Positions 1-64,000 of a DNA stretch of 64,000 nucleotides are shown piece by piece. Source of the DNA: Laetmonice hystrix (taxonomy: Eukaryota); assembly GCA_965235115.1 (NCBI GenBank), contig OZ249451.1:20336001-20400000 (forward strand), read 5' to 3'. How positions within the stretch are numbered: position 1 is the stretch's first letter; each line of letters begins with the position of its first letter. The position numbers and the translations under genes are program-made. The notes under the pieces were generated by a model, which worked only from the letters and a program-made list of their open reading frames with translations, was not told the DNA's origin and did not search any database.

Positions 1-1482
1 GTGTGCTATTTATAGAAGGTGACGTCCCAGTTCCGGATGCTGGGTTCGTCTGCTATAGAGGACATTTCGGGGGCAAGGACAAATTTACATAAAACATCGA
101 AAAAGTCAAGAATTGTGTTTTGTAGGGTCATATATTCTAGTCTGTACGTTACACGATGGGCAGTAATGTTATAAGTACACCTTTACACATTGGGTAATGT
201 CGTGCCTTCTTAAAACTTGTACCAGTCTACACCTTAGGGATGACTTAGGGTTTCCAAGTGTGCATGTATAGGCCTCCATTAGTTCGGTGCCCATGTCCTT
301 TGTGGTGGGACTTGAGAAGCTCTGATAAACTTTTGGCAGTAGATAAAGCTTTAAAACGTTTGGAGTATTGGGGAAAGAATTGGAAAAGAGTTCTTTGAAT
401 TTTAGGGATTTTTAGATTTGTTTGTTTGTTTTCAATAAAGAAACCCGTCCATATTGGTTAAAGTTAAGTCGAGCAAGCATTTATGGTAAGAAAGTTATGT
501 TTCGAAGTTTGGAGTATCAATTCCTGTTTTATAACCTAAACCTTAATGATATATGAACTAAATCGGGTTTTATAAATACCTTGAAGCTTGACTCCGTTGG
601 AGATGTTCTTGGTTAGAGCAAAGGTATAATATGGGCAATGAACCCAGACTCCCAGGGCAAAGATATGTGTCATGCTATACGTCACTGTTGAACAACGACT
701 ATATGTACATGCAGTAATGAGGGGACATCAAACCCTAACCGTTTCAACACAATTTGTATAGTTTTTGTCCGTAAGAAAAGCTATCGGGCGAAACGGTCAC
801 AGCCACGGGCCGAGCGTTTTGTCACACCGTGAGAAAGTTTAGCGATCTGTTGGGCGAGACAGGTGTCTGTATACAAGGACGGATGGGGGGGGGGGGTGTG
901 GGCCCCTCTTTTGGCCAGAATAACCTATTTGCTGCGATTGACCTATTTCCGTTGCGTACCCGAATACTAATGTTAAAGTTCCATTACAACAACAACGATA
1001 TTTTGTCGTCTATAGTACGGATTCCTTTTCATGAGACGACGCCTTGTGAAAGCTGTCAAAAGTCGTCTGCTACTCTGAGTGCTTCCGTCACGACAGCAGA
1101 TCGGAAACTGAAAATGTACATTGCACAATTGTTCGAGACTCAACCCACTCGAGTCGTAGTTCGCCGCTGCTCAAGGTTAGGGGTCGAACTATATCAACAG
1201 AGGAGGACGATTTTCTGAATAAATTCCCTGGCTCCAATTTCTCCGTAAAAATAATCTGGCTCCATCTGTGGTTGAAAATAATATATAGATACTACATACA
1301 TATAATCGTATAATACATTTTTTTTTTTTTTTTTTTTTGGGGGGGGGGGGGGTCGGCTTTTGGGGGTTACCCTGATGAACGGGAAATCACAGCATGCATG
1401 GAGACAGATGGGCAGGCACGGCGGGCAGGGGGCTAGGGTCCCATAATTTTAACAGGTAGAGTCCGGCGAAAGAACGAAAAAC

Positions 1483-1514
1483 GAAAGAAAGAAAGAAAGA
1501 AAGAAAGAAAGAAA
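1483..1514. repeat. (GAAA)8 microsatellite
   Basis: Direct reading of the sequence. Confidence 0.9.
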
Positions 1515-1606
1515 TAACTGGGAAACGCCATCAAAAATGAAGGAAAACCAGATTCTGACTTTACGTCATGACATTACGTCATAACATAACCCCCCTTCAA
1601 AAAGCA

Positions 1607-1619
1607 GGATCCGCCCCTG
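1607..1619. mobile_element. Possible solo MITE terminal inverted repeat (GGATCCGCCCCTG)
   Basis: From recall, matches the terminus of widespread metazoan CAGGGGCGGATCC-type MITEs. It is preceded by a C-run. No partner TIR was found upstream. Confidence 0.3.
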
Positions 1620-4600
1620 CTGTGTGTGTATTTCAAGTTATTTTTGATTGATTCTCCTACTATACCTTTTCCAAAGGATAAATGTTTTATTTTAATAGGT
1701 GTTTTGTCAGGGTAAAGAAATTAAAAACGAATATTAGGCCTACCCAAAAACAGAGGGGGTGGGGGTTAATGCCAGCCCCTTTAGGCTTACATAATGTGTG
1801 TTTCTTAACTTGAGTGACCAGTAACCGCACATTACTTACTTCATGGAAACAAGTAGATCTACATGTATAACACTTGACTAAAACCCACCCTTAGTTTTGA
1901 TATAGGCACCTGAAAGTAGATTTTAAAAAGTTATAGATCCCTATGCCCAAGTGTGCATAGTAACTTCGTTTTGACTCGTATGAATGGATTTTGCCCACTG
2001 TGATTATGTTTCATTCACTAGCTTACAGAGGTTAAAAGTTTGGTGATTATACCGAGGCTGACACAGTTTAGTTTGATTCGCTGAGCGATGTACTTCCGGG
2101 AGACGAAGTTCTATCTCGTGTTCCGTGGTCCTTTGACAGGGGAGCGTGTCAAACACATGTCAGATGTGAAACAAATGACTTGGCATTGCTTTTATTTCTC
2201 CCCAATCGCAGTGAAAAGGTTTTTGTGAACAACCCCATTATCTGCCTCGCGGGGTCTTCTCTCGATAAATTCAATTTGCCACGGGTGCGGGTGTTCCGAT
2301 GCTGGGTCAAGGAGTTCATATTTTCGAGTTATGTCAGGAAATAGGCCGAAGGTCGAGAGGTCAGCGATATATCTTTCCCAGGGTCATACCCAGACTAGCG
2401 TTATTGCTATCAGCCCATTCTGCACCGACCGAACAGGGTGGCAATAAATTAGCCAACAACTTCGTTAAGTGAAATTGTTTGGCCTGCACCAGTTCTCGGC
2501 GCAACGTCAATACGGTCGGACGGTCGGTAGCGTTCCTCGGTGGTCTATCAGTATGCAGAGAAAGGCCATTTTTTGGAATGAACCCTAAATTTGGCTGAGG
2601 ATGTGAGGGGCGCCCTGACTGACTGACTTGTAGACCTACACACCACAGGAAACCACGCCCAAGACTTGGCGTATAGAGGATGAGGATGAGAAACGGAGAA
2701 CAAAAGCGCCTGCTCACCGTTGTAACCCGTTAACTCACGACTGTTAGCCACAACCGTCGTTCTATTTTACCTAATGCGCTGACGTAAGGCGGGCTTTTTT
2801 CGCCATAGTATGAGACGCTACTCTATCGCCATGTCAACAAACGGTGAGTTCTTCAACTTCCTATACTAGGCCTACATCTAGCCTATCACAACCCTTAGAC
2901 TACTCTGAGGCCAACAGTGTTTTTTGATGCTCTATTGACTGGTGCCTGGCCGCCGACATAACTTGAGGCAAGCCACAGCTCCCCCCCCCCCCTCCCTTAG
3001 CGACGCTGGGTCACTGTGGCAGTAGCACACGGCGTGCTGACCGAGATTTGCCCTCCATTATCGCCCACCGTACCACCCTATCGATCGTATGCTAATATGC
3101 TCGGCGCGCCCCAAGCGGCGATGGTGAGAGATAGCGGCGTTCGTTCCATGCCAGGGACATGTAATCTCGCGACAGTAATGGCTGATGGCCATTGTGATAT
3201 TAAAAACCCTTGAACCGACCAAGGCTCGGTTCGGCGGTCAGCGTTCGGTTCCTATTGCAGCGCCACTGATAATTTAGATCCCAACAATATTTCATTAAGA
3301 TATGGAAATTATTTCGGCAGATTTTCTTTACGTAGAGCTCTCTAAGGCCTACTTTCACCTCGAGAAATCTTTTGGTCGCCATAGGACCTTCAGTTCGTTA
3401 CTTTTGCGTTTTGGCCGTTAACTTAGTAGGCCTATAATAGTCCTATATTTACTAGCGTGTTGTTGATGTTTTTGTCCTAGCCCAGGCCTAGGCCTACTTT
3501 CTTTCAAATTGTGCTATAGGATTTTGAAGGTATGACTCAGCCCGGACTCATTTAAGAAGATACTAACAGGAAAGAAATTGTATTAAAAGGGAACCTTAGA
3601 ATTAACGGTTAAAATTTACCTAATGTTTATTATGTATTTTACCTTGACAGTTTCCCAAAAGCTCCCAAATTTCCTTCGTTTTTTCTCTGCACATAGGCCT
3701 ATGTACAGACCTATGACTTTGTATGCGTTGATCTGTTTGAACCTCATATCTTACATAGCTGAATGTAAAGGTCTTGTAACGAAATCCCCACGTTTGACTA
3801 CGTGTGACTTTTGTGCATTTCATTTTAGCCGGTGACCTTTCTGGTATACTGTATTTGTTATTTTATTTTGGTCAGAACATAAGAAAAAACATAAGGAAAA
3901 GTAGGCCTAACAAATCTAAAGACTAAACGAGTCATTATACGAGTTTTCCTAATCTTTCAGCACAGATGTCTGAAACGATTGAATAACGTGTCACAAATAC
4001 TGTGCCCGTCAAACAATGTGGCGGCCGTATAAAAGGCGTAAAGTTAGGGCGTGTTCAGGGGCCGGGTGTCCCAGCCTACCGCCTCCCGCCAGCTGAGTGT
4101 GACCCGGGGACGGGACTGGTCAGATTCTGTCTGTCCCTACCGGTTGGTATAGGTCGGTAACTGGGGCCGGTTAGTGACCGGTCCGTCTGCTCGACCCGCC
4201 CCGGGCCTGCCCGCCTGCCCGCCCCGCGGCCTGCCTCCGTACTATAACTGGGTGTCTTTACCATACTTTCAATTGAAGCGCTCAGATTTCGCGGCCGGGT
4301 TGCGTGTCACTTCGCCCCCAGGGCCATGCATGGGCCGGGCGGCCGCCGGTAACGGTCCAGGCGGACACACAAAACCTGCCAGTCAGAGAGGCTGTACTCT
4401 AACATTCCTCAGCCACTGTTGACCAAGAGTTTGACAAAAGTATGCCCACGCAGTCGTACCTCTCTCGTCAACAGAGAAGTTATTTTCCCTTGATTTTTCA
4501 CAACAAAAATTTTCTGTTTTTTTTTCTCTTCATATTGGGCTGACAGGTCCTGTTGCCGCGTTCGTTGGTGCCGAGTGAATAGAGTTGTATCTCGAGCACA

Positions 4601-5629
4601 TGAGACGAATTTTTAATGAGCTAAACTTTCTCCACAGGTCTGTAGTCAACCTGAACACACTGAGAACGTGCTGCAAGGATGTATAGGGTTTACTTTGAAT
4701 GCAGTGTGCAGGCAGCGAGACTGATGTCATTTTAACTCAATAAAGCACGCTCGACATTCACAGGACTACGTATAGAAAACACAGAGACGTTCTTTGAAGT
4801 GTGATCCACTTCAAAGGGAAGTAACATGTACACAAAAACACTTACATTTGTTTTAATTGTGAAAATCTCAAACGCCTTCTAGAAGTGTTACTTTTCTATA
4901 CTTTTTCTGTTCTTTTTCCTATCTTTTCCATATACTCCCGCTCCTAAAATTTAAAGGATTTAAAAAAAAAGAAGAGGAAGAAGAGAAATAGAAATGGGTT
5001 TTAGAAATAGATATTCAGAAAGGCACTGGTTTGACCCTACTAGTATTATAACGGTCGATATTTTCAAACAGTCAAACTGACAGAAATTTCCTTATGTTTT
5101 AGGTGGTTTTAAACGAAAGGATATGGGTTTGCGTGCGGGCGAGGGTGGGCCCCCCGACCCATTTTTCAGTGTCGGCATGCTGGGACCCTCTTTTTAATTT
5201 TCTCTCCTTTGGTGGCAGACCGGGGTGCTGTGCGAGCGCCATTACCTCACTAGGGGGGGTCGCGTGCTAACCCTCAATCGAGCCCAGAGAATTTTTTTGT
5301 TTACAAAGCAGTGCAGTTGAGAGGGTGGTGTCGTTTGTACGGGCAGCTATGGGGGACCCGTCGCCCCCCCCCCCCCCCGCCACTCACATTCGCTACCCCT
5401 CGACAACCCTCGCTCAGCGCACCCTCAACGGGTGCCGTTTCGGGGTCAGAGCCCCCCTTAACCCCTAACCCTCCTCCCCCATCCATTTTGGTCCGTCCTT
5501 TGAGGAGAGACGGAAATATGTGGTGTAATAACTCGACAGCTGCGGTAACACACCGCGGCCTCGTGGTCGCGAACTTTTCATTCACTCTCAACGTTCTTTT
5601 TGTTTCTTTATATAAAAACATAACCGCAT

Positions 5630-6012
5630 GTTTCTCCTTTTCTCTCTGGTATCGACCTTTCGTTCTGNNNNNNNNNNNNNNNNNNNNNNNNNNNNNNNNN
5701 NNNNNNNNNNNNNNNNNNNNNNNNNNNNNNNNNNNNNNNNNNNNNNNNNNNNNNNNNNNNNNNNNNNNNNNNNNNNNNNNNNNNNNNNNNNNNNNNNNNN
5801 NNNNNNNNTCTCTCTCTATCTATCTCTATCTCTATCTCTCTCCCTCCCCTCTCTCTCTCCCTCTCCGCCTTCTCTCTCCCTCTCCGCCTTCTCTCTCGCT
5901 CTCGCTCTCTCGCTCTCTCTCTGTCTCTCTCCCTCTCTTTTCTCTCTGGTATCGACCTTTCATTCTGTCTCTCTCCCTTTGCTTTCTCTCTCTCCCTTTC
6001 TTTTCTCTCCGG
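5630..6012. repeat. CT-rich satellite directly 5' of miR-10, interrupted by assembly gaps
   Basis: (CT)n-like tract. A 27-nt motif tctctctggtatcgacctttcRttctg recurs at 5641-5667 and 5941-5967. Confidence 0.85.
5668..5808. other. Assembly gap (141 N)
   Basis: Run of N. Confidence 1.
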
Positions 6013-6165
6013 NNNNNNNNNNNNNNNNNNNNNNNNNNNNNNNNNNNNNNNNNNNNNNNNNNNNNNNNNNNNNNNNNNNNNNNNNNNNNNNNNNNNNNNN
6101 NNNNNNNNNNNNNNNNNNNNNNNNNNNNNNNNNNNNNNNNNNNNNNNNNNNNNNNNNNNNNNNNN
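6013..6165. other. Assembly gap (153 N)
   Basis: Run of N. Confidence 1.
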
Positions 6166-6217
6166 GGACCTGTAAGCCCCCGTGCATGGTGTTTTGTTTG
6201 TTGTACACACCCTTCGC

Positions 6218-6295
6218 CACTACGGTTACCCTGTAGATCCGAATTTGTGTGTCGATGTAAGCGACAAATTCGTATCTGCGGTGTATAGTGTAGTG
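6218..6295 (+). ncRNA. mir-10: miR-10 precursor hairpin; 5p arm 6227-6249 UACCCUGUAGAUCCGAAUUUGUG, 3p arm about 6265-6286 CAAAUUCGUAUCUGCGGUGUAU
   Basis: The 5p arm is identical to canonical miR-10a-5p. The arms pair (CGAATTTGT/ACAAATTCG perfect, then GU-containing pairs) and a basal stem cactac/gtagtg closes the hairpin. UGUG lies at the loop junction (6246-6249) and a CNNC motif (CTGC 6303-6306) about 17 nt after the 3p end. Its position 5' of Hox4 on the same strand is the known bilaterian location. Confidence 0.97.
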
Positions 6296-7371
6296 TGCGA
6301 CCCTGCAGCGTTTTCTCATCGTTTTCTGCCTGTTATTAACTGTTATTGGCCAAACTATATCACTAGCTGGATGATTTCTACATTAATGTTGGTTGTAATT
6401 CGTTTTGTAAAGGGGGTATGTATCTCTTTATATATTATAGGCCAACGTAGATGGGGTTTCTGTGGTTTTTCCAATGCTTCCCCCACCCTCTTCCCTGGCT
6501 ACGTGAGTGGGGCAACGATTGAATGCCATGGCATGATTGTGACATTTGGAAATATTTCTCGTTTGCCCTGTCGGTGTCTGGTACCCGATCTAACGGGGTT
6601 GGGGTGTTTTGTTTGACACAACAAGTGACAAAGTTATATTTTGTTTGGCATAGATCTAAAAAATGTTATTCATTGCATGACATTCACAATGCCTCCAACG
6701 TTCTGTTTACTTACTTTATCAAATATTCCCCGATGCATCTGTATTATTTCGGATTCGCGTTTGATTTATAGCGATCGTTTCTTTTTTCTCCCATGCGTCC
6801 TTTTTTTGTTATCGTTAGTGTCCGAAATATTGGACGCTTGCCTGTTGGACTACAGACTTCCGCTCCGGAGAGCCCCCCTGTGGTAAATATAGGTATAAAC
6901 CCCCAATATAGCTAGGCCATAGGGGTGACTGGGTGCTTTGTTTGACTAAACATTTGGATACTTCTTGGGAATCCATTGATGTTCATTCAGTAGAGAGGCC
7001 AATTCTCATTTTAATGAGGCTACGTGCCTATCGTTGCCAACGTACCATTAGCTTAATGATATTCTAAAGTTAGATATTGAACAGCCAGTCTCCCTGTGGG
7101 AGAAAACAGTGTCGACTGGGCGGAGGAGATCACCAGTTCACACGCTGCAGTCAGGGAAGCTTCGTAGTACAGATCAGCAGACATTTTCTTCCTCTCCTGG
7201 TCGATCTGTAAAGATAAGAAAGAGAAAGAAATGAAATTAGAACGAAAGTTTCAAATGTTCGTTCCTTCTACATGTATCGGTTTGTGAGACCGACCCGCAG
7301 CGCTCCAACCGTCGACCGCGCAAAGCACGCAGTTGTACCAGAAACACTCACCAGGTGGTCCACATGTCGAC

Positions 7372-7385
7372 ACGCCACCTGGTGT
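7372..7385 (-). promoter_or_regulatory. Candidate CTCF site (ACACCAGGTGGCGT)
   Basis: One mismatch to the CCASYAGRKGGCR core. It forms half of a 10-bp inverted repeat. Confidence 0.4.
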
Positions 7386-8543
7386 AAACTGAGCGAACTG
7401 CAATTTGTTGTCGGCACAGCGTAGCCACCGCTCGTACGCGGAGCGATGGGAGGGCAAGCGATTATAAAGGGACTTATTATAAAGGGTCAACGTTTGATAA
7501 CTTCACGGCTAACTCTACAAGCTCCCCTGCTTTGCTGTGCTGTTACATCTCATTTCATGGGATCGATCAAAGCGGGCAAATCCGGAAACCGAAACCCTGA
7601 GGCCGAAGTGGGCCAGCTGATTCGGAACATGTTTTTCATTCGTTCCCCTTCCCCCCTTCCTGCCCCAGAAACGAATACATCAATATCTCATCCCAGGGAT
7701 ACACACAGTGGGGGGCTGCCGACTCGCTGCCCGGTGCCGAAATGTTAGGGCATCTCATATCTATACAGGGTCTATCTTTAGCTGAGAGATGACCCAAGCA
7801 AATATGTCAGTTTCGTTCCCACCACAGGCCAAGTGATAAGACCCTCTACCTCCTCGGTTGCAGACATCGATCGTTTTTTAACGTCTGCTCCCAAACTTTA
7901 CCGCGATCAAAGTTTTAAGTAACTTCGACGCCATAGTTAAGATTAGATTAGACTTTGATAGTTTGAGGTAGAATGGAAAGTTTAGTTTGAGGGTCCCACT
8001 GGGTAGTCTCCCCCACCCCCGTCCCTGAGTGACGTCGGTCAGAGGGCGTCTTCTTCAAGTTATGAGAAAGAACGAGGTTTGCGAGTGATTTCAGCGTTCC
8101 AAAGTTTACAAACAGTCCACTATCTGTCTCATCTTAAAAGGTGGATGAGCCCCGTGTGTGACGTCGATAGATTGCATCAGTGATCTCCGAGATATTTTCT
8201 CAGAGATTTGTGGGAGCACCATGTCTCCCGATCGCTGAACTCCTCCTACGATCACTGAACTCCTCCTATCTGTGTTGTTTAATTCCTGCAGTCGTAACGT
8301 CGCGATCGGAGACTGGCTAACGTCAACCGCCGCGGCTCGCGATCTCAGCTGACCTACATGGTTCAAGATCAAAGCGGGTGGGGTTTGAGGGGGTGGGGGG
8401 TGGAGAAGCCGAGAGAGAGGGGCTTTTAAAGTGCTCCCAAACGTTCCGTCAAGAGATGGGGCAACACAGCCCTTCAATCGTCCACGGATCGATTGATCCA
8501 ACCCTTCACTCATCAATCAATGTATTCATTCAACCATAGACGT

Positions 8544-8579
8544 ATTCATTCATTCATTCATTCATCCATTCATTCATTC
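8544..8579. repeat. (ATTC)n microsatellite
   Basis: Direct reading of the sequence. Confidence 0.85.
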
Positions 8580-9002
8580 TCTGACGAAAGATGAAACCAT
8601 CACAATATTACAACCGAACAATATGCAATCAATCTGGACTTTTTCTGCTACTAGAAGAGCGTTATCTATGATGATGGCCCGTCTATGGTTATGAATTACG
8701 ATAAGGACTGCTGTAATGAGATCAGAGGCGTTGAATGAGTTTGAAATCAGTTGTTTGGACGGTCGTGTCCGAGTTGGCAGGTATTGTCATTACTGGCGGC
8801 GTCTTGTGTTAACTGATCACCAACATCTACTTCACTACAACTGGCGTCTGACAGCGGACTGTCATAATCCCAGAACTCCTCCTCATGCGCGTCTCAGAGA
8901 TAATGAGCAGGGAGATAAGAACCAAAGCGTCTTTTGTCCATCATTGTTTTTTTTAATTTTTTAATTATCGTGGTGTTTTGTTTGGTTTTGAGATGGAAAT
9001 AG

Positions 9003-9005
<3 letters not shown>

Positions 9006-9045
<40 letters not shown>
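9006..9045. repeat. (AG)20 microsatellite
   Basis: Direct reading of the sequence. Confidence 0.95.
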
Positions 9046-9048
<3 letters not shown>

Positions 9049-12000
9049 AGGACAGGAAATGAAGAGAGGAATATCCCGGACAGAGGCAGTGGAAGGTCAT
9101 CTATTTGGTATGGATTCTGGCCTGTTGGGGTTTTTGTATCCTTGATCTCAGGGATCATAATGGCCGCGGAGACCGAATTATCTGGCATAGAAATCAGCAC
9201 TAATCTCGATCGAGGTCGAATCTATATTCTATAAAGGCCGGATTTGCACAGTGGCGTTGCGTTTTAATGCTGGGGGCTTACCCTCGAACGCCAAGTCAAT
9301 GGGGATTTGGTTGGTATCGGAAGGGGGTCGGAGTGGGGCTCGGGTGGGGACTTAGGCAGGGGTGAGGGAGGGTGAGGGGGCGGGTATGGGGCACATGCTG
9401 CATACAGACAAATCCAGGGCCACCTGGGCTTTTCCCAGCGCGCATAGAGCAGGGGAGGAGGAGGTGTTTGGGGTGGGGTGGGGTGGGGTGGGGGTTAGGA
9501 AGGGGTCAAACAGGCCGACAGGGGTGAGAATGTGTAACCAAGACTGCAGCGTGTATTACTCAAAGTCAGGGAGCTTTAGCGAAGTCCGGATCGGAACTGA
9601 TAGGGCCCTTATCAAATAGTCCTGCTGCAGAGTTCTACTGATTACGTAGGGGGGAGGGGAGGTTCCCAGGGGGGGTCAAACGATTCCCATAGCAAACTGA
9701 CCAGCGGTGTGTGATCAGAATGGACAATGACCAACCCCCTTGACCACCGGTCAACTCACTTTGTGTACGCGTGACACCAGGCCCCTCGAGTATAGCTCCA
9801 GATTACCCCAGCACCAACCAGCCCCAGTTGGCCAGCTTAGTTACCATTGTCTAGGGTATAGGGGCAGGGGGCACATCCCCCAGGGACGAAATCCAAGTAA
9901 ACAGCCAGTATGCTGCGAGCCATTCGTATATAAAGCGAGCCTGAGATTTACGAATGGGCACGCACACAGCGTTGAGGGTTTCAGTTCATAATATGTGCAC
10001 TTTACTCCTCGCATACATCGAATTAACTTAACTTTCATAAAACTTTTTGATTTTCTGTTGGCTTAATACAAGTTTTTAGATCAACACTGAAGAAGTTAGA
10101 ATCAAACCTCGACTGTTTCTGGGACAGAATCGTTTGTTCAGACAACATTACTGGTTTCAAAATTACATTCGGTTGAACATGAACCCCACAAACATGACTT
10201 GTAGTTAGTACAAAATCCTTAAGTCAAACATGTTTAGCTCGCAGGACTGACACACCAATAAATATAAACACGGCCATATGTAAAACGACATGCATATGTT
10301 TGTGTAAAGTCAGATTTCGTCAACGCCAGTCGCCGCTGTCCGTTCCGAGTCTGTGTATTCTATTCTAACGTCACCGTCTCCTCACAGAGGGCGTGGCGAT
10401 CGCTCGCAGGCGAACGCGCGTGGCTGTCTCGGAAAAAAAATGGCCGTATAATTGTTGGCAGCCCCATAAACTCCGCCAAATGGTGATGTCTGAGCTTTAG
10501 TGCATGTCTGGGCGTCCCGTATTAGCCTTCCTACCCGCCAATTCCAAGTCGATCAAATTGAGTACCTAATCATACACCGTCGCCGATTTATGTCGTCTGC
10601 CCGGGCTGAGAGCGCGTGCCCTGGGCGTGCCGCTTTGGCGTGCCGCTTTGGCGTGCCGGTAACATCGAATGGCACGCCACGACCAGTCCCTGTCACTTCA
10701 AACGTGCTTTTATCCAGAAAAGGCGGAAATTGTTGAAACGACGGCTGCAGCCGCCTTGGCATTTAGGTATCAAGTTCGTTAGGTTAGCTCGAGTAATTGT
10801 TACACACGGGAAACGAACTTCCATTTAAGTTCAAAAATAGTTTAATGAACAAAAGACCAGCGTTAAGGTTTGAATTTCATTATTAAAACGTAGGTATTGT
10901 TTGACTGTCACTGAGGAGAAAGTTTGTTTAAAAACGAATAAACATTTCACTGCTCACTGTTTGTGCTTGAAAGGCTTGAAGATATGCAACATTTTTATTT
11001 GCTGGATCAGCGGAGAAGAAATGTAATTAATTCGACGGTGAAAACAAAACGGAAGACACGTGCTGTGTAGTTGTATTCTTCTCGATCAGTGTCGGTGAAC
11101 ACGTGGCCTGGCGGCAGTGTTCAGTGGATTGAACAAGAAACTTTGTGACCTTTTGTTGTTGAGGCATTGTTCGTTTCGCCTTTCTCCAGCCAGGGGGGTA
11201 GGTAGTTAGACCCCGGTCGTGTTAGAGGTTCTATCGTTTGTTTGGGCATGACAAGGGTCACGCAGAATCTATCGTCTTCCATCAAGGTCTTGTCGCTCGT
11301 TCAAGAACGAACTTTGACAGCAATTTCGCTGTGAAATTGAATTTAATGAAGCAGGGTGACGGGCTTTGTCTCTGTTTAAAGCATGAAGAAGGATGGAGTA
11401 GGCTGGCGAGTGGCTGAGAATGAAATGGCACAGGACAAGGTGGGGTGACCGAACGCATCGATCTTAGCAAGACTAGAAGACGAACATGGGTCGGGTCAGA
11501 GGGTTTGGACAAACACTGCACAGGACAAGGCAAACCATATGAAATCACGCATACCCCACGTGATCCGAACCGAACAGAGTACTACCACTAACAGGGAGAT
11601 ATTGTGTGCCATCAGCCAGCAGTGAATACACCCTCCTCCCCTCCCAACCAACCACACACTCCGTTCATACAACCCCGGGTTCATGGTCAAATGTTGCCCT
11701 GTAAACACATCGCATCAACTCGAGCGGAATACAGCCCTATTTACGAATACAAAGCATTTTTAGTCCAAGTCTTGTTTCATTTGTGAAGAACGGAAGCATA
11801 CAGTTGGCTGACGGTTGCCAAGCGATTGTTGCTGATGCTGGTGACGGTGCTGAAAGAGAGAGGGAGAGAGAGGGAGAGAGAGAGAGGGAAGGGGGAGAGA
11901 GAGAGAGAGATCAGTCGTACCCAAAACCGCCGCATGGTGGCACTGCATACTAAATTTCACCCATAATTCAATCTGACTGGATCTCATCTGCCGTCCGAGA

Positions 12001-12282
12001 CATATTTGATGGTGAAATTCATTCCGATCGACGTGACGAAAAATTAATTTACGCTGACCATTATCGGTCATTTCGTGGCAAAATTGCTTAGTAATTAGAG
12101 CACTCGTGGGCGAGAGATTATTGTCAAATTTACGCCCAGGTTTTCCAGCTCTGGTGATTACGTGTGAAAATTGAATTAATTGGCGAAAATTGATCCGCGA
12201 AGGTCATGGCATGATGATAAGAAATTCAACAGCGGCGCGAAATTTTGGACGGGCAAACTTGATTTGTAGTAATTCGATTAGG

Positions 12283-13172
12283 AGCCATAGACTGTGCCGG
12301 TTGAGCACATGGACCCTTGGTTCTCTCCGGTCTAGATCCAGGCCTGGGGAAGGTTTCTCCTGTATAATCTATAACTTTTTGACATCCTCATGGGTGGTTA
12401 TTTTGTAGCCATAGACTGTGCCGGTTGGACACAAGTCTAGATCCAGGCCTGGGGAAGGTTTCTCCTGTATAATCTATAACTTTTTGACATCCTTTGGGTG
12501 GTTATTTTGTAGCCATAGACTGTGCCGGTTGGACACAAGTCTAGACCCAGGCCTGGGGAAGATTTCCCCTAGTACATTCCATAACCTTTGACATCCTCTG
12601 GGTGGTTATTTTGTAGCCATAGACTGTGCCGGTTGGACACAAGTCTAGACCCAGGCCTGGGGGAAGTTTCCCCTGTACATTCCATAACTTTTTGACATCC
12701 TTTGGTTGGTTATTTTGTAGCCATAGACTGGGCCGGTTGGACACAAGTCTATAGACCTGAGCCTGGGAAGATTTCCCCTGTATATTCTAACACGTTTTGA
12801 CATCATCTGGGTGGTTATTTTGTAGCCATAGACTGTGCCGGTTGGACACAAGTCTAGAACTGAGCCTGGGGAACTTTCCTGTATATTCTATAACATTTTG
12901 ACATCCTTTGGGTGGTTATTTTGTAGCCATAGACTGTGCCGGTTGGACACAAGTCTAGACCCAGGCCTGGGGAAGATTTCCCCTGTACATTCCATAACCT
13001 TTGACATCCTTTGGTTGGTTATTTTGTAGCCATAGACTGTGCCGGTTGGACACAAGTCTAGACCCTTTTTTAGCCATAGACTGTGCCGGTTGGACACAAG
13101 TCTAGACCCAGGCCTGGGGAAGATTTCCCCTGTACATTCCATAACCTTTGACATCCTCTTGGTGGTTATTTT
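12283..13172. repeat. About 104-bp tandem repeat, about 8.5 copies
   Basis: agccatagactgtgccggttg unit starts at 12283, 12407, 12511, 12615, 12719, 12824, 12925, 13028 (truncated) and 13072. Confidence 0.95.
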
Positions 13173-13865
13173 CATCACAAAGGATACACCCGCAGATTCC
13201 TAACAAAACGCCGCCCTCCGTGTCATGCCAGAGGTAGTCTTTTTTTTTTAATTGCCAGGTCTAGTTCTCAGATAAAAGAGGGGTAGGCTATTACTCTGAT
13301 GGTTATTTCCCACCATCTTCCACCCCTTACACACCCCTCAAATACCCCCCTCCCCGGCGGCCACCACAAACCCCCATGCCAGCCCTTATATCGTATAGCG
13401 TTCCTATATGCCACAAACTGCCACCCCCCGTACCACCCCGCCCTTTAATGGTCGTGATGAGTACTGCCACAATTACAGCCAGCGATACGACCATTACAGG
13501 GTCAAGGGTCATTACTTACTCGACCCACCGCATGGTGGCGGTAACTCGATACGGGGATGTTTCAGGGAGCAGTGGTCTGAGCGTGTGTATACTTGAGTTT
13601 AGTTACAGCCTGGGGGCTGACTCTATAGATAACAACCTTGTTAGGTCTAGGCAGGGATGTCAGGATGGTCGCAGACCTCTGCCCTGTTTCTACCGTCATC
13701 CCAGCCACTGGGAGAGTCGGTCGTTGGCAGGCGGATAAATGGGGGAACGGTTTGATGTGGATGATCGTTGTTTTTATACAGAAAGAAAGGGAGAGAAAAA
13801 TTTAAGAGTCAGATTTTCATGTTGTGTTGTTCAAGTAGAGTTCTTATAAAGAAGCATTCGAATCA

Positions 13866-14166
13866 NNNNNNNNNNNNNNNNNNNNNNNNNNNNNNNNNNN
13901 NNNNNNNNNNNNNNNNNNNNNNNNNNNNNNNNNNNNNNNNNNNNNNNNNNNNNNNNNNNNNNNNNNNNNNNNNNNNNNNNNNNNNNNNNNNNNNNNNNNN
14001 NNNNNNNNNNNNNNNNNNNNNNNNNNNNNNNNNNNNNNNNNNNNNNNNNNNNNNNNNNNNNNNNNNNNNNNNNNNNNNNNNNNNNNNNNNNNNNNNNNNN
14101 NNNNNNNNNNNNNNNNNNNNNNNNNNNNNNNNNNNNNNNNNNNNNNNNNNNNNNNNNNNNNNNNNN
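13866..14166. other. Assembly gap (301 N)
   Basis: Run of N. Confidence 1.
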
Positions 14167-17100
14167 TATGTGTCGTATACATATGCATTTGTTAAGTATA
14201 TAGAGACTTGCGCAGTTGTTTAATCCGCTGGATTACGTGGATTAGGAGACAAGCAACCCACTCAGTCTGAAATGGATAACATCTCGCCGGCATTTACGGG
14301 AATTTCGTCGTAAAACTTTAATGGGTTCAAGCATGTGAACTCGGAAGAGGGATGATGGATCTGTCGGAGGCTGATTACCGGCAGAACATTCTCTTTGAAG
14401 TCCTTCCCCCTACCAGCCCCCCTTACCCCCCCCCCCTCCGCCTGCTGTCGACTATCTACAACCACTGGACGGAGCAGACTTCCACAAACCGCTGATGTGT
14501 ATATACGAGGGAGGGGTCAGCCGAACCTCCGGCCTTCGGGATATCTTTCCGGATAATACTAGAAATAAGCTGTTGAATAATGGAAGCGAGGTAATGAGAC
14601 CGTTCAGGTGTAGGCTGGCAGGCCCGGTGTCGTCCCTTTCTAATCCCATCCATTAAAACCTGTCCCGACGCACACCCATAAATCTTCTCGCAAGACAACG
14701 CTAGTTCAAAAAGTGAGCGAAAAGCTTTCTACAAAAGGCAGCACGCAGGAAGTTTCTGCAAATGCTGCCTGTAATTTCGACATGTTCTTAAAACCAGTGG
14801 ATTTGGTGTCGGTAGATTTTCCATTAGGTGCGATCCATCTTCGATGACAGGCGTCAGCTGAGAATAGTGGCGTTCCATTGCTGTGTGAAACCCGTGCCGT
14901 CAGCGCGGCCCCACAGGCTGTGAGTAGTACGTGTAAAAAGGCCATTGTACCGGGCTTCACTCTGCTGATGTCCCCGCCACTGCTGGGGAAGGCTGGCGCC
15001 TTTTCCGTACCTTACGAACGTAATCCCCTAGCCTGATCGGGTTGGGACATTGGTGAGGATAGCTGTCAGTGGCGGAGGTTCTCTATCCCTCAGTAGACGC
15101 AGCCGGATACACCGCCCCACATCACTTACTGGGTATAGACCTGCTCCAAAACCATGTTCAATAATGTCTGTTTGCAGACAGGCATCCGAGCCTCACTGAC
15201 AAAACAATGAGAGAGGAGCACTGGCAAACGAAAAAACATATTCTGAAATTGAATTCCACTGCAGAGCCCGGGTATTGTAGCCTGATGTCGGAGTCACATC
15301 GATGGGTGGTTGGCAAATAAAATGTGTATGATTGGAACGAATATATATTTACTATTAGGCGGCGATGTTGATGGTCAGGGATGTTGTTTATTATTTATAG
15401 GATGGTGCAGCGTTACGTGCCGCAGATTATGACCTAGTTTCGGTAGTCTATCGAACCAATGCCCTCGTGAAAGTTCGATTCCGTTCGCGCCGTATTCTCA
15501 GGCAAGATCTCGGCAGTGATTACAACAAAGTTCTCATATTAGAACCCGCAGGACCCGTCCTAAAATTCAAAGCGTGTGGAGGCGTTGAGTGGGTGTACGA
15601 GAGGGGAGAAAAACGAGCCTCAGCAATTGGCCTTTGATGAGTTCCCACTATCCAGCTTTTCATATTCCTCACCTCGCTTGCGCCGTGAATAAGACCGCGG
15701 TCTGAAATGACGTGCAAGAACTTTGCCGTATCAAAGGCGTCGCTCCACCAACTCCCCCGTCTCTTTTCATTTGGCCCTGGATCAAGGGGGTTCCTGCCGT
15801 GGCCGTTGGCGTGAGGCCAGCGTTCGTGTCCGTGTGCCGGTAGACTTCACACGATCTCTGTATATTTCCGTTACTCGTATGGCCGTATCATCACCAGAGG
15901 CGGGCAGCCAGGCCCCACCGGCCCGCCGACCTATAATCATCTCCACCCTGGCTTCTTTTCCGTTTTTACTCACGTAGTACAAAGTGCTCACCTTTGCTCT
16001 GCCGCCAGAGAATGGTCGGATTTCCTGCGCCAAGATCAGAAGGTTGTTCGGGAAAGTGGCAGAGATCAGGGACTGATTGCCCCGCTTTGGGCGTGAGGCT
16101 ATAGAAGGGCAGCTTTGTAATATGTTACAACTTCCTGGGATTGCTTGGGCGTTAATTTGGACATCACAAAGATGGGGGGTCTCGTCTGACAATGCATGTA
16201 AGAAAGTTTCCCTCCCAAAGTTTTCTAGCCCGATTTTTTCGAAATGCCTACCATGACACCCCCCCCCCTAAAATAAGGGTGAAATCCCCCCGGAAACACT
16301 TGGTATGGAACCACTCTGACGATGTAGGATCAGACATTTAGATGGAGTGTGGCGATGTGGGCGATGGAGTGGGTTTAGGAAGAAAATTATTTGATATTTG
16401 TACAACTACTGTTTACTGTCACAGCATTGTGTATGACATGCTCACACCACAAAGACGGCCACGCCTGGTGGGATGAATGTCTGAGAAGTTCTGATTTGAT
16501 CTATATAATGGATCGCAGGTTGGTCGTGTCTCTCGTCTACTTCCTATGTTTGTCAGTCTGTTGATGTATTTCCGACGAGGTAGGGTCAGTCCCAATGTGT
16601 CCTGTCCGTTTTTCGTTAACATTAAGAGGAAACGCGATTTCAGTCGGAGATGTTTCACAGATTTATAGATCGTGGTGATTAATGAACACACATATATACC
16701 GTCCGATGTCGAGTGGTATTTTTTTTGTAGTTGTTTAGGACGTTTACAGCATGGTACGGAACCCCTGGGTAGTTCCATCGCCCGCGTAGTGGTGGCGCTA
16801 CGATCGACCTCCGCCGGACGGTTCGGTTCGCTTGGCTGACGAGAGTCTCAGGGGAACCCGCGTGGCTTCACGAGGGGAACGCCAGCAAATTGGCTGGCCC
16901 TCCAACTTGGTGGGGGCAGACCCATGGGAGCGTGGGGAAAGCAGCTAGCCAGCATGACTAATGGATGCCTAGACCCAACTGGTTTATGCTGAGATCTCTA
17001 GTTAATAAAGGTCGTGTACGTACGTAACTGGCGGGCAAGGCGTTTGTTTTTTTACTTACATCCGCGTCCCAACTGGTACGGCGCTCAAGGCCAACTAAAG

Positions 17101-17894
17101 AAAACCTCCGTCGATTTATTTAATTAAATGTGACCCCCTGAAATTGCCGATAGGGCTATCCTTTTTATATTTTCTACGTGTGAGGGCCATTATAAAATGA
17201 ATTTGTTTTTGAATGCACGCCCGGGTTGGCAGTGTTATACATGAGAACTAATATAGTAAAACACGTTATTCAAGGGTGATTTATTACTTAGGTGACGTGT
17301 TGCACTTTGTGTTCAAGCTGTTCACTTGAAAACCTAAAGTATACTTCTCTGCCATCTCCTCCAGTTTGAAGGGGTGGCATGTCAACGAAACGACCACTAC
17401 AAGTTCCCCTCTGAAACAAATAACAAGGTTACGTAGGGATTGTTCCAATGCACGTCACAACGTCTCATTAGCTATTCAAAACACGTCATAAACTCGCACT
17501 GTGATGACGCCGTATGTTCCCTTAAACAGCTCACGTCTTAATCAAATTTCTACCAGCAAGCTGAACCGTTTTTCTAGCGGGAGATAGAGACGGCGAATAG
17601 GTGCCGAATAACAATGAAACTCCCCTGATCTACTTCCCTTCCCGACCGACATCTCAATCCGACAGGGATCAGTCCCCATCGAGGCCTTTAGTCAATATTT
17701 TTGCAAGGCAAATCGGAGAAAAATGGAGATCTCGCGACTCAAATCCCCTCCGTGACCCGAACGGGTCAGTGCGTCTATATGGCGAATTGCATCTTGAATT
17801 GGAACTGGGATGCCGCGGGCATGAAATCGTTTTCTCTCTAGATGGGGGTTACGGCTATGAATTTGTGGGCGACCTGTTGGTTGGTTACTCTCAG

Positions 17895-17964
17895 CAGGCC
17901 GGGGCTGCAGGCCGGGGCTGCAGGCCGGGGCTGCAGGCCGGGGCTGCAGGCCGGGGCTGCAGGC
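17895..17964. repeat. 13-bp GC-rich tandem repeat (CAGGCCGGGGCTG)x5
   Basis: Five exact copies plus a partial one. Confidence 0.95.
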
Positions 17965-20900
17965 TGGGACCCTGGCAGTCGTATACCCCCTGGATCGTAT
18001 TAATAATTCACATAATGTAGGATGCGCTAGCGTTCCATAGAAAGGAAGGCTATACAATAGTTTATATATAGAGAGCGTGATTTCTTTGTCAGTTTTTACA
18101 CGTTTGTATGAAGAATGATTTATGACTTGATGGTTTTATTTTTTCCCGAGGCCACACAAAAATCGCATGGTCGGTTAATGTCATACCATTCCACTTTATC
18201 TGATATCGAAAACATATAAACCTGACGTCTTTCACAAGTCAGTTTTTTTTATCTATTGCCATGAAGGTTTAATAGATTCTGTATTTTTGCCAACCCTAAT
18301 TCTCACAGACTGGGACGTTGTTCCGTTGTAGTACTTTTAATCAGTGCATTGTGTGTCTATATTTTCAGCAACCTGTGTGATTCCGTTTTCTTTTATTTCG
18401 ACAATCTCTGAAACGAATATTGAGTTCTAGGGTGGCTATGCAGGCTGCACAGAGGTAGATAATCTCTCTCCCGGGGGAAGGGTAGGAGGGGTGAGGGGTG
18501 AGATGAGGGAGGGGTGTGAGGGGCAGGGGGAGGGGCCCAGATTCGAGTGAAATCGATACCCTCAAGGACCCCCTGATCCAATTTCACTTCCCGGTGTTCG
18601 TTGATGCGCACCGGCCGTGTGTCCGAACCAAAGCCTGTATGTATCCCATTCAGCGTGCGTGGTGTTCATTTCAAAGACAGCTGTGCCTTGGGTTTTAGCT
18701 GGATGAATAAACAAGGGGTTCTGCGCACATGTGGGGGTCCACTGGACCTTGGTAGGCGGTGGGGGGAGGGGGGTATACGTGGGAAGCTGGAGCAGCACTG
18801 AATACCGAACGGCCGCTCTGTATGCAAAGCCGCGCTCCTCAAGCGGGGATGCAAATTTTAATGACCTGACACTTTTCGGGCCAGGTTGGTCCGGCATGGG
18901 GGACAGAGCCCATCTGGGCCCGCCCAAGGTGGGTGGGGGTAGGTGTGTGTGTGAGGGGGGGGGGGGGCATACACAGCTGACCGTGGGATAATGACTTCCA
19001 TGTGGTCGTTTCTCTGTGGTTGCCGTTGGCCTCTTTTTTTTCTCTCTCCTGTTTGCCGTCCGACAACGGGGAAGCAACTGCCTTGCCGCAAAATCAATCG
19101 AATTAAAATCTGATTACATATGTGGCGAGGGCCATAGTTACCACAATGGGTAACTTAGATATATGATATGTACCTCGGTCAGAATTCCCCAAGCCATTGG
19201 CTACGGTCGTTAACGGAGTCATATCCGGCAGAATGGTCGGAGAAATGAGCCACAGACAATCATGGCCATCACGTTAATAAATGCAGCAAGAATCCGGTCT
19301 AGTTGCCTCAAGCTCTAGGAACCAACTTATGTATGTTGGTACTAATCTGTGCTCGGGCATGCGCTCTGCTAACATTTGTTTTTAACTCATCAACTGAGGC
19401 GATGTTTTTTTTTGTTGTTTTTCCTCCGGCCGGGGACAGGTGGTGGTGATTTTTTCTCTATATTGCCCTCAAACATCACAAAATGTGACATTATACACGG
19501 CTGGAATGCTCCGCTCACAACTTCTATTGTTCATGTCTCACGAGAGAGAGAAAAAAAACGGTATTGCTGTCGGGCGAACACTGGTCTATTTTATAAGTGT
19601 GTAATGAGCTGCCATTGCCACTTTATAGTTCATCATGCCCAGAACAAATGTCTTTATTAACAAGATACCCCGATATATTCTCTTTTAATCGAAATTATCA
19701 TCTTAAGTAAATTGTTTGACCATTTTATTCTCATTTTCTTACTGAAACAGAACCAGAAAGAATTGAGGTCCATGTTTCAGAAATACGTACAGTTTTCAGC
19801 AAGAGGAATCCAACTACAGAAATTTGTTGCTGAAAAATAAGCAGTCCTATTTATGAATTCTGCAATAGGCCCCCACATGAAACCCCATTTGTATCCCAGA
19901 CCCGGCCTAACGGTGCGAAGTCGGATTAAGAGAAGGATCATGATATGATCTTGAAGATCCAGCCATATGGTGTGGGCTTTACGTGCGCACAGCTCGCTTC
20001 CATGTGACACCGAATGGAGAAGATTCGTGACTTTATTGGTCGGAAACCTGAGGCGGACAGTAATAGCTGGTATCGATAGAGCCATTGTCCCACGACGTGC
20101 ACACCCAGGACCTACGGCTACAAACGCCGTCCGCGCAGCCAGAGTGAGGCTCCGCCGAGCTCGAGGCATTCCGTTGTCATGGTAACGGGCCGCCGTGGAT
20201 TGTGTTGTTTACACATGGCGCCTCAGCGATGGCCAGGACTGTCGGTGTGTGGGTAAGGCTGTGTGTACTAGGGAGGGAGGGGGAGGGAGGGAGGGGAGGG
20301 AGGGAGGGGGCAGGGATAAGTGCAAACATCTGCGCCGAACAGATTCGATGTTAATAGCAGCGCCATGTTGCAGTGACACGGCCAGGCAGTGACCTGACTT
20401 TGATAATATTGGATGCTGATCTGTAGACCTTGTTCTATACCTCCCTGCTCATCCCTTGCCCGACCTCCACGCCCACAACAGATGATTTGGTGATCCCATC
20501 ACATCTGGTATGAATCCTTCACTTTACTGTGGATGATATGTCAACATTGAAAAATAATTCTTTGTGAAAACTACCTCTTTGTTGTCCTATATGACAGGGG
20601 GCATATATTACAAGGTATAGGCAACAGTTTATATTAGATGTTTGTAATATTTTGCTGACCCCTTCCCCAACTTAAGTTTTTTTTCTGACAATGGTCCTCC
20701 CTATTGGAAGGTAGATGTGGGTGTGTACGTTGCTCCCTCAATCAGTATTTGACTATAAAATAGAATCGAAAGTCGAATATCACTGTTTTTTCTCAGTATA
20801 GGCCCAGTCGTATATATTCACTTTCGTGCTTGTCCAAACAAAGCCAACCCATTTAACGATTGCGTTGCTTCCCCGACCCCACCTCAGACAAGATCTTTAT

Positions 20901-22527
20901 GATAGCTAGGCCTATACGTAGTGTTAAAAAAGGAAGGATTTGTGTACGTGCAAGATATAACAGGAAGTAGCGTAAATCTCTTGTTTAGATCCTACACACT
21001 TCAATGAAGAGAAGTCAACGAAATATGACCACTCTGTCTGTCCGCAGAATGTTCGTTTACAATCTTGATTTGTGGCAGATATCTGTCATCTCACAGCTGG
21101 CCGTTTTCATGCAGAAACTCTGGTCTGTGACAGGACGAGGTAAAGAGAGTTGGGTTTTTATATCACAATAATACTCTAGTTTTACTGGCCAACCAGCAGA
21201 AAATCAAACAACAAGAAACCTTAACATTCGTAACACAGAGAAATAAAATACAGCAAAACAAAATAAACGAATCGAAATAATAAAATATCGAAAACACGAG
21301 CCAGGTATTCGTTTCTGGTAATGAAGCAAACACTTTTTAAAACGTTAAAGTACCCGTAGAAATTGTATGTACGGGGTAGGGTTACGCAGAGGGGTACCTA
21401 GGATATACCTGTAATTAACCTGTTGATCTGCGTATGCTAATGATATGCTAAGTATATGCAAATTGGCAGGTAAGTTACCAAGACAAACTTCCCTCAGGGG
21501 ACTTAGAGTTTAAAATTTCACAGCTATGTGAAGCAGAGTGGGATCGATTCCCATTTAGATGTTGGCGTAAACTCTTGAGTAGAATCTAAGAATCAGGAAT
21601 GATATATTTCTTTTTATTGGAGGGGGTCTGTTAACATCCTTGCTCATGTCGAAGCTATTCGTTTAACACCTTGAAATAAACCAATGTAGATATCTTGAAA
21701 GGGACGTATCCTTCAGGTGTAAATTGAACACCTACAACAATAAGCTAAAAAAGCTATATTCTCAAAGTTGCACCCTTTGAGACCTATTTCGTTACAATCC
21801 AAATAATATCCAATATTTATAAATTAATCAGACATATTTTTGTTATTTTGTTGTTTTTAGGCTAATTAAAGAAAATGAAGGTGATATATTATGTTTCAAA
21901 GATTTTTAAAATCTCACTAGTTTTGGGGAAAATTATAGAATCAAAATAAGCGAAGTGTTAACTTTCGGAAACATATTGACGAATGATGTGTTGAAAGTGT
22001 TGATCTCATGATCTAACATCACACATAATAAATCGATACATATCTCTCGTACCAATCTAAATGTCCTCGTTTATGACCGTGTGAGTTTTACAAGTATTGT
22101 AAGGGTTAACGCGATGTGCGTACGACATCTGGGCAGGTTTGTGTGGGGCTGGTCGGGTAGGGTAGGGAGGGAGGGCGGGGTACGGAGGGAGGGTAGGGTA
22201 GGGTAGGGAGGGCGGGGTTGGAGGCGGGGTGAGGGCGGGTACTGTACGGGCACTGGCCAGGCTGTCGGACGGTTCGCCTGGGGCCGATAGAACTTGCCGA
22301 TTACAACTCCAAGTTAACGATATCAGCAAGACCAGTCTAAAAATCATTCCGACCAGTTGCCTAATCGATTTACAATGAGTTAAAATAGCATCGACCCACA
22401 TTTCCCCCTTAGTTGTTCTATTAGAATTATAATAATAGGACTAGATAGTTCCAGCTAGCCAGTGTCCAAGCCAACTCAGCTGGCGTTAGACACGTCGGAG
22501 GTCAAGCTGTCAAAGCGACGTTGTAAA

Positions 22528-22541
22528 GTGCCCCCTAGCGG
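22528..22541 (-). promoter_or_regulatory. Candidate CTCF site (CCGCTAGGGGGCAC)
   Basis: Full match to the CTCF core consensus CCRSYAGRKGGCRS. Confidence 0.6.
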
Positions 22542-23798
22542 GAATTTCAAGAAGCCAGTGAAGTTTGTGCGATGAAAACGGACGTGAAAAAAACGACAAT
22601 TTGTGTTTTTGAAATTATCGCAATCTTCTCGCTATCCCTAAAGACTCCTTACCTTTACTTTAAGTCAGAATGGAACGGTTAATTAGATTTTGATGATCAT
22701 TAGACTTGTATTACTGTACCATTCGTTTCTCAGGATTGTGAAGGGAAAACTATCACCTGCTACACCTATATAAGGTAAACCCTTCGATATGAGCTGATGA
22801 CGTCATGAACTTGGCATGGCGTTCTGACATCAATAAGAATCCACTCAAAGGAGTGTTTCTTCTCCGAAACCCTTCACATCCATCGCTCCGTGATCTCACC
22901 GAGCCACGGCCAATGTATCATTTCACAAACTTGACACCATTTCGTGTCCATTTAGCGACCCCCTCTGGCGAGAGTTATTAAAAATTGTGACTCATTGTTG
23001 ACAATTTTGACCTGAGCATTGTGGGATCGCTACAATATTAGCGCCATTCATGTCAAACGGCCAGTACCCGGGTTGTATTCAGAGCAGGGAGGAAGGCAAG
23101 AAAGTTTCCATGAGAGCTGCGCAGGTCGCCATGTCAGGGTTGATCTCTGACCTGTTCGGATAGGACACCTTAATTCGTTAGGTGTCAACAGTGCCCCCTT
23201 AAGAGCCTCAGTGGCGTGCGGGCAGTAATTGTTATAGTGGCCTAGAATTGGACGACGGCCGAAGGGCCTGGGCCCCCGGGTTAGTCGACCTAATTACCTG
23301 CCGTCCCTACACTAACCCCCCCCCCCCCCACACACACACCACCCCACCCGCCTTTATGGGGTCTAGAGCGAAGAAAGGTCCAACCTGGGAGCTTTGCCGA
23401 CAGAGCTGTGAGTCGGAAAGAACGCAGGGGGGCGGCGGAGTGCATTGTCGGGCGATGTGACGTCTTGACAGGGCAGGAAGGGTGGGTAGAAAGGAAGATT
23501 ATAGAGTAGGCCCCGTCCAGCCGGCCCGTCTCACCTGCGCGCCAATTTTCTCATTTCAATCGAACATTCTCGATCTACGCGAGCGGAATGTGAGGTGGGG
23601 CAATGAAAGGAAATGAATGGAGCGCCAATTGATGGAGGCTTCCCGCTTGTATGACGGGACGTCTCCGCTAGGGTTCCGGTCTGAGAGAAGGGGAAGAGGG
23701 GGGACGGAGGGGGGGGGGGGCGCCGGACGGTGTTCGCTGTCCGACAGTCACTCCCAGTAGACGTGACAATAGCAGCTCGCCGACAACAAAACCCTTGC

Positions 23799-23861
23799 TA
23801 ACACCCCCCACCCTCTCCCCTAACACCCCCACCCTCTCCCCTAACACCCCCACCCTCTCCC
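23799..23861. repeat. About 21-bp C-rich tandem repeat x3 (taacacccccaccctctcccc)
   Basis: Direct reading of the sequence. Confidence 0.9.
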
Positions 23862-24269
23862 GACACTACGTTAACTCCAACCCTGACGTCTTTGTGACAC
23901 TGCGCTGTCAGGAAGAATTCACAGTTGTCGAATTGAAAGCAAGATTTTGTTTTCTCCGCGCATGGATTGGAATTCAAGATTAGGTAAAGTTTGTGGGGGA
24001 GGGGGGAGGGGTTATTTTAGAAATAGTTTGTAAGGAACACAGCCAACCTCCCCTCCCTTGTCCCAAACCACGATCTCGCGAGAATCCCGCAGTCTCCGTG
24101 GTCATCCATCAATAAAGACATGCTTTGTTTCCGTCATGGCGCGGGTCGTACGAGTGTAATTGCCTTTTTTCTGTCAGTGACCAGTGGTCAGTAGAGTGGT
24201 CAGTGTAAACAGATGACACATCACACGAAATCCCTCGACACTGGTTCCCTATCCTTTAGAAGACACCGC

Positions 24270-24283
24270 GCGCCCCCTGGGGA
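24270..24283 (-). promoter_or_regulatory. Weaker candidate CTCF site (TCCCCAGGGGGCGC)
   Basis: Two mismatches at the 5' end of the core; the AGGGGGCGC part is intact. Confidence 0.35.
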
Positions 24284-24778
24284 GCAAAGCACGAACTTCA
24301 ATTCTCACCCGCAACCAATGAGTCCTTCCAACCCAGCTGCAAGAAACGCGCGCGTTTTAACACAAAACGTGACCAAACAACCAAATGGAATATTACATTG
24401 ACATGCCCATCAGCTCTGCTGACTTCAGTGTTTTTTTTGTGTTTTTGTAATATTTACACTGGTTCACAAATATAGAAAACCAAGCAAATCAAGATGTAGT
24501 TTTAGAGAATTTAGGATTTTTGTATTTGTTTATCTACAACCAGAAACCTAATCTAGAATGACTCTTACCATTCACTACATCATGCACTTCATTGGTAATG
24601 TCACCTTATTTATTTATCCAGGAGTTCGATCATTTAGCATTCATTTCGTTTACATCTAGGTTGTGGTGTTGGTGACAATAGACCGTGAGAAACTAGTTAG
24701 AGAATCCCCCACCTCAGACCGGCGCTCGGCCGGTGCCATGGCAGTGAGGAGAGTTTATTAAGGAGTGATCGGCAAGAC

Positions 24779-24819
24779 TTAATGTGCGTACTACAAGAAT
24801 TAATGTGCGTACTACAAGA
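24779..24819. repeat. 21-bp tandem duplication (ttaatgtgcgtactacaaga)
   Basis: Two identical 20-nt copies, 21 bp apart. Confidence 0.85.
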
Positions 24820-27800
24820 GCACGCTCCTTACAGCTATTATCTTAATGTGCCGTGTTGAGAGCCAAAATTACAAGGGGGGATCTGTAGTGATGAGGGCTC
24901 AGGTTTTATCGATTGGGAGAGAGAGAAGAGAGAGAGAGGAGAGAGAGAGGGTAGGATCACCTCTCTCCGGCCGCCACGCCTGCACGGATCGAAGGTTTAC
25001 TATTAAAGGGACCGGTATTAAGACTGGACTATGCTGACCGTTATACGATGTAGCAGTTTTATTTAGTCGGTGTTCGTTCAGAGCTCCGCAGTCTGGCCCA
25101 CCGCCAACCAACTGTCGTTATTTCCCCTGAGGCTTCCTAGCGCACTACGTGTAATGTGGCATGGCGTCGGCTACAGGCGTCACCGAATCACCTGCTCCTA
25201 TTATACGTGTGAGGCGCTAGTCACATTATGGTGACGCTTCTTTTAAACCACTTTACCACATCACAGTTAGTATATTTTTCTCGGCGTCGGGGGGGGGGGG
25301 GTACATTAAGGCTTAAAATCTAGGTGTGTGGCTTCAATGCGAGATATATAACGATGAGCAATGGCTTCCCATGTGGCTTCGAATTTACATATCTGATAAC
25401 CTTCACCAACATAAACACATTTCACAGATGTCCCTATACGTATATATAATCAAATTATCACATGAATTAAACGCATTGCATTATTGCACCTGTCCATGAA
25501 TATTTGACATTTTTTTCAAGGCACCGATCAGATAGCAATGTGATGTTCGACATGTGTTCTCTCGGCAACCCTCGAGAGATACTTTCTTCCCACCATTCAT
25601 CTTAATCACAACTGTTGTAGCCGATATCTTAGCCGCCGTTCTCCCCCTTAGCCAGCCCCTCTCGCTGGGACTAAATGAATTAACAAATCCCGTTAATACG
25701 GCCGGTTAATCCCCTGACGGATTAAGACGTGTGAGTAGGAAGGTGGCTGGTATTAATGATGTAACAGCGTCCTCATTACTGAGGGTTTCTCAGACACCAG
25801 GGTAGCTTAGCGAGCTCTCGGCTTCACTCAACAACACTGGTGGTTCCAACCTATTTTTTTCTCCTACGTTTGTTAACAAATATCCCCCGGAGGTCTGCCA
25901 AGTTGGGGGATACCGTGAGACTTGTCTGTTAAGTGGGGCATATAGTAAGTGTCCTGTGCTTTAAAATTAGAGTTCAGCATAAGTAAATTATGAACGTTTT
26001 CAACCAAGTTTGGTATAATTTTATGTTTTTAAAAACCTCACTTGACACAAGTTCGTTAAAATGCATCACTAGATTTGGCTGCATGTGTTTTGGTTGCCCG
26101 TGCATACAGGTGGATGCATATGTATACATGGGTGTATGTACACCTTATTCTTTGTATGCACACATCTTTTGTATGCACACTGTGCTATATGTGATTTATC
26201 TGTATATTTACGATAGTTCGAACGCGGTGAGAACAAATCGTTTTGTTTGTTCGTGTGTTTGTGTCGATAAACCCGTCATACCACAACCAATGTCTCTGAG
26301 GACCATGAAGTCGATGGCCACTGAAACCATAGATTGCTGACCATGAAACCATTGGCATGCACGTGAAACATTCACAACGAAATGCAGCACGACTAAGTCA
26401 TTTTAACATGCCACCATGGATATATTCGATAAACGATATTTGGCTGATCGTTCACGATCTAAATAAGAGGGTTTATCCAATATGTTGATACAAATGATAC
26501 TTTTTATGAACACTTACAGATTTATAGTTTGTAAGGATGAGGACAGATTGGTTGGTAGCATTGGCAAGCCGTTATACCCCAGTGTCAACCCCTTGTAACA
26601 TGATATAGGTGACGATGGTCGGGCCACTGTGTGAATGGAAGCCAAGTACGTGTGACCTAGCGTAAGGTTTGCTACCCGGCCCCTATATAATGGCTCGTCG
26701 TCTATAACTCTACAACAATAACACACAGGGCATGGCGCAAAGTGCTAGCGGACTGACTACAGTTGAGGCCAAGCCAAAGATGTCATTTATCTTCGTTTCT
26801 CTACCGTTCATATAGGAGAAGGAACAAAAGATGCGAGGGTTGTGTTAATGTAGGGTGCGTGCTCGGCACTTGTTGTCGGATCGCTGGGGGTAAGTGGTGG
26901 TGGGGTGGGGGGTAACAATAGTTGTGTATGACACACCGCTGAGTGGGACACGTGTAGGGCATGGAGAAACCGTGCGACCCATCGTACTAGCTGTCCTTAC
27001 CCAGAAACTAGGGTCGGAGGGGACAGCAGTAGTACATGTGGAATTCGATCGAATATCTCCAAGATCGATGACAGCACTCTAAGAGAAAGTGACCTTATTT
27101 TGACAGGAACAGATGACATCGCAAAAAGCCATCATGGCGGACGATTCGGAGAGCGCCGAAGGGAACGCGACATACCGCGTCAATGTGGTTTTAGCCGGGA
27201 AAATAATGAGAGCTGCATTATTCAATTTATTCGTCAGATAAATTTAATTTCGTTGGCCTGCAGGTCGTGCGTTCGTTTGTTTAGAGTGTAGCTACTGAAA
27301 TGGATTTCCCTTTGAGCCTGACTGACCCTGCATTGGCCCAAACCCCCTCAAGTCCGCCACTGGGGTCATTTCTTTCATGCGCAGCGCCGAGTGCAATTTT
27401 ATTGAATTTCAGCATAAAAGCGCAATTTCTGTGTCATTTCCTGCGATATTGCCAACTGCGGTCGTCAGTGCGGGGCAACCTGAGACTGCCTTGTAATTCG
27501 CTCTGGGCAGGCTACGATAATTGCACTTTGATTGGGTTCTTCCTGATGCGATATGAAATATTGATAACGCGATCGCCCATCACTTTCTACCCTGGTCCTT
27601 CCATCCCTTGCTCGGCCCCACATCGCCCGATTACAAACCACCTACTCTCATCATCGCAAAGTGTAGCAAACCTTGTTCTTTCAAGTAAGTTAAAACAGAC
27701 ATTATTGACTTTCATCAGTTGGGCACGGGAAGAATAAAACTTGCAATCGATCGAGCTTTGCCTGACATGCTATTTGTCTCCATCGCACACGGAGCGAGGT

Positions 27801-29650
27801 ACAAAGTTCGTTCAAGGGTCCCTTGACGTTCAACTTTGAACTCTGTCGGAACGCGCCGTCTTCCATCTCTACGAACTTGATGTAAACGACAAACGAAAAC
27901 CAATTATTTTGCAGTGAAGCCGTGTAGCGGGATTGGAGGCAGAGACAAGAGAGTCAAACCTGAAAGATGGATCAGTCCTTCGCATGACAAGTCGGTGATA
28001 TTAATTGAGTAAAATCGATCACCGCTCGCAAGAATAATTAGCAGAATCGGTGAGGGCTGATTCATGCGAGTGTCTTGAACCGGGCCAAGTGGCGGGGGCA
28101 ATTTGATATCAGAGAAAGCCTCTGGAAATTGAGACCCGATGATTGTAGTGTACAATTCGTCTCGCTCTAAGAATCGCCAGTGACCACTACTCGTAAAAAA
28201 TGACCCTTCTTATCAGAGCGCTAGGGTCGATCATTAATCGTGGGACGGTGGACCGCACGCTGAGAGACGGTCCCCTGTTTGACAGGTCTCACAATAAACA
28301 CCCGACCACACAGTCGCATGTCCAGAATCCTATAATAGTTCCAACATACGGAGAACTTCCTCGTTCTATCCCGGCATGCATAGCTCTGGATGTCATCTTT
28401 GCATTAATATAGAACACTTTTCTACATTATCATGGTTATTTTTTACTTGAATTATAATGCTGCAATATGGAATCTCAACAGTGCATTGAGTTCACCCCTC
28501 TTTGTTTTCCCATAAATTTGACTTTAAGTACAGAATATTACTCTTCATGTAAAGATCCTTGATCGATCTTGAGAAGGTATCTTTAAATAGCAACCCTCAC
28601 GCCTTCATCTGTCAAAGGTCTTAGCATGTGTCAACCGTAAAGATGATAAAACTCCCGCGAGCAGGAAAGATGCGCAGTTACTATTGATATAGACATGGAT
28701 GTATCGTGTTTGTGTGAGTCGTGTGTAAAATACTGCCAACATTATGTCACAATCTGTGTCAGTGGGTCACAGCGGGGTGGGGGGGGGGGGGTCGGGGGGG
28801 GGGGTCGAGGGTATAGGAGGTGTTGTATTGAGTGAGATTTTACGATTTTACAGTAGAAACGTGTGACAGTGTGACTATAATAGATTGGTGGTCTTCCACA
28901 CCCACACCCACACCCACACCCACAGTTTTGCTGGCAGTCTCGTGTGAATGGCGTAATGACATACAGTCATGAAATGTCAGTTCGCTGTGAATCTCCGCCA
29001 CAGTAAACGCCTGACGTGATTTGAAAACTCAGTTCGGGTAGGTCGCTCATCGAGTACCACCACAGGCATTTCGATTTGGGAGAAAGGGGGGGGGGGGGGG
29101 TTCTGGGGGGGGGGGGGGCAAACTCATGCCCCAGATTTAAGTTGTTTGTTAGTTCGTCTGCTTTTTGGTGCATGCATGCGACAGTCAAAGTAGAAGATTG
29201 AGTGAGGAAGGAAAGGAGAAAAAATATGACATCATAATAATAGATATTATACAACATGTATGTAGAGCTAAGGATGCGTGCAAATAATGTGTGCAAACAG
29301 AACGATTGTTAGACTTGCAATATTTTTTCTCTGAGTGACATTTGTAAAGATCTACTAATATAGACCTGTAATTAATATCTATCTGTCTCTAGAACGCTTT
29401 CATCGTGAATGTTTCCATTGTAATCTCCCCCATTATTATGTAAAAAAAACACGATCCTACCATTTTTTTCTCAGGTAATACTATGTTGTCAGTATGTTGT
29501 ATTGAAGTGGTTGATTCGGTGTCCATTACTGATGAAACATTATGTGGAAAACAAAGAAACGAAAGATGATTTCAAAATGGGGTCACCTCGTTCACAAGTG
29601 AAACTTTCTGTTAGGTAATGTTTACATACCTCAAGGCATCCATATAGCAC

Positions 29651-29845
29651 ACTTGTAGCATATGTATACGCATACTTATAGCATATGTAGCCTAAACGCA
29701 TACTTGTAGCATAATATGTATACGCATACTTGTAGCATATACGCATACTTGTAGCATATGTATACGCATACTTGTAGCATTATGTATCCGCATACTTGTA
29801 GTATATGTATACGCATACTTGTAGCGTATGTATACGCATACTTGT
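29651..29845. repeat. About 23-bp minisatellite (cttgtagcatatgtatacgcata), about 8 copies
   Basis: Direct reading. The unit contains an 18-nt alternating purine-pyrimidine tract. Confidence 0.9.
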
Positions 29846-30165
29846 GGCCTACTTATCCAAGACGTCCCCGAATCTATATCTTCTGAGAAAATGGATTTTT
29901 CTTTAAACGACATTTTAATCATGACAAATGTGTCAGGATTCTTTATATGAGAATTGATAAGAAATTGCAGTTTCATGGTTGCCAAGACAGACCAAATTGG
30001 GGTCACAGTTTGACGATTTGACTGTGGACCTCACTTGACCTTGCAGGTCGACGGCTACGAAAACTCATTAACGATAGTGGCAGAGCGAGTTCAGATGGCA
30101 CGACACAGTCCGACCTGCGGCACAACATTCTTAGATTCATCTATCCTTGGCGTTTTCCATTAACA

Positions 30166-30578
30166 CCCTGTCCATTCTGGTCCTGTCCATTCTGGTCCTG
30201 TCCATCCTGGCCTTGTCCATCCCGGCCCTGTCCATCCCGGCCCTGTCCATCCCGGTCCTGTCCATCCCAGCCCTGTCCATCCCGGTCCTGTCCATCCCAG
30301 CCCTGTCCATCCCGGCCCTGTCCATCCCGGCCCTGTCCATCCCGGCCCTGTCCATCCCAGCCCTGTCCATCCCAGCCCTGCCCATCCCGACCCTATCCAC
30401 CCGCCCCTGTCTATCCCAGCCCTGTCCATCCCGCCCCTGTCCATCCCGGCCCTGTCCATCCCAGCCCTGCCCATCCCGACCCTGTCCATCCCGCTCCTGT
30501 CCATCCCGCTCCTGTCCATCCCAGCCCTGTCCATCCCGCCCCTGTCCATCCCGGTCCTGTCCAACCCGCCCCTGTCCA
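30166..30578. repeat. 15-bp minisatellite (CCTGTCCATCCCRGC), about 27 copies
   Basis: Direct reading. It explains the LSIPA, MDRAG and GWTGP repeat ORFs. Confidence 0.95.
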
Positions 30579-30999
30579 CTTTAAAGCCAGGCACTTTGCA
30601 CTTTTATCTGCTCCCATTTTGGGATTGAGGACGAAGCGCAGAGCACGTTAAATATCGGAAGACTTGTGTGATGGGGGGTATAGCTTACAATGTGGGGTTG
30701 ATAACGAACGACAGGCGGGGGTGAAGGCGGAGGGGGGCCGGGGGGAGGGGCTGGGTGGACGGCCGATAACAGGGTCAGGACGGAGACCGGCGGGTAGCGA
30801 GGCACGGGCCGTCACCTGGTCTGACCGACCGGCCTGCAGAGAGACACACACAGACGGAGAGAGAGAGACGTGGGGAGGGGAAAACGGGAGCCAGGAGATA
30901 GAAAATATCGGCAGGTTGTCATGTCGTGCGTGTCCTCTTTTGATTGTGTTATCAAAGAGAGAAACAGCGGCAGGGATAGAATATTGATCAGTGGTGGTG

Positions 31000-31110
31000 G
31001 CCTGCCCGCCTGCCCGCCTGAACGGCCCGCCTGCCCGCCTGAACGGCCCGCCTGCCTGAACGGCCCGCCTGCCTGAACGGCCCGCCCGCCCACGGCCCGC
31101 CAGCCCGGGC
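31000..31110. repeat. GC-rich degenerate 16-20 bp tandem repeat (gcctgaacggcccgcct)
   Basis: Four gcctgaacggccc cores in tandem. Confidence 0.85.
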
Positions 31111-32476
31111 CCCACCGACCGACGGCCGAGTACAGCGGCCGGGCGGGGGTAGCGACACGCCGGCCTGTATCCACCCCTCGCACCCGGTCTGTGTCAGCCT
31201 ACCGTATGTAGAGGGTCTATATAACCCCCCACCTCCCCCTCTCACTACCTTGTTTGATATGGACGTAGCGTTGGCAGACTAGCTGTTTGCGGCCCGTGTT
31301 CATTAGGCGCAGTCCGTGTTGGCTAGATTAAGAGGGACGTCGATCGATGCGAACAATATATACGACATGCTTGCATGTGGCACTTCCAAATCAGACTGGA
31401 GTTGGGCGGACACTGGATTTACTGGAGGAGTAGGGGAGGGGTGACCATACCAGGACGCCGGGCCAGGCCGGGGGTGGGGGGGGGGGGGGTGAGGTATTAC
31501 ACCCCGAACGTCACACGTGATGTGCCTACCCAAGGCGCCTACGCCAATATCAATAAATCCTCGCCACCACGCCTGGAATTAAACTACCACCTCACAAAAT
31601 TAGGTAATCGCACCCTCTCCAGTCGGCTTGTATTTCATTCGTAAATCACGAGTTCCTCCCTTCTTCCCTTCCCCCCTTTTCGTCATTTTCCCCACTTTAA
31701 AAAAAATACTTTTGTCGTCATGAGGTAGCCAGATGTGCAGTTGTTCACCCCCTGAACGGGAAGTCGTCGACGTGTGTTCAGGAAGTGTGAACATGTCTAT
31801 AACATCTTCCACTAGCGAGGTGTCCTATAAGTGGTGTCGTGAATTATGGCTGGGTAATAAATCGCCAGGACAGTGCACCCACAGAATGGACCTCCACGCA
31901 TGCCTGCCGGGCAGATGACGCTTCGATTTGCGAGGTGTGCAACCGATTCAAAATACGCATGCATTTTTCACAAGTTGTGATTTTTACCCCCCGCTAGCCG
32001 CCAAAGTTAGCGCCCCACACCTCCTCCTGCCCACGGCCCCGGCTCTGACATCTCCCGGCTAGGTCTATGTGCTCGTCCCTCGCTCAATGAAATATAGATC
32101 CAGGTGACATCTCCACCACGATGATGGATGATCGCATAAACTGCACTTAGTCCGTCACTATTACGCTTAAAAGCAAACGAAATACGGCAGGAAAATAGAA
32201 TGAGGGTTAGGAAAATGTTGCTGTAATGTCGAGATGGGTTCTCTGCGTGTGGTAGGGGACTAGAAATGGAGGCTGGGTTTAGCAGATCGGCAGATTAATG
32301 TGGATATAGCGTTCTGGTTGGGATTAGCCGAGCCACAGAGCGTTTGACCTCATTTTGGGTCGGCCACTGTATAGTACCAAGTCACGAAAAAAACAAATGG
32401 TCAGCTGTCTGGGTATATGAATGTGAAATTGTTGTTTATGTTAGAAAACAGCTGATCGGAGAATAGGTAGCAGACA

Positions 32477-34118
32477 GACACAATATCATGATGATCGTAA
32501 GGAACACACAGACACAATATCACGGTGATCGTAGGGAACACACAGACACAATATCACGGTGATCGTAGGGAACACACAGACACAATATCACGGTGATCGT
32601 AGGGAACACACAGACACAATATCACGATGATCGTAGGGAACACACAGACACAATATCACGGTGATCGTAGGGAACACACAGACACAATATCACGGTGATC
32701 GTAGGAGTAGACAACACACAGACACAATATTACGGTGATCGTAGGGAACACACAGACACAATATCACGGTGATCGTAGGGAACACACAGACATAATATCA
32801 CGGTGATCGTAGGGAACACACAGACACAATATCACGGTGATCGTAGGGAACACACAGACACAATATCACGGTGATCGTAGGGAACACACAGACACAATAT
32901 CACGGTGATCGTAGGGGACACACAGACACAATATTACGGTGATCGTAGGGAACACACAGACACAATATCACGGTGATCGTAGGGAACACACAGACACAAT
33001 ATCACGGTGATCGTAGGGAACACACAGACACAATATCACGGTGATCGTAGGGGACACACAGACACAATATCACGGTGATCGTAGGGAACACACGGACACA
33101 ATATCACGGTGATCGTATGGAATAGGGAACACACATACACAATATCACGGTGATCGTAGGAGTAGACAACACACAGACACAATATCACGGTGATCGTAGG
33201 GAACACACAGACACAATATCACAGTGATCGTAGGAATAGGGAACACACAGACACAATATCACGGTGATCGTAGGGAACACACAGACACAATATCACGGTG
33301 ATCGTAGGGAACACACAGACACAATATCACGGTGATCGTAGGGAACACACAGACACAATATCACGGTGATCGTAGGAAACACACAGACACAATATCACGG
33401 TGATCGTAGGGAACACACAGACACAATATCACGGTGATCGTAGGGAACACACAGACACAATATCACGGTGATCGTAGGGAACACACAGACACAATATCAC
33501 GGTGATCGTAGGGAACACACAGACACAATATCACGGTGATCGTAGGGAACACACAGACACAATATCACGGTGATCGTAGGGAACACACAGACACAATATC
33601 ACGGTGATCGTAGGGAACACACAGACACAATATCACGGTGATCGTAGGGAACACACAGACACAATATCACGGTGATCGTAGGGAACACACAGACACAATA
33701 TCACGGTGGTCGTAGGGAACACACAGACACAATATCACGGTGGTCGTAGGGAACACACAGACACAATATCACGGTGATCGTATGGAACACACAGACACAA
33801 TATCACGGTGATCGTAGGGAACACACAGACACAATATCACGGTGATCGTAGGGAACACACAGACACAATATCACGGTGATCGTAGGGAACACACAGACAC
33901 AATATCACGGTGATCGTAGGGAACACACAGACACAATATCACGGTGATCGTAGGGAACACACAGACACAATATCACGGGGATCGTAGGGAACACACAGAC
34001 ACAATATCACGGTGATCGTAGGGAACACACAGACACAATATCACGGTGATCGTAGGGAACACACAGACACAATATCACGGTGATCGTAGGGATAGGGAAC
34101 ACACGGACACAATATCAC
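32477..34118. repeat. 34-bp minisatellite (GACACAATATCACGGTGATCGTAGGGAACACACA), about 48 copies, 1.64 kb
   Basis: Head-to-tail, highly homogeneous copies with no spacers and occasional short insertions. Confidence 0.97.
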
Positions 34119-36253
34119 AACAATCGAAATATTGTGGATGGATTATATTTGATAGAGGGTTTAGTGCTATAGATACACCTTCTCAAATAAAGGCGCATAC
34201 AGTGATACATACAACATTTGTATATACGCCCCGTCCTCTTTACTGAAGTTGAAGAGGAAAACAAATGCTAATACACATGTATAACAAATTGAAACAAAGT
34301 GCGTTTACTTGTTTTGAAGAAAATATTAGTATAATTTCATGCTTCAAGCGTGTATTATGTCAGTAATTATAAAAAAAAACAAGAAATGTACAACACCCTA
34401 AAAGACGTGTGTGTGTTAATGATTGGTGTATTGAGGGGGGGGGGTGTTGGGCGGGGGGGGGGGGGGGTCCGCGTGGGAGTAGGTGGTAGGGAGCAGACCC
34501 CGTTCTCCCAGGCCGGGAGTGGAGTCTCCGATATAGGAGAACGAATTGTTGTAAGGAATCTCATATCAAGTACTATGGCGGTCGATGGGCCCTGTCACCT
34601 GAAGTATTTCTCAGGGCAGGGTGATAAATCTTACCCCGATTGAGTCCTCACGCAGATTATTCCCCAGATTGGGGTCAGCAAGGAGGGGGTGCGCGCCCTT
34701 AGGAGGGTGAAGGGTTCGTGCTTCAAATATCGCGCCACGGCCGCAAAATAGAGGCTGGTCACAGGCGCGGAGAAAGAAAGAGGGCAGAGCCATAAATTAA
34801 CCCACGTCTCCACCGACCGAGAGCAGCAGTGCCTGCCAGCACTACTGCCACGGCGTTCCATTGAACGAAACTAGGCCACTAGGGCGTGCATAATTCTACC
34901 CCCCCCCCCTCCCCAACTCCTTATCGGCCGTGGCGAAGGAGTTGTGAACTATTTTTGGACGGAGGAATGACCAAACAGCCACAGCCAATGTTGTCATGGT
35001 TAAAGTCCGCCAGAGTCGGCGATGCGTCCTCTACGCCATCTGCCAAGTCGTTGGCTTTGTCTGAGCAATCGTAAGGAATATGAAGACATAGCATAAGAAA
35101 GGTTTACGTTATAAATTTAATGCGTTTAGTGGAAGGGAAAGTTAAACCTCAGACGTGGCGATCAATTATAGAGAAGTCAGGCAAAGTTTGTTTCGTTACA
35201 CAAAAGCATGCATGATTCAGTGATTGCCCACCAGGCATTTTTATCAGTGCTTCATTCATGTTTGCAATCAGTTTACCGTTAGCTGTCTTTTTCTCCAACA
35301 GTGGAGCATAACCAATATGCTCGTATCGGTCTATTAACAGGTCTGTGAAAGAAAGCAAATTGATAGCTGCCTGCGATCGTTGGTAGAGGTTCTTCTACTG
35401 GGGACTCTGTGAATGTTTAATGTGCCTTATCAATAGAACGACAACACTGATGAATATGCATGTCAGATACATATTGGTAGCACAATCAAAAGGTATTCCA
35501 TCGCCTCATCACGAAATAGTCTGTCACTGGAGGGGAGAATTCGATGGAGGCACGTTAAATTGGATTAGAAAGGCACGAGAACGAGGTTGAGATAGGAAAC
35601 AGGGCCAGAGACTGGGGATAATTGACATGAAATTCGATGATTTAATCATTCCTTTAATCAAGAGTCTTTGGATGAGTCAAATAGCTCATTAAGACAGTGG
35701 TTTTTGTCGCCGAATCATCAGGATCGATTATATGGCCCGCAAGGCTGGACTTTCGTTTGTTGCTGCGTCCTTGGCTTCATTTGGAGCTGACCCTGTTTTT
35801 ATAAAGGACCTCGATCATGGCATTAACGGATTGAGCCCCGCTACTCATTCAATCACGGTATTTTTTCCCATGTCGTGCATTGCGCGCGGAGGCGGCCGTT
35901 TTCGTGTTGAGTCTGTGTCGGTTTCATGGACGTAATTATTAGAAAGCAAGGTCCCTTCATGCTACCGAGAGGCGATGGTTATTTACGACTGCCATCAGAA
36001 ACATCTCTGTGATAAAAACTCACGGGACAATTTCTGATCAAAACACACACACGTGAACTTTGGATTTCTGGTAGAATTTCTACTGTGGTAACAATCAAAG
36101 CTTTTGCCGTAATATAAATTCAGGTATAAAAGAAACACAGGTGGCGTTTTAGCAAATTCGTTGAACGAAAAAAAAAACGGAGAGAAAAAACAGGGGGATA
36201 AATTCACCAATCTCGTTTTTCTGGTGTTTAGGTTTGGTTAACGATAGAACTGT

Positions 36254-36347
36254 ACTGCGCCCACACTGTAAAAATGACATGGACTGCGCCCACACTGTAA
36301 AAATGATGTGCACTGCACTCACACTGTAAAAATGATGTGCACTGTAC
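36254..36347. repeat. 29-bp tandem repeat x3 containing CACTGTAAAAAT
   Basis: The motif starts at 36264, 36293 and 36322. Confidence 0.9.
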
Positions 36348-39300
36348 CACATGGTAGTAATATTCGTATGATCTGACGGACTAAGTTTTCAACGTCAGAT
36401 GTCTGTATACCTTGGCTGCACACAGGCGACTCAAGACTTCGGAGTTTCTCCTTGAACGCAATTAAGCCAGGTTTATATGATAAAAAACGAGCTAGGTCAT
36501 TTAGGTTCAATGCTCTGACATGTAAGAGAGGTGATGTTTTCAAATCATGTTGTGTCTGAGGCTGTTTGCACTGAGATGGCTCATTACTGGGCGTTGTAGC
36601 TGGGAAGCCATGTATGAAGTGGAGCAGACAGGTTGCCAATCGTCCACCGCGCCACACCACGGCACTGAATGAAAACATGGCAAGCACATGTCTCTATCCT
36701 ACTCTCCACCAATTCTACAAACCATACATTAACTAAAAACATTAACAAGAGTAATTATCGCTAAGTTTTCCTTCAACATGTGTGCGGAAACGAGAAAAAC
36801 AAGCAGAGGTTTCTCAGCGGTGGGTGAAAACTGGAAGCAGACGATAGTCGTAGTTCCGCGTTTTCCCGGTGGTGGCGCAGAGGCGTTCGCAGCGCCCTCT
36901 GTGGTGACTTGACAATAAACACTGCAGTGAAGGGACCCGAGGCAGTGGAAGGTATCGGGGATGGAGTAAAGTCCATGCACCGTTCTCGGCGGGTATCGGG
37001 GGGTCGACTTGCCCTGCGGCGTGTTTTTACATAATGCCAGATGAGAGTAGTTTGGCAATCGATGGATTTGTGTGTCTGGATGTAAGGCAGGCACTGAGTC
37101 TTGGATTATCGCTTGGAGTCAGGAAGACTTGGGACGGGGCCCGGTCGGACTTAGCCATGTGATAACCCCGCCACTCATTTGACACTGCAATCAGCAAAAA
37201 TAATGCAAGGACTCAAAAGATTTCAGGGGTCATTAGAGTTGGCGGTTGTATGCTTTCGTCCCCCGTCCCCCATGAATATTCCATTGTCGGGGCACACGTT
37301 TTTGGCCGACTTATCGATGCCAACCCCTCTGACACGCTAAGCCCCCATGCTGTGCCGCTCAGAACCTCATGCTCTACAAATACCCTCTTTGGTCTAATCT
37401 CTTCTGCATTTCAAAATGTCCGATTTCTGATTGAATTATATAATCCTCTCGGACAAAGAAGCGATACCATCGGTGACTTTCTGACCCGGAGTTCGTTTGC
37501 ATTTTAAGTGGCGAGTAAGGACCGGGGCTCAGTCAAGTGAGGCATGGTCGCCGCCAGAGGGACAAAACTTGAGTGGCAAACAACATTTAACTCATCTCAC
37601 TCTATCTACGTCCAGCTGGCGCTGCCGCACGCCCAACAGAAAGAGAAAAGGGGGGTTTTACAATCAGATGTTAGCGGGAGGGGGTGTGGGGAGGGGGGGG
37701 GGGGGTAAGGGACCGGTCTGTCTCTCACGGCAATCTGTCCTTGTGACAGGTAGTAGCGAGGGGAGCGTACAGGGGCCTGACCGAGTCTGCTGGGCCGTGT
37801 CCGGGGGGTGACAACCCGTCAACCCGTCCCGGAGCCAGCGGCCCTTGTCTCCCGGCCACCCAATCACCCCTGCCTCCCTTTCCTATACCCCGACACGCCG
37901 ATCCAACTCACCTACCCTCCGCCGATCAATCTCACCCCTGCCCGTCTGTCAAAACACTTGAAAAATTAGCTCCCAGAACGAAGCAGGCGGTCGGAAAATA
38001 GAAAATGGAAAAGTGCACAGAGCGCGAAAAGTCTGATGGCTTGTGACAGTTGTGGTCCCAAGCCATGCTCTGGGTCACGATAGAAGTTCACGTCAGGAAA
38101 CAGGGAGGGAACCAGGGGTGAGAATGGAACGAAACGAATCGGGGCTGAATACAGTAAACTAAGGCTCCTTTGAAATACAGCGCAACCCTAGATTCTGAAG
38201 TGGAAGCCACCCCCGCCCCCATCCCAGTTTGTATCTCTGCCTTTTGAAATCACTGAAGGGGACCGAGCATCTCAAGTCTTGATTTGCATTAGAATTGTGT
38301 ACATCCCCGGCATTACTTAGATGCCAACATCTAGGTCAGTAGTGAAGAGGATACCGTGGCGTAAAATAAACTCGGCGTTCCATTCCTTGTCGTCGTTTTC
38401 GTTTCGATGAACTTTGGGAAAACTACTGATGTAGCAGACGTGAGGTTTCGATCGAAATAACCAGAACAACCGTTTGTAGCTACAGAATTTGTCACGCCTG
38501 AAAGTTCTTTATTGATTGCTTCTTTAAAGTAGTCCCCTCTAAAGATTTTAAGATGTTAAGGTTATTTTATAGAGCAGACATCAAGTGTAAACTTAAGGAA
38601 TATATTGAGAGTTATTCACATTTTGGTTGTGAATTTTCGACAGGTATGAATTGAAGTTAACATTCAAACGAAAACACACGTGTTTAATAGAATTTGTTGA
38701 TGAAAAATTAAAGTTGGAAATGTGGAGAAAAGGTTGGGTTGGATTAATAAAAACCTTTAAATCGTGCATCCCCTTCTATTTGTAAGAAGAGCTGATTGTT
38801 TTGAACCCTTGTACCCTTCTGGTATGTAGCAATAATACCAGAAGCTGTATTACAAAGTAAACGAAAACTTGTCTCTGGATTCGGTATTTCCCGTTTGATG
38901 TTCACAAAATTATTATTATGGTTCTGTTCCCTGGTGCCTATTTAGTTTTCTATTTCTGACGTATGGATTGATCGCTATGATTTCATGCTGGCAATCTCCT
39001 TTTCCCGTTTTTTATATCTCTGTGCCAATTGTCTGTTTTTCTAATGTTTGTATCCCTGCAGTATTTATTTACCCCTGTCCCCCTGTCTCTCCTGTCCGCC
39101 TCCCCTGTCCAACACCCTTCCTATCTGTAAGCTCATCGTAAACGAATTCTCTCGATGATTATATTTTTCAAGCGAATTTTGTTGTTTGTAGTTAAGTGAA
39201 GTTTGGTCGAGGAATGGAAGATGTCAGTGACCGTCGCTGGATGGTCTGCGGTCACAGCAGTAGTCACAATGTTGTGTGACCGATAAAATACAGTTGACAC

Positions 39301-42300
39301 GATGTAACTTGTCACAAAGTCCGTAGGAAACATCCACCAACCTATCCACTCATCGTGTTCATTTGCCCCCCCCCCCTCTTTTTCCTCTTTCCTGTTTTCC
39401 CCTGGGGTTTCGATTCTAATGCCAGCTGCAATCCACCAGGCATGCATACCGACCATAGAACCCTATAAGTGGGTAACAATTTTAGTTATTTGTCAGACAT
39501 AAATATGCAGGTATCTTGCGATATCACGCGGTGAAAAGTGTTGTCTGGTTGAGGTTCGTAGCTGGTTGACTGAAGCTCTGACATGGTTAACGACGTCCCA
39601 TTTCGTTATTGCCAGGCACGTCCGGACTCCGCCCGTGGTACGTGGAAGAATCAAGGAAACTTTCACCCGTTTGAAGTTGCCGCTGATGCAGCCCTCGGCT
39701 CTTCCCCCCGTGTAGCATCTATCCGTCAGCGTTTACACAGGTATGTAAGGGTATGGGGGTGGTGGCGTATGTTGGGGTGGAATGGGGTAAAGAAAATACC
39801 CCCAGCATAGGGACCTGTCAACTGTGCATCAAGTTGGCTTTGAAATATAGCTGGTCTTATCCAAAACAATAAACTCTTTGTCGTCAGACTTTTTTTTCGT
39901 TGACGAATAAGAAGGTGAAGGGTTATTTCGCGTCTAGGATCACATCATAAAAACTGCGCTTGTTTTCTCTTTAAAAAAATAATAATTGCATCTAAATACA
40001 CGTCTTGCATCTTGTTCCGTCTTATCAAAAGTGGTCACAAACGAGAGTGAGTATGTTTGGACTCGGTGACCTGACATGAATGAAACCTTATTGTAGCCTG
40101 AACACCCCTCCCACTACTGTTTTAATGCCTAATAACACAATTATCCTGGCATAAGACATCGCTGAGTACGGCCTGAAAAAGGTATCCCCCCATTGTAAAA
40201 TCTCTGCGAACTTAGGAGGGGTATGTAGGGGTTATAGGGGCAGGGTAAGGGAAACAGTAAGTTTTTCTTGGGAGGTTTGGGGGACAGGTTAGGGGGAAGG
40301 GTAAAGTTCAGGGCTGCTGGTAAAGATGATAGAGTTTAAGTTGTAGATTTCGTGGGGGGTTTATCATGGGGAAACTGCCCCTCAAGTCGTGTTAGTGGAG
40401 TGTAGCCACAGCCCTTGGTGTCATGTGTTGGGAAGCCAGACCTGGGGCTGACGAGTTGTCAGAGGTTTGATACGTTCAGGGGGTGGTCTCTCACGCCGAG
40501 TTCACCGTCTAAATATGTAGGACTGTCTGACACACTTTAAATGGCTTCAAATACGTTGAACAGGAGGATATTTCAACCAATTTCGTGTCTGCCCCACGAA
40601 TAAAAGCGGCAAGGTCCATTGAAACGAAAATTCGTCAAAATGGCATCATTAGATACGCTTAAGTCGATGATTCTGTAGAGTTGAACTCGATGGTGTTGCC
40701 ATAAAGGGAATATTTCTGAAAGGTTGTGGTTTAAACCCCATTATGTGGCATTGATTTTGTGTCTTAGCGTACATTCAAAGTGGTGCGAAATCTGTCATGT
40801 TTTGGTGACGAGTGCGCATGTCAGAGGAAACCTGTCGTCTGCTGCGTGAAAATTATGTTTATATAAACCGGCGCAAAGCGCGGGGTTAATTGAAGGCGAC
40901 TTCTCTTTTCAAAGGAAAAGGTAGGAATGAGTTGGGGTAATATTTTAGAGATGAAAAGCGATGGCGTGACAAGGTAGGCCAGTCGCCTCTAGTCGACCTC
41001 GACATAACTACATCAGATGTCTCATTGCGTGCAGTTCGCCGCTGGGAAACACCCACCAGATGAGAGGAAAAAAACAAGTTTCACTGACGCGCGTGCGCGG
41101 ACGTCTTTCTGAGAGCGCGCGTCGTTTCAAAGTAAAGAACAAAACCAACGGAAACTTGAGGCAAACGAATTGACCTGGTGGTTTTGGCAGCAGAATTTCA
41201 AGGCAACGCGCTATTCTGGCTGGAGTCATGAGGTTTATAATTTGTAGTATTTTGTGTTTTAGTCTTCATTAGTTTGATTGGAAGGGGCTGAAACACAATA
41301 AACTGGGTCACATTGTGCTATCGGTGTTACAAATCTAAATATGATTAGTCGACTTTGTTTTCAAGATAAGGCGTTCTCATTTGGATGGAAAGTTTTGTTT
41401 AAATGACCTAATTGTTATTACAACCCTAGGGGAAACAAACTCAGATAGTATCGAACGGGGAATATTTCTCGTGCACTGAAAGGCAACCACTCCACAATGG
41501 GGAAAATATGTAGCGCATGGATTATGAATAATTTAGACAAGACTGCCGGGCTATCTGCCCAGTTTAGCATGAAACGAATGGACGGTCATGCCGTAGATTA
41601 GAGTATTATGTCTAGTCAGGTTATGCATGCAGTTGATATTGCCAGCTCGTAGACTATCCCTGTGGAAACGAATTTGTGTTAAGTTTTACAATACGCAAAT
41701 CCGGAGCCACAGGGTTGTACACAAGTCGACGTGGGTTGCTGTCATTTATATAAACTTGGGGAGAGATAGTTACGGTGAGTGAGGCGGGGGGGGGGGGGGG
41801 CGTGGTGGGGAGGGGGCTCAGCCCGCCTGCTGTCAGCAAGCCCTGCTGTGGGCATCAGGGCCTCAAGTTGTCCCCAAAGGGGACAGGCCAGCCCGGCCCA
41901 GCCCGGCCCAACCCGGCCCTCTGAGGGCCCAAGCGTTGGTGACTCAGAACATTGCAAACTTTTGTCTATATCCGTAAAGTATCGGGAAAATTTCCCCGGT
42001 GTGAAGGGAGCCTTTGGCATCATTTGGCCCCAGGAAACACCGACAGTGTTGACTTCGCCAGGAGCAGTCCTAACTTCTGACATGATGAACTACCGCTAGT
42101 GACAGTCGTGACTCTGACCTTCTCAAATTCTTCTTTTTCTTCCCCCCTTTTTATGTGTTTGTCCCATGGTGCGCTGTTTTTAATGAAACATCCAACAGTG
42201 TAAAAATAATATATGTTTGCCCTACATGTAAGAGCGAGACAGGTTCAAGTTAGGGAAGGGTGGTTGATTGAAGGATGTATGTGCAGTAATATACCACCCA

Positions 42301-43457
42301 GGGCATACTTTCATACGATAGTATTATATACTTCAAGTCACACCTCGAGTGACACATTTAAAAGGCACGCATGTCATATATAAACCTACTTTTTTATGTA
42401 GCCATATTTTATGTCGAAGCCTACACGCCCGTTAGAACTCTTTATATAGCTCTCTTTATATACCAATTCTTTTATTTGGTGCAACTTATCTTAAAAGGTG
42501 ATAAACAGATTGGTTTTTTATAGCCGATTTACAATACGTAATTTGGGCCTGGAAGTCGGCGACAATGGCCTCGTTGGCTGATACTAAGCCGAGGACATTA
42601 AGTTTGAAATGACTAGTTGAAAACAGCGGTGTCTGTGTTATATGGGGGACAACCCTCAGAGAGCTGTGTAATTTATGACCCGCTGCAACTTCAGTACTCC
42701 CCGCTTGCATGTCTGGCCCCAGCCAGACCTCTGACGGTACCGCCTCACTGTCAGACAGGCTCGGCGAGTTTTATGGGGTTTGCCTGCTGAGGGTCGACGG
42801 CGAGTGGCAAGCGTGGATTACGTCATCAGTCTGTGGGAACTGAGCCCCGGATAGCCAGTCATTACGTAACGCGCGAGTCCAGTCGTCGATTCGCTAACCG
42901 GACAACTCCGCGGGAAGTTTAGGATGGGAATCGATTTTCCGCGCGGCATCTGTTCAAAACGAATATTCCACAGGGAGGGTGAAAACGTGAAGTTTGCCAT
43001 CGAAGTTTGGTGTTAGTGAAACGAATGTTTCTGAAGGTGGTGGTGGTTTTGGTGGGGAGGGTTTGCGCGCGGGGTTTCAGAGAAGGAAGGGGTAAGTTGA
43101 TAGGGAGACCGTGGGATGGGAGGGAGGGAGGGGGGTACGGCCCGCCTCGGTGGCTGTGACTGGCAGCACAGCGGGCCGGTGGCGGGGTGAGGGGGGCGGG
43201 GCTGGGGGCCTGTGTCCGCACTGCAGTACTTCACCACCACCAGCCCCGCACGGGTTGGTGTGGAGGGGGTGGGGGTGGGAGGCGGGGGGGGGGGGTCAAC
43301 AAGTCGGGGAGACTGACAACTGGACATAGTACCAATATTACCGCACTGATTTATCGACCCAAATAACATGGCACAATCTCGATATGTTTCACGCCCTGAG
43401 ATCAATCAGAAAGTCTCAAACTTTCCTAACCTTTCTGGTAACAGAAGGGGTTCTACA

Positions 43458-43471
43458 GCGCCCCCTGCTGG
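43458..43471 (-). promoter_or_regulatory. Strong candidate CTCF site (TGA-CCAGCAGGGGGCGC-TG), about 0.9 kb upstream of the Hox4 ATG
   Basis: Full match to the CTCF core with consensus-like flanks. Confidence 0.65.
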
Positions 43472-43723
43472 TCATACTGTGAGAAACAGAAAGTTTGATC
43501 CCTCTCCCAGCCACATGCCTTCCTATACCTCGACCCGAACTCATTGCACTTTTCAATCCCTCCAGTAGCTTGGCCGTCAGTTAGGCCATTCCGCGGCTCT
43601 ACACATCCTGGCCAACGCGTCGCGCCTGATTCAAATGCAAAACCGAAGCACAAAGACTTTTTTCTGGTTTCAGGCCCTGAAGCCACCAAGACTGACGGCT
43701 GTGTGGTTTGCCATCACCCCATA

Positions 43724-43806
43724 CCCCCTTCCCCTCCGCCACCCCCTCCCAACCCACCCCCACCCCCACCCCCACCCCACCCCCACCCCCACCCCAACCC
43801 CCTCCC
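43724..43806. repeat. C-rich (CCCCCA)n-like tract upstream of Hox4
   Basis: More than 10 consecutive C3-C5 runs. Confidence 0.85.
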
Positions 43807-44217
43807 GTACACTCTCTCGGACGTCCTATCTACATATTACATAACTCTCATTAAAACCCCGCTGGCCGTCTTCCTTACGTACCCCCACCCCCTACCCCCA
43901 CCCCACCCACTTCATCCTCTCCTCTTTATTGCGGATTAATCAGATTCCAGCTTTTGCCCTTTGTTTTAATCCTACGCCTCTCCCTTTTTGTCCGTAATTT
44001 TAAAATCAATACTTTTAACAGCGCCGAACATGAATAAATAATTAGTTGGCGGAGCGATTTATTCTCATAAGCACTTGAAATATGTTGGCGCGCTATAACG
44101 CACCTCAACTATGACCGCGCGCGCGATTACTTCGCCATTAAATCCAATCTCATGTGCAGTTCACTCGCAGTAGCTGACTGGCAAGCACTCACTTCGGCTT
44201 CACACAGCGCTCCCCAA

Positions 44218-44295
44218 CTGTCAAACCATGATGGAGGTCAAAGTTGAGGCTGCTCGACGCTGATTGGCTGCTGTAGACCACGTGATATGTAAATA
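44218..44295 (+). promoter_or_regulatory. Candidate Hox4 proximal promoter: TALE site CTGTCA (44218), DR1-like AGGTCAaAGTTGA (44235), inverted CCAAT (44263), E-box CACGTG (44279), GTAAATA (44289)
   Basis: The motifs are read directly 80-160 nt upstream of the ATG. NF-Y and USF are known activators of the vertebrate Hoxb4 promoter. Confidence 0.6.
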
Positions 44296-44376
44296 TCTAC
44301 ATATAGGGAGGGACTAGTCGACTCAAAGACGACAAGTAGAGAGAAAAATTATTTCCACCCAATTCAGCCAAAATTA

Positions 44377-44929
44377 ATGACCATGAGTTCGTTTTTGATG
44401 AACTCGAGCCCCTATGTGGAGCCAAAATTCCCTCCAAATGAGGAATATTCTCACAATAACTACATCCCGAATACGCAGCCCGAGGATTTTTATCGACGAG
44501 CGGCGCAAAATTATGGTTACGGTGCCTCTGGAGCTCCTGACCATCGCCGCTTCGCGCAGGAGAGTTTTCCGGCCAGTTCGAGCTATGGATGTTCGCCGTC
44601 AAACGGAGTTTCTCTCAATGCTGTAGCAGCTGTAAGCGCGGCAAATACCCAAGGACCAGGATATGCACCTTCTTCATCACACGGGGAAAACGATGTGTTA
44701 TCGCCATCGACGGAGGCAAACTGTCAACCGAGAAACAGTCCGCCTAACACGACCAGCATGCCGCAATGTACACAACAGGGAGTCAGCCATAGTCCGGGCC
44801 CCCAACACCCACTCGGCCACACTACCGTCAACAGTAACATGACCAACAACAACACACACAACACGACAACCAACACAAGTCCACCGGTCATCTATCCTTG
44901 GATGAAGCGAGTACATTTAGGATCATCAA
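44377..44929 (+). CDS. Hox4: Hox4/Deformed coding exon 1
   Basis: Group-4 N-terminal motif MTMSSFLMNSSPYVEPKFPPNEEYS and hexapeptide IYPWMKRVH (YPWM 44893-44904). A GTAAGT donor at 44930 gives phase 1. Confidence 0.96.
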
Positions 44930-47900
44930 GTAAGTTCACGCTAACATTCCTTGCTACTTTTTACGGGTCGAGTTGGCGGCGTTCGCTCGACCTAACTCCC
45001 GTTGTCACGTTGTCAGTTCGAAGCGAGGCCTTACCCCGGTCGACACGGTCCCAACTATCGCCGTTTTCTAACTCCCCATGGCGTTAATTTCTCAAGATAA
45101 CGTATGAAATCGACACCAAACATCCTAATTGACATCCATAGACATGTTTGCGGCCCCTGTTGTTCTTGAAAACAACTATTTTGGTCACGTTCATAGTTGT
45201 AAACAAACGCCACGAGACCCAGTCGGCTTCCTTCGAAACTAGGCAATGGCGTGCATATATTAGGGTCGAAAGCAGACGACATTTGTAAATCACCACCTAA
45301 ATGGGACCATAAACTGAGCCGGGGCCGTCTGCTTCTGTCAAATCCTCACATTAAGTGACATTTGGCTATAACGTGACGTACTTGGTGATTATCCCGGTAA
45401 ACTTCAGTCACGTTTAGTGGTTTAGGTAACATTTGGGCCAACGCGTCATTCTGGAGACGATTTGAGCATGGTTTACGTCAGTGGTATAAAACAACCAATC
45501 TCAGTTACATTGAGAGGATGCGACTAAAGTTGAGACACTTGTATGTTGGGGTTGATTGTTATGTTAAGGGTGTAGAATGCTATGGTGGTTTAGATTCGGG
45601 ACAGTGACTGCGGAAGCCATGGTTGAGGTGACTTAGCCGTGTGTAGACCTATACACTCGGTGCACTGACTGCATCCATGGTTGTATATCTCTCATACAGT
45701 CTATATTCACCGTGTGTTCTCCCCTGACAATCCCCGCCGGCCGTGTTAGAGGTAGCTTGGTGTCTGGCTGTATCTTACAGTCAACATTGACCCCGAGTTT
45801 ACCATTGTTGTGTGCCAGGGCCAGCCGTGCCTGTGGCTGCCGTTGACCGGGGGCCAGCGGTGACCGACCGACCGACCCGCCCCGGCCACCTCACCACCCG
45901 TCCCCCGGCTACCACTCAGTCCGTTCCCGGGACGTCCCACGCCAAACTTACCGTGCCCCAGTACACCGCACAACACGCTTCAAATTGCTCTCTTTCATCG
46001 CAAACCATGGGTGTGAAGTTTGTTTACGTTGTTGGAAACCAGTGCCGAAAGTTACCGACTTTGTTCGCGTGGCTACCACATAGACAAAAAAACTACCACT
46101 TCCGGTCGATTTTTTTACACTAAGTGCCACGGTAGACCACGTGGTTTCTTGTGTGCATATATTCATGACTTGTTTGGTGTGCACTTGATGTATTGTTATG
46201 GGAAAAGATAGACCTTCTCTTTTGAGAGAAAGACCTTTGAATCTCCTGCGAAGTTAATGTGGTTGATAAGGTATACGACAAAACGCTACCATCGCTTCAC
46301 TGTTAGCCCATGGGGAAGATTAGTTCTAAAAATCGCCGCACCGAGCGCTGGCTGTCCTACCACTCTTCGTATCTGTGTAAACATAGGGAAACTGCTGCTA
46401 GCACTATCTCATAATTCCAGGGTTTAATCGCCGCTACATCTATGTAATCTAGCATCAGCGTTCTAGCCGTGGGAGAAAAAGGCGGGGTGGGTGTGGCGGT
46501 TGGGGGGGGGGGGGAGAGAGAGGGGGGGTTGGGGGGACGTCTGGGTAGGACAATGCGCCTCAGTGGCTAGCAGTGGGGGCCATGTGGTTTATTGTGTGGT
46601 GATGCCCGCGCTCCCAGACCAACATCTGGCGTCCATGGTTACATCAACATGACCGGTCTCATCAGCCTCCCCTCCCCGCCACCTCCACCGGCTCTCGGCC
46701 CGTCCCGTGGGGTGCCAACACCAGGGCCTGGCCGGGACCAGGAGAGTCGGCAACCGGGGGCCTAAACCAGCCGGCCACCGGCCCTGCCCGGCCCGGTCAG
46801 CCCGGCCAGGGCCAGCCTGCCCCTCGGGCGAGCAACCCAAGCACGGGACTAATCATCGAAACCTATTCCTCATTATTTGTTTACAAGTCTCCGCCGAAAT
46901 ATCCATATCCATTATACTCACCCCCACCCACCCCCTCCCTCCCCCATACACCACTTACTCACACGACTAATTAAAACAGACTCTACGGTTGAGTCTGTGG
47001 TACCTTAGACCCCTCATCCATCATTCCGTCCAAAAAAATCTCATCTAAAAGGTCCCGCTCATTATAACTGGTTAACTGTATACAAAACTAGGAAACTTTC
47101 CCTAAATACACTTACACGACTATAACTGCAGCGAGTCGATGCGTCCCGGACCCCCCACCCCCACTCCGGAACAGTTTAAGCCAGACCAACCCTCCATAAT
47201 GGGTGCTACAAGTTGCCCAGTGAGAAACTAATTGTAGACGATTTGTCAAGCTGTGCCCCAGCGCCACCACGATACATTCACTATACAAGAACAGTCCTCT
47301 GACTATAGCACATATACCCTGGTGTATTCGGGTCCAAGTCCCTTGTCATAACACTCAGGTACATATACTCTAACCTACATGTATATGTCATTCATGTTGA
47401 GCGTGTTACCTGAGCATCCCTGGCGTCACATGACGCCTAATGTGGCCAACACGGTTTTTTTTAGCGTCCAGTGTCCGAATATTACAGGGATAAAAAATTT
47501 GTTCACGGCCAGAGCGCCAACGCCGACTTGTGGTCAAAACCACAGCGGTGGCTGCCCCCTGCCTATTCCCACAACCATTCCCACACCCACTCACACGCCC
47601 AATCACACCACGCACATATCCACGCACACACTCTGAGCGGCCATGTTGAATCATAGAAATCTAGTTCAAGCCTATGTCTCATAACTAGGACATCACATAC
47701 AGTCGGCTCTTCAGAAGTTTGGCATGGGAAAGTTTTATTACATATCAGCCTCGACGTATTCACAGCATATGTGGATCTGAGTTAGAACATGTAACTTTCA
47801 AAAGATGTTTTTTATTTTTATATATTTTTTCTATGCAGACGGTTTCCGTGGGTTGGGTTTTTCTTGTTTTTTTTTTTAAAGGGGGTATTTATCACAAGCT

Positions 47901-48527
47901 GCGTGTTCCTTGTTGGTGGTAACCGCAGCATCCGACGTAACTCTAGTCAACCCCCCTCCCCCACCCCCACCCCCCAGCCCCCTCACCACCAACACCACAA
48001 CCGTCAGCCGCCCGTCCCAAAGATGGTTTTAATTATCTCCCTTATCTAGTTACACATTGTGGCCGATGCCTTGCCAGTGCGCATGACAGTCGACGGCCCA
48101 ACCAAAGCTAGTGTAGAGAGAGAGAGAGAGTGCCATCCATCATCGCAACCAATAACGTGGTCACTGGAGCGTGAAGATATATTCATTCGGGCCGTGTTAG
48201 CACACACTACCATCGCCGCCACACAACATCCAACTTATTAATCCAACCTCTCCTAGCCACTCGCCACTTCCATTAAACAATTAATAACACCTCCAGGCAG
48301 AACACAGCGCAAGAATTCAAAAAGTCCACATGACCTATATCAGTAAAGTGCTGTCGATGTATGCAATTGGTATTGTCGGTCGATATCATGCTGTGTGATC
48401 AACTTTATTATGTGTGCGCCCTCCTTTTTACACTAATGTAGCAGATATAATACGCATTAATTTGTACGTATTCCATATTGTATTCTGTTATATAAATTCT
48501 AATGTTATGTTTCTGTTTCCTTCACAG
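44930..48527 (+). other. Hox4 intron (3598 nt, phase 1, GT-AG)
   Basis: Donor GTAAGT, branch-like CTAAT at 48499-48503, and pyrimidine tract tttctgtttccttcacAG. Splicing joins [23 protein letters not shown] in frame. Confidence 0.93.
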
Positions 48528-48868
48528 CCGCGCAGAACTACGGCAGTGACTCCAAACGAACACGGACCGCCTACACTCGACATCAAATTCTCGAGTTGGA
48601 GAAAGAATTTCACTTCAACCGCTATTTGACACGGAGACGGCGAATCGAAATCGCTCACTCGCTCTGTCTAACGGAGAGACAAATCAAGATTTGGTTCCAG
48701 AACCGACGGATGAAATGGAAGAAGGACCACAAGTTGCCCAACACCAAAGTTCGGTTGTCGGATTCCTCCAACAACAACGGGTCTGAGATGGGAATGTCTC
48801 CGGAGAGAGACTGTACACCGGCAGGTCTAACGTCTCTATCTCCGGAACATGACGATATATCGGCCTGA
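48528..48868 (+). CDS. Hox4: Hox4/Deformed coding exon 2 (homeodomain 48551-48730, LPNTK motif, stop TGA 48866-48868)
   Basis: [60 protein letters not shown] followed by KLPNTK, which is diagnostic of paralogy group 4. It is in frame with exon 1; the total is 894 nt = 297 aa plus stop. Confidence 0.97.
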
Positions 48869-50199
48869 AACCCCCAACACCCCAACACCAATCACCCCTT
48901 TTGACCCTACCCCCCATAACACTTCTTGATAACATTATATTGGACAAGGAGGGGGTGAGGTATATATATGTATAAATATATACGTTAATGAGTGCCACAA
49001 TACCCATTGTCCATCCCCCTCTGTGTGCTCAGTTTAACTCTATATATTTATACATAGATATGTTTATGGATGTACATTATATACACGCGTCCAGTCGTGT
49101 ATTAGGCCAAACAAAGGCCGGACCAGTGGAACCATAGTTTTACTCATTATTAAAATACTTCAGATTTGTATGGAAGTGATTTTTTTCTTTTCGTTTATTT
49201 TTCGGTTAACTGAGTCAGACTTATTTTTAGTCCATCCTTTGACCAAATAGTACGTGAACTACTGATCGTAGTGGTCAGCTGACGAAGGAGTGTTTAAACA
49301 AATGGTGTGTCTAAACAAATGGTGCTCAATGTGTCCCATACTTGACACTTGTAATGTCACTCCAATCACCGAATTTAAAAACGCCCAGTTTGTTCAAGGA
49401 CGGAACTAAGGGAAACTCCCACATCGACGAAAAAAAGAAATTCTACCCAAAACAACAGAAAGAACCGAAAAAGAACCGAATTACAGGCTGCCAGCTGGAG
49501 ACATATAACATCTAAGATGACTCCCGTTCACATACAGAAGCGTGTTATACCATACCGTGAGGTATACATATGTCGGATACATATATAATAGATGAATCGA
49601 TCAGACCCAGAGCTGTATCTAAATTCTAACCAGGAATACATAGTTGTCACATTGACTTCATTCGTGAAACGTCACTGCAAGGATTGGCCCAGGTCAAGAA
49701 TGACATCACGGTTACAAACGACACTGTTCGATAACATTGAATACGAGGACAACATTGACGTCAACCATTATTGATATCAATATATGAGACCACGCGTGCC
49801 CACTCAACCGTGACTTGCCTACGATGGAGGCATATATATCTGGACGCGGACATGGCTGGGCTGTGTATCTCCAGTATATACTGGACGGACTATGGGTACA
49901 TACATATGTATATGTATAGCCTGGATGGAGAAGCATTCCCATCATGCTCCAGGGCTGAGCGCTATGAACCCAGGATTATGATTCCTGAGATTTCTTACAA
50001 TCCACCATTGAAAGGAAATGAAAAATTACTGCTCCTTAAAGGAGCGTTGACCTCATCATTGTTATTCGAGTCATTATGAACGTGTGTAGTAGATTTCTTC
50101 CCAAGTCGTTGATAGACACTCGGCGGACATGTTGGTGGCACCTTTCGTTTGCAAAATACCACAGCAAGGAAGGGAGAAAAAATCAACGTGCGAGTTTTA

Positions 50200-50256
50200 T
50201 GTGACGTCACCACGACTGCATACGTTTGTGACGTCACCACGACTGCATACGTTTGT
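50200..50256. repeat. 27-bp tandem duplication, each copy carrying the palindrome GTGACGTCAC
   Basis: tgtgacgtcaccacgactgcatacgtt occurs twice. Confidence 0.9.
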
Positions 50257-51115
50257 TATGGATGTGTACCCTATAGTCCTTGTGTCGTGCTTTGTAGACC
50301 TCTAATCTCAGTGGACTGTTTTTACCAAGCAGACTGTATGTATACCCTATATATATACACCCAAGTCATTATATATATACCACAGACATGGATGAACATT
50401 CGCTGTACTCGGCCTGCAGAAACTGCCTCTCTTGTGACACATGTCAAAAAAGTACCGTAAGAGCCTTTACTTGTAAAACAAAAAAAAATATATCAAAGTT
50501 TTTGAACATGACGCAGATACAAGCAACTTCTCCCAAATGTCTACTTGATCCGACTATTTTGTACAAAGATATAGCTGTACCTATGCGCTTCGCATGCCTG
50601 TAATATTGCAAGAATTATTTATGTATACGGTAGAAGTTGTTCGTACCATATGATATACCATTATATACACTAATCATGTCAATCAACACACACTCCAACC
50701 AAACTGAGGTGCCTAACAAGGATCATTATGACAGAAACAGGACTTATATCTTCATCCTTGAAATGATATATTCATAAAAAAACACACAATTGTCCTTTCC
50801 CTGAATGAGGTGGTGTAGAACCTCTCCTGATGTTTTTTGTGAGTCGTTCGTTGTTTACTATATCTAGAGACTGTACATTTTCCATTGTGGTTGTAAACAA
50901 GTTGAGATGGCATTTAAATATTAATAACTATTATAATTATATTATATCATAAAAGTGACTTCATGTGAGTGAGAGAGCTGTATAGTTGTGTTTAATCTGT
51001 AAGAGTTGTCAGTGAGCTATAATTATATATATATATAATGTATGTAATATAGATGTTATATACATTATATATACACATCAGCCTGGCCTTGATGTAATTT
51101 GTAAAGACGTTTTAT

Positions 51116-51157
51116 CTGAGGGCGAATTGCTGAGGGCGAATTGCCGAGGGCGAACCG
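51116..51157. repeat. 14-bp triplication (cYgagggcgaaYYg)
   Basis: Direct reading of the sequence. Confidence 0.8.
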
Positions 51158-51834
51158 CTGCAGAACACAGACTAAAAAAATCGGCGGGAGTTAAGAAAGA
51201 AAAAAGTTTGAAATTGTAGCTGAACTGTAAAGAAAGGTACGTCAACAGGTTAATGAGGTCACAATGACGTCATGTGATTAAGGAACGCTAATTGTGATTG
51301 GTGATCGGGGGGTGGGGTATTTTTGCACAGCTGGATGATTCGTGAGATATTCATCTCAAAAACTCGGTAATCAGGGTCTTACACAAGAATCTCGAGTTTT
51401 CTGACTATATCGTATTTATTTTACATTCTATATATATTATGTATACCACAGTTACATATGTGCGGTCATGGAAGGGGCGTCCCCAATGGTTCAAGGACAT
51501 GAACGTTCTGCAGCGGTTTGTCCCCCATTCTGTATACAGTAGTATACAGTTGTATATGTAACCGATCAGGGGTGGTCAATCAGAGAGATTCGGTGATCAA
51601 TAAGCCAGATCACCGGTCCTCGTCACTGGCCGTGGGAACGTTATCCAGGAGTTTTGGAGGTGGACACAGCCATCTGTGCTGCCACAGCTAGGGGGACCTC
51701 AGAATGACAAGGGGCCCCCTAGAAACTGCAATAATTTCATGCCCTGTTCTCGATAACTTTGATACCTTTGACAAGTCATGTCTCAGATTAGTTAAAGGAT
51801 GTGTATTTTATTTTATTTTTCCCCTCTCATTTTC

Positions 51835-51840
51835 AATAAA
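51835..51840 (+). terminator. Possible Hox4 polyadenylation signal AATAAA (would imply a 3'UTR of about 3 kb)
   Basis: First canonical AATAAA I found after the stop codon, with GT-rich sequence downstream. ATTAAA at 49149 is an alternative. Confidence 0.25.
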
Positions 51841-53068
51841 GACGTTTTGAGGCGAGTAAGTAATTGTAGTGTCTTATTTACATGAAAGTTCTGTCGACAA
51901 TAAGGAAATGAGTTTGTGGCTCATTGCAGTATAGATGTCATAACTTTAATGTGTAGATAGGTGGCTAAATCCTTTACAGTATAACCTACAACCGAGGTAA
52001 AGATTTTCCGCAGTGTTAGCGATATTTTAAAGAAAATATCAACTTTATTAAGTTTCCCTCCACCTGGCGTGGTTTCAAAGTCTGCAGGTGTTTAAAGTTA
52101 ACTCTTGTGGGTGTCTATTTTGTGTTTTTTTAAACAGCAGGATACATTGCACTTCGTCATTACACAAGTATCATGTCTCCTGTGAAAATCGTTCAATAAC
52201 TGTTCTTAATTCCATCCTTTGTCGCAGCCCCCAAAGTCTGGCACACAAATGTCTTTGTTCGACACCAGTTTTACCTAATTCAGAAGCAATTTGAACATGA
52301 TGTATCATTGTCATTCTTCTCTTCGTTCAGCGACGATCATGAAATGACAGATTTGCTTCAACCGCTGCTTCTCTTTTCTTTTTGGCGGCGGTAATTCAGT
52401 ATTTGAGACCAGATCCATTTTAAACATACTGTTGTTTGGAAGGGCCCCTGGCTTCCCCCCTGCGTCCCAAACAATGCCGTCGACGCGAATTTCCCCCTCC
52501 GTAAAGTGGCTGACACATTGTAAAGAGGTAGCATCTTCTCAAGCCTGGTGCCTCTCGTTCCCTCTCTCTCTGAGAATAATGGCGCGCGTCCTCTCTTGGA
52601 ACTCGAGCAAGATGGAAGGGCAAACCAGGACCTAAAGGCGTTGCACACGGGCAAAGCCCAGGCCCGCGGCATTCGAGAATCAATCATTGCCTCTTCCGTC
52701 GTGTCCTTAAAAGCGTGGCCAAACTCGCCATTATGGTCCACAAAGGTGCTCCACTCCGGCAGGCCGTTTCTCCCCGTTATGACGCCTCCCCTAGCCCTAT
52801 TCCATCCTTCTATTAGATTACGAGCGCAGCAGGAAAGTGCATTGTGTGGCGTCTTGAACGTTCGTCTCGGCGGCGTTTTCAGGCTGTTAACGCACTCCGA
52901 GCAAGGAACACTAGCCAAGCCAACGCCAACACCCCCACCACCTCCTCCTGCTCCCCCTCCCTCCTCCACACCCCTCCCCCCCCCCCCAACACACACACTC
53001 TCCTCCGATATGTCATCCAAGCAGAAATCATATTAAGTTCACAGTTCTGCTGACCAAGATCCCGTTGA

Positions 53069-53082
53069 CGGCCCCCTGGTGG
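53069..53082 (-). promoter_or_regulatory. Candidate CTCF site (CCACCAGGGGGCCG)
   Basis: Perfect 12-nt core CCACCAGGGGGC. Confidence 0.6.
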
Positions 53083-56000
53083 GAATGTGAGTGGTTGCTG
53101 AGACTAAAGCAGTAGGCAAGGTATCTTCTCCTGTCTATAGGTGCTCCAGGGCGAACAGCATGTGGTTTCACTTATATGACATGAGGTATTGCGAGTTAGG
53201 CAAATCAAGCAACTATTTCACGTGCCGCTTTGAGTTGTTGAGCCAATATACATCCAAGAGGGAGAACTTATAATAGTGTGTCTAACGTGAAAGATTTCTC
53301 GAGAGTACTAACGTAGGCTATGCCAGTTTCAAGATGAGGCTCTGTTAGTTATCCTTGTATTTATCTCAGAGGGTTTCAACAGGATAGTTTTATTGTGGCG
53401 TTGGAGGAAAAAATACACATTTTAAATATCTTTTCTCGATATATATCATTTGAAATTAGGCTGCATATCTCAGGGGAGTAAAAGGACTGACTATTTGAGG
53501 AGAATTGTTACTTTATTATAATTGACGTCAAAATGGGACAAACGATACCACCCTCATCGAGGTCACAGAACTATTAATTAGGAAATCCTTAATTAGTGTT
53601 ATTACGTATGTTGACTAAGCGAGGATGTTGATATGACATATAGTGTACATCAGTTTATGTCAGACCCCCAAGCATGACGGAAGTACATGGTCTGCTACTT
53701 GTTACCGGGCAACTAATGTGAACATTTCGACGTGGCGGCCGGGTTCTTTTAATTAGTTGATAGCGAGGGTTGCGGGCAATTTGTTTTGTAGGGGAGTTCT
53801 TAGATCAAAGGGCTTGGATTTACAAGCTATCAGTCACGCATTACCCCAGCGGACACCTGTGTACGATTGACCCCTTGAGAACGAAACGATACCTTGACCG
53901 ACTTCAATGGTATACTCACGTTAAAGATCCAAACTTCCAACGCCATGGCTGTAGGGAAGTTCAAGTTCCTGCCTTGCCGACATATAATAGCCGTCGGCAT
54001 TACGGTATAGTCTGAATAAGTTCACAACTTTGCATTGTTTACACAATGTGTTAGAGGTACATATATATATACCCGAGGCTTGGCAAGCAAGCGGGTGACT
54101 TGCCTTATACAATTACTTTGTCAGAACGACTTGTCTTGTGTCAACATAACAGTAAGAACATTTTAAGTGGCGATAGAACCCCTGCGTTTTTACCCGTTCG
54201 CTGTCCCCACACTCTACTGTCAACCGTTGCACATGTGATACGTTACCATTAACAGTTTTGCTCGCGACTACAATGCAGAGTTGTTGGTCGTGACTTTACT
54301 TTCACCTTTGGCTGCTATTAAAGCCTATCAGTTAAATGTTCCCATGGGTGATCCATTACAGCAAAGAGACCATGTCACAGTGATACATAGATCGGGTTCA
54401 CCGCCAGCATGTCGAAAATTTCACTAAAAGTCGTCTGCGTAACGCGCGCGTCACTTTGTTCTTGGCGGGAAAGGCGGTCGGGCCCCGTCAAAAGTTGGGT
54501 GGCATTCCCGGTCCGCCCAAAATGGCTGACACTTGATGGATGACTTTTAACGTCCACGGCAATTAATCAACGGCTTTATTCTATTCTGGTGGCGGCCAGT
54601 TGGTGGACATTCACGGTGGAGTTGGGGGAAAGGTTTGGGCTGCAGTAGGTCTATACACCCACTCGCCAGTGCGCTGATAGTTAGGGCGGACTGGAGTTTT
54701 CTAAACGTTGAAGTTTTGTAGTTGAATATACGGTTAAAATATCTTCACAACACTCATGAATTGTCATTTTAGAGAAAATACCTCTGTTTTCGAGCTTTGT
54801 TGTAACATGATGGTCGAGTTTAGTTACAGTTACGGGTTAACAGAGTGTTGTACATCAACATGACATCAGATATGAATGCCTTTTGTCCAATGCAACCCGT
54901 ACTACTGTCACGGAGTTCGGTCCTCTTGTGTGTATGTTTATGGGCCAAAACAGCCCGCACAGTTTACGGAGGTCACACCTGTGACATTTATAGGCTAGGC
55001 CTTGTATACATCAGTGTGGCGCCTACACACGTCATCAAGGTTTTCGTTCATGTGGCTGTATTGGTTTACGCTCATTTCTATTCAACAAGGTTTAACTTGC
55101 ATGACCTCTGGGCAAGGGGAGCTGGTCTCCGAACGACCTAGTTGTAGGTAACAAGTCAGAATACTTTGTGTTATATGCAGTCATGAGAAATATGCATTTT
55201 CATGTCATCCGCTGTATAAATAGTGAAATCAAAATGACTGAACCATCTACGCTGAGAGTAAAAATGGGCCCTGGTGAAAGTTAGATGGTGGGCATTGAGC
55301 TGGCAAGGAAATGCATTCCTGAATGCTGATAGGACTGACGGATAGGTCAGGGGACATCTTCATTGAGAGGTGTGTGTGTGTGTGTGTGGGGGGGGGGGGG
55401 GTGATGGACGTGGTCAGACCTTGGATGAATGGCCGGGCTGACCATGGAAACGAACAGCCCTTTGAGGCTGAGAGTTATAACGGGTTGGGGTGGTTGACTT
55501 ATTGTAGCCGGTTAGACCGGGGAACGCGGTGTTTTCTTCACATTCATTTGAATCTTGAGATTTAATCAGAGAGAACCAATGAGAATCAAAGAAAACGTCG
55601 TGGGAAGGAGAGAAATGGGTAGTGCTAATTTCAATTTTCGTTTCAAGTCGTAAACATAATTATTAGTTCCATGATTATCTTATCAATTCCACGCCGAAAT
55701 TATCATTTAATAACCTAATATCAAACTTCATGTAAAGAATAGATAATTATTCTATTTTTATATTGGCTAACAATCACAACGTTCACTTTGTCACAATTCG
55801 CGTATTTTTATAAACCAAAATTACCGATCTAAATTACCGTAAGTTCTCAAAAAAATCGGGAGTTTAATTTTCGTATATGCTACAGATATTCTTAGTAAAA
55901 ATGGCGATATAATTATAAGCTAGCGAAATTAATCAAATAAATTTGTTCATGCAGTGGAAATATATGTTAGCATATATGTGAGTATAGTTCACGATTTGAA

Positions 56001-56223
56001 CGGTGTATTAAACAAATGCTTTGCATCTATGCTCATCTGTATTTCTCTATTGTAATATAGTGCTGTAATAAATTATTTTATGTCGCTCGGCCACCATACG
56101 GACGGCAGTGTAAATACGCGACGGCCGAGGCGGTATTTAGTTCCATGGACACGGTAATTCTGCCTGTCCTTATTCAACAGTCAGGTCATAGACTTAGAGC
56201 GGTTCAGGTGCACGGGTTGGCTG

Positions 56224-56240
56224 TGAACTCGGGCTGACCC
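56224..56240 (-). promoter_or_regulatory. Perfect DR5 nuclear-receptor element (GGGTCA gcccg AGTTCA), RARE type
   Basis: The + strand reads TGAACT cgggc TGACCC. Extra half-sites lie at 56183 (AGGTCA) and 56201 (GGTTCA). Confidence 0.45.
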
Positions 56241-57037
56241 GGCCTTCTAGGCCCACGAGCGATAGGCGCTCACAATATATAGGCCTAACGCCATGCACAG
56301 CCACTGCCGTGTAGTAGTGGTAGGTGGGTGGTAGTAATGCCAACCCAACACATGACCGCTATTTCTAGACCAGTGACCCTTCCCCAGCTGGTCCGTGCAG
56401 CCCTTGGGCCCTCCGCCCTGGCCCGGGCTGCCTCAGTCCGCCTACAAGGGGGGATGGAATTTTTCTACTTCGGTACGGTGGGGGAAACTTGCGGAAAGTT
56501 GAACGCTGGCGAATTACAATATGGTTCAGCTAGAGACCTACTACCTGAGTGCTGGTAATAGTGCTGTACCTTTGTCTACTTATAACCCATATTTAGTGAC
56601 GGGCAGGGTCCATTTTCTAAATGGAATAGCGGCGGATCGATATATTTAGTGCAGCGGGGTGTGGCAAGCAAAGATGATGTTTCCCCGCCGGCCGGTGGGC
56701 CGAGATGATGGATGCCTCTGCTAGGGAGATCGAACTTGTCGATGGAAGCATGCGCAGGGAGAGTGGCAGTGTGGGTGTGTGGGTGTGGGGTTCTCGGCAC
56801 CCCCACCAATGAATGGTGGGTGATTTCTCCCCGCCCGACCCCCACAACCCTGATAGAACCCCCCCCCCTGCCCCCCCCCCCCCCCCAGAACCCCCAGTGC
56901 CAGGAAACGTCTGACCATTTACCCACACATCCCTGAACCGTTGCCGTATTGGATCTGACAGGGACGGGGGTTTCTAGCATCCGGGTCCTGATCCGACAGG
57001 CGCAAGTCAAGTGTTTCCTGGTGTAGTCGGACTCTAT

Positions 57038-57784
57038 CACTCCCAACATCACTCCAAACCAACCAACCACTCCCAACATCACTCCAAACCAACCAACCAC
57101 TCCCAACATCACTCCAAACCAACCAACCATTCCCAACATCACTCCAAACCAACCAACCACCCCCAACCTCACTCCAAACCAACCGACCACTCCCAACATC
57201 ACTCCAAACCAACCATTCCCAACATCACTCCAAACCAACCAACCACTCCCAACATCACTCCAAACCAACCAACCACTCCCAACATCACTCCAAACCAACC
57301 GACCACTCCCAACATCACTCCAAACCAACCATTCCCAACATCACTCCAAACCAACCATTCCCAACATCACTCCAAACCAACCACTCCCAACATCACTCCA
57401 AACCAACCATTCCCAACATCACTCCAAACCAACCAACCACTCCCAACATCACTCCAAACCAACCAACCACTCCCAACATCACTCCAAACCAACCGACCAC
57501 TCCCAACATCACTCCAAACCAACCATTCCCAACATCACTCCAAACCAACCGACCACTCCCAACATCACTCCAAACCAACCATTCCTAACATCACTCCAAA
57601 CCAACCAACCACTCCCAACATCACTCCAAACCAACCATTCCCAACATCACTCCAAACCAACCAACCACCCCCAACATCACTCCAAACTAACCAACCACCC
57701 CCAACATCACTCCAAACTAACCAACCAACCCCAACATCACTCCAAACCAACTAACCACTCCCAACATCACTCCAAACCAACCAA
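57038..57784. repeat. 26/30-bp C/A-rich minisatellite (CACTCCCAACATCACTCCAAACCAACCAAC), about 26 copies
   Basis: Direct reading. There is almost no G on the + strand. Confidence 0.95.
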
Positions 57785-58195
57785 TCAACTGGCTACACTT
57801 TCCCAGGGCTGGTAGAAAATCAGTGAGCTTTCCCAGCCCTACATCGGTGGTCAAAAAATGACACGGTCACGGACCAAAAAACACCCACCATGTCTCCTAA
57901 TTATGTACATTCCCTAATCGTTCACTTGGGTCTTTTATTGCAATGATAATAATCATATCGGACCTGTATTTGAGCTTGCGAGATCAGCACAGATGAGTCT
58001 ATTAAATTGCCACACCGGTGTGTATCCTAAATACATTCAAGTCCTGGGGAAGGTGTCCAAATTCAGGGATCAAAGCTTTTACTGGGATAAAAGGATCCTA
58101 GAGGGAGGTCATCAACTTGATTGGCACTAGGACAATATCACAGGTGTCACTTGATTTTTGAATATTATTCTTTGTTTGAATATAATTAAGGTTCT

Positions 58196-58517
58196 GATGC
58201 TAGCGACTGATCAGAACATGCCTGGAACACGTAAGTTGTATCAGTTTTAGAGATGCTAGCGACTGATCAGAACATGCCTGGAACACGTAAGTCGTATCAG
58301 TTATAGAGATGCTAGCGACTGATCAGAACATGCCTGGAACACGTAAGTTATATCAGTTATAGAGATGCTAGCGACTGATCAGAACATGCCTGGAACACGT
58401 AAGTTGTATCAGTTATAGAGATGCTAGCGACAGAACACGTAAGCTGTATCAGTTATAGAAATGCTAGCGACTGATCAGAACATGCCTGGAACACGTAAGT
58501 TGTATCAGTTATAGAGA
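58196..58517. repeat. 56-bp tandem repeat, about 5.7 copies
   Basis: Units start at 58196, 58252, 58308, 58364, 58420 (internally deleted) and 58460. Confidence 0.95.
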
Positions 58518-61500
58518 GACCATTTCATTCTGTATTCCCTGGGCGTGAATGCAGAGGCAATATTCAGGTAGCCTGGACCCCCTTTTAATGTCCTTTTTCT
58601 CATGTTTCCTGAATTCGCTAATATTAAACCCCCTTTTTGTCAGACTTCCCTGACCCCCATTTAAACCAAATTTTAGTCCTGCCTTTTATACGGGGCAATC
58701 GTTGGTCGTGGCTAAGTGAATGAAGCCATCAGGGTGAAGGTTTGGTCGAGAGGGTGAACGATTCAATGCCCCACGACTGGCTACCACGGCTTGCCGCTGT
58801 GTCAAATTACCCCCACTACTGGGGCACTTAGTAATTACCACCGCTAGACTCCAGCGGCAGTCATTTCCAGGCATTTCTAGGAACATCCTTGGAGCGATGG
58901 CGTGCCTGTCACGGTCCATGCACCCTCTGGCGTTGTCATGCCAACTGTAAAACGCCCCCCCCCCCCCGCCCCCCCCCCCCCCGCCGAGTTGTAGGGATGC
59001 TATTTATTTTATCAATGCGACGAGAAAGCAACTAATGGAAGTTGTTCATATTTTACTGTATCTCACAGTTTTTTTTTTATAAAAGATACTCAAGAATCGA
59101 GAGTGTTTTAACAATACCCGTGGACGGGGACGTACATTATGGGACCATTTTGTAGGTCAACACGTAAACGCTAAGAGCTCAATGCCACAAACAGCGATGG
59201 TGATGTAACTTATCTAGAAAATCATTGATGGATTTTTCTTTCGCCTTTACCCCCCCCCCCCCGCCCCCTCTTCTACTTACAGAAATATCAGGGGAGGCCT
59301 CAATATTTTCCAGTTGTGTGCACCTATAAAGTCACGCCTGCTGATCAGTGCGCATGCGTGTGGTATTGGTTTAATGGCAGCGTGTTTGAAGTTTGATCAT
59401 GTCTACTGGTCGGGGGGGGGGGGGTGGGGGTGGGTGGGTGGGGGGGGGTGGTGTTCCGGCACATCCGGGCAACAGCGATGACGGAGAGAGAAAAACCAAC
59501 TGATTGAGAAACGCCATTGTTGAAGATAATACCTTGGTGATATTAGCAGTGCGCTCTAGACGTTGATAAGTTGTAATGAATTTGTTTGTTTATAAACGAA
59601 ATCATAAATTATTTTCTCTGACTCCTATTTGGAACTCCCCCCCCCCTCGTTGAGTACGTTTAAATCATGCCATATATGTTTGTGCATGTGCTAGAGTTGG
59701 GGGGAGGGGGGGGGGTAGACATCCATAGCTATCTCACACCCTCGACGCATGCGTATTGATCAGAAACACACCGAGATAAGATCTTCGATTGTTGAGGCGC
59801 TGTACGGATCCCCACGAGAATCAAACAGTGGGTTGTGAGGGTAGGTCGGGGCAGGGGGTTGCAGGAGGTGGGGTTAGGGTTTGTGACGGCTGGTGAGAAT
59901 ATTCTCAAACCACCAGCCAACGTTCACATGCCATTTTCTCCCGAAATTAGCGAGAAAACAAACGCATATTAAGTATTGATATTACCCCTCATCCATTCTC
60001 ATTTTGTCGTGCCACGTAAGCGAAAATCTGCCGCGTCGACTGAGTGGTCCATCACGCGACTGGTTCTTAAAATTCTCATCGCTTGCTTTCCTTATTTGGC
60101 AATTAGTCTCGCCTATTAAAGTCGCCATATTAACCATTGATATAATGATGGCTCCCGCCTACTCAGACATAATTAGCCATTCATGATTCAATTTACCACA
60201 ACATCCAAATCGTCGACAGAACAATGAAGATTGTTCCGAAGTTCTTTTTCTCTCGACATCTACGAGAGAAGAAAAATAACGTTGTCATGGAGATGTGATA
60301 CTGATGTTTGTGTAGATACGAATATTAGTTGGAGCGAATGTCATGTGATGTACGCGCATCCGACACATGCCTTCCTGGTAAAATATGTGTCAATAATGGA
60401 GATGCATTCCGTGTGTTGATATATATATGCAGACATATACAAATCAGAAGTTATATGAATATTCATCGGGAACCACCTCCCCTCTGTATAAATAGATGCT
60501 ACATGTCGATGTGATTGACGTTATCTATAGATGAATCAAGGTAGTTGGGTTAGAAATAACGTAGGTTCCGTGAACAGAGGGACCTATATATTATGACCTA
60601 CATTTCCTCCTGGGGTGGGGAGAGCTTAGATCGTTGGCCTGATCAATCCTTACTGTATGGAACAGTTCTATGGTTCTTGTGATGATGAAGACGTCAGACT
60701 ATAGGCTGTGCTCTCAGGGAGTGCTTCACCTTGTATCTGGGATAGGGATGTATCCAGGATACAAACCAACCACTGAGGCCCAGTTCACGTGGGAGGGGGT
60801 CATTAGGGCCATGGTGTGAATTAGCCTGAGTGGTTGTGGGGTCCAGCCACCCCCCCCCCCCCGCCCCCCGCCCTCGGACCCTCAACCCGGCCGTGTCAAT
60901 CGGCCGAGCGCCCCATTTTGGAAATGATCTTCGATTTGGGGCAGTAAATGGAGTCGAATCCATTCGCCTAATTATGGGCGAATAACTAAGTAATGGTAGT
61001 GAACAACGGTCATTAGGCGAGTTGGTAATGGTATGGAAGGGTGGGAGGAAGGGTGGGGTAAAAGGACCGTTTGTCTATCCACCCCCCACCCCCCACCCCC
61101 GCCAGCCACTCCGCTCAGATCAGGCGCAATATTTGCCCAGACTGAGCGCAGGTTCATGGCAGCCTCGCTTTAACTTCTGAAGACACCATTATTGACAATC
61201 AATGGATTTACTTTACACTGTGTGTGGCGTGTGAAGACACGGGACTCTGGGGAGGGGTGGGGGTGGGGGTGATTGTAACAGGCCAGGTCTAGAGACACTG
61301 CACGGCCGATCGCGGAGGGAGACAGAGAGAGGGGCCATGGAGGGGGGTGTTGAGGTCAGGAGGGACGCAGGGCAGGCCGGGGAAAGCCGTCAGACCTGCT
61401 CTGAAGTGGCCGTCGCAATTTCCACAAAAAGGACTGCCTGTGATGTTTTGATCAAAGCGAGTAATATGAAGGTTCTGGCCTCCGAGGGAGAGCCCAACTG

Positions 61501-62807
61501 CTGTCATATGGACCAGTCCCTCGTGACGTGTCGACTGGCAGCCCTCACAAACTCCACCAATTTACATGTCAGGTTTTTTCGGTCTGTTTTCAACCAAATA
61601 TGACATACAGCAGAGGGATAGGGGCCGTTTTTATAACAGTAAATTGTTCTGTTTTGTTAGGCTACTCTATTTATATTCTTTATGTGAGGATATCCTATTT
61701 ATAATAAATTCTTTTAATGTGTATTTGTGTCGACATAATATGAGCTACATTATATTAAGATACCACATGGATGAATGAATCAATGAAAATATTAAGAATA
61801 AATAAATAAATATTTTAATATGGGCAAACCTTTATAAGACCTGAATGGGTATTAAAATGGCCATATTGGGTGTCCATGCTTTCCGCCTGATAATCCTTAC
61901 GAGGTGGGATTATACATGTCTATTGACTGGATGATCTCCAGTTGTAGCAGGGCGCATACCCGGTCAGCCGATAATCTGTGACTGACACCAGCCTGGGGCG
62001 TGGCGGGGGTGTTCAAGGTATCACCCCTGATCAAAGGAAGACTGTTCAAACCCTGAGTTCACACCAAAACGGTTGAACGCATTCACTAGCCTCCTGTGCT
62101 TTTGACACGGACGGTCGCCACTGTGCTTAGAAAATATCTTTACAAAGAGATGTAAACATAGGGTAAAAAATCCACCGGAAAAAAATGAATGGGGGGGGGG
62201 GAGGATAAACCCGCTTTGACGTGAAAAAAAATCCGTTCTTGAACTTTTGAAGGAGGACAATGAAATGAAAGTGGTAGGAGAAGTCTATGGTCTCGCGAGA
62301 AATGACGTGGACTTTGACCGGACAGAGATCTCGCTGGCTCTCTCCAGTTTCATAACAGATTCAAGGTGGTGACGATTTGATTAACATATGAATGGCAGTG
62401 ACAGCAGGTAACTTCACCTTGGGTCATAGCGGTCAATGAGACGGTAATGAATAACCCCGACACCTCGGCTACAAGCCGTGGTGACAATGGCCGGCCCCAA
62501 GGGGGGCCGTCGCGTGAATAAATATCATCCATTTTGGAAGTCAAAATAATAAAGTGTTTTATCTACTCAGCCGGCGTCGCGATATTATGACACAGGATTG
62601 GCTGACGTGTAAAAAAGAGGCATGAGCGCGTAACAGGTTTTAGCGATGAGATAATACCCTAAATACAACCACCTCCCCACCTGGCCTTTCCCTACCGGTC
62701 TATAGATACATTACAGTATATGTATACTATACTGGTTCCAAGTCTCGCGCAGTCTCGTTTAACCCGAGATGACGGACGGTGATAGAAAGACGCTATGTCC
62801 TGCGCCG

Positions 62808-62821
62808 CCGCCAGGGGGCCG
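62808..62821 (+). promoter_or_regulatory. Candidate CTCF site (CCGCCAGGGGGCCG), orientation opposite to the others
   Basis: Perfect 12-nt core CCGCCAGGGGGC. Confidence 0.55.
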
Positions 62822-63609
62822 GCCGTCCTTCGGCTGCACACGGCCTATTAATTTTCAAATCACAGCAACAAATTGGGAAATGCTGCTTTCAGGTGGTCCT
62901 CTCGAGTAACACAATTACTGCCATGACCGCCACCTGAGCTTGTTCTCAGCTGCGGTAATTTGTAGTGGACCATGTTACATGGAAATATGGGGGGGGGGGG
63001 GGTGAGGGGCGTTTGTTGTCTGGGTATAAGGGGGCACATATACCAGTTATACATACTGTATGAAGTAGAGCCTGTGAATGTATGGAGGATTGATTGGATA
63101 TGGACTATTAGTATTATTGTCCCTACGTTTGTAGACGCCCCTACGTGCGCATGTTTCCATGCATGGTAGCACGCATACAATGCAAGTCAAGTGTGCGTTT
63201 TCTAATGTACCAATAATCATCCCAGCTAATTGTTAGCTCAGCATTTTAGCGTGTTCCTAGGTGATCCATTTTGTGACTGACTGGACTGGCGAGCCGGGTC
63301 CAGACCAGTTCAAGTCTTTGTTTAATGTTCCTACGGACCCGCTCTGTGTCCAAACACACGCAATCGCATGTAACCGTGAAGCGACGTCGATTGCAATTTG
63401 ATCGTGATAGCAGGGAGAGAGCTAGTTTGCTGTTGGCGATACGGTGGGCAGCAGCGATGGGGTTGGAATTGGGACTGAAGTTTGGGGGGTTGGGGGGTTG
63501 GAGGGGGGGGGGGGTTGGAGGGAGGCTCTATCGCTTCTCACACACAAGTTATTATTATCAATATGCGTGTAGGCATAGCAAGCCAACGTCCCGCAACGTC
63601 CCAGACAGG

Positions 63610-63833
63610 TCTGCAGGAAATTACCCATTCCGTTACTCTCTGCAGGTCGCAAGAAATCGGCCATTTCGTTACTCTCTGCAGGTCGCAAGAAATCGGCCAT
63701 TCCGTTACTCTCTGCAGGTCGCAAGAAATCGGCCATTCCGTTACTCTCTGCAGGTCGCAAGAAATCGGCCATTCCGTTACTCTCTGCAGGTCACAGGAAA
63801 TCACCCGTTCCGTTGCTCTCTACAGGTCGCAGG
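63610..63833. repeat. 36-bp tandem repeat (tctgcaggtcgcaagaaatcggccattccgttactc), about 6 copies
   Basis: Direct reading. It explains the RYSLQVARNRPF repeat ORF. Confidence 0.95.
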
Positions 63834-64000
63834 TCTGAAGCGTGTTTTTAAATGCATGTTGTGTTTTAACTCAGTGATCTTGAAATGCAAAATGCCTCAC
63901 TCGGAGCCCATGAGAGAGATATTCAATACTTCTCGGGTTCTCTGTATACCGCGCGAAAAAAACAACAACAGAAAATGACGCAAAATGGCAGAGGAAAGGT

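What the first reader, a model, noticed from the sequence alone, without database searches (positions are those of the whole stretch)
44330..44409. Hox4 5' leader apparently conserved at nucleotide level with vertebrate Hox4 leaders
Seen: CGACAAgtagaGAGAAAAATTAtttccacccaattcagccaAAATTA-ATGACCATGAGTTCGTTTTTGATGAACTC, with no upstream AUG in the leader. From recall (needs alignment), vertebrate group-4 genes share a leader of the form CGACAA...GAGAAAAATTA..TTT..CAC...AAATTA-ATG and HOXA4 begins ATGACCATGAGCTCGTTTTTGATAAACTC. Non-coding identity across such a distance is very rare. Inference: an ancient post-transcriptional control element for Hox4 (translation initiation, RNA-binding protein site) or a downstream core-promoter element, little described outside chordates.
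Basis: partly seen in the sequence, partly recalled or inferred. Interest (0 to 1): 0.8.

Follow-up and report, generated by a model that had tools for sequence, protein, structure and literature searches.

The report
Bilaterian-conserved Hox4 promoter and leader
The roughly 50 untranslated bases before the start codon of this spiralian Hox4 (Deformed) gene are recognisably the same in nemertean, snail, horseshoe crab, crab, lamprey and shark Hox4 genes, one of very few non-coding sequences alignable across all bilaterian animals; what it does is not yet known.

Summary
The quoted text is at 44330-44405, directly before exon 1 of a Hox4/Dfd gene (exon 1 44377-44929, homeobox exon 48528-48868).

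With DNA fetched by tools rather than recalled, the same leader words stand in the same order and place in a nemertean, a gastropod, Limulus, a crab, a lamprey Hox4, elephant-shark HoxC4 and a vertebrate HoxD4 mRNA. The words are ACGACAA, GAGAAAAATTA and AAATTA-ATG-RCC-ATG. A published mouse Hoxa4 primer carries two of them. Zebra-shark Hoxb4a has largely lost them.

The similarity beats dinucleotide shuffles. The exact 11-mer is expected 0.03 times per 64 kb.

The leader is the 3' part of a colinear block of about 170 nt: inverted CCAAT, E-box, GGAGGG, leader, two in-frame AUGs and codons 2-9 with constrained synonymous sites. The upstream half matches the mapped human HOXB4 NF-Y/USF core promoter. 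The leader lies downstream of the HOXB4 start sites.

It is not coding, not a uORF in this window, not an Rfam RNA and not complementary to 18S rRNA. Its function is unresolved. I favour a translation-start module on the mRNA, with a weak AUG1 and a strong AUG2, over a DNA-level promoter-proximal element.

I found no paper describing the cross-phylum conservation. I class it as a new member of the known kind "bilaterian-conserved promoters". The scan had noted this same stretch once before.

The parts
44263..44267 (+). Inverted CCAAT box (ATTGG), about -114 from AUG1.
   Evidence: Invariant in 11 of 12 aligned Hox4 promoters; Limulus has CACTGG. It corresponds to the NF-Y-type HxRE-1 site of the human HOXB4 core promoter (PMC2193192; PMC3675019).
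44279..44284 (+). E-box CACGTG, -98..-93, 11 nt after the CCAAT word.
   Evidence: CAYGTG or CACATG sits at the same place in all 12 sequences. It is the counterpart of the HOXB4 HxRE-2 site bound by USF1/2. Conserved E-boxes occur in other Hoxa promoters (PMC9456764).
44285..44294 (+). ATATGTAAAT word next to the E-box, seen in protostomes only (ATATGCTAAT in chelicerate and crab).
   Evidence: Alignment A1. It is octamer-like. No factor was tested.
44306..44312 (+). GGGAGGG word, -71..-65, about 17-20 nt before ACGACAA.
   Evidence: GGAGGG or GGCGGAG is aligned in all lineages. It falls in the zone where the human HOXB4 5'-RACE start sites lie, 65-90 bp before the ATG.
44329..44335 (+). ACGACAA, first leader word, -48..-42.
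   Evidence: Present in the window clade, Tubulanus, Limulus, lamprey and Callorhinchus C4. The D4 mRNA has AGACAA and the mouse Hoxa4 primer has ACGACAC.
44341..44351 (+). GAGAAAAATTA, second leader word, -36..-26. It contains an ATTA/TAAT core.
   Evidence: One hit in the window against 0.03 expected. It is exact in Tubulanus, lamprey, C4, the D4 mRNA and the mouse Hoxa4 primer, 19-25 nt before the ATG.
44352..44369 (+). Pyrimidine-rich middle part of the leader (TTTCCACCCAATTCAGCC).
   Evidence: TTTCCA(C/T)CCAATTCA is shared with Limulus and TTTTTCCACCC with lamprey. Jawed vertebrates have a pyrimidine tract plus CAG here instead, a likely 3' splice site. The mRNA contig of a relative (run X8) ends at 44367.
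44370..44385 (+). Start module AAAATTA-ATG-ACC-ATG. AUG1 (44377-44379) has U at -3. AUG2 (44383-44385) sits in an ACC-AUG-A context. UAA and UGA overlap AUG1 in the other two frames.
   Evidence: ATTAATG columns are invariant or nearly so. U stands at -3 of AUG1 in all 12 sequences. R stands at -3 of AUG2 in 12 of 12, and C at -1 in 11 of 12. Hoxa4 and Hoxc4 are listed among mammalian genes with a conserved poor-context AUG (PMC8892498).
44380..44403 (+). Codons 2-9, with constrained synonymous sites.
   Evidence: The same third letter is shared in 0.69 of pairs here, against 0.43 in the equally conserved PKFPP-EEY block. Leu7 is TTG in 9 of 9 lineages and Ser5 is TCG in 7 of 8. Proline codons in the control block score 0.22-0.36.
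44385..44405 (+). Possible 9-bp hairpin (GAGUUCGUU / UUU / GAUGAACUC) starting at the G of AUG2.
   Evidence: Predicted. Ninety per cent of cells pair, but covariation is no better than shuffles (210 of 500) and there is only one compensatory change. Inconclusive.
44377..44929 (+). Hox4/Dfd exon 1 (MTMSSFLMNSSPYVEPKFPP ... YPWMKRVH), with a GTAAGT donor at 44930.
   Evidence: ORF and motifs. A spliced mRNA contig of a relative joins 44929 to the exon 2 text. Homologues are Dfd/Hox4 proteins.
48528..48868 (+). Hox4/Dfd exon 2 with the homeobox and the stop codon.
   Evidence: The homeodomain is Hox4-type. In the genome it lies between a Hox5-like and a Hox3-like homeobox.

Best explanation
The stretch is the last 48 nt before the start codon of a lophotrochozoan Hox4/Deformed gene. 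It is the best-conserved part of a block of about 170 nt inherited from the bilaterian ancestor. In order, the block reads: inverted CCAAT, E-box, GGAGGG, ACGACAA, GAGAAAAATTA, AAATTA-AUG1-RCC-AUG2, then codons 2-9.

The upstream half is the proximal promoter, of the NF-Y plus USF type mapped in human HOXB4. The stretch in question lies downstream of that promoter's start sites, so it is transcribed.

My best reading is that it works mainly on the mRNA, as the translation-start module of Hox4.
- The leader is G-poor and unstructured, with sequence-specific words for a still unknown reader.
- AUG1 is deliberately weak (U at -3). An in-frame AUG2 six bases later sits in a strong RCC-AUG context.
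- Stop codons in both other frames overlap AUG1. They end any upstream reading frames of the long transcripts that start further upstream.

Shown here: the conservation, its extent, its non-coding nature, the AUG contexts and the synonymous constraint.

Inferred: that the stretch is transcribed in this species (by homology with HOXB4 and from relatives' RNA contigs), and that selection acts on the RNA rather than on the DNA.
For: Conservation and colinearity across 12 Hox4 loci from three superphyla.

Human HOXB4:
- 5'-RACE start sites lie 65-90 bp before the ATG.
- Full basal promoter activity sits in -153..-55, that is, without this stretch (PMC2193192).

RNA signatures:
- U stands at -3 of AUG1 in 12 of 12 sequences, and R at -3 of AUG2 in 12 of 12. 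Codon 2 is always RYC.
- Hoxa4 and Hoxc4 are already listed among genes with a conserved poor-context AUG in mammals (PMC8892498).
- Synonymous sites of codons 2-9 are constrained, 0.69 against 0.43 in a control block of equal protein conservation.
- The distance from ACGACAA to AUG1 is exactly 48 nt in the window clade, Tubulanus and Limulus, despite an internal 1-nt shift in Limulus.
- uORFs of Callorhinchus C4, Tubulanus and Limulus all end at the UAA that overlaps AUG1.

Transcribed in relatives:
- Spliced mRNA contigs L010 and L011 contain the whole block.
- Two metatranscriptome runs hold leader 31-mers.

Specificity: the Hox5-like and Lox5-like genes of the same genome lack the leader words.
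Against: Other published start sites for Hox4 paralogues lie only 15-21 nt before the ATG: mouse Hoxa4 and human HOXD4 primer extension. A relative's mRNA contig ends at -10. If those are true starts, most of the stretch is promoter DNA and not leader.

No known RNA-binding protein or RNA partner explains ACGACAA or GAGAAAAATTA. There is no RNA structure with covariation and no 18S complementarity.

Because AUG2 is in frame, the weak AUG1 changes protein output little.

The colinear conservation continues into the untranscribed promoter, and half of the known bilaterian-conserved elements are promoters. DNA-level selection is therefore a live alternative.
Confidence: 0.42

Rival explanations
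1. The element acts on DNA. The stretch is the TSS-proximal part of the ancestral Hox4 promoter, downstream of or around the start site. It would be bound by transcription factors: for example, homeodomain proteins on the two invariant AAATTA/TAAT cores for auto- or cross-regulation, and a GAGA-type factor on GAGAG. Alternatively it acts as a core-promoter platform. On this reading, transcription of the stretch is incidental.
For: - Colinear conservation runs from the CCAAT box through the leader.
- Of the 25 known bilaterian-conserved regulatory segments, 12 are promoters, often with CCAAT boxes (PMC10735318).
- Hox 'hyperconserved leaders' in mouse turned out to be promoters with E-box and CAAT box (PMC9456764).
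- Start sites 15-21 nt before the ATG are reported for Hoxa4 and HOXD4, and a relative's mRNA contig ends at -10. These would put the words at -40..-5 of a start site.
- The most invariant non-coding columns are the two ATTA cores.
- From my own recall, not checked here: Ubx protein binds TAA repeats in the Ubx leader.
Against: - The HOXB4 fragment -153..-55 has full basal activity without the stretch.
- No promoter activity was found in the 1 kb before the mouse Hoxd4 ATG.
- The AUG-context pattern, and synonymous constraint confined to codons 2-9, are not expected from factor binding.
- No canonical TATA, Inr-DPE or MTE arrangement is conserved. AGACG occurs only in the window clade, and the A/T tract is at the wrong distance from every candidate start.
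- The binding factors are unknown.
Confidence: 0.33
2. The stretch is a splice and processing junction. It would be the branch point, pyrimidine tract and 3' splice site where upstream non-coding exons of long pri-miR-10/Hox transcripts join the first coding exon, and it would be conserved for splicing.
For: - Jawed-vertebrate B4a, C4 and D4 leaders have a pyrimidine tract plus CAG 8-9 nt before the ATG.
- Mouse Hoxd4 P2 transcripts start 5.2 kb upstream, carry miR-10b in an intron and splice onto the first coding exon (PMC3185001).
- The window has TTTCCACCCAATTCAG at 44352-44367, and a relative's mRNA contig ends exactly there.
- A mir-10 hairpin lies 38 kb upstream on the same strand.
Against: - Tubulanus, Limulus, Petrolisthes and Gigantopelta have no AG between GAGAAAAATTA and the ATG. 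Lamprey has only the AG inside ATTAG directly after the 11-mer and none near the ATG. All of them still keep the conserved words.
- mRNA contigs L010 and L011 are unspliced here.
- The reading does not explain AAATTA-AUG or the codon constraint.
Confidence: 0.08
3. The match is chance similarity of AT-rich leaders, or an unannotated coding extension or uORF, and not a conserved non-coding element.
For: - The leader is A/T-rich and short.
- nhmmer E-values between superphyla are weak, 0.06-0.4.
- Frame 0 is open through the leader in the window, and the ACG at -48 is in frame.
Against: - Shuffle z-scores reach 16, with the best hit always at the homologous place.
- The exact 11-mer is expected 0.03 times per 64 kb.
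- The reading frame is not kept. There is a 1-nt shift between the window and Limulus, vertebrate leaders measure 40-46 nt against 48, and the crab has in-frame TAG TAA inside the block.
- The window has no upstream AUG from -89 to -1.
Confidence: 0.02

Closest known systems
Human and mouse HOXB4 proximal promoter: HxRE-1 (NF-Y) plus HxRE-2 E-box (USF1/2). Giannola 2000, PMC2193192; Zhu 2003 as cited in PMC3675019.
   Same: Inverted CCAAT followed by an E-box about 100 nt before the ATG, and a short leader. The 240 bp before the ATG are 97% identical between human and mouse. The window's block is colinear with shark and lamprey Hox4 promoters of this type.
   Different: The published work covers only mammals and only -153..-55. 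The leader words and their presence in protostomes are not described there. Binding of NF-Y and USF in this animal is untested.
Bilaterian-conserved regulatory DNA segments (Frith & Ni 2023, PMC10735318; Bicores of Clarke 2012, PMC3410860).
   Same: Non-coding DNA alignable between protostomes and deuterostomes, at a fixed position and orientation next to a developmental regulator gene. It is promoter-type with a CCAAT box.
   Different: Hox4 is not among the 25 segments or the 2 Bicores. Those screens discard alignments that overlap coding sequence, and this block is contiguous with the conserved first codons, which may be why it was missed. That explanation is my inference.
Conserved poor-context start codons and uORFs of mammalian Hox mRNAs (Ivanov 2022, PMC8892498).
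   Same: Hoxa4 and Hoxc4 are listed with a pyrimidine at -3 and no G at +4. Hoxc4 has a uORF conserved from mammals to fish. The window shows the same UUA-AUG-A context.
   Different: The context is shown here to predate vertebrates. The AUG is not 'obligatory poor', because a strong in-frame AUG follows after two codons. Lamprey and D4 have G at +4.
Hoxa 'IRES-like' and TIE leader elements (Xue 2015, as discussed in PMC9456764).
   Same: Claims of special translational control through conserved Hox leaders, Hoxa4 included.
   Different: Those elements were defined on roughly 1-kb annotated leaders that are mostly promoter DNA, and they are disputed. This block is 48 nt, unstructured and next to the AUG.

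Membership tests
Bilaterian-conserved non-coding regulatory segment (Frith & Ni type) | Sequence similarity between protostome and deuterostome orthologous loci beyond chance. | tested here: met
   Window against Callorhinchus C4 gives z 6.7 and against lamprey z 3.9. The exact 11-mer sits at the homologous place in three vertebrate Hox4 genes.
Bilaterian-conserved non-coding regulatory segment (Frith & Ni type) | [quoted passage not shown] | tested here: met
   The block is always on the sense strand and ends at the ATG.
Bilaterian-conserved non-coding regulatory segment (Frith & Ni type) | Does not encode protein or a known RNA gene. | tested here: met
   The reading frame is not preserved and the crab has in-frame stops. 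There is no Rfam match in the window at the gathering threshold.
Bilaterian-conserved non-coding regulatory segment (Frith & Ni type) | Regulatory activity. | not testable with these tools
   Needs reporter or deletion experiments.
NF-Y/USF Hox proximal promoter (HOXB4 type) | Inverted CCAAT and E-box within about 20 nt of each other, about 100 nt before the ATG. | tested here: met
   ATTGG at 44263-44267 and CACGTG at 44279-44284, conserved in 11-12 of 12 loci.
NF-Y/USF Hox proximal promoter (HOXB4 type) | Transcription starts shortly downstream, 65-90 nt before the ATG in HOXB4. | not testable with these tools
   No raw RNA reads of this species were available. The contigs give conflicting hints.
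Conserved poor-context start codon (Ivanov 2022) | Pyrimidine at -3 and no G at +4 of the annotated AUG, conserved. | tested here: met
   U at -3 in all 12 sequences. A at +4 in the window, all protostomes, Callorhinchus C4 and the AAG-bearing Stegostoma B4a; lamprey and D4 have G at +4.
Conserved poor-context start codon (Ivanov 2022) | 'Obligatory' class: no nearby in-frame good-context AUG. | tested here: not met
   AUG2 follows two codons later in an RCC-AUG context, in 12 of 12 sequences.
Downstream core promoter element (DPE/MTE) | RGWYV at +28..+32 (or MTE at +18..+27) from an Inr A+1, conserved. | tested here: inconclusive
   AGACG at 44327-44331 exists only in the window clade; vertebrates and Limulus have AAACG. 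No start site is known, so the spacing cannot be checked.
Upstream open reading frame | An AUG in the leader with a conserved reading frame. | tested here: not met
   The window has no ATG from -89 to -1. uAUGs in other lineages lie at different places.
Structured leader RNA element (IRES-like, IRE-like) | A conserved secondary structure supported by covariation. | tested here: not met
   The only consensus helix lies in the coding part, and its covariation equals that of shuffles.

The most novel reading that the evidence does not exclude
All bilaterian Hox4/Dfd mRNAs share an ancient, sequence-specific translational control element, ACGACAA..GAGAAAAATTA..AAAUUA-AUG-RCC-AUG plus the first nine codons. 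A conserved RNA-binding protein or ribosome-associated factor would read it. That would give a defined, 48-nt, testable handle on the disputed idea that Hox mRNAs, including the RPL38-dependent Hoxa4, are translated in a specialised way.
Probability: 0.2. Interest if true: 0.85.

Novelty: new member of a known kind. Interest (0 to 1): 0.68.

Why it matters
Non-coding DNA that can still be aligned between protostomes and vertebrates is extremely rare: about 25 segments in the most recent survey, none at a Hox gene. Hox genes are the textbook case of 'deep homology' without known shared cis-regulatory sequence.

A colinear promoter-leader-start block at Hox4 would be a directly comparable regulatory unit across Bilateria. 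It can be mutated in mouse, zebrafish, chelicerates and spiralians alike.

It also bears on the dispute over Hox leaders as translational regulators. It offers a short, well-delimited and evolutionarily validated sequence in place of the kilobase 'leaders' that turned out to be promoters.

It shows as well that screens which drop alignments touching coding exons can miss promoter and leader conservation.

Tried and rejected
1. Base pairing of the leader with 18S rRNA. The genome's own 18S was located. The longest Watson-Crick run is 8 nt, equal to the shuffle median. Rejected.
2. A conserved hairpin after AUG2. It is foldable everywhere, but covariation is no better than shuffles. Not supported.
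3. N-terminal coding extension or near-cognate ACG start. The frame is not kept and the crab has in-frame stops. Rejected.
4. A uORF in this window. None exists.
5. A known RNA family. The window has no Rfam hit at gathering level.
6. TATA box, Inr-DPE, TISU, Pumilio site, nuclear-receptor half-sites in the first codons, and a PBX-HOX composite site. All were examined by eye on alignment A1. None is both canonical and conserved across phyla. These are inferences from the sequence, not tool tests.
7. A 3' splice site as the general explanation. The AG is absent in four protostome lineages.
8. A second copy or paralogous use of the block in this genome. It is single copy and absent from the Hox5-like and Lox5-like leaders.
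9. The metagenome scan for more Hox4 loci was wasted. The tool chose non-conserved peptides and returned one spurious locus.
10. (Rfam SSU family search of the genome) failed for technical reasons and were replaced by a pattern search.
11. P0001, the closest relative at 79% identity, gave no DNA.
12. Gutman 1994 (mouse Hoxb4 promoter) is not held in the library. The supplement of PMC8892498 with CAGE coordinates is not held either.
13. nhmmer profiles give only weak E-values between superphyla. The case rests on position, exact words and shuffle tests.
Full report
**What is at the coordinates.** It directly precedes an ORF that begins MTMSSFLMNSSPYVEPKFPP and ends with YPWMKRVH before a GTAAGT donor at 44930. 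A homeobox exon with a Hox4-type homeodomain follows at 48528-48868. A spliced mRNA contig of a related species joins 44929 to the exon 2 text, which confirms the gene model. The best protein matches are Dfd/Hox4 proteins of phoronids, nemerteans, molluscs, chelicerates and hagfish.

In the whole assembly the window is C21:20336001-20400000. The gene sits in an ordered, same-strand Hox cluster between a Hox5-like and a Hox3-like homeobox. A neighbouring gene carries the Lox5 parapeptide KLTGP, so the animal is a lophotrochozoan. Earlier notes of the scan called it annelid-like or mollusc-like. I did not resolve the phylum.

**Checking the recalled similarity with real sequence.** Through Hox4 proteins found, I fetched the genomic or mRNA context of eleven other Hox4 genes:
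- two unnamed relatives, about 60% protein identity in exon 1;
- a JGI spliced mRNA contig;
- Tubulanus polymorphus (nemertean);
- Gigantopelta aegis (gastropod);
- Limulus polyphemus;
- Petrolisthes manimaculis (crab);
- Lampetra planeri Hox-B4-like;
- Callorhinchus milii HoxC4;
- Stegostoma tigrinum Hoxb4a;
- a vertebrate HoxD4-type mRNA contig.

Printed side by side and aligned (A1), they share the same words in the same order before the start codon. The words are ACGACAA, then GAGAAAAATTA after 3-6 nt, a pyrimidine-rich stretch, and then A(A/T)ATT(A/T) abutting ATG-(A/G)CC-ATG-AG.
- The lamprey even keeps TTTTTCCACCC.
- Limulus keeps TATTTCCATCCAATTCA.
- The gastropod and crab keep the 3' half and a weaker 5' half.
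- The zebra-shark Hoxb4a has lost most of it, including AUG1, which reads AAG.

A published mouse Hoxa4 genotyping primer reads ACGACACCGCGAGAAAAATTAG (PMC7132199). The HoxA paralogue therefore carries two of the words too. I did not fetch human sequence.

**Is it more than chance?** The window leader (-50..-1) was aligned locally to up to 1.5 kb of strictly non-coding upstream DNA of each species, on both strands, and compared with 300 dinucleotide shuffles.

| Species or gene | z-score |
|---|---|
| Tubulanus | 16.4 |
| Limulus | 12.3 |
| Callorhinchus C4 | 6.7 |
| Petrolisthes (crab) | 4.3 |
| Lampetra (lamprey) | 3.9 |
| Gigantopelta (gastropod) | 3.8 |
| Vertebrate D4 mRNA | 1.8 |
| Stegostoma B4a | no signal |

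The best hit for each species from Tubulanus down to the gastropod was on the sense strand at the homologous place.

The exact 11-mer GAGAAAAATTA occurs once in the 64-kb window, against 0.03 expected. It occurs once, on the sense strand, 19-25 nt before the ATG in Tubulanus, lamprey, C4 and the D4 mRNA. Profile searches with nhmmer, trained on one superphylum and run on the other, give only weak E-values of 0.06-0.4. Even so, the top three protostome-to-vertebrate hits are all at the homologous place. BLAST alignments seeded in the coding part run on into the non-coding DNA, to -114 in Tubulanus, -112 in Limulus, -70 in C4 and about -50 in lamprey and D4. It is very strong within protostomes. 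It is moderate but clearly non-random between protostomes and vertebrates.

**Extent of the conserved unit.** The leader is not isolated.

Upstream, all lineages share three words:
- an inverted CCAAT word (44263-44267);
- an E-box 11 nt later (44279-44284);
- a GGAGGG word (44306-44312).

This agrees with the separate first-stage note s1-351904 on the same window. It corresponds to the experimentally defined human HOXB4 core promoter: -153..-55, an NF-Y site plus a USF1/2 E-box, and 5'-RACE start sites 65-90 bp before the ATG (PMC2193192; PMC3675019).

Downstream, nucleotide constraint continues into the coding sequence. Among nine lineages, synonymous third letters of codons 2-10 agree in 0.69 of pairs. 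In the equally invariant peptide PKFPP-EEY they agree in only 0.43 of pairs.
- Leu7 is TTG in 9 of 9 lineages.
- Ser5 is the CpG-containing TCG in 7 of 8.
- The proline codons of the control block agree in only 0.22-0.36 of pairs.

The unit thus spans roughly -115 to +27, with the strongest part from -48 to +27.

The leader words are specific to Hox4. The block is single copy in the 627-Mb genome. The Hox5-like and Lox5-like genes of the same cluster lack the words, although the Lox5-like promoter also has CCAAT and E-boxes.

**What it is not.**
- It is not coding. The central words are shifted by 1 nt between the window and Limulus and compensated later. Vertebrate leaders measure 40-46 nt against 48. 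The crab has in-frame TAG TAA inside the block.
- The window has no upstream AUG between -89 and -1.
- There is no Rfam family at the gathering threshold.
- There is no complementarity to the animal's own 18S rRNA beyond shuffles.
- A 9-bp hairpin starting at the G of AUG2 can form in almost all sequences. Its conservation is explained by primary sequence, and covariation equals shuffles.

**How it most likely works.** Two layers must be kept apart.

1. *Shown.* The two AUGs have an invariant context pattern. AUG1 always has U at -3, and has A at +4 in the window, the protostomes and C4. AUG2, two codons later and in frame, always has a purine at -3 and nearly always CC before it, because codon 2 is always RYC. 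That is a translational signature. Within mammals it is already on record for Hoxa4 and Hoxc4 as a 'conserved poor-context' start (PMC8892498). TTAATGA also places UAA and UGA in the other two frames across AUG1. The uORFs of C4, Tubulanus and Limulus all end at that UAA.

2. *Inferred.* The HOXB4 minimal promoter works without the stretch, and its start sites lie upstream of it. The constraint is contiguous with constrained codons. The distance from ACGACAA to the AUG is fixed at 48 nt in three protostome lineages. I therefore favour selection on the mRNA: a translation-start module whose 5' words are read by an unknown factor. I give this about 0.4.

The main rival, at about 0.33, is selection on DNA as the start-site-proximal part of the promoter. 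The two invariant ATTA cores would be candidate homeodomain sites. In its favour:
- colinearity continues into the untranscribed promoter;
- half of the known bilaterian-conserved segments are promoters;
- mouse 'hyperconserved Hox leaders' proved to be promoters;
- start sites only 15-21 nt before the ATG are reported for mouse Hoxa4 and human HOXD4;
- a relative's mRNA contig ends at -10.

A splice-junction role is plausible for jawed vertebrates, which have a pyrimidine tract plus CAG 8-9 nt before the ATG. Mouse Hoxd4 P2 transcripts carry miR-10b in an intron and splice onto the first coding exon. This cannot explain the protostome sequences that lack an AG.

Long transcripts that contain the whole block do exist in relatives (L010 and L011). 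The region is therefore in RNA at least sometimes. No RNA run of this species was found.

**Comparison with what is known, and novelty.**
- The vertebrate side is partly known: the conserved HOXB4 proximal promoter, the poor-context AUG of Hoxa4/c4 and the Hoxc4 uORF.
- The class is known: Frith & Ni 2023 list 25 bilaterian-conserved regulatory segments, 12 of them promoters, often with CCAAT boxes. None is at a Hox gene. Their pipeline removes conserved regions that encode protein, which would remove this coding-contiguous block.
- Clarke 2012 does not list it either.
- Lin, Ma & Nei 2008 describe conserved flanks of HoxC4 exon 1 only in placental mammals.
- A full-text search for the 11-mer found only the Hoxa4 primer. 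Figures are not searchable, and several papers from 1988-1994 are not held. An older description among Hox4 paralogues therefore cannot be excluded.

I class the finding as a new member of a known kind.

**Verdict.** This is a real, deep, Hox4-specific conservation of promoter, leader and start region across Bilateria. Its mechanism is open, with a modest lean to the RNA level. Interest 0.68.

Noticed in passing
window 6220-6292 (+): A mir-10 hairpin lies 38 kb upstream of Hox4 on the same strand. The mature TACCCTGTAGATCCGAATTTGTG is read at 6227-6249. It scores 44.4 bits, just under Rfam's 47.5 cut-off, so the window-wide gathering search missed it. It sits directly after the N run 6013-6165, which I left untouched.
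   Followed up: partly
window 44024-44110 (about -353..-270 from the ATG): A second conserved upstream block is shared with relatives L001 and L003. It is rich in homeodomain-type words (CATGAATAAATAATTAG, GATTTATTCTCATAAGC, ATATGTTGGCG..CTATAACGC). It may be an auto- or cross-regulatory element. I did not examine it in distant phyla.
   Followed up: partly
G000 C21:19.52-20.63 Mb (window = 20.336-20.400 Mb): The Hox cluster is ordered and on one strand, with at least 10 homeoboxes over about 1.1 Mb. The gene two places posterior to Hox4 has the Lox5 parapeptide KLTGP, which marks the animal as a lophotrochozoan.
   Followed up: partly
L017:930-1090 and L016:5450-5606 (the genome's Lox5-like and Hox5-like promoters): The Lox5-like promoter carries GCTGATTGGC flanked by two E-boxes (CATGTG, CACGTG), the same grammar as Hox4. 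The Hox5-like promoter has an E-box and a CArG-like CCTTATATGG. Neither has the Hox4 leader words.
   Followed up: partly
L008:1948-2003, L004:2933-2997, L005:1912-2003: uORFs that start at different places in Callorhinchus HoxC4, Tubulanus and Limulus all end at the UAA overlapping AUG1 (UAAUG). In the vertebrate D4 mRNA (L011:623) an upstream AUG is instead in frame and adds 20 codons.
   Followed up: partly
L009:1980-2003, L008:1982-2000, L011:660-682: Jawed-vertebrate Hox4 leaders have a pyrimidine tract plus CAG 8-9 nt before the ATG. It is probably the 3' splice site used by transcripts that start at far-upstream promoters.
   Followed up: no
window 43100-43900: A long low-complexity stretch rich in CCCACCC and CCCCTA lies just upstream of the promoter. 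It gives spurious short BLAST hits to lamprey and shark loci.
   Followed up: no
window 44275-44424 (runs X10, X24): Seawater and other metatranscriptome libraries hold near-identical 31-mers of the leader. One 279-nt contig runs on upstream through a CCAAT box. That is either DNA carry-over or upstream-start transcripts of related animals.
   Followed up: no

Follow-up and report, generated by a model that had tools for sequence, protein, structure and literature searches.

Results

The window, by which is meant the whole 64,000-nucleotide stretch that was analysed (G000:C21:20336001-20400000), forms part of a Hox cluster on C21 in which all the genes lie on the + strand and in canonical order: Lox5, bearing the spiralian KLTGP motif (C21:20221854), Hox5 (C21:20278148), Hox4 (C21:20384548), Hox3 (C21:20546502), Hox2 (C21:20596755) and Hox1 (C21:20632585). 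The Hox4/Dfd gene, with Dfd/Hox4 homologues, is represented in the window by exon 1 (44377-44940, +; 3' end approximate), which begins with the start codon and ends shortly after the YPWMKR hexapeptide, and by the homeobox exon (48548-48868, +; the start being approximate), which closes with the stop codon. The next homeobox 3' of Hox4 is that of Hox3, 162 kb downstream. In a search with Hox3, Urechis was the only named match aligned across nearly the full length of the query, and the cluster of sequences similar to the Hox5 protein includes Helobdella. The KLTGP motif marks the animal as a spiralian; these matches, with the best match of its RAR ligand-binding domain being to Platynereis, make it probably an annelid. 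The 117 bp or so before the Hox4 start (44260-44376) give an alignment of about 72-80% with the relative described below, a third spiralian and Tubulanus, and partly with Gigantopelta. In many bilaterians mir-10 is positioned upstream of Hox4; the 44 kb upstream of Hox4 (window 1-44000) gave no Rfam match to it at gathering score, and no Rfam family reached that score anywhere in the window. A scan of the window for bacterial-type promoters and terminators was empty, which is irrelevant here.

Between Hox4 and Hox3, the minus strand at 56224-56240 reads GGGTCAgcccgAGTTCA (GGGTCA-gcccg-AGTTCA; plus-strand letters TGAACTCGGGCTGACCC) and fits RGKTCA-N5-RGKTCA. It thus has the two (A/G)G(G/T)TCA half-sites, the direct orientation and the 5 bp spacer that define the DR5 class. 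Since the stop of the homeobox exon ends at 48868, the DR5 lies 7,356 bp from Hox4 on its 3' side. Nearby are an AGGTCA half-site (56183-56188, +), in the orientation opposite to the DR5, and a GGTTCA (56201-56206, +) followed directly by an imperfect GGTGCA (56207-56212, +), the two making up a DR0 (56201-56212) of which the second member does not match RGKTCA. The DR5 and these three more half-sites are contained within 60 bp (56183-56240), and the AGGTCA is part of a four-half-site cluster there. The original prediction had named this DR5 and its companion half-sites and had placed them 7.4 kb 3' of Hox4; the letters read exactly as claimed, and the distance measured from the stop is 7.36 kb. 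A multicopy-repeat origin of the DR5, a point that the prediction had raised for checking, is rejected because the 627-Mb genome holds a single copy of the surrounding 321 bp, which found no match but itself.

Several other features are seen in the vicinity. A 30-bp minisatellite of 26 copies, nearly free of G on the + strand (57038-57784), and a 56-bp tandem repeat (58196-58517) together span 0.8-2.3 kb beyond the DR5. Around 35 bp from the DR5 there is a TATA-like sequence, ATATATAGG (56275-56283), at the point where AT-rich DNA gives way to a block of 55-60% GC. No contig of run X4 (kind unknown; 5,991 letters) covers the DR5 or the TATA-like site.

By itself the DR5 motif hardly exceeds chance. 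RGKTCA-N5-RGKTCA is found once in the window against an expectation of 0.15; at least one copy was present in 14 of 100 shuffles, and first-order Markov simulation gave P=0.20 for at least one DR5 per window. A DR5 accompanied by at least two further half-sites within 60 bp had a probability of 0.005 per window in the Markov simulation; over the window as a whole there is no enrichment of half-sites (142 vs 157 expected). Genome-wide, there are 9,928 strict DR5s, or one per 63 kb, many of which sit in obvious repeat arrays; a reversed-pattern control gave 2,908, which is 3.4-fold fewer. The chance of 10-15 percent per window that had been put forward for a perfect DR5 is therefore in agreement with the shuffles (14%) but understates the density in the genome, a density (one per 63 kb) that is itself inflated by repeats. 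The strict DR5s of the genome are also asymmetric between strands (3,348 forward and 6,580 reverse), and arrays of them recur on C1, for example AGTTCACCCTAAGGTCA every 2-3 kb; the DR5 motif is therefore part of at least one repeat family.

Only three close relatives were found in a protein search with Hox4. The closer relative P0001 has 79% identity in Hox4 exon 1, and its contig stops about 0.6 kb past the homeobox. Comparison was made with the relative of ENA ERZ25767047, present as two haplotigs and 60% identical in the protein of Hox4 exon 1, in which 25 kb 3' of Hox4 were walked; the conservation test 3' of Hox4 and of Hox5 thus involves one informative relative, and the tests were devised after the data had been seen. 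A series of non-coding blocks is conserved between the two species in the same order. On the left of the DR5 these lie at 50556-50625, 50836-50988, 51341-51463, 52279-52319, 52678-52748 and 52799-52821; on the right, the anchor at 58856-58945 is made of two adjacent matches (E 0.069 and 0.008; rel_ext 30322-30401), and a further block follows at 60921-60995 (E 1.3e-6; rel_ext 34932-35006). Identity with the relative in the conserved blocks is 70-88%. Contigs of run X4 cover 51012-51843 and 52630-52855, and the first conserved blocks may therefore belong to a long Hox4 3' UTR or to a non-coding transcript.

Within this framework the relative also has a DR5, AGGTCAggccaAGTTCA (L004:2815-2831), on the same strand as that of the window, and it is the only DR5 across 39.9 kb of the relative. 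The two elements are inside the same anchored interval (52821-58856 in the window, 20125-30322 in the relative) and stand at similar distances from the right anchor, 2.6 kb in the window and 3.0 kb in the relative. The 17-mers agree at 14 of 17 positions, the AGTTCA half-site being included in the agreement. The relative's element is preceded by another AGGTCA, forming a DR1 that the window's site is without; conversely, the extra half-sites at 56183-56212 have no counterparts in the relative, and no TATA-like sequence is found next to its DR5.

The significance of this coincidence was assessed with 779 families of DR5-like repeats, equal to it in information content and degeneracy, drawn from 164 kb of sequence of the window's species. 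A same-strand match in the relative's interval was obtained for 1.3% of these families (empirical p 0.013) and a same-strand match anywhere in the relative's 24.9-kb 3' region for 4.4% (p 0.044). Of 25 families that occur within the window's interval, RGKTCA alone is matched in the relative. The conservation is confined to the element, its place and its strand: flank similarity of the paired DR5s is at the level of random pairs at 60, 100 and 200 bp per side, the DR5 is not within an alignable conserved non-coding block (the nearest are 3.4 kb and 2.6 kb away), and the flank of the relative's DR5, when searched against the genome of the window, gave only a 42-bp match on another chromosome.

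The 3' flank of Hox5 was scanned over 28 kb in each species. In the genome of the window a DR5, AGGTCAccttcAGGTCA, is present 15.65 kb 3' of Hox5 (C21:20294068-20294084, L039:8068-8084; -), followed at 24.9 kb by a triple array, AGGTCA-N8-AGGTCA-N2-GGGTCA (C21:20303347-20303374, L040:7347-7374; -), and at 25.9 kb by another DR5 (C21:20304312-20304328, L040:8312-8328; +). Both of these DR5s are perfect AGGTCA-N5-AGGTCA. The sites tested in this genome, namely the Hox4 DR5 and two Hox5-flank regions that hold the three elements just listed, are all single copy; copy number was determined for this genome only. In the relative, a DR5, AGGTCAtcctcAGGTCA, is found 16.9 kb 3' of Hox5 (L048:18418-18434, -), a DR1 at 18.75 kb (-), another DR5 at 21.2 kb (-) and a triple array, GGGTCA-N8-AGGTCA-N1-GGGTCA, at 25.8 kb (L049:2221-2247, -). 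A minus-strand DR5 and a triple array 3' of Hox5 are therefore matched in distance and strand in both species. Measured from the last robust anchor, AGGTCAccttcAGGTCA lies 5.2 kb beyond it and AGGTCAtcctcAGGTCA 5.4 kb, and the core AAAGGTCA(c)GGGGTCA is common to the two triples.

Taken over the four 3' flanks (Hox4 and Hox5 in both species; 107 kb), 5 minus-strand DR5s are seen against 0.21 expected (Poisson P=3e-6), the expectation being derived from local half-site density and the statistic having been devised after the data were seen. Leaving aside the Hox4 site through which the locus was ascertained, 4 remain against about 0.18. When 2,048 family-by-strand combinations were compared, RGKTCA(-), with counts of 2 in this genome and 3 in the relative, was outranked only by two poly-C/poly-G families and was the best DR5 family common to both species that is not of low complexity. 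It was also the only one of the 2,048 combinations for which a triple with N8 and N1 or N2 spacing occurs in both species. The excess is limited to the 3' flanks of Hox4 and Hox5 and holds only relative to single-copy or local half-site expectations: compared with genome-wide density, the 3 DR5s in 54 kb of this genome's own flanks are not significant, and there is no cluster-wide excess (3 DR5s in 294 kb sampled vs about 4.6 expected). By our own estimate the joint positional matches stay improbable even under the inflated genome-wide density.

The other 233 kb of the Hox cluster that were sampled in this genome (stretches at Antp/Lox5, Hox3, Hox2 and Hox1, 44 kb upstream of Hox4 and 89 kb further downstream) have no DR5, and none is present in the 19 kb or so after each of the Hox1, Hox2 and Hox3 homeoboxes. 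The Antp/Lox5 region (C21:20196001-20236000) has two DR1s and one DR2 of strict RGKTCA half-sites; its 154 half-sites in 40 kb make it about 1.7 times as dense in half-sites as the window. Further afield, the nemertean Tubulanus polymorphus, the gastropod Gigantopelta aegis and a third spiralian have neither a strict DR1, DR2 or DR5 nor shared conserved non-coding blocks in the 10-14 kb that follow Hox4 on its 3' side. As regards conservation across related genomes, then, position and orientation are kept in one close relative, but three distant spiralians are without such a repeat.

Around 40 nuclear-receptor genes are encoded in the genome, including COUP-TF-like and HNF4-like members. An intact-looking RAR gene occupies roughly 6299200-6304400 of G000:C29. 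The exon for its second zinc finger is closest to RAR alpha, beta and gamma (E 3e-25, compared with 7e-16 for RXR); its ligand-binding-domain exons have the DQITLLKAACLE signature intact together with an AF-2-like PPLVMEMLD, and their best match, in PDB 6EU9, is a chain named 'Retinoic acid receptor', which we take to be the Platynereis RAR structure of PMC5821490. The DNA-binding domain of an RXR/USP is found at C8:13734400. The objection that the species might lack RAR, which would have told against the original prediction, therefore fails, an intact-looking RAR and an RXR having both been found. The RAR introns contain five AGGTCA direct repeats (DR6, DR5, two DR4s and DR1) beside tandemly repeated sequence, with TCAAGGTCA in four of the five (L022, G000:C29:6297001-6307000, positions 4299-4344, 6761-6851 and 7241); these may be repeat-derived or autoregulatory sites.

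Discussion

The DR5 at 56224-56240 probably functions as a nuclear-receptor site, a reading that draws on the recurrence of the element in a second species, where its location and orientation are unchanged, and on the similar motifs that follow Hox5. It would belong to a small group of nuclear-receptor direct repeats, mostly antisense DR5s, that flank Hox4 and Hox5 on the 3' side; in the second species these repeats appear to have retained their place, type and orientation as the surrounding DNA diverged past alignment. In the mechanism that we propose, a dimer containing RXR would occupy both half-sites and modulate transcription of Hox4, of its neighbours, or of both. The retention of single-copy repeats of RAR/RXR type beside Hox4 and Hox5, amid DNA that can no longer be aligned, is what would be expected as the signature of selected binding sites.

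That the DR5 is instead a neutral occurrence of a short and common motif, the relative's DR5 and the Hox5-flank matches being coincidental, is a possibility that has to be taken seriously. A DR5 turns up in 14-20% of shuffled or simulated windows and 9,928 times in the genome; the flanks of the paired DR5s have no similarity, the extra half-sites are not shared, deep conservation is absent in the three distant spiralians, and the tests were chosen after the fact. Furthermore, the RAR locus itself has five AGGTCA repeats of repeat-derived appearance, so that such motifs arise easily in this genome. Coincidence sits less comfortably with the family-based null, which gives 1.3% for the Hox4 interval alone, with the two further elements at matched places 3' of Hox5, one of them a three-half-site array unique to RGKTCA among the 2,048 families, with 5 minus-strand DR5s where 0.21 were expected, and with the single-copy state of all three sites in this genome. 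A real regulatory site is the more probable reading; a retinoic acid response element (RARE) of chordate type and a site for some other receptor are both special cases of the nuclear-receptor-site explanation.

RAR/RXR heads the list of candidates, since DR5 is the element classically associated with it and since spiralian RAR/RXR binds DR5 in vitro, but its identification as the specific occupant is to be regarded as possible rather than probable. The binding has been described for annelid and mollusc RAR/RXR on DR1, DR2 and DR5 (PMC5821490; bioRxiv 10.1101/2025.03.09.642214). The strongest form of this idea, in which the DR5 would be bound by RAR/RXR, Hox4 would respond directly to retinoic acid (RA) and the element would be positionally homologous to the vertebrate Hox4 3' RAREs, is highly unlikely. 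In its favour are the DR5 type, the RAR and RXR genes of this genome, with intact AF-2 helix and DQITLLKAACLE signature, the in vitro binding, and the parallel between the Hox4-3' and Hox5-3' sites of this genome and the vertebrate Hoxa4/b4/d4/b5 RAREs (PMC4510006). Against it, neither RA nor rar morpholino knock-down shifts the hox1 and hox4 boundaries of Platynereis, the Platynereis RAR responds to RA only at micromolar levels, and gastropod RARs do not bind RA (PMC5821490); the oyster RAR gives no response to atRA like that of zebrafish RAR, nor does atRA induce hox genes in the oyster (bioRxiv 10.1101/2025.03.09.642214). The lack of DR1, DR2 or DR5 in 10-14 kb 3' of Hox4 in the nemertean, the gastropod and the third spiralian also tells against it, as does the lack, unlike in amphioxus, of a DR5 in the 19 kb or so after the Hox1, Hox2 and Hox3 homeoboxes. 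By analogy with Platynereis, gastropods and the oyster, RA dependence is unlikely, and we give RA-dependent control through this particular DR5 very little weight. Alternatively, the DR5 could be a real site for another nuclear receptor such as NR4A/HR38-RXR, COUP-TF, EcR-USP, TR or similar, an explanation that we consider rather unlikely. The genome offers candidates among its 40 or so nuclear receptors, COUP-TF-like and HNF4-like ones included, and a set of repeats that mixes DR1, DR2, DR5 and DR8 does not point to RAR specifically. The extended half-site AAAGGTCA, the NBRE preferred by NR4A receptors, is seen in several of the Hox5-flank elements and, for the triple, in both species; NR4A receptors also pair with RXR on DR5. 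However, DR5 is the dominant shared spacing as well as the classic RAR/RXR element, and the Hox4 DR5 is without the A-rich 5' extension.

The comparison with vertebrates has to be made with care. Functional RAREs adjoin Hoxa4, Hoxb4, Hoxd4 and Hoxb5, several of them in the Hoxb4-Hoxb5 interval (PMC4510006). The locus described here resembles these in that RGKTCA half-sites form a DR5 that follows Hox4 at a distance of a few kb, in having further DR5s between Hox5 and Hox4, and in that both RAR and RXR are encoded in the genome. It differs in that its DR5 is outside any conserved enhancer block, in that the gap between Hox4 and Hox3 is 162 kb, and in that Platynereis, the only annelid tested, has no effect of RA on hox4 (PMC5821490). 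Because of the size of the Hox4-Hox3 gap, positional equivalence with vertebrates is loose, and because the DR5 flanks are unconserved there is no enhancer block to compare; the vertebrate parallel is suggestive as an analogy and is not a demonstrated homology. The original prediction had suggested that the element, if conserved, would indicate pre-chordate RAR/RXR (or orphan-receptor) wiring at the cluster position seen in vertebrates. RA/RAR wiring at that position is not supported, given the absence of such direct repeats 3' of Hox4 in three distant spiralians, the unconserved flanks, the loose positional equivalence and the Platynereis hox4 boundary, which is insensitive to RA and to rar knock-down (PMC5821490).

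Amphioxus provides a second comparison, with DR5-type RAREs 3' of AmphiHox1 and 5' of AmphiHox3 (PMC3227721). These too are DR5s of an invertebrate Hox cluster at fixed positions relative to the anterior Hox genes. The amphioxus elements, however, drive RA-dependent neural expression in vertebrate embryos (PMC3227721), whereas the sites of the present study lie beside Hox4 and Hox5 of a protostome in which no DR5 is present in the 19 kb or so after Hox1, Hox2 or Hox3.

Direct RAR control of Hox genes is held to have originated in chordates or deuterostomes, and annelids are stated to lack direct RA regulation of hox genes (PMC5821490). In our search of the literature no published description was found of RAREs in a lophotrochozoan Hox cluster. 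If RAR/RXR were the occupant, the nuclear-receptor wiring of the anterior-central Hox cluster would be older than thought, and it could be ligand-independent or make use of a low-affinity ancestral sensor. A pre-chordate origin of RAR/RXR input through DR5s that follow Hox4 and lie in the Hox5-Hox4 interval, with survival in at least one spiralian lineage at the relative positions of the vertebrate Hox4/Hox5 RAREs, is quite unlikely. If another receptor were the occupant, the sites would still represent a new regulatory input to a spiralian Hox cluster. In either case the outcome is a set of five or six named candidate sites of 17-28 bp each.

A last resemblance is to the RARE of the RAR-beta2 promoter, GGTTCAccgaaAGTTCA. 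The DR5 described here points the opposite way, and the relative's DR5 has no TATA-like neighbour; like the RAR-beta2 element, the window's site is a DR5 with AGTTCA as its 3' half-site, and the TATA-like ATATATAGG some 35 bp away recalls a promoter-proximal layout.
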